Below the pieces are notes generated by a model that searched no databases, was not told the origin of the DNA, and saw only the letters and a list, made by a program, of their open reading frames with translations. The translations under genes were made by a program, and so were the position numbers. Below, piece after piece: positions 1 to 61,945 of a stretch of 61,945 bases of DNA; position 1 is the first letter of the stretch; every line of letters starts with the position of its first letter. This stretch comes from a virus (lineage: Duplodnaviria; Caudoviricetes): IMG/VR virus record IMGVR_UViG_3300046005_001016, positions 1-61,945 of that record; one strand, written 5' to 3'.

Positions 1-126
1 CATTTACTCCGGTGTGGGTGGAACTCCCCCCAGCACCGCCGGTTCCTTTTGGTGACCCACTAGAGCCGCCACCTCCAGCGTTTCCCTTTCCCGTTGTGTG
101 GGTTGCGAGTCCGCCCACCCCGCCCG
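1..126. repeat. Terminal overlap, left copy (identical to 61819-61944); circular assembly
   Basis: catttactccggtgtggg...ccccgcccg identical at both ends; the next base differs (a127 vs t61945). Confidence 0.95.
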
Positions 127-577
127 ATGCGTTAACCGTGCTGCCGCCAGTGCCAGTTCCGCCTACGCCACCCGTTGCCGTAGCGCCGTTAGAGATAGTG
201 AAGGCTCCGGCGCCACCGCCGTTTGCAGTCATAGTGGTGAAGCCAGAACCCGTCACCGATGACACGCCCCCCGCTGACCCGGCAACGCCAGTGCCGCTCA
301 CACTTGAAACGCTAGACGTCCCTCCAGCGCCAACGGTGAGGGTTAGGACAAGACCCACCGCCAGAGAAGTCTCTGTTTCAACGAATGCACCACCACCGCC
401 GCCAGAGGCCGCACCCCTGTTTGTCGTTTGAAAGATTGCACCGCCGCTACCTCCAGCGCCCAAGACGCCAATCCGGTATTTGCCAGCAAAAGGCACGGTA
501 AAGGTTGTTGACACTGGGAAGAACTGAGTCCCGCCAGAAATGCTGCCCCCGCCCGAAAACTGAGAAAGAGTAGACAT
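1..577 (-). CDS. Glycine-rich tail fibre/virion protein, 5' part (continues across the join to 61376; about 339 aa in total)
   Basis: ATG at 577 overlaps the upstream TAA (TAATG); MSTLSQFSGGG...FTVPFAGKYRIGVLGAGGSGG; in frame with ORF 61376..61936 after circularisation. Confidence 0.8.
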   Translation of the reverse strand, partial: MSTLSQFSGGGSISGGTQFFPVSTTFTVPFAGKYRIGVLGAGGSGGAIFQTTNRGAASGGGGGAFVETETSLAVGLVLTLTVGAGGTSSVSSVSGTGVAGSAGGVSSVTGSGFTTMTANGGGAGAFTISNGATATGGVGGTGTGGSTVNASGGVGGLATHTTGKGNAGGGGSSGSPKGTGGAGGSSTHTGVN

Positions 578-1185
578 TAAACGAGCCTCCAAGAAGAATT
601 CACAAACCGCAATTCGACGGTTGCGTTTGAGTTGTCGATAGTCATATCCTCGGCCACACCCATGATGGTTTGAGCATTGCGGCCAATGACATTTGTGGTG
701 AGTGAGTTAGCTACCGTGACCCACACCGTGTCGCCCGATGCAGGGCTTGCAGGTAGCGTTACCGTTGAGGCCGCTACGTTGGTCAGGACGTAGTGCGAAC
801 CTGCTGTTGCGGCTTGGGTTGTGGTGGATACGACAACGACAGGCATTGCCACATCGGCCCAGCTTGCAGACGTGCCGTCCGTTGTTACGAACTTGCCAGC
901 GTTGCCGGTCTGCAAAGGCAGCACTGCGCTAAACGCAAGCGCGTCTGCGTACACCTTGGTGACCGGGCTGGTCGGAGCTACCGGCGCAGCAACTGTTACC
1001 GTCGCGCCAGTGAAGTCGTTGGCTCCAGTCCAGACTTGCCCCGTCGATGCTGCCTTTGCCGCCAGTGCGGTAGTGGTCAGATCGAATCCTGCTTGTAGAA
1101 GGTCAAACTCTGCACGAATGCCAGAGCTAGTCCCCCGCGTCTGGGATGCTGGCACCCCACTGGTGTGGTTGTAGAACGAATTCAT
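577..1185 (-). CDS. Tail fibre proximal/adaptor protein
   Basis: N-terminus IRAEFDLLQAGFD typical of podovirus fibre anchors; C-terminal TVTLPASP..GD.V beta domain; tail module position. Confidence 0.7.
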   Translation of the reverse strand: MNSFYNHTSGVPASQTRGTSSGIRAEFDLLQAGFDLTTTALAAKAASTGQVWTGANDFTGATVTVAAPVAPTSPVTKVYADALAFSAVLPLQTGNAGKFVTTDGTSASWADVAMPVVVVSTTTQAATAGSHYVLTNVAASTVTLPASPASGDTVWVTVANSLTTNVIGRNAQTIMGVAEDMTIDNSNATVELRFVNSSWRLV

Positions 1186-2136
1186 TTAGACCCTTTGATG
1201 CTTCTGTTCATTCTGTTTTTCCCATCTAAGTTTTTGTGCAATACAAAGCTTTGCTTTGTGTTCGTCTGTGAATTTCTTACCACGCTGCTTTTCGGAACAC
1301 GCTCGCTTAACATGATCTGGTCGCTTTATTCCCCGTAATGCGGAAGCCGTCTTCTCAATAGCCTCTGGTGATCTTTTCCTGCCCATCAATGCTGCGGAAA
1401 TGCGAGCCTTCATTTCCTTGGATACCTTTGTTCCGCGCTTCGCAGAAGCCGTAGCCTCTATCGCTGCTTGGGGGCGTTTCTTCCCACGGTTCTTTGTGGC
1501 GCGTTGCTCTACCTCTTCTGGAGATTGCTTCCGGCCCTTGTTGGATGCGATTAATGCCGCCTTAACGTGGTCCGGCATAGCGCGACCTTTCCGCTTCTCT
1601 GCCCCGCGAAGTACGGACTCGACTGGCATCTTGCGTCCAAGATTTGCCTGACGCAGCTTTTCCTTCGTTTTTTCCGATGTAACTCTTCCTTTGAATGCAC
1701 TGGACAGGCTTGCACGATGCTGCGGGGAAAGCTTTATCCCTACATGTGAATCGCTAATCTTTTTACGAGTCTCAGTAGACGCCTTGCGTCCGATCATCAG
1801 GAGCGACTTAGCCTCACTTAGTCCATCTCTGTGTTTTACGCCCAAGTTGCTTCCGGCTTTCGGAGCTACGTTGTATCCGCGTGAGAAGGACGAGAGTTGG
1901 TCGATCCAATGCTGCTCTCGCGCTACAAGAAGAGTCTTGTCATGGAGTTGCTCAAGCACATCAAATGTGAAAGTAGCTTCGCCGTACTTATCCCATGCCC
2001 GTTGAAGCTTCACACTGTGGTGATTTCCCCTGCGTAGTGCCAGCTTGTGTTGCCCCCATCGAGCCTTGAAGTTGCTTGCGCTTCCAACGTAGCATTTGCC
2101 ATCAGTATGTTGAATCTTGTATATGCCGAATGACAT
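1186..2136 (-). CDS. GIY-YIG homing endonuclease with NUMOD3-like repeats
   Basis: GIYKI...YVGSA...R motif, GYN motif, repeated basic (K/R)xSxE...K(I/L)S units. Confidence 0.9.
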   Translation of the reverse strand: MSFGIYKIQHTDGKCYVGSASNFKARWGQHKLALRRGNHHSVKLQRAWDKYGEATFTFDVLEQLHDKTLLVAREQHWIDQLSSFSRGYNVAPKAGSNLGVKHRDGLSEAKSLLMIGRKASTETRKKISDSHVGIKLSPQHRASLSSAFKGRVTSEKTKEKLRQANLGRKMPVESVLRGAEKRKGRAMPDHVKAALIASNKGRKQSPEEVEQRATKNRGKKRPQAAIEATASAKRGTKVSKEMKARISAALMGRKRSPEAIEKTASALRGIKRPDHVKRACSEKQRGKKFTDEHKAKLCIAQKLRWEKQNEQKHQRV

Positions 2137-2139
2137 GGG

Positions 2140-4191
2140 TTACCGCTCCGCCCGCTGCGGAGAATAACTAAGCGTCAGCCCGTGGACGGTGTGCTTCTTG
2201 TCCTGCGCCCGGTTGCTGTAAAACAGAAATGAAATGTTCTTCTCGGTGCCGGTCAGACTCATGGAGATGTCCGCAAAAACCTTGGCATCCCAAGTGAACT
2301 GATCCCATGTCACTTGATCCCAGAAGCCGCCCGCGAAAATGGCGCTGTTGGAGATTCCTTCAGGCGGCATCACATCTGGATTTGCGTAGCCCAAGTCGTA
2401 GTTGATGTTGATCTTGGAGTAGCCATAGGGCTTTACCTCAAACACCACGCGGCGATACCGCTTGCGAATCCGGGGGGACTTGGAGTGGTTGAAGGCTGGG
2501 CGAATCCATGCCTCAATCGGCTGGCCGTCAAATGAGGTTCCGATGTTTTCCGTGTAAATGTAGCCGTCGTCCGATCCGAAGTACGTCATTTCTGTGCCCG
2601 TACTGTTGGTGACGGTGGTGATGCAGCGCACAGCTCGGCCGTAATTGATTGGAATCATTCCTGATACCTTGTCGCCGGTCAGACCGAGAACCAGTCCGGT
2701 GCCGTCGCTGAAGTACAGGCGGTACTGATCCTTGGCGCGAAGCGAGGTAGATGCAATTTCCAGCCCGCGCTTGGCGAACATAAATGGCTGGATCAGGTGC
2801 GAGATAGACGAGTAATCGAAATCACCATAGGTGAGTGTTGTTATCAGGCTCTGGATTCCGCGCGCCGTGAGTCCGTAGGTGTTGTTGCTGACTGGCTGAA
2901 ATGTGTAAGCGTAGTAGCCCATGTCGAACACCGAAACCACTAGCGTAAAGTTGGCAGTGGTAGAGCCATACATCATGTAGGTGCGCGTCTTGGTGAAAAT
3001 ACCAAGCGTAGAACCGGCTGCGTTACCACCTTGCGGCATGAAGCCCACGATGTCATCACCCAGGGCAAGCTCTGCCGCCCCCAAAATCACAGACCATGCG
3101 TAGGGGTTTCCGATGGCCGACAACTGCACAGAGCTGCGGTACGACATCACCAGATAAAAGCGGTGGAACATGATGTGCGTCGGCGTGTCCACCAGCATGC
3201 CGGTGCGAATCGGGACATAGGTAGTTCCGTCGAACTCAAAGGCCAGGTTCACCGTGTCGCAGCCGTACAACCTTTGCGTGTCGGTGGACCCTGAAAAGTT
3301 CGCATTGACGTACTCCACCCGGCCACCCGGCAAGCGCGTGATGGCAGTCGCCAGTGACGACGATGTGGCGCAATTGGTCGCCCCGACCTTGATCGACTCT
3401 CCGCTTTGCCATACGCCGGATATCGGTGTGATAACGAGCGTACCAAGCGCCGCAGAGCCCCATGAGCCTGTTCGCACAAGAACATTCTTGACGGTAGCGG
3501 TAGCCCCGCTGGTGCCGCCCGTGATAGTGTTGCCTGCAACAATGGCCGACAAACCCGTGGTGAACTGAATTTCAGTCCCCAGCGCAACCTGCACCCAGCC
3601 CGCTGCGGTGGATTTGTAAACATCACCGGCTGTGCCCCCCGCATTGTCGCGGAATGCGTAGACGGTATCTTTGTAGACGGCAACGCCGCGAATCGGACCA
3701 GAGCCGGGGACTGCCACGATGTCTGCGCGGCGATCATTTGCCGCCAGCAGCGTGTAGTCCGCATCATTGGATGCATCTGGCTCGTTCGATACAACCGCGG
3801 TTGTGGTGGATGTGGCTTGCGTGACGGCTGCAACTTGCAGCGCCTCCGTGTTGGCAAAAGTCCCTGTAACGCGGCCCAGTACCAGCTTGGTGCCGTCGAT
3901 GTACAAGATGCGCCCAGTTGCTGAAGATGTCAAACCCGTGATGTTGTTGCCAACGGCCAACGTACCTGTGATCGTGGCTTGCATGATCCAGTACGGGGAG
4001 CCAGTTGGAGCCTGGCGGCCATCAAACCGCTCGTAGCCGTCGATGCGCGAATAGCCCCCTGACACTTCGGGCTCATAGTTCTGGGCATCAAACAGCTTGC
4101 CGGGTGAGAGCGCGATTTGTGGCGTGACCAGGTCAAGCCCGCCACCCATTGGGAAGAACTCCGACTGGACTTGTGGCAGGTTTGCGCTCAT
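2140..4191 (-). CDS. Tail tubular protein B / nozzle (head-closure protein)
   Basis: 683 aa, beta-rich, GGLDL start, immediately downstream of the adaptor gene. Confidence 0.7.
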   Translation of the reverse strand: MSANLPQVQSEFFPMGGGLDLVTPQIALSPGKLFDAQNYEPEVSGGYSRIDGYERFDGRQAPTGSPYWIMQATITGTLAVGNNITGLTSSATGRILYIDGTKLVLGRVTGTFANTEALQVAAVTQATSTTTAVVSNEPDASNDADYTLLAANDRRADIVAVPGSGPIRGVAVYKDTVYAFRDNAGGTAGDVYKSTAAGWVQVALGTEIQFTTGLSAIVAGNTITGGTSGATATVKNVLVRTGSWGSAALGTLVITPISGVWQSGESIKVGATNCATSSSLATAITRLPGGRVEYVNANFSGSTDTQRLYGCDTVNLAFEFDGTTYVPIRTGMLVDTPTHIMFHRFYLVMSYRSSVQLSAIGNPYAWSVILGAAELALGDDIVGFMPQGGNAAGSTLGIFTKTRTYMMYGSTTANFTLVVSVFDMGYYAYTFQPVSNNTYGLTARGIQSLITTLTYGDFDYSSISHLIQPFMFAKRGLEIASTSLRAKDQYRLYFSDGTGLVLGLTGDKVSGMIPINYGRAVRCITTVTNSTGTEMTYFGSDDGYIYTENIGTSFDGQPIEAWIRPAFNHSKSPRIRKRYRRVVFEVKPYGYSKININYDLGYANPDVMPPEGISNSAIFAGGFWDQVTWDQFTWDAKVFADISMSLTGTEKNISFLFYSNRAQDKKHTVHGLTLSYSPQRAER

Positions 4192-4889
4192 GCCAACGGC
4201 GCCCCAAATGTGATCATAGGCAACTGGTCGGCCTCTAGCCTGGACAGTAGGCGTGAATACTCACGCTCACCTTTTTGTACGGCCTCTGATGCCGCCTCGT
4301 ACATACCATAGTGCGCGAGCGCCTTCCACACGATGGCCATGTGGAACTGCGCCGGCATGTTTGGTGTGTCTACGTCGAGCGCCATGGCGCCCGGCATCGC
4401 AAAATACTCACCATTGATGTTGTACACGTCGTCCGGCAGGTTCCCGATCACCAGGTTCTTCCCGGGGTTCACAGAAAACGTAGCTGGCGCGGTCCGCTGC
4501 GTGCGCATCGCACCGAACAAATACATGTTGCGGAACGTGTTGTACTCCAGGAACGGTAGATACGCCTCCGTCGCGGACCCGTTGCTGTCTAAATACTTGC
4601 GGAAGCTGTCCTTCTTCCAGGAGCCTAAGTTGGATACGGTCGGAGTGGCCGGTAGGTAAACCCCGGCTTGCACCGGTGTGTACTCCCCCTGCCCCGCCAC
4701 CGTATTAAAACTGAACGACCCACGCATGAACTCCCACTCGTTATGTAACGTCTGGATGTCCAACCACGCGGCGTTCACCCATCCAACAACGCGAGCGACC
4801 TCCTCAACCGGGTTCTGTACCGTAACCGGGTTGGCCCCAGAGATTCCGGCCTCCCGTTTTGCGGCCTGCACAAGTTGTAAGAGGTTCAT
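4188..4889 (-). CDS. Head-tail adaptor (tail tubular protein A-like)
   Basis: MNLLQLVQ start, PAQFHMAIVW motif, position between capsid and nozzle genes. Confidence 0.7.
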   Translation of the reverse strand: MNLLQLVQAAKREAGISGANPVTVQNPVEEVARVVGWVNAAWLDIQTLHNEWEFMRGSFSFNTVAGQGEYTPVQAGVYLPATPTVSNLGSWKKDSFRKYLDSNGSATEAYLPFLEYNTFRNMYLFGAMRTQRTAPATFSVNPGKNLVIGNLPDDVYNINGEYFAMPGAMALDVDTPNMPAQFHMAIVWKALAHYGMYEAASEAVQKGEREYSRLLSRLEADQLPMITFGAPLA

Positions 4890-4899
4890 GGGTCAGTCC

Positions 4900-5358
4900 T
4901 TACGCGGGCTCAGCCAGGATGTTTTCACACCAGGTGCGGCCCACCGGGTTGTCGTCTTTCACAATCTCAAACGGGTAGACCTGACCAACACTTTGGTACA
5001 GCATGTTGCCGTCTTCCAGGTTGCCACTCTGCGCTTGGCGCTGGTTGTAGCGCAGCTCTTTCATGCGCGCCAGAATCTCGACATGCATGCGTTTGACCAC
5101 TGTGGGTTTGCCACGGGGGACCACGATGCGGTTCTCCGCGCCGTTACACACCAGCACTGCGTACGGGGACGCGTTCTGGTCGATCGACTGCGCGATGCGG
5201 ATCGTGACCAGCTCCTGCATGAACGACTCTTCGCCGGCGATACGTGCCAGGTCAGACTCCGCTACTTTCTGGATGTCGATCTGGTCGTCATCGATAGACA
5301 CGCCTGCTTTGGTCAGATGCTCGATACCCGCGTAGCCAATTGATTTGGAAGTTGCCAT
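4900..5358 (-). CDS. Hypothetical virion-associated protein
   Basis: Clean ORF with AGGAG RBS in the head-tail module. Confidence 0.55.
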   Translation of the reverse strand: MATSKSIGYAGIEHLTKAGVSIDDDQIDIQKVAESDLARIAGEESFMQELVTIRIAQSIDQNASPYAVLVCNGAENRIVVPRGKPTVVKRMHVEILARMKELRYNQRQAQSGNLEDGNMLYQSVGQVYPFEIVKDDNPVGRTWCENILAEPA

Positions 5359-5381
5359 ATTGATTTCTCCTTGCGATACAA

Positions 5382-5408
5382 AAGAAAAGGGCTCCCGGAG
5401 GAGCCCTT
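5382..5408 (-). terminator. Rho-independent terminator after the capsid/decoration genes
   Basis: AAGGGCTCC...GGAGCCCTT hairpin followed by a U-tract on the minus strand. Confidence 0.75.
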
Positions 5409-5430
5409 GTTTCCCGGAGGTAGCCGGTGC

Positions 5431-5904
5431 TTACGCGTAGCCAGTAGCCGATGGGCTAAAGGTGTCGTGGTACGCAGTGGTCACAGTCGTGGCCAGCGCG
5501 TCAGTGCCTGGGCGGAAACCGCCGTTGGCTGCCAGCGATGGGTTGGTCACAACCGCAACACCAACCAAAGCGCGGGCGCCTGGGTTAGGAGGCGGTGCCG
5601 CCTTGTCGGTAGACACGGAGTACGGTGTGATCGCGCCCTGTGTAACCGTTACGGCGCCAGCTGCGTCAACCCAAACGCCGAAGGCGCTCTTGTTGCCAAC
5701 AGGGATGACCGTGTTGATCACGTAGCCCGTGGTGGCCACCATGGCGAACGTGGCCGAGGTGGCCAAGTTGGTGGCGAACACACCATCAATACAGAAGGGC
5801 ACCGCGGTGGCGCGGGACAACTGGCTGGTGGTAGAGCCGATAGCCAAACCTGCTTTGGCGAAAACGAAAGTGCCTGAAGAGGCTTGCTCAAGAGATAAAG
5901 ACAT
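5431..5904 (-). CDS. Capsid decoration/minor head protein (start MSLSLEQ)
   Basis: Ala/Thr/Val-rich, about 157 aa; AGGAG RBS before the ATG at 5904; resembles the upstream gene. Confidence 0.6.
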   Translation of the reverse strand: MSLSLEQASSGTFVFAKAGLAIGSTTSQLSRATAVPFCIDGVFATNLATSATFAMVATTGYVINTVIPVGNKSAFGVWVDAAGAVTVTQGAITPYSVSTDKAAPPPNPGARALVGVAVVTNPSLAANGGFRPGTDALATTVTTAYHDTFSPSATGYA

Positions 5905-5915
5905 TGTGTGTCTCC

Positions 5916-6413
5916 TTACAAAGTTACGGAAGCGGACACGCCGCCGGTGAGGCTGATAAACGAGGTCGTAATACTTGCTGCGTCGAGGTTCGTAGAACCA
6001 CCAGTGAAGGTGGTAGCTGCCTCGATGAAGATGTATCCGATACAGACCACGTTTGTGTTGGGCACATTCGGGATCTGCAGCGCGGCAGCAGAAGCGACCA
6101 CGGCACCCGGTGACGCCGTGATGGCGCCAGCTGCGTCTACGAAGTAGGCGATCGCCGTCTTCTGACCGGTGGTCATGCTGCTGGCTGTGGTGATTGCGGG
6201 CAACGCGGTGGACGCGGCCACCTTGACTGACACACCATTGACCAGAGCCCAAGCCGCGGTCGCCCCGGTTTTACCCAGAGCAGTAGCGGCTGTGGCCGTC
6301 AGGCCGAACGAAGACAACACCATGGAGTTGTGCAACGAGTAGAAAGCCAGTGTCAGGTTCTCGCGGTCCTTCTGGTCCGATTGAGCCTGCAGGCGAAGCT
6401 TGATGTTTTGCAT
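5916..6413 (-). CDS. Capsid decoration/minor head protein
   Basis: Directly after the major capsid gene; Ala/Thr-rich beta protein. Confidence 0.6.
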   Translation of the reverse strand: MQNIKLRLQAQSDQKDRENLTLAFYSLHNSMVLSSFGLTATAATALGKTGATAAWALVNGVSVKVAASTALPAITTASSMTTGQKTAIAYFVDAAGAITASPGAVVASAAALQIPNVPNTNVVCIGYIFIEAATTFTGGSTNLDAASITTSFISLTGGVSASVTL

Positions 6414-6457
6414 CTGTGTTTCCTATGAAAGGAACAGGGCCGTGAGGCCCTGTTCAA

Positions 6458-7516
6458 TTACAGAGCAGTTACCGCGCACTCGAGACGGGCCATCCAGGCT
6501 TCGTTCAAGCGAACAGTTGCGAACCAGGTGCTGGCACCAACGTAACCAAACTGACCCAGTGGGTTGGCGTGGTTGACTTGGCTGGCCTTGAGCACGACGG
6601 GCTTCAGAGCATTCATGCCCTTCAGCGCGACCTGGCCCCAAGCGTCTTCACCGATGATGATGAACGGGTACACGTCAACCGAGGACCCGCCGACAGACAA
6701 CGAACCATTCAAGGTGCTCGAGCCGGACGCAGCGAAGCTGGCCAACAGAGGTGACTTGATGAAACGGTAGTCTTCGCAGGCACCGATTTCGTTGTCGTGC
6801 AATGGCTTGAACTGGCCGTACTCTTCCACCTTGGTGAAGTTGGGCAAGTTACGGATGTCGGACACCGCGTCAGTGTGAACAAACACGATGAACGCTGGCT
6901 GGACCGCGCGAGTGGCGAAGTTCACACCAGGAGCCAGGCGGCTGGAGATCCGCTTGGCGCGGTTCGATTCCAACGTACGGGCAGCACGGCGCAATGCGTT
7001 CAAGCTGATGGGGGTATTGACGGCCGCGCGGCTGGAGCCGTTGGCGTACAACACAGTGGAGCCGGCTTTCAGTACGCCGTAACGCACCAGTTCCAAGACT
7101 TCAGCCATGGTCTCGCCGGTCAACTTGACCATCTCACCAGGGATGTCGTCTTCGTACAACAGCTCGACCTTGGAGCTGTACTTAAACAGCAGACCGTACT
7201 GTTGCAACTGAACAGTCACGTCCTGGAAGGAGATGCTGTTTGCATTGGGCGTAGCGCCTTCACCGAGTACGAACGATGCCGCAGAAACCACCGGGGTTCC
7301 AACGTAACGCGCCGAGCTCTCAATGGTGGTTCCTGCTGCGCTGGCCGCGAACGGCAGCGTGCGACGGAACACCAGAGTGTCCGTAGCGTTTTGGGGCATC
7401 TCGCGCTGGGTGCCGAAGTCGCCCAGAACGGTGATGGGTTGTGCATGCGCGAGCATGTCTTGTGCGGCACGGATTAGATTTCGTGACGCGGATGAACTGT
7501 AGCCTTGGATTGTCAT
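6458..7516 (-). CDS. Major capsid protein, N4-gp56 family
   Basis: 352 aa; motifs FRR..P, L.EG.TP, LQQYG, EIG.....RF, NPLGQFG..G; strong RBS and codon bias. Confidence 0.9.
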   Translation of the reverse strand: MTIQGYSSSASRNLIRAAQDMLAHAQPITVLGDFGTQREMPQNATDTLVFRRTLPFAASAAGTTIESSARYVGTPVVSAASFVLGEGATPNANSISFQDVTVQLQQYGLLFKYSSKVELLYEDDIPGEMVKLTGETMAEVLELVRYGVLKAGSTVLYANGSSRAAVNTPISLNALRRAARTLESNRAKRISSRLAPGVNFATRAVQPAFIVFVHTDAVSDIRNLPNFTKVEEYGQFKPLHDNEIGACEDYRFIKSPLLASFAASGSSTLNGSLSVGGSSVDVYPFIIIGEDAWGQVALKGMNALKPVVLKASQVNHANPLGQFGYVGASTWFATVRLNEAWMARLECAVTAL

Positions 7517-7550
7517 GGTGGCTCCTTAATAGATAGTGGAACTAACCAAA

Positions 7551-8453
7551 CTACGCCGATTTGCGTTGCTTGGCCATGTATGCCCACAGCTCCTCGGGCG
7601 ACATGTCGTCCTCCGTTTTCGGAGGCGGTGCCTGCCCAGGGCGCTGTGTCGCTGCCGCTTGTAGCCGCGATGTGCGTTCGTTCTTTACTTCTGTCACAGG
7701 TTTCGCTGCGGCCTTGTCGAACATGTCCAGCAACTTGACAGCGTCTGATCCTTTCGGACTAGCCGCCAGCTCCTTGGTGGATGCGTCTTGGGCAGTGAAC
7801 CACGCAGAAAACTCCTGCGTGTTGATCTTGGCCTTCCAGTCGTCGCCGTGTTTCAGCTCGACCTTGTACTCCTCGATCTCCTTTCGGCTCTCTTCCCGCA
7901 ACGCGTCCACCTGCTGCGACATCTCCTGCGCCACTTGGGCTGGGTCGATGTTTGCAGCCGCCGGTTGTTGCAGGCCCGCCAATCTGTGATTCAGTAACTC
8001 ATCGATGGCATCTCCCCAGTCGGGGAAATCCGCTTTCATCGCGTCCCACTTATCGGGGTTCTTGGACGCAACAGCAATCTGAGCCTGGCTCGGCGCGTTT
8101 TTACCCGCGACGGACGCAGCGTGTTTCGCCGCGTCAAGCTCTTTTTGAATATGCGCCACCCGCCCGATAGCGGATTTCATGTCGTTGCTCTGTTGCATCA
8201 ACTGCTGCTCAAGCCGGTCCATCTTCGCCAACCGCTCGCGTACCGCTGGGGGTAATGCCTCCAGTGGATCAGCGGGTGCTGGTTCCGGTTCGACCACCGC
8301 AGCCACCTCGGGGGTTGCTACGGACTCTTCTGCTGGCGCGTCTTTAAACGCCTCGGCCGCTGGTTCTGCCGGTGTCTCACTAGCACGTTCAGCGGTGACT
8401 GAGTCCCACTCAGCTTGTGGCTCAGTGGTTCCAACTTCAAGTTCTTCATTCAC
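7551..8453 (-). CDS. Scaffolding protein
   Basis: Acidic Pro/Ala-rich N-terminus, coiled coil, directly upstream of the capsid gene. Confidence 0.7.
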   Translation of the reverse strand: MNEELEVGTTEPQAEWDSVTAERASETPAEPAAEAFKDAPAEESVATPEVAAVVEPEPAPADPLEALPPAVRERLAKMDRLEQQLMQQSNDMKSAIGRVAHIQKELDAAKHAASVAGKNAPSQAQIAVASKNPDKWDAMKADFPDWGDAIDELLNHRLAGLQQPAAANIDPAQVAQEMSQQVDALREESRKEIEEYKVELKHGDDWKAKINTQEFSAWFTAQDASTKELAASPKGSDAVKLLDMFDKAAAKPVTEVKNERTSRLQAAATQRPGQAPPPKTEDDMSPEELWAYMAKQRKSA

Positions 8454-8516
8454 AGTTTCATCTCCAGAAACGACAAAGGCCCCTTACGGAGCCCTCTTAC
8501 AAACAGTCAAGCGAAC

Positions 8517-8723
8517 CTATTCGGCCAGCCCAACCCCATAGTCTCGGTTCGCCGTTTCCGGCAAAGCAAGCAATTTTTTGCAGAGTCGTATCTCACCACG
8601 CAAGGCGTTGGTTGCCGGTTCATCCAAACCAACTGCGTCGTTCATTGTGCGTAGACGCGCTTGTTCTTTTTGGAGGAAGTCAGCAATGGCCAGCCATTGC
8701 GTGGAGGAAAAATCGATCTTCAT
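8517..8723 (-). CDS. Small head-module protein
   Basis: 68 aa helical protein with T..LRGEI...K.LL.LP motif between portal and scaffold. Confidence 0.6.
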   Translation of the reverse strand: MKIDFSSTQWLAIADFLQKEQARLRTMNDAVGLDEPATNALRGEIRLCKKLLALPETANRDYGVGLAE

Positions 8724-8766
8724 GCGGTGTTTAGGTTTGGGATAGACGAACTACCCCGAAGTGATT

Positions 8767-9138
8767 CTACAACAGTATTTGCGTGCTTGCAACAATGGGC
8801 TCTGGAATCACCCCAGCGCAAAACGCTTGGCACTCATCCAGCGTAGGCGCTACCAGATCAACCCAGCGCACCGCGTAATCAGCTTCGACAGCCGCGTGGA
8901 GTGATTCTGGGTTTGCAAGCATGTAGGTGGCCTGTGCCTTAAAAGCAGTCGTGCAAGGCGTGGTCATGCTGATCGTGTCGCCGTACACGGGCAAGCCTTT
9001 AGCGTCTGTGCTGGTCACGATGCGCGTGAATGATCGCTCTCCACCGACATCACTATCCATTGCCCTGCCTATGCGGGATGCAATATCTGCCAAGGCCACC
9101 GGCAGAGTTATGGTAATTTTTTGGTCGTAGTTGCTCAT
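8767..9138 (-). CDS. Hypothetical protein
   Basis: Clean ORF, ATGA-coupled to the HNH gene. Confidence 0.55.
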   Translation of the reverse strand: MSNYDQKITITLPVALADIASRIGRAMDSDVGGERSFTRIVTSTDAKGLPVYGDTISMTTPCTTAFKAQATYMLANPESLHAAVEADYAVRWVDLVAPTLDECQAFCAGVIPEPIVASTQILL

Positions 9139-9827
9139 GCGATAACTGCCTCTGGATACATTGAATTCTTTGCCGCCCAGTACGCTGCGCTCGCCTGCTC
9201 TGGCGTGTCAAACGTACCTATTTGTATTCCTCTGCCAAATGTGTCGTTTATTCGGGCTGTAAATCGCTCCCTGAACTTTCTCACTCCAAGAAATCCCGAT
9301 ACACCCTGTTTCTTTGGTTTCGTTATGTTGTGAGAGTTGATCTTCTGGGAAACAACACGGAGGTTTTCAATTCGGTTATCGACTGGGTTTCTGTTGATGT
9401 GATCGACAACTAACCCGGCTGCTGGGAATTCACCATTCTCCATAAACCACACAAGGCGGTGAGCGCGAATGTCTTTGCCTGCCATGCAGATGACCACGTA
9501 GCCTGAGTCGTTAATGCTTCCAGCTAAAGACCCACTTGGTGCCAATCCACCAACACCAATACGACGTGTAAAACTCCCAGTGGAAGCGTCATAGTTGAAG
9601 TAGTGGTCTACCATTTCCAGCGTGACCTCTGCCTCGGATGTGATTTTATAAAGCCGTGCCTTCGGCTTCAGTGCGGCCTTTGCCTTTGCCTTGGCATTCA
9701 CCTTGTCCTTCCAGCATTCTTTGCATACGGCCATTGCCTTGCTGCCATTCATATAGAACGCAGATACCACTTTATCAAGATTGCAGCAGGTACAGGCTTT
9801 GATCGTCAGGGTGTTGTCGTAGCTCAT
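9135..9827 (-). CDS. HNH homing endonuclease with AP2-like C-terminal domain
   Basis: RAHRLVW...VDHINRNPVDNRIENLR; SGFLGV...IGTFDTPEQASAAY. Confidence 0.9.
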   Translation of the reverse strand: MSYDNTLTIKACTCCNLDKVVSAFYMNGSKAMAVCKECWKDKVNAKAKAKAALKPKARLYKITSEAEVTLEMVDHYFNYDASTGSFTRRIGVGGLAPSGSLAGSINDSGYVVICMAGKDIRAHRLVWFMENGEFPAAGLVVDHINRNPVDNRIENLRVVSQKINSHNITKPKKQGVSGFLGVRKFRERFTARINDTFGRGIQIGTFDTPEQASAAYWAAKNSMYPEAVIA

Positions 9828-10021
9828 TCAACAATCTCGGTGGTTGTTGTGATCTTCACAATGCGAGCCTCAAGCCCATCTTGCTCGTATTCAGCAACTA
9901 TTTTTGATGCGCTAACGAGGTCGTCGTACATACTGGTCACTTCGCGCCATGCTTGATGCGGAGTCTCACCGGGTTTTTGACCTAGTTTAAAAAGAGCTTG
10001 CGCTTTGTAAGTTATTTCCAT
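9824..10021 (-). CDS. Hypothetical protein
   Basis: 65 aa ORF, AAGGA RBS, coupled to the HNH gene. Confidence 0.5.
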   Translation of the reverse strand: MEITYKAQALFKLGQKPGETPHQAWREVTSMYDDLVSASKIVAEYEQDGLEARIVKITTTTEIVE

Positions 10022-10143
10022 GGTGCATCCTTGTGCTGTGGGCAGTTATCGCACCGCCCGGTGTTTGCCATTGCCATCAATACCCCGCAGACGCCCATGA
10101 GAAGGCCGATGGAGTAGGCTGCGAAGCAGTAGAGGATGGTCAT
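10012..10143 (-). CDS. Small membrane protein (43 aa, not in ORF track)
   Basis: MTILYCFAAYSIGLLMGVCGVLMAMA...; ATGA overlap with the upstream stop. Confidence 0.45.
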   Translation of the reverse strand: MTILYCFAAYSIGLLMGVCGVLMAMANTGRCDNCPQHKDAPWK

Positions 10144-11732
10144 ATCGAGCGCCCTTGCAGGGATGCGACGAACCGTTTAAGCGTGATTAAGTCAGCCGAA
10201 GAAACTGAACCTTTGACGGACACTATGGCACCAACTCCACCGGCTATAACGCCACCAATTGACCCGTTCCCGACTGTAAACACACCCGCTGGTGCAGCAA
10301 CAGGAGTACCTTGCGCCATGTCCATATCTGCACGGCAGAAGCCGCCTTGTTTGGTGCTTGTGAATACCACATCCGAGCCAGCTATATACGCTGATGCTAT
10401 AGCTGCGGTGGTTGTTCCTGCGTCATTGGTGTACGCAACAACTAATTTGCCACCCCACTCCGGTGAATCCGCATACATACGACACACCGCTGCCGGAGAA
10501 CCAATAGCAGCAGTTAATACGGACGGGTACATCGCCGGGTTTGTAAAGCGTACCCCCGCAATCACACAATGGTCATCGCTCATCTGAAACAGCGGCCCAC
10601 TCAAAGACAGCGAATCGTCTACACCGTCGAACTGCCAGAAGTACGGGCCAAGTGCCGTTGATGCTGGTGCTGTTGTCGTGAGGGGGATGCCACCCAGTTT
10701 GATGATGTCGGAGGCTGTGTAGGTGCCGGTGAAGGCTCCACCAAAGCAAATATCAACCGAATCACCGTTCCCAACAATTTGCAGGATTAGACCAAACACC
10801 CCTGTTTTTGCCCCGCCGGGATATACGAATAGTTGCCAATTTCCATTCACGCCGACCGCGGTGTAATTCGCATTATCTGCCCCACCCAGTTGTATATCTC
10901 CTGACCCTGACCTACGACGAATCCAGATTGCTCCTATGCCTGTAAAGGATGAAACTGTCTGATAAAGGATGCCTGTAGACGCCGACGCAGTAAGAGTTAC
11001 AGCAGACGTACCACCAAAGGGATCATTAATCCCGGTAGCTGTAATTGAGCTAGTAACCTTCACCCAAGCCGCATTCGTAAAGTCCTGTGAGTACTGGAGC
11101 AAATTCACAGCCCCCCGCCGCAGCACGGGTTTCGCTGGCGTTGTGGACTGTCTTGCGTGGATGCCGGTGATCTCTTTGCAAGATACGTTATCTATGCCGG
11201 TTGTTACGTTTGCCCCTTGGAAAGCAAGCGCCGTTGACCCGGTACATACGCCAAAGACCGTGTTGAGCCCGATTACCGGGGTGATGGTGACATAAGCCCC
11301 GCCAAAAACCGCGTTGAGTGTTAGCGTGCTCGTACAGTTGAATGTGGCGACATACGACTTACCAATCGTCAAAGTTCCAACGGTCTGAGTTATTGAACCA
11401 AGAGTGCCTGAGTTTTGTGCGGTGCCGCCAGATACAGACCAACCACCCGTAAGCGTCCACCCCGTAGCCCCCGCACTAAAGTCACCATTCGTAACCAACT
11501 CCACCCCCAACACACCCTCCGCATCCAGCGCCAACCCCACAGGCTGATCCACTGTGCCTTGCGTCGTGCCTGCGCTGTCTAGGTAGTTTGCAGCTTGGAG
11601 GCCGTTGAGAGTTCCTACGCCGGGGAGGTAGACGTGGGCGTTGGTGCCGAATTTGCGCAGGAGAGCGATGGCGCGCTGCAGCACCGTTAGTTTTCCGGGG
11701 GCGCCGAGCGCCAATGATCCGATGCCGTACAT
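10140..11732 (-). CDS. Head/tail fibre-like protein with carbohydrate-binding and ConA/LamG-like domains
   Basis: ELVTNGDFS..ATGW, NLLQYSQDFTNAAW and WQFDGVDD motifs. Confidence 0.65.
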   Translation of the reverse strand: MYGIGSLALGAPGKLTVLQRAIALLRKFGTNAHVYLPGVGTLNGLQAANYLDSAGTTQGTVDQPVGLALDAEGVLGVELVTNGDFSAGATGWTLTGGWSVSGGTAQNSGTLGSITQTVGTLTIGKSYVATFNCTSTLTLNAVFGGAYVTITPVIGLNTVFGVCTGSTALAFQGANVTTGIDNVSCKEITGIHARQSTTPAKPVLRRGAVNLLQYSQDFTNAAWVKVTSSITATGINDPFGGTSAVTLTASASTGILYQTVSSFTGIGAIWIRRRSGSGDIQLGGADNANYTAVGVNGNWQLFVYPGGAKTGVFGLILQIVGNGDSVDICFGGAFTGTYTASDIIKLGGIPLTTTAPASTALGPYFWQFDGVDDSLSLSGPLFQMSDDHCVIAGVRFTNPAMYPSVLTAAIGSPAAVCRMYADSPEWGGKLVVAYTNDAGTTTAAIASAYIAGSDVVFTSTKQGGFCRADMDMAQGTPVAAPAGVFTVGNGSIGGVIAGGVGAIVSVKGSVSSADLITLKRFVASLQGRSI

Positions 11733-11736
11733 GTTC

Positions 11737-12042
11737 TTAGTTCGCGATGACTGCGATCTTCAGGCCGCTGTTGGACTGCACTCCAAAGTACTCCGTGCTG
11801 TCCGCGGGCATCCGCATCTTCGCGGTCGTTGCCGTGGGGTTGACCCCAGTCTCCAGGGAGCACGAGCTGTCCGTGTTGATCCGCACAAGTGTCGTACTCG
11901 CGTTGAGCACCGCGCTCTGGAGACTCCCCGCGCTGATCGACACTGTCTGCTGCGCAACTGGCATCAGCGCCGCGATGGGCGAGGGGCGCCCCAGCATGTC
12001 CGTGCCTTGGTTGGTGAACTCGGTGATGTAGAGAGTAGACAT
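11737..12042 (-). CDS. Small virion structural protein
   Basis: 101 aa beta protein with NPTAT and EYFGV motifs, after the portal. Confidence 0.55.
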   Translation of the reverse strand: MSTLYITEFTNQGTDMLGRPSPIAALMPVAQQTVSISAGSLQSAVLNASTTLVRINTDSSCSLETGVNPTATTAKMRMPADSTEYFGVQSNSGLKIAVIAN

Positions 12043-14304
12043 TTAGATTCCTTGAACAGTTTTTGGATTGTGGTGAATGTGCGCCTGCATCTCGAGCGTG
12101 GCGCTGGTGATCTCTTTCTTGGTCCGCTCCCGCAGCGCGGTGTCCGCGAGCATGGCCTTGATCTTGTCCAGTGAGACGTTCTGGTCCGCCGACAGCCGCA
12201 GCATGGCGATCTCGCGCTCCACCTGCAGCTCCTGCATGCGGGAGCTCTCGGTCATCTGCGCGATGTTCATCTTGGTCTGGGCTGTCATCTGGCCCTCTTG
12301 GACCCGCATCTTCTCGCGCTCGACGTCCGCGTTGGCCCGCAGCTGCGCGGCCTGGATACGTGGGTCCGGTTGCTGGTTCTGTGCCTGCTGCTGTTGCGCC
12401 TGTGCGATCTCCTCGTCCGTACGCATGATGTCGGTTGGATCGACATGCTGCGCCCGCAACGCTTTTTCGAAGAGGCGCTTGGGATCCAGCATCGGCGCAA
12501 ACACCGGGTTGGCCGCCATCTGCAGCAACCCCAGGAACGCCTGGTTCTGGATGTCCCGAATCATCAGCGCGCTGGAGCCGCGGGGGTTCACATCAAAGTC
12601 ACCCTTGATGCTCTCGTCCTCCGAGTACGCCATGTTGAAGTCGTAGTAGCGGCGGATGTGCGGCTTCATGAAGAAGTCATCGAACTGCTTGACCAAGCGG
12701 CGCAGCACGACGTTGCTGCCGTTCATGCGCATCTGCATGCCGCCAACGGTCTCCTGCGTCCCGCCCTTGTCACCCTGCACCATGTCAGGCACGGCCGTCT
12801 CTTGGTCCGCAAGGGCCTCGGCCATCTTCAGGATGTTGGCCAGCTCTGCCTGCTTCGAGTCGAACTGGATGGACGTGAACGCCTGGCGCACGTCCTGGGT
12901 CTCCTCGGACGCCAGCCAAATCTTGCGTGGCCCGATCTCCCACTTACCGTCCGCCGGCTTGATCGTGGAGGACTTCACCACGATCTGCGGGCCCGAGCTG
13001 ATGCCCGCGTTGTCCATGAGCTGGCGCCAAGACGCGTTGGTAACCTGCTGCTGTGCGCGCATCAGGTGCGCGATGCCGTAGCCCCATGGTGAGTCAGAGA
13101 CCTTCTCCCAGGGTAGGTAGTCGTAGGGCAGCGCACCGTCCTCCAGCGGGTTCTTGTACGCGCGCACCACCACGTCGCCGATCATCTCGACCACGCCACT
13201 GACCGACTTCAACGGGTCGCTCCCGTTGCCAGCTCCAAGGTCAACACCTGCGGCCAGCAGGTCCTCGGAGTCCAGCTCACCCCAGTACTCCCACTTCTCG
13301 TAGGTGTCGTCACCCTTCAGATCCCGGCGCTGATCGATGTCCCGCAGGTCGTCAAAGGCGGCGCTGTTCTTTGGCTTGTCGTCCAGCACCTTGGCCAGTT
13401 GCTCTTTCATGTAGCCCGGTTGCTTGACCAAGTCGCGCACGCGCTTGGCCGTCATGTTGTCGTACTCGAAGTGGCCGCTGCCGTCGTGGATGTCATCACC
13501 GCACGATGGGTCCGGGAAACACTTGCGTGGGTCCACCCGGAAACTTGCGGGCTTCAGCGTCTCTTTGAGCTCGAGCACCCGAGTGGACTGGCCGGTCTGG
13601 TCAATCTGTTTGGACCACGACTTGCGAGTCCTACTAACCACTACAGGCCCTTTCATCACGCCGGTGCCGTACAGGCCACAGTCGTGCAGCATCTTGCGGG
13701 TCTCCCCGTTGAAGTCACACTCCGTGAGTTGGTCGTCGATGGCGTCCTGCATACCGTCCGACGCGACGCGTGCCGCCTTATGCGCGGCTTGAGCAATCGC
13801 TGACATCTTCAGCGGCTGGCCATCGGGCCCCATCATCGGCTGGCCCGTCTGTGGGTTAATCGCTTGCTCTTCGTTCTTCATCCCCTTGACCATCTCAGGG
13901 TCCGGGGTTGGGTCGATGCCGAAGTTACGGTCATCGCTGGGCAGCACGATGTCGGAGAGGCGCGCCTCGCCGGCGTTCACCTTCTGGCGCGTGACACCCA
14001 CGAAGAGCGTAGAGCGGGTGGCCCGGTTGGTCGTGACCGCTTGCTGCGGGAACCCGGCCTCAACGCTACCCATCATCGATGTGGCCGTGCGGTTGGCTGC
14101 GTCGCGTCCGTGGTACTGGTCCGTGTCTTCTTTGAACCGCTTGTCAACCCCGGCGGACGCGCGTGCACGTACCCACTCATCACGCTTCTTGGCCAGGCTG
14201 GCGCCGAAGATCTGCAGTTTCTCCTGCTGCTCCATGCGCATCTGTGCCTGGTCTTGCTCGACGTCGACGTCGGGGAAGTCTGATGGGTTTGCTATATCTG
14301 CCAT
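12043..14304 (-). CDS. Portal protein (P22-like); likely start MADIAN at 14304
   Basis: About 750 aa; YGTGVMKGP, FPDP, PWGYG motifs; Gln-rich coiled-coil C-terminus; AGGA RBS. Confidence 0.9.
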   Translation of the reverse strand: MADIANPSDFPDVDVEQDQAQMRMEQQEKLQIFGASLAKKRDEWVRARASAGVDKRFKEDTDQYHGRDAANRTATSMMGSVEAGFPQQAVTTNRATRSTLFVGVTRQKVNAGEARLSDIVLPSDDRNFGIDPTPDPEMVKGMKNEEQAINPQTGQPMMGPDGQPLKMSAIAQAAHKAARVASDGMQDAIDDQLTECDFNGETRKMLHDCGLYGTGVMKGPVVVSRTRKSWSKQIDQTGQSTRVLELKETLKPASFRVDPRKCFPDPSCGDDIHDGSGHFEYDNMTAKRVRDLVKQPGYMKEQLAKVLDDKPKNSAAFDDLRDIDQRRDLKGDDTYEKWEYWGELDSEDLLAAGVDLGAGNGSDPLKSVSGVVEMIGDVVVRAYKNPLEDGALPYDYLPWEKVSDSPWGYGIAHLMRAQQQVTNASWRQLMDNAGISSGPQIVVKSSTIKPADGKWEIGPRKIWLASEETQDVRQAFTSIQFDSKQAELANILKMAEALADQETAVPDMVQGDKGGTQETVGGMQMRMNGSNVVLRRLVKQFDDFFMKPHIRRYYDFNMAYSEDESIKGDFDVNPRGSSALMIRDIQNQAFLGLLQMAANPVFAPMLDPKRLFEKALRAQHVDPTDIMRTDEEIAQAQQQQAQNQQPDPRIQAAQLRANADVEREKMRVQEGQMTAQTKMNIAQMTESSRMQELQVEREIAMLRLSADQNVSLDKIKAMLADTALRERTKKEITSATLEMQAHIHHNPKTVQGI

Positions 14305-14427
14305 TGATGGGTTCCTAAATAAGTGCTGGGTGCCCTGCCTCACTGCCCAGCGGCAGTAAAACCTTTGCGCGCAGGGCTACGCTTTCCACCGCAAGGAGGA
14401 ACTGGTTTGCGCTCTCGCGCATGAAAA

Positions 14428-16329
14428 TTAATATCCGACTTCTGGGTCCAGGCAACCGAAGTCCAGGACCGGGAGTTGCGCCCAGTCGTTCTTCGATGGC
14501 CATGGCAGATCCAGCGTTGGCTCTGCGATTCGCGCAAGTGCGTCTAACATGTCATCAAACGCACCAACAGGGAACACCGCCAGCTCCTCCTCGACGAAGG
14601 CTCTGACCAAATCTTTTGACTTGCCGGAGTAGTCTGTGTACATCAGCTCCCTTGGGAACCACACCCTCCCGCCCATGAAGTACGGCACCAGACGTCTGAT
14701 CCGGTCTTCCTTCTTGGTGGCGCCTCCGACCTCCAGCAACGGGAACCGGTAGTTGCGCCGGTTCATCTCGTTCTTCAGATTTTCAACGTCAGCCATGAGA
14801 CCGTAGCGTTCGACCCGCGTCTGCGCGGGCTTCCATTTACGGTGCAGCCGGAAGATGATCTCTGTTCTTTCTGCCATGTTGATCCGGTCTCGGACCATGT
14901 CCAACACGTACAGGTTCTCGTCCTCCCCCAACCCGATCACCCAGATCGCGGTGTAGTCAGACTTCTTGTCCTTGCGCCCGCCGGCGGGGTCAACCAGCAT
15001 GATCTTAGGCATGTTGGTGAAGTGGGCGTGGTCGTAGTACTGGACCCAGGACTTCTTGAGCTCGCCACCCCCGAGCGGCACTGGCCGCTGCTGGTAGAGG
15101 CTCGACCAAGTCCGGGGGTCCCGCTTGGCGTCGTCAACCATCTCCTGGGTAAACCACTCGGGCCACAGCCGCTCGCCAACTTTTCTGCCAAGTGGGTCAT
15201 TCTCATCTTCTGCCTCCATCGGCAGATTGATAACCTCCCACTTTTCAGGCTCCGTCTCCAGTAGCTTCCCCGCCAAGTCGTCCATGTGATAACGGGTGTT
15301 GATCAACACCACCCGCCCACCGGGTTTCAAACGCGGGGACAAGTCAAATTTGTACCAATCCCAAAGTCGCGTGCGGATCAGCTCACTGTCCGCGTCCTCT
15401 CGTGACCCGAAGGGGTCATCGATAATCATGCAGTTGTGGACCAGGATTCCGTTCGCGAAGAAGCACTGGGCCCCTTCTACCTGGATGTCATAGACTAGCG
15501 CCTGCCCCGTATGTACCGTTACCCTGGTTAAGCGTGAGCTTGAACCATCAACACATTCCGTTAGGCACCAGTTGCCAACCCTCATGTCCTTGGCCGCAAC
15601 CCAGTTACTAACTATCACGATGTCACCCGGACGCTCAGTGCTCACTTTGAACCGGTGGTTGGGAGTCGCGTTAACCACGCGCCCACACTCGAATCGCAAC
15701 TCTAGCCAGCTCCCCGCGACGCTCGTTGATAGCGCGAGGACGTGCCGAATGCCCAGTGGGGTGATTACCCTGTCGCCGACAACAACGTGTTCAATGGCTT
15801 TATGGCCGCCGACAACGGATACCGCGGTCCCGCCAAGAAGGCAATCCGCCCGGCGCCCCTGTACACGGGCGCCCGCGCCAACGGCGAAGTACTCGCCGCC
15901 TCCGCTGGTGGACCACTGCCCCGCTGCCGCGGAGTCGCCGGCCACCTGCAAGTCAAACACCTGCTGGTACGTCTTCTCCCCCACCATGTTCCTCACCCTG
16001 CGGCCCCACCGTTCAGCGAACGCCGTGGTGTGGCTGCCCGCGATGATGCTGGCGCCGGGGTGCTTACCCAGGAAGTACGCTGGGAAGAGCCCGCTTCCGA
16101 ACGTGGATTTTGCGCTACCGGGTGGAAGCGTCAACATCACCCTGTTACTCGTCCCTAGGGACACCTTGTCGAGCGCGTTGGCGATCAATATGTGGTGCGC
16201 CTGTGGCTGCTGATCCTCCGGCTGCATGTACTTGCAAAACCCAAGGAAGCTCTCCCTGGCCGCCTTGCGTGCAAGCAGGAACTTGGCCGCCTCCTGGGGC
16301 GTCAGGTCGCTGAGTTTCTTCGTAGCCAA
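14428..16329 (-). CDS. terL: Terminase large subunit containing an intein
   Basis: Walker A LPPGSAKS, GRRAD/IIDDP Walker B, TRYH..DL, LYQQRP, nuclease DPA...SDYTA and DDMLDA. Confidence 0.95.
   Translation of the reverse strand: MATKKLSDLTPQEAAKFLLARKAARESFLGFCKYMQPEDQQPQAHHILIANALDKVSLGTSNRVMLTLPPGSAKSTFGSGLFPAYFLGKHPGASIIAGSHTTAFAERWGRRVRNMVGEKTYQQVFDLQVAGDSAAAGQWSTSGGGEYFAVGAGARVQGRRADCLLGGTAVSVVGGHKAIEHVVVGDRVITPLGIRHVLALSTSVAGSWLELRFECGRVVNATPNHRFKVSTERPGDIVIVSNWVAAKDMRVGNWCLTECVDGSSSRLTRVTVHTGQALVYDIQVEGAQCFFANGILVHNCMIIDDPFGSREDADSELIRTRLWDWYKFDLSPRLKPGGRVVLINTRYHMDDLAGKLLETEPEKWEVINLPMEAEDENDPLGRKVGERLWPEWFTQEMVDDAKRDPRTWSSLYQQRPVPLGGGELKKSWVQYYDHAHFTNMPKIMLVDPAGGRKDKKSDYTAIWVIGLGEDENLYVLDMVRDRINMAERTEIIFRLHRKWKPAQTRVERYGLMADVENLKNEMNRRNYRFPLLEVGGATKKEDRIRRLVPYFMGGRVWFPRELMYTDYSGKSKDLVRAFVEEELAVFPVGAFDDMLDALARIAEPTLDLPWPSKNDWAQLPVLDFGCLDPEVGY
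15433..15843 (-). mobile_element. Mini-intein (137 aa, no endonuclease) in TerL
   Basis: Starts CLLGGT, block B ATPNHRF, block F VYDIQVEG, ends ILVHN followed by Cys; removal restores GRRAD-C-MIIDDP. Confidence 0.95.
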
Positions 16330-16374
16330 ATTTGTTCTCCTTGGCGCCGTAGGTTGGGCGCCTTGGTTGCGGTG

Positions 16375-16845
16375 TTAGACGTCGATTACGTCTGCGTTCG
16401 GTAGTGCCTGCATGGCGATCTTCATCAGTGCTGCATCCGAGACATGTTCGATCTGAATAGCCCCGCCGTCAGCGCCCGAGATTTCCACCGACTTCTTCTT
16501 GGCGTGCACGAACTCCATGAGCGTCATGAGGACCCTCGCCTGGACATCCGCCTCAAGCGTTCCGGCTTTGAGGATCTTCACGATCTCTACCGTGGGGTCC
16601 AGGCCCTGCTCCATCAGAACCTCGGCCACCGCCTTGAGGTTCATCTTGCCCGCGCGTGCGCTGGCACCACTGGCCGTGCGCTTGGGGTCGATGTACAACT
16701 TCGTGGGCGCCGCTTTGTTCTCGGCTTGTATCCGGGCCATCGAGCCACTCAGGAAGCCGCCGTACTTGACCTCTTTGCGTGGCTTCTCAACGCCTGGGGG
16801 TTTGCGCCCCAAAGTCTTCTTGACGGCCGTTGAGAGAGGTTCCAA
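16375..16845 (-). CDS. terS: Terminase small subunit (start uncertain)
   Basis: Directly upstream of terL; C-terminal KKKSVEISGADGGAI motif. Confidence 0.65.
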   Translation of the reverse strand: MEPLSTAVKKTLGRKPPGVEKPRKEVKYGGFLSGSMARIQAENKAAPTKLYIDPKRTASGASARAGKMNLKAVAEVLMEQGLDPTVEIVKILKAGTLEADVQARVLMTLMEFVHAKKKSVEISGADGGAIQIEHVSDAALMKIAMQALPNADVIDV

Positions 16846-16846
16846 G

Positions 16847-16987
16847 TTAGACCTTGCCGGGGATGACGTTTGCGGAGTAGCCCTTGGGGCCGCTCGGTGT
16901 GCCGGTGCTTGGGATCTTGGTCGCAGGGACCGAGATCTTCACAGGGATAGACGCTGTAGAAACTTTGCTTGTGGTCGAGGTTGCCAT
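16847..16987 (-). CDS. Small hypothetical protein (46 aa, not in ORF track)
   Basis: AAGGAG RBS; MATSTTSKVSTASIPVKISVP...VIPGKV. Confidence 0.6.
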   Translation of the reverse strand: MATSTTSKVSTASIPVKISVPATKIPSTGTPSGPKGYSANVIPGKV

Positions 16988-16996
16988 GGTGGCTCC

Positions 16997-17236
16997 TTAC
17001 ATTGGTTGTGGTTGGGCCGCGTGTGTGGGTTGATCCCGTGCAGCCGCTTCTTGATTCCAGGCTGCCTGGCGGGGGTCTACTTCGTCGGAGAGTGCCTTCT
17101 GCACCAGTCCGAGCACTTCGTCCAGCGATGCGGCCGTCTCGTTCATTGGTTGATCACCTGCGGACGGGTCGTCCTGCGACTCGGTTACCTGGAAGGTCCC
17201 GTCGTCGTTCTTGGTGATCGTGATCGTTTCTGCCAT
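16997..17236 (-). CDS. Hypothetical protein, first gene of the late operon
   Basis: 79 aa acidic ORF with AGGA RBS. Confidence 0.65.
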   Translation of the reverse strand: MAETITITKNDDGTFQVTESQDDPSAGDQPMNETAASLDEVLGLVQKALSDEVDPRQAAWNQEAAARDQPTHAAQPQPM

Positions 17237-17269
17237 TTTGGTTTTCCTGTACAGGCCAAAACGGCCAAA

Positions 17270-17305
17270 GGGACAGACGAACTACCCCGAGGCAAGTTTA
17301 CAACA
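17270..17305 (-). promoter_or_regulatory. Candidate late promoter/operator, near-duplicated at 8739-8774
   Basis: Both read TGTTGTA-N8-TCGGGGTAGTTCGTCT(A/G)TCCC on the minus strand, upstream of late genes. Confidence 0.65.
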
Positions 17306-18011
17306 TCTCGGTACGTTGTAGGAATTTTTGTAGATATACCGGGGGTTTTATTTCTCGGTACACAGAATTTATGCCGGTGGGGTGGGGGTCCAGATTTGTT
17401 TTGCCAAATTTGCCCTATGCGTGCGTGAAGTAATTGGGTGCAAGGGCGCGGCAGGCGCGGCGAGGTTTGGGGTGTACCCGGGGGTCAAGTCGTCCCCCTT
17501 CAAATCCGAGAATTTAGGAATCTGGTTTCCAGGATTAGGGGTGCGTGGGTGTGGAGTGGTGCCTGTATCAGGCATCACACAATGGCGCAGGTGCTGGCGT
17601 TGCTGTGACCTGGTGCACTGCGCGTGCACGACGTGGCACGAGTCGCCATGTTCGGCCGGTGTCGTTCGGCTCGACCTGATGCAGTCGGTACGGTAGCGTA
17701 CCAGTGGCGGCGCCGGCGTATGGCGCGGCCAGTGCATGGTGCGGCCTGGTGCACGCGGGATACCCTTAGATTAGCTTACCAGGTAGTTATGCATGGATTG
17801 CATAACCCTATGCATTGTGCATTAATTAATGAATTATTACAACTTCAGGGCTTCAGCATAGTGCTTGCCTATCGTATCCGCGCACTCGATCAAAATATAG
17901 ATGTGGTATTTCGTGTTGCATTGGGCTAGTCGTACTATCTATTTGTGGTGTTGTTGCCTATACTTAGACCATCCCAGCATTTCGCAGGGTTTAATTTAAG
18001 AGGTATACATC

Positions 18012-18461
18012 ATGGGCACCAGAGCACGTATCGGCATCCAGCTACCAAGCGGCGCGATCAAGTCAATTTATACACACTGGGACGGATACCCCGAGCATCA
18101 CGCTGTAATCCTGAACAAGCATTACAAGTCCTTGAAGTTGGCGCGCGAGCTCATAAAGCTGGGGGACCTGTCAACCATGGGCGAGACTATTGGCGAGCAA
18201 CATGGTTTTGAGCAGCACGCGCCCGAAGGCGCCCCCAGCTGGTGCACCTCATACACTCGCGACCGCGGCGAGACCGGCTGTGCTGCAAAGCGTGCGCCTG
18301 GCCTTGATTCCCTGGTGCGACAAGCCTGGAACTGTGACGCTGAATTTATCTACATATTCGCCCATGGCGACTGGGTTTATATGGCGACACCCCGGAGCAT
18401 GCCAAAGCCTGGTGACTCGCGGACTTGGGATAGTTGCTCTAACGTAAAAGAGGTGGCGTAA
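18012..18461 (+). CDS. Early hypothetical protein (YxHWDGYP type)
   Basis: MGTRARIG...IYTHWDGYP; GAGG RBS; first gene of the rightward early module. Confidence 0.75.
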   Translation: MGTRARIGIQLPSGAIKSIYTHWDGYPEHHAVILNKHYKSLKLARELIKLGDLSTMGETIGEQHGFEQHAPEGAPSWCTSYTRDRGETGCAAKRAPGLDSLVRQAWNCDAEFIYIFAHGDWVYMATPRSMPKPGDSRTWDSCSNVKEVA

Positions 18462-18970
18462 TGGGTTGGACCTTTGCGTATTCGACGTCATACGACAAAA
18501 AAGCATTAATTGCGGACCTGCGGCGCGCGGACCGTTGGGCGCCTGGTACAGAGCTGCTTAAAGCGTGCACCGTTGGTAACCGTCATTGGTATTTGGCACG
18601 CACGGCCGGAGTTACCTGGATCGGCCTGGATCTGCTGGCAGGTGGCGGCCGGGAGTCTGGATGGGGCTCGAAGGCTATGGACGAAACCGTTGGGCCCAAT
18701 TACTACGATTGCCCTATTTCATATCTTGACCTGGCCAGTGCGCCCACGGGCTACGCGGTCGCATGGCGTGAGGCTGTACGCAAGCAGCACGCGGCCAAAC
18801 GCGCAACGCACAAACCCGCGGCCGGGTTGGTCGTGAAGTACGCGGGGGTGTCGTACACCCTGGTGCGCCCCAACGCCCCCCGTATGGGTTGGACAGTTCG
18901 ACTAACTGATGGGCTCGCGGAGTACCGCATGAAGTCAAAGCAACTGTCCGCGGCGCTGCGCACGGAGTAA
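18461..18970 (+). CDS. Early hypothetical protein (DUF6927-like)
   Basis: MGWT start; WGSKAMDETVGPNYYDCP...WRE motif. Confidence 0.65.
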   Translation: MGWTFAYSTSYDKKALIADLRRADRWAPGTELLKACTVGNRHWYLARTAGVTWIGLDLLAGGGRESGWGSKAMDETVGPNYYDCPISYLDLASAPTGYAVAWREAVRKQHAAKRATHKPAAGLVVKYAGVSYTLVRPNAPRMGWTVRLTDGLAEYRMKSKQLSAALRTE

Positions 18971-19043
18971 TCCCGGCCGATTGCGTCGCGTGCGGCGCAT
19001 TTGGCCAGGTATTCCGCCTGGGTTAATTTGAGAGGTGCACAAC

Positions 19044-19298
19044 ATGCAAGCTATACAAACAAAATATCTACCGGCCACCAACACCAGGGGCTCGCGTATT
19101 AAAGCGGCCTGTAGCGCTGGATCTATGACTATCAGCTACCCGCGCGAGCTGAGTGGGCAGGCTGTGCACCGGGCGGCCGCGGAAGCCTTGGCGGATAAAT
19201 TGGCCTGGAATACCGGCAACTACGGCGCCATGCTGGGCGGTTGCCTTCCTGATGGGTCCTACTGCTTCGTGTTCAATAACGCAGCATCGAAGGAATAA
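19044..19298 (+). CDS. Early hypothetical protein
   Basis: IQTKYLPATNTRGSRIKA; GAGG RBS. Confidence 0.7.
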   Translation: MQAIQTKYLPATNTRGSRIKAACSAGSMTISYPRELSGQAVHRAAAEALADKLAWNTGNYGAMLGGCLPDGSYCFVFNNAASKE

Positions 19299-19300
19299 CT

Positions 19301-20038
19301 ATGCCGGGTTTCATTCTCTATCAAGGCCCTTCAATGCTCGATGGCGCGCCCATTGTCGCGATCGCAATAACTAGTTCGACTAACAAAAAGACCGGTGACA
19401 TGGTGCAAACCTACGTCATGCGGGCTGACGTTAATCCCCTGGAAGCGCTGGCCACTGGCCAGGATCACGCGGTTTGCGGGGACTGTAAGCACCGGCCGAT
19501 ATTAGGCGGCGCCTGTTACGTCAATGTTGGCCAGGGCGCCAATGCAGTCTATAAGGCTTTTGTCCGCGGAATCTACCCCGAAGACGCCAAAGGCGCACGC
19601 ATGGCCGCGGCCGGGTGCATGGTCCGCCTGGGCACTTACGGAGATCCGATGGCCGTGCCGGCTGCAGTGTGGACAAGCCTGGTACTCGACGCGGCCGGCC
19701 ACACCGGTTATACGCACCAATGGTTAAACGACAGTGTGGACGCCGGGCAGCGCGAAGCTATCAGCACGCTCTGCATGGCCAGTGCAGATACGCCGGCCGA
19801 AGGTGAGATGGCGCGCTCTATCGGGCTTCGCACCTTCCGTATGGTCCGGCCGGGTGACGCGGTCGCGCGTGGTGAGTTCGTTTGCCCGGCCAGTGAAGAG
19901 GCAGGCAAAAAGAAAACCTGCGCGGAGTGTGGCGCCTGTGACGGGTCCGCCCGCGGGCGCGCGGCGTCGCCTGTGATCATTGCGCACGGCGCCAAAGCTT
20001 CGCGCTTTATCCGCATCGGAGTTAGTTCGACTACCTGA
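19301..20038 (+). CDS. Cys-rich early protein (possible Fe-S or metal enzyme)
   Basis: N.KTG.MVQTY, CGDC.HR..CYV, RLGTYGDP, TGYTHQW, CP...TC..C..C. Confidence 0.7.
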   Translation: MPGFILYQGPSMLDGAPIVAIAITSSTNKKTGDMVQTYVMRADVNPLEALATGQDHAVCGDCKHRPILGGACYVNVGQGANAVYKAFVRGIYPEDAKGARMAAAGCMVRLGTYGDPMAVPAAVWTSLVLDAAGHTGYTHQWLNDSVDAGQREAISTLCMASADTPAEGEMARSIGLRTFRMVRPGDAVARGEFVCPASEEAGKKKTCAECGACDGSARGRAASPVIIAHGAKASRFIRIGVSSTT

Positions 20039-20116
20039 ACGCGAGCGAGCGGGCTTTATGCGTCGCGAGCGGCGCATATGGCCAGGCACTTGAGACCTGG
20101 AAACTTAGGGGAATTT

Positions 20117-20335
20117 ATGACCACCAAAAACTGGAAAGAAATCACGGCCGCGGTCGCTGAAGACATCCGTTGTCACCGAGAAAACGGAGTAAGCCTGAAC
20201 CCGTATTCAACCAACAGGGCTCGAACATCCTGGCAGAACGGGTTTGATGGCGCGCCGGTTTCGCTGACGGATTGGCCCGCAGAGTACCAGCGCGGGAAAG
20301 TTGCGGCGCTGATGTTGGGTGCGGTGAAAGCATGA
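20117..20335 (+). CDS. Rmf/CrpP-like small protein
   Basis: G...NPY.....SW.NGF pattern. Confidence 0.45.
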   Translation: MTTKNWKEITAAVAEDIRCHRENGVSLNPYSTNRARTSWQNGFDGAPVSLTDWPAEYQRGKVAALMLGAVKA

Positions 20336-20517
20336 AACTCACCTACCTAATCCGCGCGGGTGTAACCCACGAGGGTGCCAAGCCGGGCCCGGCAACAATT
20401 CAATTCGTTGTCACTGTCAACGCTGGGTCCGAGTCCGAGGGCGCTCGCCTGGCACGCCGTTACTTCAAGGCCAAGTACGGCGGATCTGAGCCTATTCGCT
20501 CGCTGGAGTCGATATGA
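20332..20517 (+). CDS. Hypothetical protein
   Basis: ATGA-coupled ORF MKLTYLIRAG. Confidence 0.5.
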   Translation: MKLTYLIRAGVTHEGAKPGPATIQFVVTVNAGSESEGARLARRYFKAKYGGSEPIRSLESI

Positions 20518-20602
20518 AATACCTCAACGAGCTGGCCCGGGCTATCGGCGTCGCTTGTATCTTCGCGTCGCCATGGATAATCTACTTCATGGATATGACC
20601 CC

Positions 20603-20917
20603 GTGATCAGCTACGCAACACTGTGCAACCACGTCCAGGGTTTCCCCTGGTCCAAGGCCCTGGCGGCCCTGGCGTCCAAGTCGCCAGCGTGGCCCGAGTA
20701 CCTGGAGCGGTACGAGGCACTGAGATCCGCGGCGCGTGAGCACAACGCCCTGGATATGCTGGCGCGGTTCGATGGCCTGGGGCTACTGCTCTACCCCGAC
20801 GACTATCGGGGGAAGAAACACCAGGTTCGTAAACCCAAAATGATTAGCCATGTGCATGATCCGCAGAGCCCATTGGGTAAGCGTTTGGGTGACATCATGC
20901 AAAAACGCGGCCGCTAG
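20603..20917 (+). CDS. Hypothetical protein (GTG start inferred)
   Basis: 3' part of ORF 20375..20917; GTGA overlap with a 30-aa hydrophobic ORF at 20514-20606. Confidence 0.5.
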   Translation: MISYATLCNHVQGFPWSKALAALASKSPAWPEYLERYEALRSAAREHNALDMLARFDGLGLLLYPDDYRGKKHQVRKPKMISHVHDPQSPLGKRLGDIMQKRGR

Positions 20918-20921
20918 GCCC

Positions 20922-20949
20922 TTGACAATTAGATTCCGGGTGTTATAGT
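20922..20949 (+). promoter_or_regulatory. Sigma70 promoter for the c4-rha unit
   Basis: TTGACA-16 nt-TATAGT with TGn extension. Confidence 0.8.
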
Positions 20950-21063
20950 CCGCTCACTTGAGGAAACTCAAGGGCGGGTTTGGCGACCCGGATATAACAG
21001 GCGCAGACAATAAGCGGCGCCGCAATGGTTAGCCGCTTTTTTATTTGCGTCAACACACCCCAG

Positions 21064-21146
21064 TTATGACGGGCTGTGTGGGACTTTCTCGCAAGGGAAA
21101 GTGCCGGTTCCTGTTACCGGTTCGCCAACCCACACAGTCTGTCACC
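21064..21146 (+). ncRNA. c4: C4-type antisense RNA
   Basis: Closing stem 21067-21082/21129-21144 and GCAA-loop hairpin; single-stranded CCTGTTA and TCGCCAA are complementary to TAACAGG (20995, 21183) and TTGGCGA (20980). Confidence 0.85.
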
Positions 21147-21197
21147 CCCAATGCGAATAAGGGCGACAGGTTTTTAACTTGTTAACAGGAGTCAATC

Positions 21198-21938
21198 ATG
21201 ACTACAGCTCTTTCCGCTTTCACCCCCGTGCTCGAAGTTATCAATTCACACGTTTACGCCACCAGCGGCCAAGTCGCTGAGCACTTCAACAAGCAGCATT
21301 ACAACGTACTGCGAGCCATCAAAAACTTGGAGTGCAGCCCGGGTTTTCATGCACTCAATTTTGAGGGCATACAAAACGACGTTGATTTAGGTCTCGGGCG
21401 CGTCCGCAAAGACCCCGCATACCGCATGACCCGCGACGGGTTTACCTTCCTGGCCATGGGCTTTACCGGTCGAAATGCTGCGCAGTGGAAAGAGTCTTAC
21501 ATCACCACGTTCAACAAAATGGAAGCGGCGCTGATCGCTGGATCAATCACCATCTCCCCCGCTCAAGCCCAAGAACTGCGCGAGCTGGTGCAGTTGGTCG
21601 CGGAGTCCGGTGTTCAAGGGCACGGCGAGACCTGGAATCGCTTACACCGTAAATTCCATGTGAACAGCTATCTCCAGCTGCCCGGCGGCATGTTCACTGC
21701 GGCCGTGGCTTACCTCAAAGGGAAAATGGACGGGCAAAGCCTCAAAGCGCTGGCCGTGAAGCACTTCCCTGAACTGGCGGCACGCGACACGATAGACGCC
21801 GGTCGTGAGGCCCTGGCCAGTGCCTACGTCGGGTTCACCAAGTTGGAGACGGCCATCTTTGCCGCCAAAGAACAGATCATGCTCGACCTCATGGGCATGA
21901 ATGACCTGATGCTTGACGCCCGGCTGTCTATCCGGTAA
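21198..21938 (+). CDS. rha: Rha-family regulator/antirepressor with C-terminal antirepressor-type domain
   Basis: TS.QVAE.F.K.H.NVLRAI..L; YRMTRDGFTFLAMGFTG..A..WK..YI..FN.ME. Confidence 0.9.
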   Translation: MTTALSAFTPVLEVINSHVYATSGQVAEHFNKQHYNVLRAIKNLECSPGFHALNFEGIQNDVDLGLGRVRKDPAYRMTRDGFTFLAMGFTGRNAAQWKESYITTFNKMEAALIAGSITISPAQAQELRELVQLVAESGVQGHGETWNRLHRKFHVNSYLQLPGGMFTAAVAYLKGKMDGQSLKALAVKHFPELAARDTIDAGREALASAYVGFTKLETAIFAAKEQIMLDLMGMNDLMLDARLSIR

Positions 21939-21959
21939 CACCCGCTAACCCCCAAAAAG

Positions 21960-21983
21960 AAACCCGCCTAGTGCGGGTTTTTT
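21960..21983 (+). terminator. Rho-independent terminator after rha
   Basis: AAACCCGC-ctagt-GCGGGTTT-TTT. Confidence 0.9.
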
Positions 21984-22051
21984 GTTGTCTGTCGTTTGCC
22001 AGTGTGCGGGGTACCCCGAGACCCCCGAAGTGAGGTTCTCGACGGCCTGGT

Positions 22052-22376
22052 GGGTCAAGTTGACCCCGTAGCTATCAGGGGTGGTCAAACTGACCACGCA
22101 TACCACTGAACTCAATTTTGAGTGGACCCACGCGGCGCCACTGTAGATTAATGGATCAAAGCTGAGCCTGTGCCGGTAACCTTCGGGCGGGTTGATTCGG
22201 CCACCACGGCACCCGCGCCACGCGTGCGCATCACCGGCTCAATTTTGAGCCCACCACACAAATCCCCCTGCAAATATATGTTGACACGCCCTGTGCGCGG
22301 TTGATAACCTTACTCCTCAAACTATCCAAAAGATAGTGCGGGCGGCCCGCCGGTAAGGTCGGCGCAAAACTGAGCT
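22052..22376. repeat. Non-coding array of 14-17 bp palindromes
   Basis: GGGTCAAGTTGACCC, GTGGTCAAACTGACCAC, ACTCAATTTTGAGT, GGATCAAAGCTGAGCC, GGCTCAATTTTGAGCC, GGCGCAAAACTGAGCT. Confidence 0.8.
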
Positions 22377-22534
22377 GACGATACACCCCCAAATGGCGCT
22401 CCTGCAGCGCGCGTCAGCAGGACCTCAGATCGATATACTCCCCCGGGGTATGCTGTTTTTTACCCCAAAAAGTCGGTTTTACAACCTCCAAGGGGGGCAG
22501 AGAATTTAATCCCTTTTGGGTTCCCAAATCCGAA

Positions 22535-23008
22535 TCAATCCTTACCGTGTAGTTTGTCGCTGATGGCGTGGTGCGCATGCCCCTGCAGCGCCCCCAGGTA
22601 GTCCGCCATGCGCTGCTCACGCTCTGTGAACCCAGCATCCCGGATGCCAGAACCCCGACAGGCCGGGCAGTTCTCCTCCGCGAGCACCGGAGACCCCTCG
22701 AGCACCGCATGACCCCGGCCATGGCAGACCTGGCAGACCCGGTCGATGCTGTGCGCGATCACTTTGGCGATGCTGGTGGCCTTGACGTCCCAACCTTGAC
22801 GGGCGGCAAAGACCTGCAGCCCCCGGATGACCGTGGGGAGCGAGCGCCGGTCCTGGAACGAGACCAACCGCCACATGGCGATGGCCACGTCCAGGTTCCG
22901 GTCTTGTGCTGCGGCGCCGGCTGCGCGGAGCAGGTCAACGTCCCCGATGTCTGTACCGTGGGCTTCGCCCAGGTCCGATGACTGCTCTGCACGGATCAAC
23001 TTTTCCAT
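22535..23008 (-). CDS. Antitermination Q-like / late regulator with zinc finger
   Basis: CQVCHGRG...CPACRGSG; last gene of the leftward middle operon. Confidence 0.6.
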   Translation of the reverse strand: MEKLIRAEQSSDLGEAHGTDIGDVDLLRAAGAAAQDRNLDVAIAMWRLVSFQDRRSLPTVIRGLQVFAARQGWDVKATSIAKVIAHSIDRVCQVCHGRGHAVLEGSPVLAEENCPACRGSGIRDAGFTEREQRMADYLGALQGHAHHAISDKLHGKD

Positions 23009-23223
23009 TTTCTACCTCGAAGGGCGGCAGCACGGGCGGCCAGTCGTTGCTCGGCCTCCGCGCATTCCGAGTTGCAAAAGATCTGCTGGTCCCCGACGGG
23101 GTCGTCACAGTGGTGGCAGTACCCTTTGGGGGAGTACTTGGGACCCGTGTCGAACGTGCGCGCGATGGAATACGCGAGTGCTTGCTCGATTTGAAGGTCC
23201 GCGGCGTCTACTAAGTCAGTCAT
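22996..23223 (-). CDS. DksA/TraR-like zinc-finger protein
   Basis: D.VD.A start; GYCHHC...FCNSEC. Confidence 0.55.
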   Translation of the reverse strand: MTDLVDAADLQIEQALAYSIARTFDTGPKYSPKGYCHHCDDPVGDQQIFCNSECAEAEQRLAARAAALRGRKWKS

Positions 23224-23246
23224 TTGGATAGTGATTGTAAGTCGAA

Positions 23247-23810
23247 CTAACCTTTGCGGGCGTTACAGCCACGACAAAGCACCTGATACCTGGCGTGTTC
23301 CTTGTGGAATCGTTGCCACATTTCAACCTGCTGCGGGTCCGCTATTCGCCAGCCACCACCCGGTCCCTGGTTCTCGAGGGTGATGTCATCGTAGTGCGCG
23401 GCCACCAAATTCACAAACGACGGCGCGCTGTGGTCCACGGTGAGCTCACTATCTTTCCCGCAGTGCGCGCACACAGGTGCCACCTGACCCGCCAAATATT
23501 CCCGGGTTTGCGGGTGTATCGCGTAACGCATCGCGGCCATCAGGTCCTTGCGTCTGTTGCGGTTACCCTCAATCGCCTTGCGCCACGACCACACGTCGAA
23601 CCTGTTGCCGTCCTCAGACACCCACAGGCATCGTGTTGATGTCGGGAACGCCGGGTTGATGTCGTGCCGGTAGGCGACGCAAAACCACCCGGTGAGCGCG
23701 TTCACCGCGGCAACATCCGCAGCATCTAAATGTCCACCTATCGGACACCTGTCAATAATCCCCCGCATGGCGCTCATGGCGTCGCGGGTGCCGATGGTTT
23801 TCTTTGTCAT
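23247..23810 (-). CDS. DUF3223(DCL)-like domain plus HNH-type nuclease
   Basis: RCLWV...D.WSWRKAI, then CAHCG...TVDH...YQVLCRGCN. Confidence 0.6.
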   Translation of the reverse strand: MTKKTIGTRDAMSAMRGIIDRCPIGGHLDAADVAAVNALTGWFCVAYRHDINPAFPTSTRCLWVSEDGNRFDVWSWRKAIEGNRNRRKDLMAAMRYAIHPQTREYLAGQVAPVCAHCGKDSELTVDHSAPSFVNLVAAHYDDITLENQGPGGGWRIADPQQVEMWQRFHKEHARYQVLCRGCNARKG

Positions 23811-23817
23811 AGCCGAA

Positions 23818-24459
23818 CTAACCTGTAATTACCGATTTACATGGCAACCCCTGGTCCATTCGGGAGAACATTTCCCGGGTTGCACGCTCGTAATCCATTA
23901 CTTCCTCGGGTGTCCAATCATCCGGGTCTTTCCCGTCCAGCCCATTTGAAGGAAAAATGGAGAACAAATCCCCAAGGCTCGCATCCCTGTCGTACAAATA
24001 GCACCACCTGTGGTACACACGTGCGTCTTTTTCCGCCACCCCGCAAGTCATTGCTTCCGCTACAAAACCCATGGATAGTGGAGCCCCGTACTGCGCGTAA
24101 AACATCTGCCTGAAAAACCGTTCTTGGACGGCGGGGTCCATTGCTGGAGTAACAACATGTTTAACAGACTTGGTGAGCATGTGCTCGGCGACATCCTCGC
24201 CGCATATAAAAGTCTCCAATGTCCCGTTTAGCCGGGCGTCAGCGCCCAGTGTGGCAACGGCTAACTCGAGTAGCGCGGCCTCCGAAGCTCCGGGGGTGCA
24301 AATCCTCTCAGACCAAAAACGCAGGGCGCCATGCGGCGCGTGTGCTTTTTCATGCGTTCGCTTTCTTTTAGCAAGGTTTTTGCTCATCCCAAACTTGACG
24401 TAGTCAGAGTTTGGGATTCCAAAAGCGTAGATGCCGGAGGTAGAATTGGATTTGTTCAT
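23818..24459 (-). CDS. T5orf172/GIY-YIG-like protein
   Basis: GIYAF......VKFGMS.N...R and E...LETF motifs. Confidence 0.6.
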   Translation of the reverse strand: MNKSNSTSGIYAFGIPNSDYVKFGMSKNLAKRKRTHEKAHAPHGALRFWSERICTPGASEAALLELAVATLGADARLNGTLETFICGEDVAEHMLTKSVKHVVTPAMDPAVQERFFRQMFYAQYGAPLSMGFVAEAMTCGVAEKDARVYHRWCYLYDRDASLGDLFSIFPSNGLDGKDPDDWTPEEVMDYERATREMFSRMDQGLPCKSVITG

Positions 24460-24547
24460 GACGCGTTCCTTGAAATATTGGCGTTGTGGAAAGTGAAGGG
24501 GTCAGGCCGAATACCTGGCCCCTTTGCGCATTGTAAGGCTAGTCGAA

Positions 24548-25903
24548 CTATCCAGCAATCACCCGACCAAGCGCCGCCAGCATGGCGCTCTGCCCCAAAT
24601 CCTTACGCTCCAACGCGTCCACAACATCCAAGTCCACCGAGTCCTCGACCAACAACCGGTGGATGATCACCGGCTCACGTTGCCCCTGGCGGTGCAGCCT
24701 GGCGTTGGCCTGCTCGTACTGCTCCAGGCTCCACGGCAGCGTCAGCCACACGATCGTGGCGCCACCGTCCTGCAGGTTCAGCCCGTACGCACTCCCCGGG
24801 TGCATCGCAGCCACCCGAGACCCGCCCTTATTCCACCGAGCTATATCAGCGGCAGTCTTTAAGGGGTTTACGTCCTTGAATACGGACTTCAGCCGGTCCA
24901 GCTCATGCACGAACCCGTAATAGACCAGCACAGGGCCGCCGGCTTCTTCCACAATCCGCTCCAGCGCGTCCATCTTGGCCGCATGTATCTCAATCACGGA
25001 CCCGTCCTCGGCATACAACCCACCAGACGCGATCTGCTGCAGCTTGCCCACCAGGACCGCCGCGTTGGCCGCGATGACCGCGTCGCCCCCCAACGTGACA
25101 ATGCTCTCGGCCTTCATCTCCTCGTACAGCGCCAGCTCCGACGCCCCGAGGGTCACGACCACGTCGTTGAACGTGCACTCCGGCAGCTCACCCGCTGGCA
25201 CGCTGTAGCAGATGTCGGCGATGGCCGCATCAATCTCTTCCTTCTTGCCGGTGCGTAGCTTCCAGCTATACACCTGCGTCCTGGACCTGGCGTCCGGCTC
25301 CATCCACAGGTCACGGAACTGCGTCAGCGTGCGCCCTAGCCTCTTCCCACCGTCCAGGAGCCCGACCAACGTGAACAGAGACTCGTAGCCCTGCGCTGCA
25401 GGAGACCCCGTCAGCCCAACCAACCGGCCAATGGACCCCCGAATCTTCTTCAGGGCCTTAACGCGAGCAGACCCCCAAGCCTTGAACCCTGAATATTCAT
25501 CGATCACGACCACCTTAAATGGCCAGGCATCGCCGTAGTGCTCCGCCAACCACACAAAGTTCTCCACGTTGATCACGTAGACGTCCGCAGGGGCCGCCAG
25601 AGCCCTCAACCGCTCCTTCTGCCCCCCTAGTACCTGCTGCACCTTCAAATGCCCCAGGTGGCTCCATCTAGCAGCCTCCCTGACCCATGTATCCCGTGCG
25701 ACCCGTAGAGGCGCCACTATCAGTACCTTGTCTCCGTGGTCGCCCGTGATAAGCAGGTCACCGATAGCAGTCAACGCTGTGACAGTCTTCCCCGTCCCCG
25801 GCCTCCAGAAAAGCCCTACACCAGGTGTGTCCTGAACCATTAGGCATCCAGCGGACTGGTAAGCATGTGGCACCCAGGTTGCCTTGCTATTCGTTTCCAT
25901 CAC
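24548..25903 (-). CDS. SNF2-family helicase
   Basis: PHAYQ, GTGKT, IDE, GLTGSP, GLNLQ, QANARLHRQGQ. Confidence 0.92.
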   Translation of the reverse strand: MMETNSKATWVPHAYQSAGCLMVQDTPGVGLFWRPGTGKTVTALTAIGDLLITGDHGDKVLIVAPLRVARDTWVREAARWSHLGHLKVQQVLGGQKERLRALAAPADVYVINVENFVWLAEHYGDAWPFKVVVIDEYSGFKAWGSARVKALKKIRGSIGRLVGLTGSPAAQGYESLFTLVGLLDGGKRLGRTLTQFRDLWMEPDARSRTQVYSWKLRTGKKEEIDAAIADICYSVPAGELPECTFNDVVVTLGASELALYEEMKAESIVTLGGDAVIAANAAVLVGKLQQIASGGLYAEDGSVIEIHAAKMDALERIVEEAGGPVLVYYGFVHELDRLKSVFKDVNPLKTAADIARWNKGGSRVAAMHPGSAYGLNLQDGGATIVWLTLPWSLEQYEQANARLHRQGQREPVIIHRLLVEDSVDLDVVDALERKDLGQSAMLAALGRVIAG

Positions 25904-26174
25904 TCAATCCTTTAACAAATTCCAACACGGTAGTTCGACTATCCAGCACCTCGGCAACAAACCCCAAGTCCTGCAGTGTCTTGATCCGATGCAGCTGGAG
26001 GGCAGTTGCCTTCTTGCCTGGCGCCTTGAGTTCAGCGAACGCCAAGACACCACCTGGTAATAAACACAGTCGGTCTGGCCAGCCGTTCTCGCCCGCCGCA
26101 ACCAACTTAATGGCCTGACCGCCGGCCTTTCGGATAGCGCCGGTCAGCGCAGCTTCGATTACGCTTTCACGCAT
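25887..26174 (-). CDS. VRR-NUC nuclease
   Basis: RES.IE, G.PDR, FAELKAPGK....Q. Confidence 0.9.
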   Translation of the reverse strand: MRESVIEAALTGAIRKAGGQAIKLVAAGENGWPDRLCLLPGGVLAFAELKAPGKKATALQLHRIKTLQDLGFVAEVLDSRTTVLEFVKGLSDGNE

Positions 26175-26178
26175 AAAC

Positions 26179-26388
26179 CTGACAGGCTGACAGACTGACA
26201 GGCTGACAGTGGTTTTTCAAACCCCCAGCCCTAAAAAACAAATGAAATAAAAAACCATCTCTATAACCTTTATAAATATTCATTTTTACTGTCAGTACTG
26301 TCAGTATTTATAAAAAGGTATATAAATCATATAGTTACGGCTGACAGTAAGGCTGACAGTAAGGCTGACAGTAGGTAAAACCTGACAG
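26179..26388. repeat. Iteron cluster / putative replication origin
   Basis: Ten CTGACAG copies (four at 8-bp period, two inverted, three at 12-bp period, one extra) around an AT-rich core, immediately after the primase gene. Confidence 0.8.
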
Positions 26389-26409
26389 TAGAACGCTGCG
26401 CGACCGGCT

Positions 26410-28884
26410 TTAGTCGATCCCAACACCCAACAAACCGACAGGAACGAAGTATTTCGTCCCGTACTCGGTGTGTTTGGACTGCAGCTTCTCGCCGCGCAAC
26501 ACGGCACCCACGGATCTCGCGGTCACCCGATCGCTCGCGTTTGTAGTCAAACGGGCTCCGACCTCGGTCGCCAGCAACCATTGCCACTGGAATTTCTCCG
26601 GCGCGTCGGTTGCTTCTGCCAACCGGAGTTGCGACGCCACGATCTCCCGGGACGCATCCTCGTGCTGGAAGACCTCGGCGCTCTTACTCACACCCACCAT
26701 TTCCTCTGGTGTGAAGTAATGTTTCTCACCAGCCTTCCATAAAGACACGATCTGAGCCCACACCTGCTGCATGTCCAAGGTGTGCTCGTGGTTCACTTCT
26801 TTGACTGGCACGACCCAGAACCGGCTGTTACCGGTCGTGTCCACCAGGAACTTGGCCTCGTTGACCGAGCCAAAGAACACGGTACGGCGTTGGAAGTTGG
26901 ACTCCTCGGCGGCGTAGGGCAGGCGCATCATGTCGCCGTGGTTGGTCAGGAACGCCTTCAACGCTGCGATGTCGCTCTTCTTAAAGGTGGCATCGAGCTC
27001 CCCGAACTCACACAGCCAGTGCTTGATGGCCTTCTTCACACTGTCCTTGTTATGTGGGTCCACGGTGTGGCCTGGCAGCACCAGGTGCTTGTGCCCGTTG
27101 CACAGCGCCTGCAGCCACCGGGTCTTACCCGCGTACTGCCCACCGGTGAGCACCAGCACCCCCCGGGTCTGTACGGCATCGGCCTCATCTGACAGCGCCG
27201 CGGCCACCGCCTGGACCATCCACTTACGGATCATCTTCTGCTTGAGCACCTCGTCAAACCCATCGGCCTGGACTACCGTGGCGTACAGCCCGCCCGCGCC
27301 ATCCAGCCGGTCCACGCCATCCCAGTCACGCGACAGCACCCAGTCGGCCACTGGGTTGTACTTGTTGCGCTCGCCGATCTGTGTCAGGTACGCCTTGAGC
27401 ATGCCTGTGCTGTTGTTCATGCCCTTGGCGGCCGCGCTGGACTGCAGCCAGGCCAGAGACGCCACCGCCCGGTTGTCCATCGAGTAGTTCTCCCCGGGGA
27501 TCTTGATCTCCACCTCCCGGCTGATCTGGTTGTAGCGCACGCTCACCGTTTGCATATTGCACAGGGTGATGACGTTCTCGATCGTCAGCAGCGGGTAACC
27601 ATCCGGCGAAACATGCGGGAAGGTGCGGGTGGTGCCGTCGGGCACCAGGGTCAGCCACTTACGCACGGTGGCCAGTGGCAGCTTGACGTCGAGCTGTACA
27701 CCACGCTTTTGGAACCATCCAGCGATCCGCTCCCGGTCGCCCGGGCGATACCTCGCATCGCGCGCCAGGCCAGGGGCGAGCTCTCGCTCGAGCGACGCCA
27801 CCGACTCGCAGTCCAGGATCTGGTTACGCAGGCCCTCCATATGTGCCTCGTGCACCTTCAGGTCGCCCGCGTACAGGGTCTCCACCCCATCGGAGTCCCC
27901 GCCGCCACCCACAGCCTCGTCCACGAACTCACCGAAGTCGGCATCCGGATCACGGGGATTTACAAACCCCACCATCTTGGCGAAGGTGTGGGTCTTCCTA
28001 CCGGCGCACGAAGCGTGTAGGCATACGTAAGCGCCGTGGGCGTAACCTTTCACCCCCGCGGGGAAGTAGACAGAACTGCTGTCCCCTTCAACGCCGGAGC
28101 TGTGGCCGTCAGTCCAGGGGCATCCCGTAATTAATGCGCCATCACTGGTCGTGCCAAGCACCAGACTGTTTTCATATAGGTAGTCTGCCAGCGGGTCCTC
28201 GAGGTCCAGGTCCGCCTCGCGCTTACGAGCGCCAGCGCTGCTCGTGGTTGACGCCTCCGTGGCGAAGTCCATCTCCAGCATGTCCCAGACAAAGCCGAGC
28301 TCGGCGGGGGTCATCTCGGGGAACGTAGCGGGCGCGCTGCCACCATCCCACTCAATGCGGGCGCCCGAAGCGTGTGTCCCGGCCACCACGCACTGCTGCC
28401 CGCTTGCGAGTAGCTCGATGATGCCGCCGTCTACTGGCATCTTGCGCTTGGAGATCGGCTCGTCGGACGGCACGCGTACCAGTACCAGAAACTTGGAGCT
28501 GTTGTTGCGCCGCCGGGCCTGGAACCCTTGCGGTATCAGCTGGGTCAGCGCGGCCTCAATAGCATCCGCGCGCGCGGGGTCAGTCACGTCCACGTCCAAG
28601 GCGCGCAGCTCACGGGTCTGTAGGCAAATGCCCAGCGCACCCTGCCGGGACCACTTGTCCACCTCGGTGGCCGTGGCAGCCTTCTGGGTCCAGTTAATAA
28701 TCCCCCGCGCCATACCGTTGCCGTTGATCTCGCTGGGTGTTTTGCCAAGCTCCTTCATGGCGCTGGTTGGGCTGATCTCAATGGACGTGTCACTCACAAC
28801 GGGCAGCAGGTCTTGCGTGAGCCCGTTGACTGTGGACCATGTGGCCCAGTCCTCGGGCGAGGCGCCGTAATTTTTTGTACTCAA
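26410..28884 (-). CDS. Primase-polymerase / VapE-type helicase fusion
   Basis: N-terminal K.P, ALDVD, C..H..C.H.C zinc site; C-terminal GGQYAGKT, EFGEL, RLPY, GSVN...FL.D.TGNSRFW. Confidence 0.88.
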   Translation of the reverse strand: MSTKNYGASPEDWATWSTVNGLTQDLLPVVSDTSIEISPTSAMKELGKTPSEINGNGMARGIINWTQKAATATEVDKWSRQGALGICLQTRELRALDVDVTDPARADAIEAALTQLIPQGFQARRRNNSSKFLVLVRVPSDEPISKRKMPVDGGIIELLASGQQCVVAGTHASGARIEWDGGSAPATFPEMTPAELGFVWDMLEMDFATEASTTSSAGARKREADLDLEDPLADYLYENSLVLGTTSDGALITGCPWTDGHSSGVEGDSSSVYFPAGVKGYAHGAYVCLHASCAGRKTHTFAKMVGFVNPRDPDADFGEFVDEAVGGGGDSDGVETLYAGDLKVHEAHMEGLRNQILDCESVASLERELAPGLARDARYRPGDRERIAGWFQKRGVQLDVKLPLATVRKWLTLVPDGTTRTFPHVSPDGYPLLTIENVITLCNMQTVSVRYNQISREVEIKIPGENYSMDNRAVASLAWLQSSAAAKGMNNSTGMLKAYLTQIGERNKYNPVADWVLSRDWDGVDRLDGAGGLYATVVQADGFDEVLKQKMIRKWMVQAVAAALSDEADAVQTRGVLVLTGGQYAGKTRWLQALCNGHKHLVLPGHTVDPHNKDSVKKAIKHWLCEFGELDATFKKSDIAALKAFLTNHGDMMRLPYAAEESNFQRRTVFFGSVNEAKFLVDTTGNSRFWVVPVKEVNHEHTLDMQQVWAQIVSLWKAGEKHYFTPEEMVGVSKSAEVFQHEDASREIVASQLRLAEATDAPEKFQWQWLLATEVGARLTTNASDRVTARSVGAVLRGEKLQSKHTEYGTKYFVPVGLLGVGID

Positions 28885-29121
28885 AATGTCTACTCCATAG
28901 GTTGCGGTGAAAGGGGTGTGATCTTACATTCGGGTAGTCGCACTAGCAAATAGGCAACGACTATCAATCCAAGAACGCCATAGCAAAAGCTCACTGGATA
29001 AACGATCATCTTGAAAGTACGACTTCCCTGCCTATGATTAATGCACTTGCGAATTATCAACTCCGCCGGCAACCGGCTAGATAGAGTAGCAATACCGTAA
29101 CCGAACTAACCGAAAGCAACC

Positions 29122-29781
29122 ATGACAACCACAAAACCCAAGACACCGCTGTCCGTCGGCCGTGGCAAAGACCGCCCCAAGGACCTGGACCCCGCGATCG
29201 CCGCTGTTCTGGACGACGCTGCGTTACGCACGGCCAATCGCAGGGAACGACTGCGACAAGAGGCGCTGGACGCGCCGCAGACGCCCAATACAAAGAGTCA
29301 ACTCTGGGAGCGCCTGCGTGCGGCCAGGGCTTACGCGCAGCGCACACAACGGGAGCTCGCTGCCGAGCTGGGTGTGACCCGCGGCGCCATCACCCTGTGG
29401 GAGAGCCCCGACGCCGGCGTGCGCACCATGCCACGCACTGAGCAGCTCCCGGGGGTCGCCGACTACCTGCGCGTGCCGCTCTCGTACCTGATGGACGACA
29501 ACGTCGAGGCACGCGAGGTGTACAACTACGCGATGCACGCCGAGCGTAGTCAGGCCAAGCCACTGCACTGGGAGATGTCCGCACCGGTGGCGCCAGTGAT
29601 TGACCCGATGGAGAAGATCATGGCCGAGCTGGCCCGCATGCGCCAGCCACAGGACAGCGGCATGTCCACGCAGGCCCGCGAGCTGGGCGCCGCGCTGGAC
29701 GCGGAGGCGGACACGACCCGGCGCGAGGCCCTGTTCAAAGAGGTCATGCAGTTCCTGGCGTTTCGCCGCTCGGTGGGTTAA
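29122..29781 (+). CDS. XRE-family HTH repressor (no S24 peptidase domain seen)
   Basis: ERLRAAR....TQRELAAELGVTRGAITLWES...P....L..VA..L.V..SYL. Confidence 0.8.
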   Translation: MTTTKPKTPLSVGRGKDRPKDLDPAIAAVLDDAALRTANRRERLRQEALDAPQTPNTKSQLWERLRAARAYAQRTQRELAAELGVTRGAITLWESPDAGVRTMPRTEQLPGVADYLRVPLSYLMDDNVEAREVYNYAMHAERSQAKPLHWEMSAPVAPVIDPMEKIMAELARMRQPQDSGMSTQARELGAALDAEADTTRREALFKEVMQFLAFRRSVG

Positions 29782-30148
29782 GACAGCGCCGCCAGCGCCG
29801 CCGCGCCAGCAGCAGCGTCAGTGAACACCTGGGTGGGCCGCCCGAGGGCCCTGCGCACGCGGGCGCACTCCAGGTAAAGGTCAAGGTCCTCGAAAGGCAC
29901 AACCCATACGGCGTGCCCACAGGGGGTGGTTTTTAATTGGATCATTTTTTGGTTCTCTATGTGTGACAGGGAGCGGACTTTAGGCACACGTGGGACCTCT
30001 GTCTATCCCCCGACGTAACATTTAGTTACGCCCCCCCCGGTGTTGTTTTCCTGCAACCTAAAAATAATTGTTTATAAGCGGCGCAATGCGGCCCAATGCG
30101 ATATAGTTGGCTCACCAAATGACAGTACAACTAACCGCAAGGAGAATT

Positions 30149-30664
30149 ATGCAAGTAGCAATTCGCTTCTATGTCGAAGGCAATGTCCGCCTGACCGACT
30201 TTGAATCCACCGCCGAGGCCGTGGACCACGTTGCCAGGACAGGCGACATCAGCCGCCTGACGATCGAGGTCGTTGAGCCCTTTGTGCGTGTTGCCGCGCC
30301 AGCACAGGTTAGTTCTACTACTGTGAAGCGTAAAAACAAATTACTCTCTGGGGTGGTAACACCCCCCGCCCAGCCGGTTGGTGGCGGTGAAAACCCCGGC
30401 AGCGTTGAGGAGGCATCTTTCACCTCTGTCAGCGCCGGCACAGATGCTCCGGCGGTCGCGGAATCCTCCGTGGAGCCGGAGCGTGTCGTCACCATCAGCA
30501 TGATCCGCACCGAGGCCAGCGCCTTGATGCAGAGCCACACGGACGGCAAGGCCCAACTGGCCGCGCTGCTGGCCAAGTACGGCGTCACCAACCTGACCAG
30601 CCTGGGTGAGAAGACCTCCAGCCTGGCCGCTTTCTACGTAGAACTCCTTGAGGCATCAGCATGA
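30149..30664 (+). CDS. Hypothetical replication-module protein
   Basis: AGGAG RBS before 30149; C-terminal LLAKYGV..L..L motif. Confidence 0.65.
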   Translation: MQVAIRFYVEGNVRLTDFESTAEAVDHVARTGDISRLTIEVVEPFVRVAAPAQVSSTTVKRKNKLLSGVVTPPAQPVGGGENPGSVEEASFTSVSAGTDAPAVAESSVEPERVVTISMIRTEASALMQSHTDGKAQLAALLAKYGVTNLTSLGEKTSSLAAFYVELLEASA

Positions 30665-30942
30665 GCGACATTACCAACCCCCTGCGTGCGGACGCCGTGG
30701 TCGTCTTGAACGACGAAGCCAATGGCGACGTCTCGATTGAAGTCCGTTTCCCCAGTGACACACCGGATCTGGAGAAACCGTCCACCTGGATCGCGCAGTT
30801 CTTGATCCTGAACTGGCCATCGATCGTGCACGCCACGGTCAAAGGCCGCCAGGCCACCCAGAACGAAGAGGCAGTCACGGACGCGGTGGTCAAACCCACA
30901 GGTCTGCGCTTGATCAACCCCAAGGGCGGGTTCGTCAAGTGA
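30661..30942 (+). CDS. Hypothetical protein
   Basis: ATGA-coupled ORF. Confidence 0.6.
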   Translation: MSDITNPLRADAVVVLNDEANGDVSIEVRFPSDTPDLEKPSTWIAQFLILNWPSIVHATVKGRQATQNEEAVTDAVVKPTGLRLINPKGGFVK

Positions 30943-31169
30943 AGCGAAACCCAATTGAGGTGGCGCGGGAGGAGTGCCGCGTGGCACACGCCGCGGTACT
31001 GCTGCACGAGGCGGGGTCTTTGAAGCTCTGGGCCGCCTCGGCGAACGGGTTCACTGCCTGGGCTCAGTACTTCAAAGAGACCCCTGCGCGCTGCAAGGTG
31101 AACAACCGTTGGACTGCGGCCAAGGCCGTGCTCCAGAAATTAACCAAAAAACCAGGGAAACCAGAATGA
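30939..31169 (+). CDS. Hypothetical protein
   Basis: GTGA-coupled ORF. Confidence 0.5.
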   Translation: MKRNPIEVAREECRVAHAAVLLHEAGSLKLWAASANGFTAWAQYFKETPARCKVNNRWTAAKAVLQKLTKKPGKPE

Positions 31170-32410
31170 CGATCCACGCTATCGGATTCGCCGCACCAAT
31201 CACCGCAGCCATAGAGCACGCGGCCCGTGCGCACGCGGTCCTCTCCGCCAGCTCCAGCTCCATGTGGCTGAACTGCACGCCCTCCGCGCGCCTGAACGAC
31301 GCCGCACCGGAGCGTGGCGACAAGACAGCCGCAAACAAGGGCACCTTGTGCCATGAGTCCACGGAGTCCGCACTGCGGATGTTCCTGGGGATCATCAGTG
31401 TCCAGGACCACAAGGAGAACACGGCGTCCACCCACGCCAATCCACTGTGGGACTCCGAGATGACGGCCGCCGTGGCCACCGCTTTTGAGTACGGTCGTAC
31501 CCAAATCGATGCCGCTTGGGCTGAGTTTGGCAAAGACAACGTGGTCATCAAGCTCGAGGAGCGTGTGGACTTCAGCCGCTGGGTGCCCGAGGGGTTCGGC
31601 TCCGCGGATCTAGTGATCATCACACCGGCGTACATCAAGGTCATCGACTGGAAGTTTGGCATCGGCAAGGTCTGGGCGGACGGCAACCCTCAGATGCGCC
31701 TGTACGGCGCCGGCACTTACGACACCTACGGCATGCTGTTTGGCTCACCGGTGGTGGAGATGGTGATCGTGCAACCGTTCCTCGACGCTGTCGAGAGCGA
31801 GACGATGGACACTGACGTGCTGATGGCATGGATGGACGACTACGTGCAGCCCCGCGCTGCGCTGGCCTGGGCGGGTACGGGCGACTTTAACCCCACGGCC
31901 AAGGGCTGCCAGTGGTGCAAGGTACGCAGCGAATGCCGTGCGAGAGCCGAGCAGCAGCTAGCAGTCGCCGGTGATGCATTCACGCTGCCGGCACTCTTGG
32001 TGGACGATGAACTGGCTGCGATCTTCTTGAAGATCAAGGGTCTGCGCGCATGGGCCAACGACATCGAGGAGCATGTGATCGACCTGGTGGTGGACAAGAA
32101 GCACACCGTCGCGGGTCTGAAGATTGTTGAGGGTAAGAGCAACCGCTTTATCAGCAACATGACCCAGGCCAAGGCCAAGCTGCGCGAAGCGGGCTACCCG
32201 GACGACGCTGTCATGGCGCCAGTCCCAACCGAGCGCCAGCTCCTGGGCCTGACAGCGTTGGAGAAATCAATCGGCAAGAAAAAGTTCACCGAGATGATGG
32301 CGGGCATCGTGGTCAAGCCAGTCGGCAAACCGGAGGTGGTCTCGATCGACGACCCTCGTGAGGCCATGCAGGTTAGTTCGACTAGCTCACCTGAAGAAGA
32401 CTTTCAATAA
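31166..32410 (+). CDS. DUF2800 / Cas4-like PD-(D/E)XK exonuclease
   Basis: HAVLSASS...WLNCTPS, GT..H, FGSAD, VIDWKFG.G, QMRLY, CQWC......C, K.VEGKSNR. Confidence 0.88.
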   Translation: MTIHAIGFAAPITAAIEHAARAHAVLSASSSSMWLNCTPSARLNDAAPERGDKTAANKGTLCHESTESALRMFLGIISVQDHKENTASTHANPLWDSEMTAAVATAFEYGRTQIDAAWAEFGKDNVVIKLEERVDFSRWVPEGFGSADLVIITPAYIKVIDWKFGIGKVWADGNPQMRLYGAGTYDTYGMLFGSPVVEMVIVQPFLDAVESETMDTDVLMAWMDDYVQPRAALAWAGTGDFNPTAKGCQWCKVRSECRARAEQQLAVAGDAFTLPALLVDDELAAIFLKIKGLRAWANDIEEHVIDLVVDKKHTVAGLKIVEGKSNRFISNMTQAKAKLREAGYPDDAVMAPVPTERQLLGLTALEKSIGKKKFTEMMAGIVVKPVGKPEVVSIDDPREAMQVSSTSSPEEDFQ

Positions 32411-32474
32411 AAACCGGCGCCAGCAGCGGACCTGCTGGCAAATCTGTAAACGTGTAACTCTAGGAATTTATCCC

Positions 32475-33068
32475 ATGGCAACTGAAAAAGCTCCCTCCGC
32501 AGCACTGGTCCTCGGCGCATCCGACCTGGTCCGCTTCTCCTACCTCACTGTGTTCCAGCCCAAGCTGAACTCTTTTAATGGAAATGAGGAGTACAGCGTC
32601 ACCATCCTGATCCCCAAGACCGCGGTCGCCGAGGTGAAGAAGGTGCAAGACGCCATCGCCGCGCTGAAAAAGTCCACCTGGACGGACAACAAGAAGTCCC
32701 TGCCACCAGGCATGTGGGTTGCACTGCGCGACGGTGACAAGGACGTCAAGCAGGACGGTTCCAGCTATGGCGAAGAGTGCAAAGGCCACTACTTCATCGC
32801 GGCCAAGACCCAGGAGCCGCCCGCAGTGGTCGGCACCACCCGTGACGCGAGCAACAAGCTGATCCCGGTTGGCCCGAAAGACTTCACGTCGGGCGACTGG
32901 GGCCGTGTGTCCGTCAACCTGGGCTCCTACACCAAGGGCACCGGCGGCATCGCGGCGTACCTGAACAGTGTGCAGCTAGTCCGTAAGGGCGAAGCGTTCA
33001 GCGGCCGCAAGACCGCCGACGACGCATTCGGCGCGTTCACGGACGCGACAGACGACATGTTGTCGTAA
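32475..33068 (+). CDS. Single-stranded DNA-binding protein (DUF2815 / T7 gp2.5-like)
   Basis: VRFSY..VF.P, YSVTILIPK, LRDGD, L..VQ....GE.F.G; acidic tail. Confidence 0.88.
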   Translation: MATEKAPSAALVLGASDLVRFSYLTVFQPKLNSFNGNEEYSVTILIPKTAVAEVKKVQDAIAALKKSTWTDNKKSLPPGMWVALRDGDKDVKQDGSSYGEECKGHYFIAAKTQEPPAVVGTTRDASNKLIPVGPKDFTSGDWGRVSVNLGSYTKGTGGIAAYLNSVQLVRKGEAFSGRKTADDAFGAFTDATDDMLS

Positions 33069-33085
33069 TCGCAAAGGATAGTTCG

Positions 33086-33210
33086 TCTATCCGATGGCCC
33101 TCAAGGGCCGTCTTTAGAGGTGTGTTTGTGGAGACAACGGGTTGGCTCCGTAATTCTGGCTGAAGTAACCGCTGCCTTACGCGGACCCCCTCGGACACAC
33201 CCCTAAAGAC
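33086..33210 (+). ncRNA. Structured intergenic RNA element (candidate)
   Basis: GGCCC-tcaa-GGGCC hairpin, then a long stem GTCTTTAGAGGTGTGTT/GGACACACCCCTAAAGAC enclosing internal hairpins. Confidence 0.5.
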
Positions 33211-33242
33211 GTTGATCCCCAGCGTCATTTCACTAGGCAACC

Positions 33243-33503
33243 ATGGAAAACATTCGAGATTTAATCGCCGAGGCGGACACAGACATCCTGTTCTTGAGCG
33301 AGGTGGTGTACGACGCTGCGCTGATCGGAATCGCGCAGCACCCGCACGGCCAGTCCGCGCTGTACGACGGTGAGAAGGTGCTGGATATCTTGATGGCCGG
33401 CGGCATGGACCGCACCGACGCGATCGACTACTTCGAGTTCAACATCGCTGGCGCATTCGTCGGAGACGCAGGACCTTCTTACTTCTGGAAGGTGCAGCCA
33501 TGA
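33243..33503 (+). CDS. Hypothetical phage protein
   Basis: D.ALIG...YD..K......GM...DA.DYFEFN..GA.VG...P motif. Confidence 0.7.
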   Translation: MENIRDLIAEADTDILFLSEVVYDAALIGIAQHPHGQSALYDGEKVLDILMAGGMDRTDAIDYFEFNIAGAFVGDAGPSYFWKVQP

Positions 33504-34072
33504 CAAGCCGCGCATCAGAAATCTGGAAAGACGTCCCAGGGTACGAGGGCCAGTACCAGGCGAGCACGTTGGGGCGCGTCCGTAGCTTGGATCGGTACGT
33601 TGCGTTCCCTCCAGGGGGCGCCGCGCGTAGCAAAGGATTCACTGCTGCTGGCAGGGTTCTGAAGCAGTGGCCGGCCAACACGCAATACTTTCGGGTTCGT
33701 CTCTCCGCGGACAAATGGATGCACCTGGCGCACCGGCTTGTGGCCATTACGCACATACCGAATCCTGATATGAAACCACAGGTAAATCATATCAATGGGG
33801 ACAAGCAGGACAACAGGGTCGAGAATTTGGAGTGGGCCACCGCGTCCGAAAACATGCTGCATGCCAAGGCTTGTGGACTCATCAGTCATGACACGATCGG
33901 GCTGAAGTTACGCAAGCGGGTACTAGGCGCACCCGTTGATGGTATGGGTAGCAACAAGGAGTTCGCGTCTACTAAAGAAGCCGGGCAGAACGGGTTCAAT
34001 CAGGGCCACGTCGCGCAGTGCGCTGCGGGTAAAGAGCGCCAGCACAAGGGCTACTTCTGGAGCTATGTATGA
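33500..34072 (+). CDS. NUMOD4-HNH homing endonuclease
   Basis: EIWKDVPGYEGQYQAS.LGRVRS; HRLVA; QVNHINGDKQDNRVENLEW. Confidence 0.92.
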   Translation: MTSRASEIWKDVPGYEGQYQASTLGRVRSLDRYVAFPPGGAARSKGFTAAGRVLKQWPANTQYFRVRLSADKWMHLAHRLVAITHIPNPDMKPQVNHINGDKQDNRVENLEWATASENMLHAKACGLISHDTIGLKLRKRVLGAPVDGMGSNKEFASTKEAGQNGFNQGHVAQCAAGKERQHKGYFWSYV

Positions 34073-36063
34073 GCCGTGCATGCTCCGTCGACTTCGAGTG
34101 GCGCTCTGGTTCAGACATTAAGCGAGGGCTACCTCAATACTTTGCCGACGCTGAATCAGAGCCGTTGTGCATGGCGTACTGCTTTGATGACACACCTGGC
34201 GACGTGCGCATGTGGGGTGACACCCCGGACATGAACTGCCCGGGGGACCTAGCGGAGCATATTAAATCGGGGGGCCTGATACGGGCTTGGAATTACGCCT
34301 TCGAACATCAATGTTTCTCTTGGCTCACGGAGCACCACGGGTGGCCTATTGTGGGCATTACGCAGGGGTTGGACCCTATGGCCGAAGCCGCCGCGATGAA
34401 CCTGCCACAAGGGCTCGGCATGTGCGGCAACATCCTGGGCTTGGATGAGAGTCTGCTCAAGAAAGAACGTGGCGCGTATCTAATCCAGAAGCTGTGTATC
34501 CCGCAGAAGTCCCGCGCCAAAGTGCAGCCACCGCGCTGGAACAACGACCCCGCGCTGATGCAGGAGCTTTTTGATTATTGTAAGCAAGACGTCGTGGCAG
34601 AGATGGCCATCACCAAGAAGCTGCACCGGCTCTCTCCGTACGAGCAGGCGGCCTGGGTGAAGACCCAGGAGATCAACCTGCGCGGCGTACCGGTGGACAC
34701 CGCGGAGATCGCCAACATCATCAAGTGCACGGACGCAGAGCTCGAGCGCCTGAACAATGAGCTCAAGATCCTCACGGACTATCAAGTCACGGACGCCAAT
34801 AAGCGCCAAGCGGTGCAGGACTGGTGCAACGTCCGACTGCCGGAGGACCTCCAGCTCCCAGACCTGACGGGTGACACAGTAACTGCGTGGCTCAAACGGA
34901 CACTGCCGGCGCCAGTGCGCCGCGCGCTGGAGATCAGGGCCATGGGAAGCCAGACAAGTGTCGCCAAGCTCGACGCCATGCTGGCCACCGCGGCGCCTGA
35001 TGGGACTTTAAAGCAGATGTTGGCGTACCATGGCGCCAGCACTGGTCGGTTCGCAAGCCGCGGGGGTGTGAACTTGCAGAACATCGCGCGCCCCTCGTTG
35101 AAAGACGACGAGATCGCAATCGCGCACGACACGCTGGGCACCGGAGACTACGAGTTGGCCAGCATGGTGTGGGGAGAGCGCCTAATGGACGCGGGTGTGA
35201 GCACAGCCCGCGGGGTGCTGAAAGCAAAACCGGGGTACAGGTTTCTTGACGCGGATCTGGCATCGGTTGAGAACAGGGTTGCGTCTTGGATCAGCGGGCA
35301 GACTGACAAAGTCGAGATGTTCGCCAAAGGACTCGATGAATATAAGGTCTTTGCATCTGAGGGGTTGTATTTAATCCCATACGAATCTGTTACCAAAGAC
35401 CAGCGCCAGGTCAGTAAATCTGCTTGCTTAGGAGCAATGTTTGGACAAGGGGCCAAGGGCCTGATCGAGTACGCCGAAGGGTACGGGGTTACTCTGGACC
35501 TTAAGCGGAGCAAAGAGATCGTTGACCTTTACCGCGCCAAGTACCACATGGTTCAAGCCTGCTGGCACGCCTGCGGCCGCGCGTCCATCATGGCTGTCGA
35601 AGCGCCGGGTGTGTGGCAGGAAGTCAACGACAAGATCGCCCTCGCGGTGAACAAGTCCATGAGTTTCCTGGTGCTGCGCTTACCCAGCGGCCGGATCATT
35701 CGCTGGGCCATGCCCCGTGTCGAGGTGCTCGAGACTCCCTGGGGCGAGATGCGCGCAGTGGTGACCGTGGAGCAGACCGACTCGTTCACGCGCAAGTGGA
35801 AGCGTGACAAGCTCATCGGCTCCAGCATCTTCCAGTCAGCCGTGCAGGCCACGGCCCGCGACATCCAGGTGTTCGGACTCATGACCGCAGAAGCCGCCGG
35901 CTACAACACAGTGCTGCTCGTACACGACGAGATCCTGTGCCACAACAAAGTCGGGTGGGGCTCTCCGGAGGAGCTCGGCCGCCTGATATGTATCCAGCCC
36001 GAGTGGGCCCAAGACCTACCCCTCGCCTTCGAGGGGTGGGAGTCAGATCGTTTTCACAAATAG
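34069..36063 (+). CDS. polA: DNA polymerase family A with 3'-5' exonuclease
   Basis: DFE, N..FE, YCKQDV; ASTGRF, NLQN, motif A DLASVENRV, motif B RQVSK...LG, motif C VHDE. Confidence 0.93.
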   Translation: MSRACSVDFEWRSGSDIKRGLPQYFADAESEPLCMAYCFDDTPGDVRMWGDTPDMNCPGDLAEHIKSGGLIRAWNYAFEHQCFSWLTEHHGWPIVGITQGLDPMAEAAAMNLPQGLGMCGNILGLDESLLKKERGAYLIQKLCIPQKSRAKVQPPRWNNDPALMQELFDYCKQDVVAEMAITKKLHRLSPYEQAAWVKTQEINLRGVPVDTAEIANIIKCTDAELERLNNELKILTDYQVTDANKRQAVQDWCNVRLPEDLQLPDLTGDTVTAWLKRTLPAPVRRALEIRAMGSQTSVAKLDAMLATAAPDGTLKQMLAYHGASTGRFASRGGVNLQNIARPSLKDDEIAIAHDTLGTGDYELASMVWGERLMDAGVSTARGVLKAKPGYRFLDADLASVENRVASWISGQTDKVEMFAKGLDEYKVFASEGLYLIPYESVTKDQRQVSKSACLGAMFGQGAKGLIEYAEGYGVTLDLKRSKEIVDLYRAKYHMVQACWHACGRASIMAVEAPGVWQEVNDKIALAVNKSMSFLVLRLPSGRIIRWAMPRVEVLETPWGEMRAVVTVEQTDSFTRKWKRDKLIGSSIFQSAVQATARDIQVFGLMTAEAAGYNTVLLVHDEILCHNKVGWGSPEELGRLICIQPEWAQDLPLAFEGWESDRFHK

Positions 36064-36073
36064 GAGAGACAAC

Positions 36074-36574
36074 ATGACAGAGCAAGAAAAGAACCAGTCC
36101 CTGCGCGCGCAGCTGGACGCAATGAACATCGCCACGTACACACCCAAAGAGATGGCCGATAGGCGCGAACAAGCGGCAGCGCTCGACATGGCGGAGCTGG
36201 CGCGCAAACTGTACTCCGCGGGCTCCGCCACCATCGGGGATGTCAACAGCAATGCCAAAGGCAGCGGCGCCAGGTACAACGGGGGTAAGCCGGACTTCAG
36301 CTTGATCCCAATGTGTACGCTGGAGGACGAAGCCCGCGTGTGGGCGTACGGCAAGCAGAAATATGCGGCCTGGAATTGGGCTAAGGGAGCGGACTGGGAT
36401 GTCCCACTTGCATCAATGCTGCGGCACCTCGCCGCGTGGCAGCGTGGTGAAGATAACGACCCCGAGTCGGGTTTGCCCCATCTCGCGCACATTGCGTGCA
36501 ACGTGCGCATGCTCACGCTGTACAGCAAGACCTACCCGGAAGGCGACAACCGTCCGAAGGAGTGGCTCAAATGA
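36074..36574 (+). CDS. dATP/dGTP diphosphohydrolase-domain protein (DUF5664-like)
   Basis: GKPDFSLIP, YG..KY...NW.KG, RHL.AW..GED.DPESGLPHLAH. Confidence 0.85.
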   Translation: MTEQEKNQSLRAQLDAMNIATYTPKEMADRREQAAALDMAELARKLYSAGSATIGDVNSNAKGSGARYNGGKPDFSLIPMCTLEDEARVWAYGKQKYAAWNWAKGADWDVPLASMLRHLAAWQRGEDNDPESGLPHLAHIACNVRMLTLYSKTYPEGDNRPKEWLK

Positions 36575-36828
36575 CCCAGACCAGACTGCAATCGCTGTAC
36601 GAGGCGCTGTTAAATATCCTGATAGGGTTCACTATCAATTTCATAGCAAACATGGTGATCCTTCCGCACGTCGGGTTCAACATCTCCATGGCCACCAACT
36701 TCTACATCGGCGGCCTGTACACGCTGATCTCCCTGGTTCGCCAGTACGCCATCCGGCGCTGGTTCAACGCCAAGCTGCACACCGCAGCCGCAGCTCTCGC
36801 TCAACTCACTTCAAAGGAATCTAAATGA
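36571..36828 (+). CDS. Small two-TM membrane protein
   Basis: MTQTRLQSLYEA..N..IG...SL.R.Y..RRWFN. Confidence 0.7.
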   Translation: MTQTRLQSLYEALLNILIGFTINFIANMVILPHVGFNISMATNFYIGGLYTLISLVRQYAIRRWFNAKLHTAAAALAQLTSKESK

Positions 36829-37064
36829 TCTACGCACTTCTCACCACCATGATCATCGTACAAACTCTGACGCTGTTCTGGTTGTACTTCACCCGCCAGG
36901 ACATGGCCGCGCTTGACATCGCGCTCTTTCGGGTTTGCGACCGCTGCGAGTTCTTGAGTTTGCAGCTCGAGGCCAACCGCACAACCGCCAACCGCCGAGC
37001 GGTCGCCGCAGCGGCCACAAAAAAGAATCCAAAGACCGTTGCTTTTGGCGTAAAAGTTAGTTAG
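36825..37064 (+). CDS. Hypothetical membrane-anchored protein
   Basis: N-terminal hydrophobic helix; AAGGA RBS. Confidence 0.55.
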   Translation: MIYALLTTMIIVQTLTLFWLYFTRQDMAALDIALFRVCDRCEFLSLQLEANRTTANRRAVAAAATKKNPKTVAFGVKVS

Positions 37065-37095
37065 ACTATCCATTAGCAGCATTTAAGAGGAAACT

Positions 37096-37443
37096 ATGAC
37101 CATTGAACAACCCACACAACCGGCAACCCCCGCGTACCTGGACGACCTGGCCACGCTGGACTGCTCGCAGTTGGGCAAGCTGATCGGCCGGTCTACCAAG
37201 AGCATCCGCATTGACATGCAACGCCGGCCCAACACACTGCCCATGCCTTTCAAAATCCCGGGCACGCGCAAGCACCTGTGGCGCGTCATTGATGTGCGTG
37301 CCTGGATGCAGGCACTCGCGGACTACGAGGCTGAACGCCGCGCAGCAGTTCGCGCAGCAGGTGGCGACAGCGTGCTGCGCCCGTTCCACCTGGGGCGTAA
37401 AGACCTGGGCGCCATCGCAACGGCGGCTCTCAACAAGCCGTAA
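37096..37443 (+). CDS. Excisionase/AlpA-like HTH protein
   Basis: LG..IGRS..SI........LP.P..I......W....V..W pattern. Confidence 0.65.
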   Translation: MTIEQPTQPATPAYLDDLATLDCSQLGKLIGRSTKSIRIDMQRRPNTLPMPFKIPGTRKHLWRVIDVRAWMQALADYEAERRAAVRAAGGDSVLRPFHLGRKDLGAIATAALNKP

Positions 37444-37604
37444 CCCCGAGAGCCTCACGGCTCTTTTAGAAAACACCCAACGCCATCCAGGTGGGGATGA
37501 GTGTTTTCTAAAACAGGAGGAACCCGGATGAACATCCATCAATTTGTAACAGTGTTCTGCACAGTGATCTGTGTGGTCGAACTCATCATGCTGGCGGTAA
37601 TGAA

Positions 37605-37994
37605 ATGAAGATCTGCATAGCTCTGTTCCCCGACGTTCTTCTGTTGGACAGCGTTTTGTTTGACGACTCCGGAAAGGTAGTCTATGGCTACGTGGTCAAT
37701 GGCGATTGGACATTCAGGTCGAACGGCATCCGTAACTTCGCCTACCGAAGCACTGGCGATCTGCTCAACCCCGTAAACAGTTGGCCGGCCGAAATGCAGC
37801 GCATCGTGTTCATACCGGCAGACAAGCGCGGACACGGGGCCGAATACGACGCTCCACTTAATTGGGCAAAGGATCAACCGGCTTTTGAAGGCGACCTAGA
37901 AGAGTTTCTAGACATCGCGGCAATTGATGCTGTCAACCATAAGCCAACGCTTCTTTCAGGCTTTGACGACATGGACGATGACATAGCTTTTTAG
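37605..37994 (+). CDS. Hypothetical protein with SSB-like acidic tail
   Basis: Ends SGFDDMDDDIAF. Confidence 0.55.
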   Translation: MKICIALFPDVLLLDSVLFDDSGKVVYGYVVNGDWTFRSNGIRNFAYRSTGDLLNPVNSWPAEMQRIVFIPADKRGHGAEYDAPLNWAKDQPAFEGDLEEFLDIAAIDAVNHKPTLLSGFDDMDDDIAF

Positions 37995-38137
37995 GACTGC
38001 GAACATGAAACACATCACTGGCGAGTACGCCACCAAATCTCAGTGGGCCGCACTAGCCCGCTGGGCCGTCAACATGTTGGTCATCCTCGGGGCCACCAGC
38101 TTTATCGTCTTGGCCTGTGGGCTGTACGGATACTTTT

Positions 38138-38623
38138 ATGCAGCCTAAAACCACATTCGCCAACGGCAAAAACCCTTTCAGGGCAATCCGTCGCGCAGCG
38201 CCAGTGATGAGGCGCCACGAGGTTTGCGCATTCGTGCGGGCAACGGCACGACCAGTGACCGTCGCGGAAATCGTGCAGCACTTTGACTTACCATTAACCA
38301 ACATTAGCCGCCTGCTCGGTGAACTGTTGAAAGAAGGCGCGGTGGCTCGTACTAAGCGGGTACGCACCGCAGAGCACCCAGACCTGCGCACCAAGAACGT
38401 GTACAGCTACGTGCGCCCACCAGCGGACGGCAAGAACGACCGCATTGGGCCGATCCTTGCGCACCTGAGTGCCCACCCACTATCAACTCTGGCTGAGATT
38501 TGTGCGGCGGTCAAACAGCCCATGCCGCTGATCGCATCCGTCATGCACTTCGCGGTGCACAAGTCAGGGACTGCCATGTGCAAGAAAGTGGACAACAGGC
38601 TGGTGTATTGGGCCGCACCATGA
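38138..38623 (+). CDS. Winged-HTH DNA-binding protein
   Basis: TVAEIVQHFDLP..NISRLL.EL...G.V; second HTH-like repeat. Confidence 0.6.
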   Translation: MQPKTTFANGKNPFRAIRRAAPVMRRHEVCAFVRATARPVTVAEIVQHFDLPLTNISRLLGELLKEGAVARTKRVRTAEHPDLRTKNVYSYVRPPADGKNDRIGPILAHLSAHPLSTLAEICAAVKQPMPLIASVMHFAVHKSGTAMCKKVDNRLVYWAAP

Positions 38624-38789
38624 CCAACCACACCCCTTACCTATCTACCCGAGAGGGTGGCCGACGCTGCGCAGATCGCGTCACTGAGTTGACTGAGCAG
38701 CTTGCTTGGTCGATCAAAGCTGGCAACGGACTGCTGGCGACGATACGGCGGCTTGAACAAGAACTGGCGAAGGCCAAAGGAGAATTGAA

Positions 38790-39536
38790 ATGAAAAGACT
38801 GATCTGCTGGTACTCCTGCGGAGCTGCCAGTGCAGTGGCTACAAAGCTCGCAATCGCAAAGTACAAAGACACTCACGACATCGTAATTGCGAGATGCATT
38901 GTGAAAGAAGAACACCCAGACAATGACCGCTTCGCTGCTGACTGCGAAAAATGGTTCGATCTACCGATCACAAACCTAATGAATGAGGAATTTGATGGGT
39001 CAATTTACAACGTCATAACAAAGCGCAAATACATCAGCGGGATCAGCGGCGCGCCCTGCACAATGCTACTGAAAAAGGAAGTGCGCTTGAAGTTTCAGCG
39101 GCCAGATGATGCTCATGTGTTTGGGTACTGCGCGGAAGAACAAGACCGCTACGACAGCTTTATTGATGCCAACAATATTGACTGCCTAGTACCGCTTATT
39201 GACGCAAAACTGACCCATGCAAACTGCCTTGCGCTGCTGCAAAACGCAGGGATCGAACTGCCAGAAATGTACAAGCTTGGGTATCAGCATAACAACTGTA
39301 TCGGGTGCGTAAAGGCTACTGGCGCAGGGTACTGGAACAAGATCAAGCATGACTTTCCAGCGCGGTTTTGGATGATGGCTGGTGCCAGTCGCGCACTGGG
39401 CGTGAGGATGACTCGGATCGGATCGGATCGGATTTTCCTCGATGAATTGCCAACGGGTATTGGTCGCTATCAGGACGAACCGGAAATCCAGTGCGGGATA
39501 TTTTGCGAGATGGCGCAGCAGGAGATAGAGGCATGA
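38790..39536 (+). CDS. PP-loop / PAPS-reductase-like enzyme
   Basis: WYSCGAASAVA, EHPDN.RF, APCT..LKK, LP.MY.LGY.HNNCIGCVK, CG.FC. Confidence 0.75.
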   Translation: MKRLICWYSCGAASAVATKLAIAKYKDTHDIVIARCIVKEEHPDNDRFAADCEKWFDLPITNLMNEEFDGSIYNVITKRKYISGISGAPCTMLLKKEVRLKFQRPDDAHVFGYCAEEQDRYDSFIDANNIDCLVPLIDAKLTHANCLALLQNAGIELPEMYKLGYQHNNCIGCVKATGAGYWNKIKHDFPARFWMMAGASRALGVRMTRIGSDRIFLDELPTGIGRYQDEPEIQCGIFCEMAQQEIEA

Positions 39537-40857
39537 CCAACCAAGAAATAAGCATGCAGCTTGCCATCGCTATTGGGCACAAACCCGCGTGGGTTCATGC
39601 CCACGGAACAAACTCGGTGTGGGTTTACACAGGGGCGGTAAATCGCCCATTCAACTACCGCGATCCTGCTGTGATTTGGCCGATTGCTGAACGGTACGAC
39701 TGCTTTCCGTATCGCTTTAGCAAGGAATGGGCTACATGGGACAGCACCAACATCGCAGACGCCCCAGCAAAGGCTGTAGCACTGGCTGTGATTAAAGGAA
39801 TGAAGAAATGACCAGCATCAAAACTTGGCAGGGACGCACCGAGTTCAACGGCCCATGCTACCCACGGGAAGCGCAGGAAGAAATCACAGACCTCCGCGCT
39901 GCCATCGAGCGCAAGGATGTGCTGTTGCGGGAGTGTCGTGGACAGTTTGAAGGTGGAACGGATTACCCCGTAGACGATCAGGGTTACACAGCAGCCCAGA
40001 TGCAAGCCTACGGACAAGCCTGCCGGGACGCTGCGCTTGAGGAGGCTGCGAAGGAGTGTGACAGCACATGGAATGGCGACTCAGACACAGTGGACGCCAG
40101 TGCCGCTTACAACGAGTGCGCAGACGCAATCAGGAGTTTGAAATGACCAAAGACCACTCAGAGTTTCTTGCCTTTTGCAAGACGGTGATCCACCTTGAGG
40201 CCACCGAGGATATTGCGCTTGCTTGCTGGGTTGAGAGCCGCAAGCGGGCACTGGAGGAAGCTGCGAAGGTGTGTGACGCACAAGCAGAGGATGCCGTAGC
40301 ACCGAAGCGTTTGGCGCTCATGACAGCGGTGGGTCAGACGATCCAAGAGGGCATGTACGGCGGGGCTAAGTCCTGCGCTGGCGTTATCCGGGGGTTGAAA
40401 TGAAAGCACCACACGCCACCGCAGTGCGCGAACTTCTGAAACAGCACCCATCAGGGGTCAGCACCAAGGACATTGGAACCACCCTTGGCGTCAGGCAAAA
40501 CACCATCTACAAGGTGCTGGCAAAGATGCACGACTGCTATATAGACCGATGGGCAACCCCGAATCGCGGGCAGTACACCGCTGTGTGGTGCATCGCTGAC
40601 ATACCTGAGAACTGCCCGTACCCTATGGCCCGCAAGGACAAGCCCTCCACTGTGTGGGTGACGGTATGACCAGCTATCAAGCCGGGGGTGCTGAGTGGCT
40701 GTACCCAAAATGTGGTGACCCGTTACCCACCGCAGGGGCCAAGGTGTTGCTTTTGACCAAGGGCGGTATTGCCACCGTAGGGGCATGGGACACGGCGTTC
40801 TGTGTTGGGTGGCTTCCGTTGCCGAAACGCAATAAAGACAAAGAGGAATTGAAATAA
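39533..40857 (+). other. Run of about five small translationally coupled hypothetical genes (39533, 39808, 40143, 40400, 40666)
   Basis: Successive ATGA overlaps; ALEEAAK.CD motifs; 40400..40669 is HTH-like. Confidence 0.6.
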
Positions 40858-40888
40858 CAAAGGGGCCGATTGGCCCCTTGTTTATTTC
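40852..40888. terminator. Bidirectional terminator between convergent operons
   Basis: AAATAACAAAGGGGCC-gatt-GGCCCCTTGTTTATTT. Confidence 0.8.
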
Positions 40889-41073
40889 TGCAGCTTGATC
40901 AAGCTGTCCGCGGATTTGTCCCAGTCATCGGAGTCCAGGGGCGACCCCTCGCACTCCTCCTTCAGCGCCTGGTAACGCTGGCCGTCAATCATCAGCTTGA
41001 CCACGGTGTCGTAGTCCATGGCCACGATGCACGCCCAGCTCGATCCAACTTGTAAGTATTTCAGGTCTTCCAT
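40882..41073 (-). CDS. Small hypothetical protein downstream of the integrase
   Basis: 63 aa ORF directly after the int stop. Confidence 0.4.
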   Translation of the reverse strand: MEDLKYLQVGSSWACIVAMDYDTVVKLMIDGQRYQALKEECEGSPLDSDDWDKSADSLIKLQK

Positions 41074-41077
41074 TTCA

Positions 41078-42118
41078 TTACCCCATCATGGTCGCCAGGT
41101 CGCCAGCTTTCGGCTTGTAGTACCTCGCGAGCGACTGCAGCGTACGGCGACCGGTCATGCGCATGAGCGCCAGCTTATCCGGCACCCTTGTCACCATCTC
41201 GGTAGTGTATGTGTGGCGCAGCGAGTGGATCACGATGTCCGCCTGCTCCGGGAACTGCTCGGCAATGACCGCACGCTCACGGCGGAACAGCTCACCCGCG
41301 GAGATGGCGCCGATACCCACCAGGTTCTCCTCACCCTTTCGCATCTGCGCCAGCACGCGGATCACTTCGACCGCGTCCTTACGCAGCGGGCAGAAGAACT
41401 CGTCCCCGTTCTTGGTCTTGGCGAAGTAGATCTGGGGCACCGAGAGGTCGATGTTCTTCATCTCGATCCGGCAGATCTCACCCAGGCGCAGGCCCGTCAC
41501 GCGGGCGATGTTCAAGATCCAAGGGATGTAGGACGTCTTGGTGCTGGGCGCCGTCTTCATGTCGTAGCCGAAGTAGTCGTACCAGATCTTCAGATCGTGG
41601 TCTGTCCACAACCGGCTGCGCTCGCCGCCGACCTCCTTGGGTTTCTTCACCAGGTGAGCCGGGTTGTTCTGCATCGGCAGGCCCCACTCGGTCATGGCGT
41701 GGGTGAACATGGAGCCGAGCACACCGAAGTCCCGGATCACGGTGGCGGATGTGACCACCTTCAGCCGCTGGTCACGCCAGGTGCGCAGCGCCGACGCGAT
41801 GTCCGCGTTCAGGTCCAGCTTCGCCCAGGGCTCACGCATGTAGGACTTCAGCCGGTTGACTTCAAACTTACCAGAGTCGCGTTCCATCGAGACCTCCTCC
41901 ATATAGCGGCGCATCAGGTCACTGACCAGGAGTTTCTTCAAGTCGTTGAAGTTGACGTTGCCGCCGCGTTGGATGCGGGACTCCATCTCGACAGCCCACT
42001 TCTTAGCGTCGGCTTGAGCGTGGAAAGATTTGCTTAACGGGGGTGCGCCTTTGAGCCGGACGATGGCCCGGTATTGCTTTGTTCCGTCAGCCTTCAGGCG
42101 GGTTTGATATGATGCCAT
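41078..42118 (-). CDS. int: Tyrosine integrase (likely start MASYQ at 42118)
   Basis: TGLRLGE, TKNG, HSLRH, C-terminal RYY; GAGG RBS; adjacent attP. Confidence 0.93.
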   Translation of the reverse strand: MASYQTRLKADGTKQYRAIVRLKGAPPLSKSFHAQADAKKWAVEMESRIQRGGNVNFNDLKKLLVSDLMRRYMEEVSMERDSGKFEVNRLKSYMREPWAKLDLNADIASALRTWRDQRLKVVTSATVIRDFGVLGSMFTHAMTEWGLPMQNNPAHLVKKPKEVGGERSRLWTDHDLKIWYDYFGYDMKTAPSTKTSYIPWILNIARVTGLRLGEICRIEMKNIDLSVPQIYFAKTKNGDEFFCPLRKDAVEVIRVLAQMRKGEENLVGIGAISAGELFRRERAVIAEQFPEQADIVIHSLRHTYTTEMVTRVPDKLALMRMTGRRTLQSLARYYKPKAGDLATMMG

Positions 42119-42138
42119 TACTAGTTCCTCTTGCGGTT

Positions 42139-42342
42139 GGTACAGTTGATTGTACATAAAGTGTACCTAAACTCGCCAAATGCACAGAAGTACTAGCCAA
42201 ATGTATGCCGGCCCCGGGCACCATTTACATATATTAGGATCTAAAAAGTCTAATGAAATCAACGGTTTAAGTGGAAACAGTGTACCACTAGAACCGATAG
42301 ATATACAGATAGCGTGTACCGTATGTGTACCATTGGGTACAC
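42139..42342. other. attP: tRNA 3'-end core, arm repeats and IHF site
   Basis: CCGGCCCCGGGCACCA (42208-42223); GTGTACC at 42161, 42280, 42314, 42325 and inverted at 42336; AATCAACGGTTTA (42257-42269) fits WATCAAN4TTR. Confidence 0.85.
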
Positions 42343-42352
42343 GCTGTTCTGA

Positions 42353-45300
42353 TTAACGCACTGTCTCTTGAATATCCCCGCGCATCCCCTTGGGTGCGTT
42401 CTTGACGGTACGCTGATCCCTGGTCGAGCGCAGGGCTTTGACCTGGCTCTGGATTGAGCTCATGCTCAACTGGATATGCGCCGCGCGCGGGTTGTTCTCA
42501 TTCCATTCCTTGATCTCCTTGCGCACACTGGCCAGCGTGTCTTGGTCCCCGTCCACCAGCGCCTTGGCGTACTCTGAGCTCACGGCCTGCTGCTTCCAGC
42601 GTTGGGTGCCGATGTCTTGCTGGGCAATCCGGTTGGCCTGGCTGTCGTCGGCCACGATGGCCGGCTGGATACCGATGAACTTCAGGGCGCCGTCCGTGTT
42701 GCTGACGTCCATCACCTTCTTCCCAGACGTGTCTTTGTAGACACCGGTGGCCATCATCTCCGCACCCTTATACGCGTTGGCCACAGCCACGGGGGCCACG
42801 CTGCCCAGGGCCTTCTTGTAGTCTCCGCCGGCTGCCGCCTGGATGGCGTTGATGTAGTTGAACACCAAGCTACCTGCCACACCACCGATCTCCATCGCGC
42901 CCTGCAGTTTCTGCTGCGCGGTCTGGGCAGGGTCCAGGATCTTGGTGGCCGGTAGGAAGTTGCCGGCGCCCACCCGCCCGGAGATGTCAAACGGTAACCA
43001 ATGGCTGATACCGTCGTTCATCGCGTCGCCAAAGTCCTTGCCCAGCATGGCGTGCAGGAAGTCGCGCTTGGCCTTCTTGCTGTTGGTGGCGTGGCCCGCG
43101 AGGTGGCCGAAGGTGTCGATGACGTCATCCAGGTCGTCCGCACCGGGCAGTCCACCCACACCAGAGGCCAGCATCAGCATGCCAATGGCGATCACGAACT
43201 GTTGCTTGGGGATCAGGCCGTCGCCCCAGGCGCGTTTCAGGAACTCCATGTAGGAGATGCTGAACTGCTTGAAGGTGAAGACGGTGGAGCCGACCGCGCC
43301 GCGCGCCCAGTTGGGGCGGTTACCTTTGTTGTACACACCCTGGGTTTCTTGGATGGCGTGCGCTGCGAACTCCACCGCGGTCACGGAGTCGCTGGTGTTC
43401 ATTGCCTTTTGCAGCTGTGCCAAACCCTCGGGGGTCTTCAGCGTTTCCTTGGCGGTCTCGTAAGCGGCGATGAACGTGGCCGTGCGGTTGTACGCCTCGG
43501 TCAGTTGGAAGTTCATCCCCCAAACCCGCATGAATTTCTGCATGCCGAAGGAGCCGGCGCCCTGCTGCGCCGCGCCCATGAGCTGGAACATCTCGTTGGG
43601 GTCCAGGATACCGTCCGCCTTGGCCTGCTCCAGCGCCATGCGCAGCTCGGGGTCCGAGATCTCTTTGCCCCGCAGGTGGGATATGGCCTGCGCCAACCCG
43701 GTCTTCATGGCCGCGCCAGCCCTGGCGGCGCCGAACTGGGACAGGTAGGGGAACGTCATCAGCACCGGCTGGGTCAAGTTGACCAGGCCAGAGGCGATGC
43801 TGCCTCCCAAGTACTGCGCGAACAACAGGCCACGCAGCTTCTGCGCTTCCTCCTGCGGGTTCTTCACGTACTCGACCAGCTTCTGGGCGTCGAGTTTGTA
43901 GTCGCCCTGCAGCTCTTTGGACAGCGCCGCCGCGTCAACGGCGTGCATGTTCAGGTTGCTGGACGCCTTGCGGCTGTTGCCGGTGAGGAAGGACGCGACC
44001 GTGCGGGTGGCGTCGTGGCTGTAGCCAGCCACACCTTCGCGCTTTTGCATGCGCTGCATGACCGAGCGGCTGGACAGCACCTGCTGTATGAACGCCTGCA
44101 CCGCCTCGCTCTTGTCCATGCCGTTGTGCTGTGCGAACATCTGCGCGGTCTCAGCGGTCATGCCCTGGAACACCGACGACTGCTCGCTGGTGAACTGGCG
44201 GAAGTTGGCGCTGGCAATCTCGGGGTCCTTGGCGATCTGCGCGCGCAGGCGCTCGGCCTCCGCCTTGCTCTGCACCATGGAGAAGAACACCTGGTCCCCG
44301 TTCTTGTCCAGGCCCTGCACCGTCCAGGTGCCAAAGCGCATCAGCGGCGAGTAGCCGGCCTTGCTCAGTGTGTTGACGTCGCCCGCGATCTTGTCAATCG
44401 AGGTGCGCACCGCGCCCACCTTGGCCCCTTTGGCCTCCAGCTTATCGAGCAGCAGGCCGATCTGCTGCGCTGCCTGCGTCGATGTGTTGTTACCACGAAC
44501 GATGCTGGACAGCAGCGTGTTTGCGGCCACCTTGGTCACGTCGTCCATGCCGCCCAGTGCGGTGCGCGCCATCTGCGCCATCTCGCTGTTGCCGTAGTCG
44601 GTCAGTGACTGGTTCAGCGCAGCGCGCGCCTCATGGTAGGCCGTGACCTCCCGGTCGGTGGCGTCGTAGTTGGCCTTCAGCTCGGCGTCGGTGAACACCT
44701 TACCCACCCGAGGGTTGGCACGGTGCTCCGCGCGGACGTCCTCGGCGGTCCAGGGTTGCTTGGTCTTGGGGTTCTGCTTGGGTGCGCCGTCTTGTTTCAG
44801 CTTGGTGGCCAGCAGCTCGTCGTCCGTCCAGGCGGCGTCGGTGTCGGGGTTCAGGCCCTCATGCAGTGTGCCTTCCGCCAGCATGTGCCCGACTTTGGCG
44901 TTCTCCACCTTGGACAGGCCCATGTTTTTCATGGCGTCCCAGGACAGCTCGACGCCGGGGAAGATCGAGCGCGCGAGGCCCTCGGCCTTGGTGCCGAACA
45001 GTGACGTGTCCTCGATGAACTTCTGGATCCCATGGAACACCAGGGCGAATGGCCGATTCAAAGCGGCCTTGTGCATCGGGGTTCCGATGGTCTTGCCCCA
45101 CGCGGAGACCTCGCTGCTCGTGTTCTGCATGAACACCCCAGACACCGCGTCCCGCACGTTACTCAGGAAGTCGCTCTTGAGGTCCGCGTGGATGACGTTG
45201 TCTCCGATGTCGGAGAGCGTGGCGCGGACTGTGCTGGCGCGGATGTCAGGGTTGGCACCGTCGAAGGCGCCGGTGTTGCCGGTGGCAGATTTAACTTGGG

Positions 45301-46996
45301 ACGGGTAGAAGGCAACATACTCGCTCCCGCCAGACGGAAACTCCAGTACCACGCCGTCGTGCCCCGCGGCCTTCAGCTTTTCTGTCCAGCGTTCAGAGTA
45401 TGCGCTGCCGCCGTCCCGCACGCGCTTCTTATCTTGCACCGACGCGACGTATGGGTTAACGATCGCCGCGTACAGCGGCATGCTGTTTGGCGCGCCACCG
45501 GGTTTATCCTCGGAGTACCAGTTCGAGATACCTGTGTCGTCAGTAAGATAGACGCCTTTGCCCAACCACCCGTGGTCTAAGGAGTCGGGGTGTCCGATTT
45601 CAAAGGCGGTGATGTCGGCGTTGGTTCCGTGGTAAAGCCGAATCGGGCGAGCATCCGAATTATGGGGTCCCGATCGTTGACCGTCCAGGGCTCCACCACT
45701 GGCAGCGCCTTGAACTCCTCCACCTCCCTCGCCCACTGCTCGGGGGTTTTGGTTGGTCGTGTACCACTTCCAGAAGTTTTTGATTCCATCTTGGTCTCCG
45801 GCTAAAGACCGGCCTTGGTCATCCACAGTTGATCGTTCAACGCCGTCGACGCTGACGGTGTTGCGCTCGGTGGAGTAGTGGGTGCCTTCGAGAGCGCCGC
45901 CAAATCCTTGACCACCCGTACCCGGGATCCCGCGTACTGAGTCCAGAAATGCCAGTCGTGCGCCCTTGCTTTGTAAAAGGGAATGGTACAGAGCTGATCT
46001 CTGAACAGTCGTGACGCCCGCTCCACCTGATCCATCCACCGGGCGGAACGCTCCGGCGAGGTCGTGAAGATCGTCGTACCCAAATGGAACACCTTGGGAG
46101 TCCGTGAAGCTGTCTTTTGATCGGTCATATTGAACTGCTGCTAATGCTGGTTGTTTATTCTGCATGGCTGCCCGGGACACGTCAATCATTCTGCGCAGAT
46201 TACCGAGGGTGTCACCTTTTTCCCAACGCAACCCAGGGACGCCGTCCGACCCCAAGACCTGCTTGGCATGCGGCGCCATGAAGTCCGTGCTGCCGTATTT
46301 GATGGCCGCGCTGATCATGTTCTCTAGCCGCCGGATGATGGCCACCTTGCTGAACCCGTTGCGGTCGCCGATGAACACCAGCCCGTTGTTGTGCGCGTAG
46401 TTGAACCCGATGTCGTAGAGCTTGCTGCCGCCTGAGCCCTCGCCGGTGATCTCAGCGTCGATCCACAACTCGTTACCCTTCTGTCGTAGGTAGGCCGAGC
46501 GCCCCGGCTTGGACTTACCCGTGTCGGTGTCAACCGCGTCGGGCAGCGTGACCTTCCACTCCTTCACACCCCCACCGATGTCGTCCTCACGTACCTTGGT
46601 GACGCCCTTGTCCCGCGCAATGGCCGCCACGCTTTTGGCCGTGGACACCGGGGACTCGTACAACCAGCCCTTGGCGCCCAGCGCCATCAGCGTGTGGCTG
46701 ATGCCAACGCGCTCGTCTGCCACCTGCTCGTCTGTCGGCTCGCGTGTAACCCGCTCGGTGCTGGCCTTCACCTCTGGCTTGGCCTCCTCGAACGCGTCGG
46801 GATGCTGCCCCTTGGCCAGGTCCATCATCTCCGCGTGGTCCGCCTTGGCTTCTGCCAGGATGTCGGCCACTGCCATGCGTTGCGCCTGGGCGACCGGGAC
46901 GCCGCTCTTCTGGTACTCATCGAGGCGAGTCAGTAAAGCATCTGCGTCCGAGTCGTTCAAATCGTTGACGATGCTCATGCACTTTGAGAATGGCAT
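42353..46996 (-). CDS. Large polyvalent ejection protein (GNAT-like, ADP-ribosyltransferase, PLxRFG domain)
   Basis: GEGSGGSKLY; LYHGT...LGKGVYLT...GHDGV...EYVAF.PSQVKSA.GN.GAFD; YSPLMRFG; FTFKQF. Confidence 0.85.
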   Translation of the reverse strand: MPFSKCMSIVNDLNDSDADALLTRLDEYQKSGVPVAQAQRMAVADILAEAKADHAEMMDLAKGQHPDAFEEAKPEVKASTERVTREPTDEQVADERVGISHTLMALGAKGWLYESPVSTAKSVAAIARDKGVTKVREDDIGGGVKEWKVTLPDAVDTDTGKSKPGRSAYLRQKGNELWIDAEITGEGSGGSKLYDIGFNYAHNNGLVFIGDRNGFSKVAIIRRLENMISAAIKYGSTDFMAPHAKQVLGSDGVPGLRWEKGDTLGNLRRMIDVSRAAMQNKQPALAAVQYDRSKDSFTDSQGVPFGYDDLHDLAGAFRPVDGSGGAGVTTVQRSALYHSLLQSKGARLAFLDSVRGIPGTGGQGFGGALEGTHYSTERNTVSVDGVERSTVDDQGRSLAGDQDGIKNFWKWYTTNQNPRAVGEGGGGVQGAASGGALDGQRSGPHNSDARPIRLYHGTNADITAFEIGHPDSLDHGWLGKGVYLTDDTGISNWYSEDKPGGAPNSMPLYAAIVNPYVASVQDKKRVRDGGSAYSERWTEKLKAAGHDGVVLEFPSGGSEYVAFYPSQVKSATGNTGAFDGANPDIRASTVRATLSDIGDNVIHADLKSDFLSNVRDAVSGVFMQNTSSEVSAWGKTIGTPMHKAALNRPFALVFHGIQKFIEDTSLFGTKAEGLARSIFPGVELSWDAMKNMGLSKVENAKVGHMLAEGTLHEGLNPDTDAAWTDDELLATKLKQDGAPKQNPKTKQPWTAEDVRAEHRANPRVGKVFTDAELKANYDATDREVTAYHEARAALNQSLTDYGNSEMAQMARTALGGMDDVTKVAANTLLSSIVRGNNTSTQAAQQIGLLLDKLEAKGAKVGAVRTSIDKIAGDVNTLSKAGYSPLMRFGTWTVQGLDKNGDQVFFSMVQSKAEAERLRAQIAKDPEIASANFRQFTSEQSSVFQGMTAETAQMFAQHNGMDKSEAVQAFIQQVLSSRSVMQRMQKREGVAGYSHDATRTVASFLTGNSRKASSNLNMHAVDAAALSKELQGDYKLDAQKLVEYVKNPQEEAQKLRGLLFAQYLGGSIASGLVNLTQPVLMTFPYLSQFGAARAGAAMKTGLAQAISHLRGKEISDPELRMALEQAKADGILDPNEMFQLMGAAQQGAGSFGMQKFMRVWGMNFQLTEAYNRTATFIAAYETAKETLKTPEGLAQLQKAMNTSDSVTAVEFAAHAIQETQGVYNKGNRPNWARGAVGSTVFTFKQFSISYMEFLKRAWGDGLIPKQQFVIAIGMLMLASGVGGLPGADDLDDVIDTFGHLAGHATNSKKAKRDFLHAMLGKDFGDAMNDGISHWLPFDISGRVGAGNFLPATKILDPAQTAQQKLQGAMEIGGVAGSLVFNYINAIQAAAGGDYKKALGSVAPVAVANAYKGAEMMATGVYKDTSGKKVMDVSNTDGALKFIGIQPAIVADDSQANRIAQQDIGTQRWKQQAVSSEYAKALVDGDQDTLASVRKEIKEWNENNPRAAHIQLSMSSIQSQVKALRSTRDQRTVKNAPKGMRGDIQETVR

Positions 46997-47415
46997 TGGG
47001 TTGCTCCTGAGGTAATGAATTGGGCGACCAGCGCCATGATGATTTCGTCGTCGTCCTCGATGATCCGAAGGCGCTTGATGTCTTGCTGCATGTCCGCGGC
47101 GTCCAGATGTGTCTGGGCCTGCAGCACCGGTTTCTTTTTCTTGGGTGCGGTCTTGGCGGGCTGCGCGGTGGACTGCTCCTTGCCGACGAGCCAGTCAACG
47201 ACAGGGGCATATGCGTTCGGGTCAGTCAGTACACCGATGGCGCTGAAAGTGAAGCTGGCCGCTGCCGACATCTCACCGGGCTGAAACCCGGAGGTCAGCG
47301 TAGCTACCGCCGTAAGGCTGAACCCCGCTGCGCCCAGCATGGCATTGGGGTCAACGGCTATTGGCCCCCAGCTATTACTCCAGCTACTCCCCCATCCGTT
47401 AAATGAGGTTGCCAT
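46975..47415 (-). CDS. Hypothetical virion protein
   Basis: WG.SW..SWG N-terminus; DDDEII tail. Confidence 0.55.
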   Translation of the reverse strand: MATSFNGWGSSWSNSWGPIAVDPNAMLGAAGFSLTAVATLTSGFQPGEMSAAASFTFSAIGVLTDPNAYAPVVDWLVGKEQSTAQPAKTAPKKKKPVLQAQTHLDAADMQQDIKRLRIIEDDDEIIMALVAQFITSGATQCHSQSA

Positions 47416-48063
47416 TTAACCCGGACCCCACTCACTCCCGCTCTGCCCGTTGCCAGTCACGCTGTAACCGTTGACCGACACGATGTTTGCATTCACGATG
47501 CTGGAGGTGTCCACGGTGCTGCCCACCATCAAGCCCTTGGCGTAGCTGGTCAGCGTTGCGGTAACGGTCATAGCCCCAGAAGCCTGCGCCCACCCTTTTG
47601 CGCTCATGGCTGGGGTGTTGGTGGTGAACGTCATTGTGGACGAACCCACCCCGGAGAGGGTTGCCAGCACATTGCCCGTTGGCGTGATGGCAAAGGAGGC
47701 TGACCCAATGGCGCTGCTGATGAGCTGACCGTCAGGCGTGTTGGTGTCAATCAGGAAGGATGCTGTACCGCTGGCCGGTAGTCCCATCGTTCCGTTGGCT
47801 GTTGGCGCGAAAGACAAGCTGGCGTTGTTGCGGCTGGACATTGCGCCATTCTTCGGAGCCATGACCCACGCCGCAGGATGCCGGTTGCCCGAAGGCACAG
47901 AGGCTGTACTGTCGGTGATGCCATCACCCGCGAACTGGTTACGCATACGCGCAGCCATGTGTCCACGGTGTTCGTGGATGTGCGGCGTTGTGCCGTTCAC
48001 CATCGTGCTGCCGAACATTCGCCCGGTCAGCGTTTCACGAAAGCCTGCGCCCAAGAGAGCCAT
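47416..48063 (-). CDS. Hypothetical virion protein
   Basis: Ser/Thr/Gly/Ala-rich beta protein. Confidence 0.55.
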   Translation of the reverse strand: MALLGAGFRETLTGRMFGSTMVNGTTPHIHEHRGHMAARMRNQFAGDGITDSTASVPSGNRHPAAWVMAPKNGAMSSRNNASLSFAPTANGTMGLPASGTASFLIDTNTPDGQLISSAIGSASFAITPTGNVLATLSGVGSSTMTFTTNTPAMSAKGWAQASGAMTVTATLTSYAKGLMVGSTVDTSSIVNANIVSVNGYSVTGNGQSGSEWGPG

Positions 48064-48211
48064 CAGATCACCTCTGCCGCTTCAGGGAAATCAGTAGCCA
48101 GCTTCTCGCGGTCAACCTCCCGCTGAATCTCCACGATCTGAATAGCCAGCTTGTAAACATCGCCGCGCCACTTGGTGAAGTCTGCAATCAAGTCAAGGAT
48201 GCGTTTGTCCA

Positions 48212-49114
48212 TCATCCACCCCAAGCGTAGTCAAGTGATGCGAAGAACGTGCCGCCTGATGTTGTCGCTGCGGTGTTGTACACCAACGCTGTCAGGTTTG
48301 CACCGTTGCGTAATTGCGGCAAGCTGGGCAGAGTGTTGACGTAATCGAACACGTTGTATAGACCCGTCTGCGGGATAGGGATGGGCTGGCCCAAGGGCTT
48401 GCACAGCAGCACAGCAACAGAGCCAGAGGCATGGGCAGTGCCGCCCCATGTCAAGTTCACCAAGTCACTCACGCCGGTATCACCCGCAGCGAGAGGCAGG
48501 AACGGGCCGTACTTGTTCGCAGCGTTGCCACTGTTCAAGAGGGTTCCACTGGCGGCAGATGCCGTGGAGACACAACCCGCTAGAGTCGCCTTGGCTGCAC
48601 CGGCAGTGTTCAAGTAGTTAACCTGCATGGTGGGAGCATTCGCACCCATTGCGCCAATTGCAGCCACCGCGATACGCAAGCCATTCCCGGTAGGGTAGCG
48701 GTCATACGTTGATGCGCTAGAGCCAATGGCGGTCATGGTGATTACCTTCGCACCCACTGCACTGACGTTGGTGGTGGTCATCTTGGCGTACCCGTGCAGG
48801 TCGATCAGTTGCACGAACCACGGAGCGCCAGCGGCCGCAATGATGGATGCGCCCATTGAGGTGAGGTGCTTGGTAGCTGGCAGTGTCTGGTCTGCGATTG
48901 GGATTGCGCCCTCACTCCACGCGTTTGTGGTTTCCACATACGTCAGTTCAGCACCAACAAATGTAGCAGCGGGAATGTTGCCCGCGCTTGTCAGCAAGTG
49001 TTGCCAGTGACCAGCAGTACCAGCAGCTACCAGCGTCTTTTGCAAGATTTGACTGTCGGCTTTGCCGTTGGTAGTCATCTGCAAAACCATGTCATCCATA
49101 CTAGTCCAACCCAT
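48212..49114 (-). CDS. Virion structural protein (300 aa), paralogue of 49749..50651
   Basis: Shared FLPLAAGDTGV / FMQLMAGDSGV motif. Confidence 0.6.
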   Translation of the reverse strand: MGWTSMDDMVLQMTTNGKADSQILQKTLVAAGTAGHWQHLLTSAGNIPAATFVGAELTYVETTNAWSEGAIPIADQTLPATKHLTSMGASIIAAAGAPWFVQLIDLHGYAKMTTTNVSAVGAKVITMTAIGSSASTYDRYPTGNGLRIAVAAIGAMGANAPTMQVNYLNTAGAAKATLAGCVSTASAASGTLLNSGNAANKYGPFLPLAAGDTGVSDLVNLTWGGTAHASGSVAVLLCKPLGQPIPIPQTGLYNVFDYVNTLPSLPQLRNGANLTALVYNTAATTSGGTFFASLDYAWGG

Positions 49115-49177
49115 GTTAGAATACTCCTATTAAACAAGTGTTATTGCGAAAGGCTCCAGATGAAAAAAGAAGGAACC

Positions 49178-49738
49178 ATGAGTGTTTGCGCGGAGTGCGG
49201 AGGCGATTACTACGCACCCCCATCACACCGCAAGAATCGGTCTTTTTGCTCAAAAGAATGCAGGGCAAAAGGGCAGTCAAAATGGCAGGTGCGCGATGTT
49301 GCTGAACGCTTCTGGGAGAAGGTTGACAAATCTGGCGATTGCTGGCTTTGGACTGCTGGCTGCTTGACTGCTGGCGGGTACGGATCATTCCGAATGAACG
49401 GGAAAGCAGAGAGAGCGCACCGTGTTGCATATACGCTAACAGTTGGGCCGATTCCAGATGGGATGTTGTTACGCCATACATGCGACAACCCCAAATGCGT
49501 GAATCCCGCTCACCTTCTTACCGGTACGCAGCGGCAAAACCGACAAGATGCTGTTGATCGCAACCGCCTTGTAGTTGGCGACAGCCATCACAACACCAAA
49601 ATTCCCGACCAAGCGATTGCCACCATCAGGGCCGCACTCGCTGCTGGCGTTCAGGGGAAATACCTTGCCAAACAGTTCGGCGTTGATCCATCCATGATTA
49701 GCCAAATCAAACTCATGAAGGCTAGGCGATATGCGTAG
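49178..49738 (+). CDS. HNH homing endonuclease, antisense to the late operon
   Basis: C..C...FCS..C; RFWEKVDK..DCWLW; RAHRVAY; RHTCDNP.CVNP.HL..GT...N..D. Confidence 0.9.
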   Translation: MSVCAECGGDYYAPPSHRKNRSFCSKECRAKGQSKWQVRDVAERFWEKVDKSGDCWLWTAGCLTAGGYGSFRMNGKAERAHRVAYTLTVGPIPDGMLLRHTCDNPKCVNPAHLLTGTQRQNRQDAVDRNRLVVGDSHHNTKIPDQAIATIRAALAAGVQGKYLAKQFGVDPSMISQIKLMKARRYA

Positions 49739-49748
49739 TAATTTCATA

Positions 49749-50651
49749 TCAGCTCCAGATTGTTTGTAAAGTCCCGACCAGCGTAGAGCTTGCGAGAGAA
49801 CCAGCATTGCCTAAAGCCACAGAGCCAAGGACTGCCCCGTTCTTGATCTCAACTGGCTGACGCATCAGCACGGTTTCGACGTATGTGGCAGCGCCAAAGC
49901 TGTCCAGCGAGCCCGTTGTTGTCCTGCGGCTCTCTTGTGTCGTGGTGAAGTGGAACAGCGGCCGCACAATGACCAAGGCCAGTAGCCCACCACCCGCAGC
50001 GGAGAACGTGACGCTCTCGATGCTACGAACGCCAGAGTCCCCCGCCATCAATTGCATGAATGGCTGTGAACCTGCAACGCTGTTAGATGTGCTTGAAACT
50101 AGGGTTCCACCACCAGCAACGATCTTTGTGAACGTGGCTTGTGATACCCGCCCACCGATGCCATTCTGGTTCGTGTAGGTCATTGTGAACGTACCAACAG
50201 CGGATGACGCAGACTGCGATACCGCCATCACTTGCCCACTGGCGTACCGTGACAGTGTGGTTGTCTGCACCATTTCCTGTAGCTCACCAACCGCATCTGT
50301 GTCGATAAAGGGGTAGTACAACAGGTAGTCGCACAGCATCTGCCGCTGATTCTGGTTTGACGTACTGGTTGCACCGTTCGCCAGAGACATCGCCGTGATT
50401 GACTTGAGGAACTGCTTGTTTGTCCCTGTCATCGTCGGTACACAGATGCCACGGATGCTCTCTACATACGCAGCTTCCAGAGGCGCAGATGCGTAGAAGT
50501 TAGCGGGGGGATTGCCAGCGAAGTAGGTGTAATCCACAAAGTCGTTCGCCGCCGTAGCAGCACTGGCAACCGTCTTACGGAAAGTGGTGACGTGTGTTTT
50601 CCCCGCGTCAATAGCGTTGGCCCATGCCGCTACGTTGTTGAAGCCTGCCAC
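49749..50651 (-). CDS. Virion structural protein (300 aa)
   Basis: LCDYLLYYPFID, YTNQ.G..GR, GDSGVRSIES. Confidence 0.6.
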   Translation of the reverse strand: MAGFNNVAAWANAIDAGKTHVTTFRKTVASAATAANDFVDYTYFAGNPPANFYASAPLEAAYVESIRGICVPTMTGTNKQFLKSITAMSLANGATSTSNQNQRQMLCDYLLYYPFIDTDAVGELQEMVQTTTLSRYASGQVMAVSQSASSAVGTFTMTYTNQNGIGGRVSQATFTKIVAGGGTLVSSTSNSVAGSQPFMQLMAGDSGVRSIESVTFSAAGGGLLALVIVRPLFHFTTTQESRRTTTGSLDSFGAATYVETVLMRQPVEIKNGAVLGSVALGNAGSLASSTLVGTLQTIWS

Positions 50652-50654
50652 AAC

Positions 50655-51059
50655 CTAATCCGCGGATATGCTCAAAGCTGCCGGGGAAAATTGAGGCTGA
50701 ATTCCGGGGCTAACGTTCAGCGTGGAACTCAGCGCACCGGAAACCATCATGGCGACAGCACCGGAAGCGGTATCCACCACAGCGAAGTGGGTGATGGCGT
50801 TGGTGCCGACTGTGCATTGTCCGAACTGGATCAGCGCGGCATTGGTGAACGGATTGCCACCGCCTGTCCACGCCGTTGCTTTGGTCAGTGCGATACGGGC
50901 ATAGCCGGTGTAGGTAGCCTCTGCCGCCAGTGATGCAGTCTCGCCGGGATCGCCTGTGAACAGCGCAAGGTATTGGGTCGCGCCAGCACGGTAGCTGGGG
51001 TCTGTGCCCTGCAAAAACATAGCGAGGGCTGCGATTTCGGTGGTGTTGGATAGTGACAT
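50655..51059 (-). CDS. Virion/tail-fibre-like small protein
   Basis: YLALFT.DPGE....EATYTGYAR....ITHF motif. Confidence 0.6.
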   Translation of the reverse strand: MSLSNTTEIAALAMFLQGTDPSYRAGATQYLALFTGDPGETASLAAEATYTGYARIALTKATAWTGGGNPFTNAALIQFGQCTVGTNAITHFAVVDTASGAVAMMVSGALSSTLNVSPGIQPQFSPAALSISAD

Positions 51060-51062
51060 TTG

Positions 51063-51437
51063 TTACTCCTTGGCCGTAGCCGTGATGGTTTTAAGGTAGC
51101 CGTTGGCGTCCCTAGAGACGGTGAACTCCCACGCGCGTATGGGCGCTGTGGGCTGTGGCATGCGCGCCAGGGCCTGCGCGATCAACTCGCCGACATGCTG
51201 CTGCGCGTCTGCCACTGGCTGCATGTCCACGGTGATGTTGTTAACAGGTGCGGCAGTCTCAACCGGCGCAGCCCTGGTGGGCTCCGCTGCTGGCTCTTCA
51301 CGCACCGAGGGTTTAGGCATCGCGACAACGCGGCCCTGCTCACCGCCCGCGTTGAACTGACGCCCGCCCACGGACACCGTCGCGCCCTGACTAAGGGCGG
51401 ACTGCTTCAGATCGGACAGGGACTTTACGGTCTTCAT
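51063..51437 (-). CDS. Hypothetical protein
   Basis: Clean ORF; WEFTVSRD.NG C-terminus. Confidence 0.55.
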   Translation of the reverse strand: MKTVKSLSDLKQSALSQGATVSVGGRQFNAGGEQGRVVAMPKPSVREEPAAEPTRAAPVETAAPVNNITVDMQPVADAQQHVGELIAQALARMPQPTAPIRAWEFTVSRDANGYLKTITATAKE

Positions 51438-54400
51438 TTAATACAACTGAGTAGTCGGTCTAACGTATCCATGCGTTTGTCGGCGTCGGTGAGGGCGGTC
51501 GCTGCGTCAACGGTGACGGTAGCGGTCTCACCTGTATCCTCGATTTTAACAGGATAGTTAATCTTTCTAGTTGCTAAATGATCGTACTTACCAGCGCGCT
51601 CGGTGCTGGCTTTGCCCACAGTGCTCGACTCGAGTCCCCCTTTGGGACTCGAACCAGGTCCGCGATTCGCAACAGCGTACGCGGCCAGCTCCTTCTGCAT
51701 GACGTCACGGATCTCGTTCAGGTTGGACACCATCTTGTCCGCGGCAAACCCGGTCTGTCCAGACAACGCCTTGATGGCCAGGTTGACCGTGCGCATCAGT
51801 GCGGCGCCCAGCTTCTGGATCACCCCGCGCCCGATCTCGTCTCCGTGCGTTTTGGCAATCTCCTGGAACACACCCTTCCAAAACGTGGGCTCCATAAACC
51901 GGTTGCCCAACAAGTCGGACAGCAGCTCCTCCGTGTCGGAGCCCTTACCGTAGTCCGCCGCGTGCTCCGCCGTGCCCGTGTCCGTGACTTTCATCACCGC
52001 CAGGATGGCGTCGTACGCCTTGGGGCTCTCTGCCTTGAGCGTGTGCATCAGCTCATGGCCGAACACCGCCAGGTGCGCTTGCTGCGACTTCACGTTCAGG
52101 TAGATGGTCTTGTTGTCGCCACCAAACACCGCGCCCGTGTGGGTCACACCTGCGGCCTTGCCATCGAACAACACCACCGTCTTGCCAAAGATCCGTGCAA
52201 TCTGCTGGATCATCCGGTGCTGCCCAACACCCATCATCCCAGGGCCTGCAATCTTAGGCAGCGCCGCAGCGGTGATCTCATGCTGCTTGAGCAGCTCGGG
52301 GGTCGCAGCCTGGCTGGCCGGTGCGGGCTCTGTCGGGGTGGCGCGCTGCGTAGACTCATCCCGGTCGGTGGAGAACTTGGCCTTGGGGTCTACGGTCGTG
52401 GCCTTGCCCATCGCCATCCCCTGCGCGGCCTTGTACTCCGCCTTGGTGAACGACGCCTTGGCGTCCGCGATAGTCTTCGTGTGCACCACCGTGCGCTCGG
52501 ACGGCCGCACGCCCAGCGCGCTCGCGACTGCGTTGAGTGACGGGCGCACCCGGCCCGTGCCCGCGGGGGCGCTGGTCGGCACCGCACTGGCTGGCACCCG
52601 CAGATTGTCTGGGCCACCACGGGCGTCCAGGGCCTGCGCGGACGCGGCCTGCTCGCTGTAATTCTCTTTGGTCACGACCCCCTGGCGGTCCACACGCAGC
52701 GCGCCACTGGGCACCTCTTGCGTCTGGCCGGGTGCTGGTAGAGAGAGCGTAGGCGCAGCGGTCACCACCGGCGTGGGGGTTACCGGCGCTGTGGGCTTCA
52801 CCATCGCAGCACTCTGCGCCGAGCTGTACTCTGTCTTGGTGTACACCGCCTTGGCCGCCGCGATCACGGTGGTCTGCTCTGGGGTGCGCTGCTTGATCGG
52901 GGTGCGCAGTGCGGTGATCACGTCCGTTGGCACCGGGCGTGGCGTGTCCCGCACCACCGCGGACGCAGGGACCCGCACCACGTCAGGACCGCCTGCGGCG
53001 TCCTGCTGCGCTATTGTTTGTTGACGCTCAGACACGAACTCCGGGTGTACCGACCCGTCAGGCGCGACACGTAGAGTCCCTGTCTGGGTGTCAACGGGTG
53101 CCTGTGGTGCTGGCAGCGCGAGCTGCTCGGCGGGTGCTGAGAGCGCGAGCTGCTCCGCAGGCGCAGGTAGCGCGGGCAGGATCTCTTGCGCGTTGTCCAG
53201 CCGGGTTAGGTTGGACTCGTCCGTGAGCTGCGCCATCGGCGCCTCTGGAACTACCAATGAATTAGCCGGACTAACCTCTGAAGTCAAGCCCTGCCATGTG
53301 TCCACTGCTGCAGCCAGCTCCGGGATCGCGCCGTCCAGGCGGACAGCTGCGGCTCCCTGCTCGGCAACGGCTGCAGCCTGTGCTGCGATCGCCTCGTCGA
53401 GCGTGCGTGCCTGTGTGACCGTTTCTACAGCCGCCTTCGCGCGCTGTACGGACGACTCCATGGGGTCTGTCTGGGAGATGCCGAGCGCCCTGTTGGTGAC
53501 GTTGCCACCGAGAGACATTGCGACACCTTGACCCATTCCCAAAATACCCTCCTGGATGGCGTCAACCGGGTCGAACGGGTCTCCGGTGGCGATGCGCCCC
53601 AGTCCCTCCGACGCGCCCTCACCAAACATCTCCCCCGCACCTGTCGTGGTGTGGCGCATCACCTTGGCCTGCAGTGTGCTGGCCGCCTCCTTGCGCGCCT
53701 CGAGCGCGGCCACCCGCAGCGCCGCGGCCTCGGGTGTGATGGTCTTCGCAGCCACCTGCTCCGCGATGGCGCGGCCCTCTTTGGCCAGGCCGCGCTCGAT
53801 CGCGCCACTGGCGCCGAACGTCAACCGGGTCAGGACTGCGTCCACGCCAGCGGTCGTGATGCCCTTGGCCAGAGCCTTGTCTTGGAACTCCTGGCGGAAC
53901 TCTTTGATGATTGGCGTCAACGCGCCGGGGGTGTTCGGATTCACACCCATCTCTTTGGCCTTGTTCAGCACGCGCTGCTCGAACTCCGCGCCGAACTCGG
54001 TTGGCACACCACCGGCGAAGCCGCCTGTGACACCGCCAACTGCACCACCTACAACCGTGCCAACAGGGCCCGCGACCGCAGTACCCGCGGCTGCGCCCCC
54101 TGACGCGCCCATCGCACCTGAGATAACCCCCGGGATAGAGTTGGGGATGTTCTCCGCCAGCATTCGCGCGGTCTCACCCGGGTGGGTCAGGAAGTCCCAA
54201 CCCATGCGCGCGGCGAGCGTGCCAAACGCACCGATGGCGTCTATGCCACTGGAGTCCTGGTACGCCTTCATGGCAGGCTGGCGGTTCGTGGCCATCTCCA
54301 TCGCGTCTGGTGTCTGTGGCAGCGCGCTGCGCGACCCCGCGGCGATGGTGTTGCCCAGGTCCTCGTCCGAGCTCTGTCCAGCCACCATCCCTGCCAGCTT

Positions 54401-54544
54401 GAGGCCCCGCACCATGGAGGACCAACCAGCGCCCCCTCGGGCAGACAGGGATTCGCCACGTCGGTCAGGGTTGAGGATGTCGTCAAACATCCCACCGGAG
54501 CCTGTTGCGGTTGGGGTCAAAACGTCGTCAAATAATCCGGACAT
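51434..54544 (-). CDS. Large internal virion/ejection protein with zincin-like HExxH domain
   Basis: GLFDD N-terminal repeats, glycine-zipper segment, EG..E motifs, IYLN...VFGHELMH...EE. Confidence 0.75.
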   Translation of the reverse strand: MSGLFDDVLTPTATGSGGMFDDILNPDRRGESLSARGGAGWSSMVRGLKLAGMVAGQSSDEDLGNTIAAGSRSALPQTPDAMEMATNRQPAMKAYQDSSGIDAIGAFGTLAARMGWDFLTHPGETARMLAENIPNSIPGVISGAMGASGGAAAGTAVAGPVGTVVGGAVGGVTGGFAGGVPTEFGAEFEQRVLNKAKEMGVNPNTPGALTPIIKEFRQEFQDKALAKGITTAGVDAVLTRLTFGASGAIERGLAKEGRAIAEQVAAKTITPEAAALRVAALEARKEAASTLQAKVMRHTTTGAGEMFGEGASEGLGRIATGDPFDPVDAIQEGILGMGQGVAMSLGGNVTNRALGISQTDPMESSVQRAKAAVETVTQARTLDEAIAAQAAAVAEQGAAAVRLDGAIPELAAAVDTWQGLTSEVSPANSLVVPEAPMAQLTDESNLTRLDNAQEILPALPAPAEQLALSAPAEQLALPAPQAPVDTQTGTLRVAPDGSVHPEFVSERQQTIAQQDAAGGPDVVRVPASAVVRDTPRPVPTDVITALRTPIKQRTPEQTTVIAAAKAVYTKTEYSSAQSAAMVKPTAPVTPTPVVTAAPTLSLPAPGQTQEVPSGALRVDRQGVVTKENYSEQAASAQALDARGGPDNLRVPASAVPTSAPAGTGRVRPSLNAVASALGVRPSERTVVHTKTIADAKASFTKAEYKAAQGMAMGKATTVDPKAKFSTDRDESTQRATPTEPAPASQAATPELLKQHEITAAALPKIAGPGMMGVGQHRMIQQIARIFGKTVVLFDGKAAGVTHTGAVFGGDNKTIYLNVKSQQAHLAVFGHELMHTLKAESPKAYDAILAVMKVTDTGTAEHAADYGKGSDTEELLSDLLGNRFMEPTFWKGVFQEIAKTHGDEIGRGVIQKLGAALMRTVNLAIKALSGQTGFAADKMVSNLNEIRDVMQKELAAYAVANRGPGSSPKGGLESSTVGKASTERAGKYDHLATRKINYPVKIEDTGETATVTVDAATALTDADKRMDTLDRLLSCIK

Positions 54545-54566
54545 AGTTTTTACTTACTCAGTTTGT

Positions 54567-55748
54567 TTATTTTTGATAACCACCAAGCACACTCGCGGGG
54601 CGCGACCCTTTTTGGAGTGCCTCCGCCTCACGTCGGAATTCCAACGCGCGTAGCGGGTCAACGCCGGGGCGTTCAGACCTGGCTAGAAGATCCTCGATCT
54701 TCTGTTTTGTGGCGTCAGCCCCTCCGGACGCCGGCTTAGCACTCGATGTCGAGGACCCTTGCGGTTTTTTAGAATCTTCTGGTGTGGCCAGTGGCTTATG
54801 CCCCGCTGCGACCAGTCGCTTGTTGGCGTCAACCAAAGATATCCGCCCCGTGGCCACCGCTGCGGTCGCGTCCGCGGTGGCGTCCGATTGTTGTGGGCGC
54901 TCCGCCTGGCCGACTTTCATGTCTACGCCTGACAGCGAAAGCAACTGGTTCTTAGCGCCCACCCGGTCGCGCGCCAAAATCTCGCGCTGGCGCCCGTACT
55001 CCTTCATCTGCTCCGGGGTCGCCATCCCGCTGGCCAGAGCCAAGTCAATGCGCGACTCCTCACCGGCGATGTCTTTCAGCACAGACGTGAGTGACTGGCG
55101 TGTGCTATTCAACTCGGCCCTCTCCATCTGGGTGCTCTGGTTCTTCTCCATACGACCCAGGCGAGCCTCGGCTACGGCCGCTATGCGGTCTTGGTAGTTA
55201 GCCCGGTTTTGGTCAAACTTCTCCTTGATGTTAAAACGGCGGGTGCCCTCGTCCTCTAATCTATTTTCCCTATCCCGGCGAAGCTCCACGTCCTGCTGCC
55301 CACGCAACTCCTTCACATGGTCATTCAACCCAAGCTTCTGGGCTGTGGCGATCTGGTCATCCATCACGCCCGCGCGATTACGCTCAACGATGCCGTTGGC
55401 CTTCAGCGCCTCTGGGCTCGCCATGATGGTCTTGGCCTGTTCCTCTGTGAGCGGTGTGCCCGACTTGCCCCCAATGTCGTCCGCGACTCGCTGCTGGTAC
55501 GCACGGTCAGCCCCGTCAGAGATGGCCTGGCCGTCCGCCTGCGACTGCGTGCGTTTGAGCGCGTTTGTGGTGGCCGCCCTGGCCGCTTGCAACTCGTCGT
55601 TGTAAACCGCCAGTGACTTGGAGTTCGACAGGGAATTCGCGCTGCGATTATTCTCCTGCTCAATCGCGTCATCTTGCTTGATCTGGCGACCGATGATGCC
55701 CTCGCCGGCTATAGCGGCGTTGCCCAAAAGGCTCTCAAAGAAACTCAT
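54567..55748 (-). CDS. Internal virion/ejection protein (coiled coil)
   Basis: Helical, charged; located in the ejection gene cluster. Confidence 0.6.
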   Translation of the reverse strand: MSFFESLLGNAAIAGEGIIGRQIKQDDAIEQENNRSANSLSNSKSLAVYNDELQAARAATTNALKRTQSQADGQAISDGADRAYQQRVADDIGGKSGTPLTEEQAKTIMASPEALKANGIVERNRAGVMDDQIATAQKLGLNDHVKELRGQQDVELRRDRENRLEDEGTRRFNIKEKFDQNRANYQDRIAAVAEARLGRMEKNQSTQMERAELNSTRQSLTSVLKDIAGEESRIDLALASGMATPEQMKEYGRQREILARDRVGAKNQLLSLSGVDMKVGQAERPQQSDATADATAAVATGRISLVDANKRLVAAGHKPLATPEDSKKPQGSSTSSAKPASGGADATKQKIEDLLARSERPGVDPLRALEFRREAEALQKGSRPASVLGGYQK

Positions 55749-56140
55749 GCTGGCGCTCCTTGCATTTGGCTACCGATAATGCCTTGTGGCGGTGATTGTG
55801 CTGGTGCAGCTTGCTGTTGTCCATGACTTTGCTGCACCGTCTTCATGATGGTTTCGATAACGCCTTTGATGATCTCGGGGCTTGGCTTGTGCTGGGTCAC
55901 TTCCTGCGCTACGTCCACCATAATCATGTAGATGTTCACCCCAAGGTACGGGGCAATCTCAGGCGGAATGGGGCGTTGCTTTTCAATCACGGCCATCACC
56001 GTCTGCACCGCAGCCAACGCGCCCTGCGTAGACCCCAGCATCTGCATAAACTGCTTCATGCGCTCTGGGTCATAGATGATTTTCTTGGCAACCATGCTGA
56101 ACTTGGTCAGCACCTCTTTGGATTGTGGGTCGAGTGCCAT
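55745..56140 (-). CDS. Hypothetical virion-associated protein
   Basis: 131 aa with Q/P-rich tail. Confidence 0.55.
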   Translation of the reverse strand: MALDPQSKEVLTKFSMVAKKIIYDPERMKQFMQMLGSTQGALAAVQTVMAVIEKQRPIPPEIAPYLGVNIYMIMVDVAQEVTQHKPSPEIIKGVIETIMKTVQQSHGQQQAAPAQSPPQGIIGSQMQGAPA

Positions 56141-56142
56141 AG

Positions 56143-56745
56143 TTAAATCCTTTGAGTTCCGTCTGCGTTGAAGACTTGCTGGCCGTTGGTGCGCGTCAAT
56201 GCACTTTGAATAATTCCGGGGCGGGCCTTGCGCATACCTGTGATTGACTTGTTGAACGTGTCTTGGTCTTGCAACTGCTGCTCACGCTTGAGTGCAGCGG
56301 CTTTCTTGACTTGCTCGTCCTTGAAGGCTCCACCCACTGCGCCAAGCCCCAGCTCCAACAGCTTCATGTTGTTCTTCTTGTCGCCACCCGTGATGGATTT
56401 GAAGATGTCAGATACCCAGTTGGATGCGGTCTGCGCGGTGCTAACCTCACCTTTGGGGGTTTTGTAATTGTTGCCTTCATGGCTGTAGTCCGCCCCTCCA
56501 CCGGTTATAGCTTCTGAGGCGTACTGGATGGCGGTAGCAAAATCTCCGTACCCTGCGTCGGAATACAAAGCCCGCTTGTCTTCCGATCCCGCGTAAGGTG
56601 CATCACCATACCCAGCATCAGAGTTCAGAACCTGCTTGTCCGTCGATCCCGCGTAAGGCGCATCCGCTGGTGGCGTACTGTACCGCCCCTCGTTGGAGTA
56701 ATCCTCATCGTCCGGGATGTAGTTTCCGTCAGCGTCTGTAGCCAT
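56143..56745 (-). CDS. Internal virion protein with 20-aa tandem repeat
   Basis: DAPYAGS.DK..L.SDAGYG twice. Confidence 0.55.
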   Translation of the reverse strand: MATDADGNYIPDDEDYSNEGRYSTPPADAPYAGSTDKQVLNSDAGYGDAPYAGSEDKRALYSDAGYGDFATAIQYASEAITGGGADYSHEGNNYKTPKGEVSTAQTASNWVSDIFKSITGGDKKNNMKLLELGLGAVGGAFKDEQVKKAAALKREQQLQDQDTFNKSITGMRKARPGIIQSALTRTNGQQVFNADGTQRI

Positions 56746-56746
56746 G

Positions 56747-57760
56747 TTAATTTCCTTTGTATTCGAGATCGGTATTGAAATGGCGCGGTGAGAACGCGGG
56801 TGCCTTGGTCGCCGTTGGCGTTTGGTCTTTCACCGTCATCACTGGCGCTAGGTTGCCGTGGTTGCCGCTCGATGACCAGCCGCTTGATGCAAGCCCAGAC
56901 ACGTTGGTGCCATCCGGGGATGTCAGTGCATTGCCGTTGACGGTGGCGTTGGGCGTTGAAGGCTTGCCGAAAACCGCGTTGCTGACGATGCCGCCGGGGT
57001 TGATAGATGGTATGCCCGCGCCTGCCATATTTGCAAGCGAGATACCTTTGTTGACCTGACTCAAACCCGGTACAGCAGCACCCACCGCGCCGTTGATTTT
57101 GCTGGCGACGATTCCGCTGGCGTAGTCTTTTACGGTGCCGGTGATGGCGTCCGCGACTGACATGCCGCCTTCCACCTTATTAACCGTGTTGGCAATGGCT
57201 TTCATGTAGCCCATGCCGGGGACAGCGTTCATCACGGTCTGACCAACGCCGTTCATTACGCCGGTCAGCTTGTCCATGCGGGTGTCAAGCAGGTTGGGAT
57301 GTTCCGCCTCTTGATCCCGCACATCCTGCGCAGTTGTGCCCCAGCCACGCACACCAAAGTCGAAGGCTCCGTCTTTTATCTGCCCCCATAGGCTGCGGTC
57401 ATCCGCGTGGTAGTCAGAAGGCAGTCCCCGTGCTACGTTGTTTTCAGCGCGAGTTGCGGGGCCGCGCAGTGAGCCATCTTCATTCACCGATCCCACTGCA
57501 TTGGAGCCTCTTTCCATCTCCTTGCGTTGCGCTGCAGCTTCAGCAGGGGACATTGGAGAATCTTCAGCGGGTGGGCTCGGTGGCCCCATCGGGCCTTCTG
57601 GGTCTCCAGCGGACCATCCGCCAGTGCCACCGCCGGTTCTACCCCCCTCCGAGCCACCGCTGATTCCGCCAAGCCCGGTTCCGCCCGGAGAACCATCGCT
57701 GGAATTCTCGCCAAGCGCCATCCAACCCAGCGCCTTGCGTTTGAGGCTTGGGATGTTCAT
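56747..57760 (-). CDS. Internal virion protein (start uncertain)
   Basis: Gly-rich, amphipathic segments. Confidence 0.55.
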   Translation of the reverse strand: MNIPSLKRKALGWMALGENSSDGSPGGTGLGGISGGSEGGRTGGGTGGWSAGDPEGPMGPPSPPAEDSPMSPAEAAAQRKEMERGSNAVGSVNEDGSLRGPATRAENNVARGLPSDYHADDRSLWGQIKDGAFDFGVRGWGTTAQDVRDQEAEHPNLLDTRMDKLTGVMNGVGQTVMNAVPGMGYMKAIANTVNKVEGGMSVADAITGTVKDYASGIVASKINGAVGAAVPGLSQVNKGISLANMAGAGIPSINPGGIVSNAVFGKPSTPNATVNGNALTSPDGTNVSGLASSGWSSSGNHGNLAPVMTVKDQTPTATKAPAFSPRHFNTDLEYKGN

Positions 57761-59286
57761 GTTCGCTCACTGCCTTCTGGTGGCCCAACAGCGTCCTCCG
57801 GGAACAGCGCCGCCATGTACTTGGCAATGTCCGCGTTACCCGCCAGCGCGCCAACCATCATGATTCCCGCCTTGGTGGAGTTCAGTAGGTGGTCACTCGC
57901 CGCAGTTCTCGCGTCTTCTGTGGTGTACTGCGGGTCTTTCAGGATGGACGCAAGCTGGCTGGTGTAGTTATTCATCAGCGTAGTTGCAGACGCGGAGCCT
58001 TGAATGAACTGACGCGCTTGCGTGTCCTTGATCCCAAGCGCTGCCGCCGCTTCAGTTTGCGTCTTGATGTTCGCGCCGGACTGTGCGTTGTTGGCCGCGT
58101 TGGTTGCCAATGTGGTCGCGTTACTTGAAGCGTTATTGGCAATCGACGTTGCGTTGTTCGATGTGTTCATTGCCAGCGAAGTCGCATTACTTGCTGCGTT
58201 GGTTGCCAGTTGCGTAGCTGCATTGGTGCCTGTGTTGGCAATACTCACTGCATTTCCAGCGTTCTCCGATGCGGACTTGCCGTACATGTTCGCGTCCGCA
58301 GTGGCAATCGGCACAGCACTCTTGAGCATTGCGTCCTGTACGCCGGTCTGGGCCATGCTGCTGTTTATCATCCCACGATCTGCCGCGACTTGCAGACCTG
58401 TGGTCTGGGCTTGCTGCATCAGTGGGTTGTTGGGGTCAAGAATGCCCTTTAGCTGACCCTGAACTGTCATCTTGCTGGGGTCAACTTGCCATGATGTGTT
58501 GGCCGGTGGTTGACCGGCTGCGCCCGCCGCGCCTGCTGCCGGGGATGCTGCTGGTGTGTACCCGTACTGGGATTTCCACGCTGCGGCAATGTCTGGGTTG
58601 GCTGCTGCCAATGCGCCCATGTCCGCATTTGCGGCAATTACCGTACCCGCACCAGTATCCCCTTGGCGCAAGTAGGTGGCGGTGCCGTCTGCGTTGCGGG
58701 TCAGTGTGCCATTGGCCCACGCTTGTGATGAGCCGGGTGTCGATGACCCCCAATACTTCGACCAGTCTGCCTGCATGTTGGGGGCGGCTGATGTTGTTGC
58801 TGCTGGCTGCGTACCCGTGTTGCCTGCACCAGCCGCTGCACCAGCGGCACCCGCGTTACCCACGATACCACCGGGGTTCTTTGCATACCAGTCTTGCACA
58901 TACAGGCGGTTGGGGTCGTTGGGGTTGGCATCGAAGTACGCTTGGTTTTCGGCAGCACTGCCTCCGTGCGTAGCGAGGGATGGCGCTTTGGACGCTACTG
59001 AAGCTGCGTAGGCTTTAGCGGCTGGATCGACCTCATAGCCGTATTGCGACTTCCATTGATCCGCAACCCCGGCGTTCAGGTCTGCCAGCGATTGCAGCGA
59101 GTTGTCGCCGAAGTTGCTCTCGATCTTTGTTCCGCCGTTGATTGCATTGGGTGCGGAGTAGTTGGCGCTGCCGTCCGCGTTCTTGGTGAGCATTCCGCCG
59201 CCCCATGCCGTCGCGTCCCCGGCTTTCGATGTGTTGAAGTAATTGGTGAAGTCGTTCTTCATTGCACCCGTGATGATTCCGGCCAT
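57757..59286 (-). CDS. Internal virion/pilot protein
   Basis: TVQGQL...NPLMQQA...RG..NSSMA motif; N/A/T-rich repeats. Confidence 0.65.
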   Translation of the reverse strand: MAGIITGAMKNDFTNYFNTSKAGDATAWGGGMLTKNADGSANYSAPNAINGGTKIESNFGDNSLQSLADLNAGVADQWKSQYGYEVDPAAKAYAASVASKAPSLATHGGSAAENQAYFDANPNDPNRLYVQDWYAKNPGGIVGNAGAAGAAAGAGNTGTQPAATTSAAPNMQADWSKYWGSSTPGSSQAWANGTLTRNADGTATYLRQGDTGAGTVIAANADMGALAAANPDIAAAWKSQYGYTPAASPAAGAAGAAGQPPANTSWQVDPSKMTVQGQLKGILDPNNPLMQQAQTTGLQVAADRGMINSSMAQTGVQDAMLKSAVPIATADANMYGKSASENAGNAVSIANTGTNAATQLATNAASNATSLAMNTSNNATSIANNASSNATTLATNAANNAQSGANIKTQTEAAAALGIKDTQARQFIQGSASATTLMNNYTSQLASILKDPQYTTEDARTAASDHLLNSTKAGIMMVGALAGNADIAKYMAALFPEDAVGPPEGSERT

Positions 59287-59297
59287 AGTGTCTCCTG

Positions 59298-59765
59298 TTA
59301 GTTCAATGCGTTACGAGCGAAGCTGTAGGCGGCTTGGCACTCGGTAAGGTCAATTCGTAATTTGTCGGCGCGTCCAGATTCCCTGACAAGAAATTCAGCA
59401 TCCTGTCGGAAAAGGCTGGCCCCGGTACAGCTTGATCCAGCGGCGGCAGCGTCGGGCAAATCGCTCGAACCAGAACGCGGGGCACGGTTGTGCAGGCTGT
59501 TAAGAGCCACAGCGAGATCATCGCCAAGCTTAGTGATTTGCGCATTTTTGGCCTTTCGGAGTTTGTCGGAATTGGCTTGTAGTGATGTGGTGGCTGCTGC
59601 TGCGTCGGCCATGAGCCTTGCGGTCTGCTCTGCTTGAGAGAGCTTGTCAGCCGCCCACTCCGCCTGAACCAAGGACTCACCCATCGTGTAGGCTTTCCAG
59701 TGGGTCGCGGCCAGCGTTATCGCTATTCCGATAACGGCCAAGACGCGCCAGTTAATCAGCATCAA
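59298..59765 (-). CDS. Rz: Inner-membrane spanin (Rz-like)
   Basis: N-terminal TM segment, coiled coil, AD.LR..L..CQ C-terminus; follows the endolysin. Confidence 0.75.
   Translation of the reverse strand: MMLINWRVLAVIGIAITLAATHWKAYTMGESLVQAEWAADKLSQAEQTARLMADAAAATTSLQANSDKLRKAKNAQITKLGDDLAVALNSLHNRAPRSGSSDLPDAAAAGSSCTGASLFRQDAEFLVRESGRADKLRIDLTECQAAYSFARNALN
59303..59545 (-). CDS. Rz1: Outer-membrane lipoprotein spanin embedded in Rz
   Basis: MRKSLSLAMISLWLLTAC lipobox; Pro-rich; alternate frame inside Rz. Confidence 0.8.
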   Translation of the reverse strand: MRKSLSLAMISLWLLTACTTVPRVLVRAICPTLPPLDQAVPGPAFSDRMLNFLSGNLDAPTNYELTLPSAKPPTASLVTH

Positions 59766-60442
59766 ATCGCACCCCGTGCGCGGTTCTGGTATCGCTCAAA
59801 GATGATGTAGGCCACGGCAGCGAGCGCCACAATACCCAGCACTGGCACAACCCAATCTCCCAAGCTGGATAGGCTGTACTTCACGTTTGAGATGCTGTCT
59901 GCAACCTGTGTGGCAGTTGCGAGAGCGGCTGTGCCACCAGCAATCACCGTGGTGCTGCTGGTCATAGGCTTGGGCTCGTCTACCGCTTGGGGCATGGGGT
60001 CATCCGCTTGCGCGTATGGGCTGGGTGTGAGGTAAAGCGCGGCCTCCGCAGCACGTCTGCGCGTCAGGCCTGCAACGGGTTTTCCAGCCACCTTGTTCCA
60101 CATGCCAAACGCACGGGCTGCAGCTTGCTTGTCCCCCCGGTTATGCGCCTTCACCACAGTTGACTTCTTCATGCCCGCAATGCCGATATTCCACGCCAAG
60201 CTGACAAGGGCAGAAAACTCATGCTCATTTACCACTCCGCCCGTTGCGGTCATGACTGCATCCTCGTACTGCCGTATTTCCGATTTCAGCCGCGCATTGC
60301 ACTGAGCTTGCGTCATTACGTCGCCGGGTTGCACACCCTTAGTAAAGCCATAGCCAATTGTGTTTACTCCAGCGCTGCATTTGTAAGCCTTAAGCTTGCA
60401 GCCTTCAAATTCTTTTAGTAAGGTCAAGTCAGCGATCATCAT
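59762..60442 (-). CDS. GH24 lysozyme endolysin with C-terminal membrane segments
   Basis: FEG..L.AYKCSAGV.TIGYG, ALVS.A.NIG, GL.RRR.AE..L; hydrophobic C-terminus. Confidence 0.92.
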   Translation of the reverse strand: MMIADLTLLKEFEGCKLKAYKCSAGVNTIGYGFTKGVQPGDVMTQAQCNARLKSEIRQYEDAVMTATGGVVNEHEFSALVSLAWNIGIAGMKKSTVVKAHNRGDKQAAARAFGMWNKVAGKPVAGLTRRRAAEAALYLTPSPYAQADDPMPQAVDEPKPMTSSTTVIAGGTAALATATQVADSISNVKYSLSSLGDWVVPVLGIVALAAVAYIIFERYQNRARGAI

Positions 60443-60807
60443 TTCAGCCCCACCTTCGCAGCCACAAACATGGCAACAATCACGACCACTGCCAGCACAG
60501 CCTTATCAATCCATGCGCTTGTGCGCTTGCTGTCAACACTGGCAAGCTCCAGTGCAGACAACTTTGTGCGGACAAAAGTTACCTCGTCCTCGACCCGTTT
60601 GATGGCGTTGAATGCCCGTTCTTGCGCTTGATTCGCGCTGACTTGGCGTTCTTCCATGACTGCTAATTTAGTGACGGCCTCGGCCATCTTTCGCATGTCA
60701 CCCTTCAAATCGTCAAACGATGACTCAAAGGATTCAAGACGGGCGGCGACCCGCGCCATGCTGGAATCCGGCACTCGTCGGTCGGGCTGGATAAATTCTG
60801 CGGTCAT
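60439..60807 (-). CDS. Coiled-coil protein with C-terminal TM segment (holin/antiholin candidate)
   Basis: Start MTAEF; ends AVLAVVVIVAMFVAAKVGLK; directly before the endolysin. Confidence 0.55.
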   Translation of the reverse strand: MTAEFIQPDRRVPDSSMARVAARLESFESSFDDLKGDMRKMAEAVTKLAVMEERQVSANQAQERAFNAIKRVEDEVTFVRTKLSALELASVDSKRTSAWIDKAVLAVVVIVAMFVAAKVGLK

Positions 60808-61034
60808 GCTCTTGGCCCCGGTGCGTAGATATGCTGTCGGAAGAACCAATCTTTTTTGCAATGGTCACGCTCCCAGACGTAAAACATCAGGTCGATGAAA
60901 TGGTGAGTGAAGCCAAAGAATCTCCCCGTGACATGTGCGTTGTAAGCCGCACTGGAAAGGGTTTCTCTTGGCTTGCCACCCAGCAGACTCATCAGCCAGA
61001 TGTCTAGGACAACCGCGTGTTCAAACGCTGTCAC
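60804..61034 (-). CDS. Hypothetical protein
   Basis: D...N/S.LLGG...ETLSS....ID..F....DHC motif. Confidence 0.6.
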   Translation of the reverse strand: MTAFEHAVVLDIWLMSLLGGKPRETLSSAAYNAHVTGRFFGFTHHFIDLMFYVWERDHCKKDWFFRQHIYAPGPRA

Positions 61035-61372
61035 GCTACGATCTCAACTGCACGACCAGCAGCAAGCAAGCCGATGGACTCAAGCAGGGTCAACCCGCCC
61101 AAAGTGTCAGGGTCAGCAAGATCAATAAACTCAGCCAGCAGAAATTGCTGCCAGTAGTAATCAACGGTTGTATTCGCAGCCGCTGCGGTTTTGATAGCGC
61201 CGTACTCTGCGGGTGTGAATAGCTTGAGAAATTCGCGCTTGCTGATGGGAGAGCGAACGACAACCGCAACAGGATCATCAGGAAGCAACGTGTAGTCGTT
61301 TGGATGCAGTGCATCAACAAAGGCTTGGTCAGCAATGATGATGTTGCCGGTGGATGTGATTTTGTATTTCAT
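61031..61372 (-). CDS. Tail-fibre-associated/assembly protein
   Basis: Follows the fibre gene; ISK..FL..FT..E...IDL.DP....GL..L...GLL...RA..I. Confidence 0.55.
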   Translation of the reverse strand: MKYKITSTGNIIIADQAFVDALHPNDYTLLPDDPVAVVVRSPISKREFLKLFTPAEYGAIKTAAAANTTVDYYWQQFLLAEFIDLADPDTLGGLTLLESIGLLAAGRAVEIVA

Positions 61373-61375
61373 GAT

Positions 61376-61945
61376 TTATCCAATCCGTTCTATAACGATG
61401 AGACCGTTGCCGCCGCGCCCTGAAGTCGCAGAAGATACATCGCTAATAGCCCCTCCGGAGCCGCCGCCAAACCCATTGTTCCCTGATAGGCTTACAAAGC
61501 CCGTAGACCCAGCACCGCCGCTACCTCCGCACATATAAGCGCCTTGAGTTGATGGGGTAAGTCCCCCGCCTAAAGTGCCACCGCCGTTTTCCTGCCCGGC
61601 AGTGCCGTACAGTGACCTGAACGGATTGACCTCCGAAGCAAAGTACAGCGGTGTTGTGCCAGACCGGAAAATCCCAGCGCCAATACTTGCGCCACCAGCG
61701 CCTACGCCACCAATTAATGCTGATGTGGCTGGGCCACAAGAGCCGCCACCCGCAGAGTCTGTTACTGCTATGCCTATCCACCCGGCACCGCCAACTCCAC
61801 CGCCGCCGCCGCCGCCGCCATTTACTCCGGTGTGGGTGGAACTCCCCCCAGCACCGCCGGTTCCTTTTGGTGACCCACTAGAGCCGCCACCTCCAGCGTT
61901 TCCCTTTCCCGTTGTGTGGGTTGCGAGTCCGCCCACCCCGCCCGT
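61376..61945 (-). CDS. Glycine-rich tail fibre/virion protein, 3' part
   Basis: Gly-rich ORF ending SGRGGNGLIVIERIG; same frame as the 577 start. Confidence 0.8.
   Translation of the reverse strand, partial: TGGVGGLATHTTGKGNAGGGGSSGSPKGTGGAGGSSTHTGVNGGGGGGGGVGGAGWIGIAVTDSAGGGSCGPATSALIGGVGAGGASIGAGIFRSGTTPLYFASEVNPFRSLYGTAGQENGGGTLGGGLTPSTQGAYMCGGSGGAGSTGFVSLSGNNGFGGGSGGAISDVSSATSGRGGNGLIVIERIG
61819..61944. repeat. Terminal overlap, right copy
   Basis: Identical to 1-126. Confidence 0.95.

Follow-up and report, generated by a model that had tools for sequence, protein, structure and literature searches.

An operator-like palindrome inside phage rha genes, probably read by the Rha domain, downstream of a known type of antisense RNA switch

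There are precedents for a DNA-binding protein that has its target within its own gene. The O protein of bacteriophage lambda is a winged-helix protein that binds dyad-symmetric sites (the iterons of the replication origin) within gene O, and lambdoid phages differ in their matched specificities of O protein and site. Similarly, a 16-bp parS palindrome is located inside the gene of its own binding protein, ParB (Spo0J), and more copies are found elsewhere. The rha locus described in this study differs from both systems. Lambda carries four iterons together with an AT-rich region and starts replication there, whereas rha carries one site inside the gene, shows no sign of an origin, and its product belongs to another Pfam family; parS is conserved across species, whereas the sites of rha genes diversify with the protein, and no ParB domain is present in this case.

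A further comparison is offered by the TIGR-Tas systems. As outlined in a preprint (bioRxiv 10.64898/2026.09.09.750476), these resemble the present case in comprising phage-borne arrays with variable stems, some of which lie in-frame within the gene of the effector; their units, however, are guide RNAs, each with two spacers and box C/D motifs, to which Nop-domain proteins bind, whereas the elements described here are DNA palindromes of 14-16 bp. A TIGR-Tas array was considered for our locus and rejected, as the whole record contains no match to the Nop domain (PF01798) and the units differ.

The region upstream of rha also has a close counterpart. The isrK-orf45-anrP switch of Gifsy-1 has been worked out by experiment and, judging from the accessible part of its description (PMC4825925), the P1/P7 immI and Gifsy-1 switches resemble our locus, in which an RNA of the C4 type, preceded by a promoter and a putative leader RNA, is followed by an antirepressor-like gene with a ribosome-binding site predicted to pair with the RNA. 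This likeness accounts for only the upstream 300 bp of the rha locus, and neither that part of the paper nor the Rfam families mention an operator within the gene downstream of the IsrK/C4 switch.

Rha (PF09669) is among the commonest regulatory domains of temperate phages and is poorly understood; a tblastn search with the single Rha domain studied here matched 624 of 50,697 phage records. The open literature, in the portions accessible to us, treats Rha as a putative DNA-binding or antirepressor-like domain and gives no target, and our searches of open-access papers and bioRxiv found no mention of a DNA sequence bound by Rha, of an operator within its gene or of a rule for its recognition. 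The RNA gate itself is known, and a protein-binding site within the gene of the protein has counterparts in lambda O/ori and ParB/parS.

The window analysed is a full virus record of 61,945 bp. The features of its rha region are as follows.

20922-20949, plus strand: sigma-70-like promoter (11/12 consensus), heading the RNA switch
20943-21042, plus strand: putative IsrK / c4-a1b1-like leader RNA with a terminator-like hairpin (both matches under the Rfam gathering scores)
21062-21149, plus strand: C4 antisense RNA (RF01695, 55.5 bits, gathering score 45)
21183-21197, plus strand: region of the rha ribosome-binding site; 8/9 bases complementary to a loop of C4, as read by eye
21198-21938, plus strand: rha gene, 246 aa (Rha domain at residues 22-109, then a helical C-terminal part)
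21300-21314, plus strand: codons of Y35 and N36 (21300-21305) and R39 (21312-21314), in the predicted recognition helix 34-42
21349-21370, plus strand: putative in-gene operator with a 14-bp core (21353-21366); left half-site ACTCAA cognate, right half-site mismatched at position 7
21957-21983, no strand assigned: bidirectional terminator-like hairpin 3' of rha
22052-22066 and 22081-22097, no strand assigned: two further short palindromes of other spacing, fitting the recognition rule poorly
22110-22123, no strand assigned: putative free-standing operator, ACTCAATTTTGAGT, perfectly symmetric and cognate
22153-22168, no strand assigned: doubtful degenerate copy, fitting the recognition rule poorly
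22236-22251, no strand assigned: free-standing Rha-type palindrome, GGCTCAATTTTGAGCC; positions 4 and 5 cognate, position 7 = G (Lys/Arg-35 type)
22361-22376, no strand assigned: doubtful degenerate copy in reverse orientation, likewise a poor fit to the recognition rule (23/26 bases as in the in-gene palindrome of locus L018)

The upstream part is, most probably, an ordinary IsrK/C4 antisense RNA gate of the P1 immI and Gifsy-1 type, placed in front of a Rha-family gene. The putative leader RNA scores 35.7 bits with isrK (RF01394; gathering score 50) and 23.6 bits with c4-a1b1 (RF03163; gathering score 46.7), and is complementary to C4 (87%). The predicted duplex of C4 with the rha leader and ribosome-binding region reaches -37.9, compared with -28.2 +/- 3.9 for shuffled targets. 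Among 20 homologous rha loci that we scanned, nine carry C4 and two carry sRNA-Xcc1 directly upstream (two also have IsrK), while nine lack any C4-like match. The original prediction had correctly placed a C4 RNA upstream of rha, since the match at 21062-21149 exceeds its gathering score. It went too far in regarding C4, rha and the downstream array as a strong candidate for an undescribed system: C4 or a C4-like RNA is present in 11 of the 20 loci, and the IsrK/C4-antirepressor switch is already published (PMC4825925).

Several further features of this upstream region were noted. A 46-codon ORF (21045-21185) overlaps C4 and stops 13 nt before the rha start, recalling orf45 of Gifsy-1, which is required there for translational coupling. 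In two loci sRNA-Xcc1 (RF02221) takes the place of C4 (L004, 2845-2928, 75.6 bits; L008, 2857-2943, 68.7 bits), which suggests that the C4 and sRNA-Xcc1 Rfam families may be variants of one switch. A 9,998-bp contig from a lake-water run matches positions 20900-21042 of the window with 14 differences, continues with 474 other letters and rejoins at 21545; given this divergence across 21043-21544, a related phage has another C4 and another Rha N-domain, operator included, exchanged as one cassette.

The rha product matches PF09669 (Phage_pRha) over residues 22-109 with 89.2 bits (gathering score 29.9). Within its ORF, the 22-mer at 21349-21370 encodes HALNFEGI and contains CTCAATTTTGAG, an inverted repeat around a 2-bp TT centre (CTCAA-TT-TTGAG) that is not a perfect palindrome. 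Exact copies of CTCAATTTTGAG start at 21354 (in rha), 22111 and 22238, all on the plus strand and nowhere else in the 61,945 bp; the downstream copies thus lie 757 and 884 bp past the in-gene one. Three exact matches compare with a mean of 0.01 in 100 shuffles, none of which contained three or more, and the claim that a core within rha recurs exactly at these two downstream positions was borne out by direct reading of the sequence. Both downstream copies are located beyond the terminator-like hairpin, within a 600-bp gap separating convergent genes; the gene that follows (22535-23008) runs on the minus strand. Neither 21330-21390 nor 22095-22265 matched an Rfam family, even at E values up to 5. 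The degenerate copies claimed at 22153 and 22361 do exist, but taken alone they do not exceed chance: allowing two mismatches gives 7 matches against 3.55 expected, and 8 of 100 shuffles reach 7.

We considered whether the intergenic copies are relics of rha genes, and rejected this, as their likeness to 161 rha segments extends to at most 17 nt, the exception being the 23/26 match at 22358-22383. A packaging site was likewise rejected for the array, the large terminase gene being far off (14428-16329). The downstream array showed no variation across matching DNA contigs, and no close relatives in which its conservation could be assessed were found via the Rha protein, the neighbouring 157-aa protein or the helicase (best identity 47%); 80 helicase loci (855 kb) contained neither an AATTTT-centred palindrome nor a Rha match. 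A repressor-like gene is present at 29122-29781. Elsewhere in the window (33500-36063 and 38790-39536), an HNH endonuclease gene lies directly 5' of a DNA polymerase gene and a PAPS-reductase-like gene is found farther along; this phage also encodes a Gp2.5-like single-strand-binding protein and a primase-helicase.

The palindrome within rha is no peculiarity of this phage. GTDB genomes, IMG/VR and metagenomes together supplied 162 loci that encode a Rha N-domain, and in each we mapped the codon boundary corresponding to N54|F55. In nearly all of them an inverted repeat centred on AATTTT is present at this boundary (118 distinct 36-mers from the 162 loci). Depending on the position, 90 to 118 of these 118 sequences show Watson-Crick pairing at arm positions 2-7 and 10-12; at positions 8-9 about 45% do so. 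Of 11 possible pairs the boundary shows 9.22, whereas other offsets within these genes give 2.76 +/- 0.53 and never more than 4.69. The arm covariation score of the 118-row alignment is 0.507, against 0.151 +/- 0.010 after shuffling (none of 500 shuffles reaches it) and at most 0.134 with slid partners. Codon choice at the centre is nearly fixed: Asn is encoded by AAT in 110/114 and Phe by TTT in 118/118, compared with 34% and 36% elsewhere in those genes. Since the arms of the repeat stay complementary, the flanking residues come in reverse-complement codon pairs, including R/A, L/E, L/Q, P/G and H/V. According to the structural model, the palindrome encodes residues ~51-58, at the helix/wing junction.

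Nine extra phages were also inspected. Six of them carry the element (Paenibacillus Dante, Lactobacillus JNU_P4, Bacillus BMBtp2, P22, ICP1 and a Campylobacter phage), and the remaining three lack it (a Streptococcus satellite, a Staphylococcus phage and Bacillus PBC4). The hosts of element-bearing phages range from Proteobacteria to Firmicutes and Bacteroidota, and Rha is its only constant partner. In one record (G008) the centre is flipped (AAAATT) and different residues are encoded; the element is therefore independent of the strand.

Does the protein vary together with its palindrome? We compared the arm bases of 115 homologues, by mutual information, with every protein column not encoded by the palindrome. 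The information common to arm position 5 and residue 36 amounts to 1.39 of 1.61 bits (next-highest non-palindrome column, 0.43), and that common to position 7 and residue 35 to 1.18 of 1.41 bits (next-highest, 0.56). The pairings are listed below.

Position 4 = C: Arg/Lys39 (94/98)
Position 4 = G: Gln39 (12/14)
Position 5 = T: Asn36 (40/40)
Position 5 = G: Asp36 (41/56; in the other 15/56 residue 36 is not Asp)
Position 5 = C: His/Lys/Arg36 (12/13)
Position 7 = G: Lys/Arg35 (57/60)
Position 7 = C: Asp35 (34/39)

Asn-A, Asp-C and Lys/Arg/His-G are textbook preferences between amino acids and bases, and they agree with the pairings observed. The rules for residues 35 and 36 combine freely, as independent contacts would (K-N, K-D, D-N, D-D, D-H, A-D, Y-N and others). 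At the nucleotide level, no consistent rule links codons 35, 36 and 39 to the arms. The trees of this short domain, built without the trait columns, are poorly resolved and supplied only 5 to 11 supported independent pairs; on them, each trait changes 12 to 32 times. No discordance was seen for the rules on Asn, Asp, basic residues and Lys/Arg among 9, 11, 7 and 8 independent pairs, respectively (median p 0.0039-0.031), and again none when more columns were dropped (6 to 8 pairs, p 0.016 to 0.0625); cross-controls gave p values of 0.5 to 1. The position 7 rules linking C to Asp and A to Ala/Tyr/Phe/His fell short of significance, with a rare discordant pairing in some draws. Out of sample, positions 4, 5 and 7 are as predicted in Bacillus BMBtp2, Lactobacillus JNU_P4 and ICP1; the rule holds at positions 4 and 5 in the G008 record, one half-site fits it in P22 and Paenibacillus Dante, and the palindrome of the Campylobacter phage does not fit.

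The original prediction proposed that the Rha domain binds a site encoded in its own gene, so that site and protein change together. The covariation across 115 homologues, the phylogeny-aware tests and the out-of-sample phages all lend this computational support. It had also suggested that the codons within the palindrome set the specificity, which our data do not support, as the covarying residues 35, 36 and 39 sit 15-19 codons upstream, in the recognition helix. A separate observation concerns arm positions 10-12, which in the same 115 homologues (residues 65-74 compared) share information with the wing: 1.02 bits with residue 68 and 0.80 bits with residue 72, of 1.58. These wing residues lie outside the stretch encoded by the palindrome, and the link possibly reflects a second contact or the effect of wing indels.

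The AlphaFold model of Rha (mean pLDDT 78.6) has a helix at 34-42 followed by a beta-hairpin at 55-78, and places residues 35, 36 and 39 on this helix, just before the wing. A Foldseek search against the PDB returned only weak matches to winged-helix regulators (best E 0.04, none significant), and no solved relative was found by sequence. The homodimer model obtained a score of 0.64, compared with 0.07 for the best of three controls; this mark was attained by 20/30 proteins solved as pairs and by 1/23 solved as single chains. Contact agreement between the homodimer runs was at least 38% and the partner pLDDT at least 66. The modelled interface consists of residues 44-50 and 80-112 and leaves the recognition helix free.

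The palindrome, the covariation of its arms, the residue-base rule and a supported homodimer model are thus computed results, and their most likely explanation is that Rha binds the palindrome as a dimer, with site and protein co-evolving. We regard as probable a reading in which a family-wide operator read by Rha is combined with a standard antisense-gated cassette, the autolimiting step described below included. The cassette would run from the promoter through the IsrK/a1b1-like leader and the C4 RNA, able to mask the ribosome-binding site of rha, to rha itself. The in-gene palindrome would be the local copy of a double-stranded DNA operator read by Rha as a symmetric dimer, in which arm positions 4, 5 and 7 would be read by residues 39, 36 and 35, respectively, around the invariant AATTTT centre. 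The arms would remain complementary because one protein must fit both half-sites, and complementary arms would in turn force their codons, at a helix/wing junction that tolerates change, into reverse-complement pairs. We infer that Rha bound within its own gene may limit Rha synthesis, either as a transcription roadblock or by looping to the two downstream sites; the in-gene site may also keep protein and site linked, so that they travel as one cassette.

If this reading is correct, the target site of Rha could be found in any genome at one codon boundary, and the residue-to-base rule would predict the specificity of each member of the family. Such phages would then provide a natural, diversified set of orthogonal protein-operator pairs. 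Moreover, an odd stretch of the Rha protein would be explained as one in which the symmetry of the DNA, rather than the function of the protein, sets the sequence.

With Y35, N36 and R39, the rule predicts the half-site ACTCAA for this phage. The in-gene site matches it perfectly in its left half only, that at 22110-22123 does so in both halves, and that at 22236-22251 is off at position 7 only. The ACTCAA half-site is rare (3/145 loci), and an exact cognate 14-mer is found near rha in 2 of 145 loci, namely this window and L066. On account of this rarity, a chance origin of the downstream site is very unlikely, and it represents an unusual extra in this phage. Across the 145 loci, cognate 14-mers with 0, 1 and 2 mismatches occur in 2, 5 and 15 loci, against control means of 2.0, 3.6 and 16.8, and extra copies of the own type are present within ~3 kb in 9/145 loci, against 8-16 in controls. 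The expectation that the in-gene variant predicts the palindromes found elsewhere does not, therefore, hold as a general rule.

Rha-type palindromes are also found outside the coding sequence of the Rha domain. There, AAAATT 6-mers form palindrome centres in 15/783 cases in rha loci, compared with 91/15,857 for other A/T 6-mers, a mild enrichment in which 7 of the 15 come from Endozoicomonas. A scan with the 16-mer of the window gave 82 matches in 80 fetched loci, 62 of them within Rha genes. The other matches include arrays of several different AATTTT-centred palindromes, with mixed orientation of the centre within arrays and, in one array, several different arm types. The arrays of one phage lineage lie between the HNH and small-terminase genes, and those of another adjoin a serine integrase gene. 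In the former lineage the sole complete record (61.9 kb) lacks a Rha domain; a PF09669 match is absent from 12 of the 15 records with free-standing palindromes, including three of the five that are at least 90% complete.

A bolder interpretation takes Rha as a family of DNA binders with a three-residue code and private in-gene operators, and the arrays of Rha-less phages, ahead of packaging genes, as multi-specificity pads that sense or soak up the Rha of co-resident phages; we judge it unlikely. A different view, which we hold to be improbable, is that the inverted repeat acts as an RNA or single-stranded DNA hairpin in the rha message (a signal for processing, pausing or decay), with no binding by Rha. 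The covariation of the arms would suit such a hairpin, which RNAalifold draws with an AUUU loop, as would the two G-U pairs retained on the sense strand by the P22 version and the existence elsewhere of arrays with differing stems and the same centre. What a hairpin leaves unexplained is why the arm bases should follow residues 35, 36 and 39, whose codons lie 45-60 nt upstream, in chemically sensible pairings. In addition, the folding of the window's hairpins is weak (z -1.3 to -2.3), and the orientation of the centre is reversed in G008 and mixed within arrays. G-U mismatches are not favoured over A-C ones, a comparison confounded by codon constraints. That the repeated 12-mer represents target sites of the C4 antisense RNA is the least credible of the alternatives and can hardly be maintained: although C4 lies just upstream, its duplex with the in-gene site (-28.1, against -30.8 +/- 4.8 for shuffled sequences) and those with the downstream sites (z about -1.2 to -1.5) are at chance level, and the palindrome is found also in loci devoid of C4, such as the nine of 20 mentioned above.

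Marginally less probable than the hairpin is the idea that another protein, either a host factor or a phage DNA-binder such as the small terminase, reads the palindromes and that Rha merely carries one. The position of the arrays in the two lineages and the lack of a Rha domain in three of the five nearly complete records would be in keeping with such a reader. Against it, the hosts span several phyla with Rha as the sole constant partner, and the residue-base rule points to the Rha helix. In comparison with the consensus sites of Fis and IHF, the Rha palindrome is 1 bp shorter and its spacing does not fit. Finally, the long palindromes might be functionless, being a by-product of conserved residues (EF..NF..EY, with self-complementary codons) and of template-switch mutations that perfect quasi-palindromes. 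The GAATTC and AATTTT codons of the conserved residues are indeed partly self-complementary, positions 8-9, at which protein constraint opposes pairing, remain mismatched, and truncated rha copies break at the palindrome. Such an origin leaves unexplained the near-fixed synonymous T at the unpaired centre, the link to the recognition helix and the free-standing copies in non-coding DNA, and we consider it very improbable.

Some minor observations were made in the course of the comparison. Up to seven different AATTTT-centred palindromes occupy the gap between the HNH and small-terminase genes (L186, 6150-6470; L211, 7400-7760; L172, ~2800-2900; L277, ~6850-6960). In L079 (~990-1200), a second copy of rha, truncated at its 5' end, opens precisely with a perfect 28-bp form of the palindrome, which lies ~470 bp upstream from the site in the intact gene. 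In L062 (~1570-1760, upstream of rha), the left half-site and the centre occur as three direct repeats, ~100 bp apart, each of them followed by sequence resembling the region 3' of the in-gene site; a similar fragment is present in L217. A type II hammerhead ribozyme (61 bits, gathering score 37) was identified at positions 179-240 of L028, ~2.8 kb upstream of the rha gene of a Desulfovibrio prophage.
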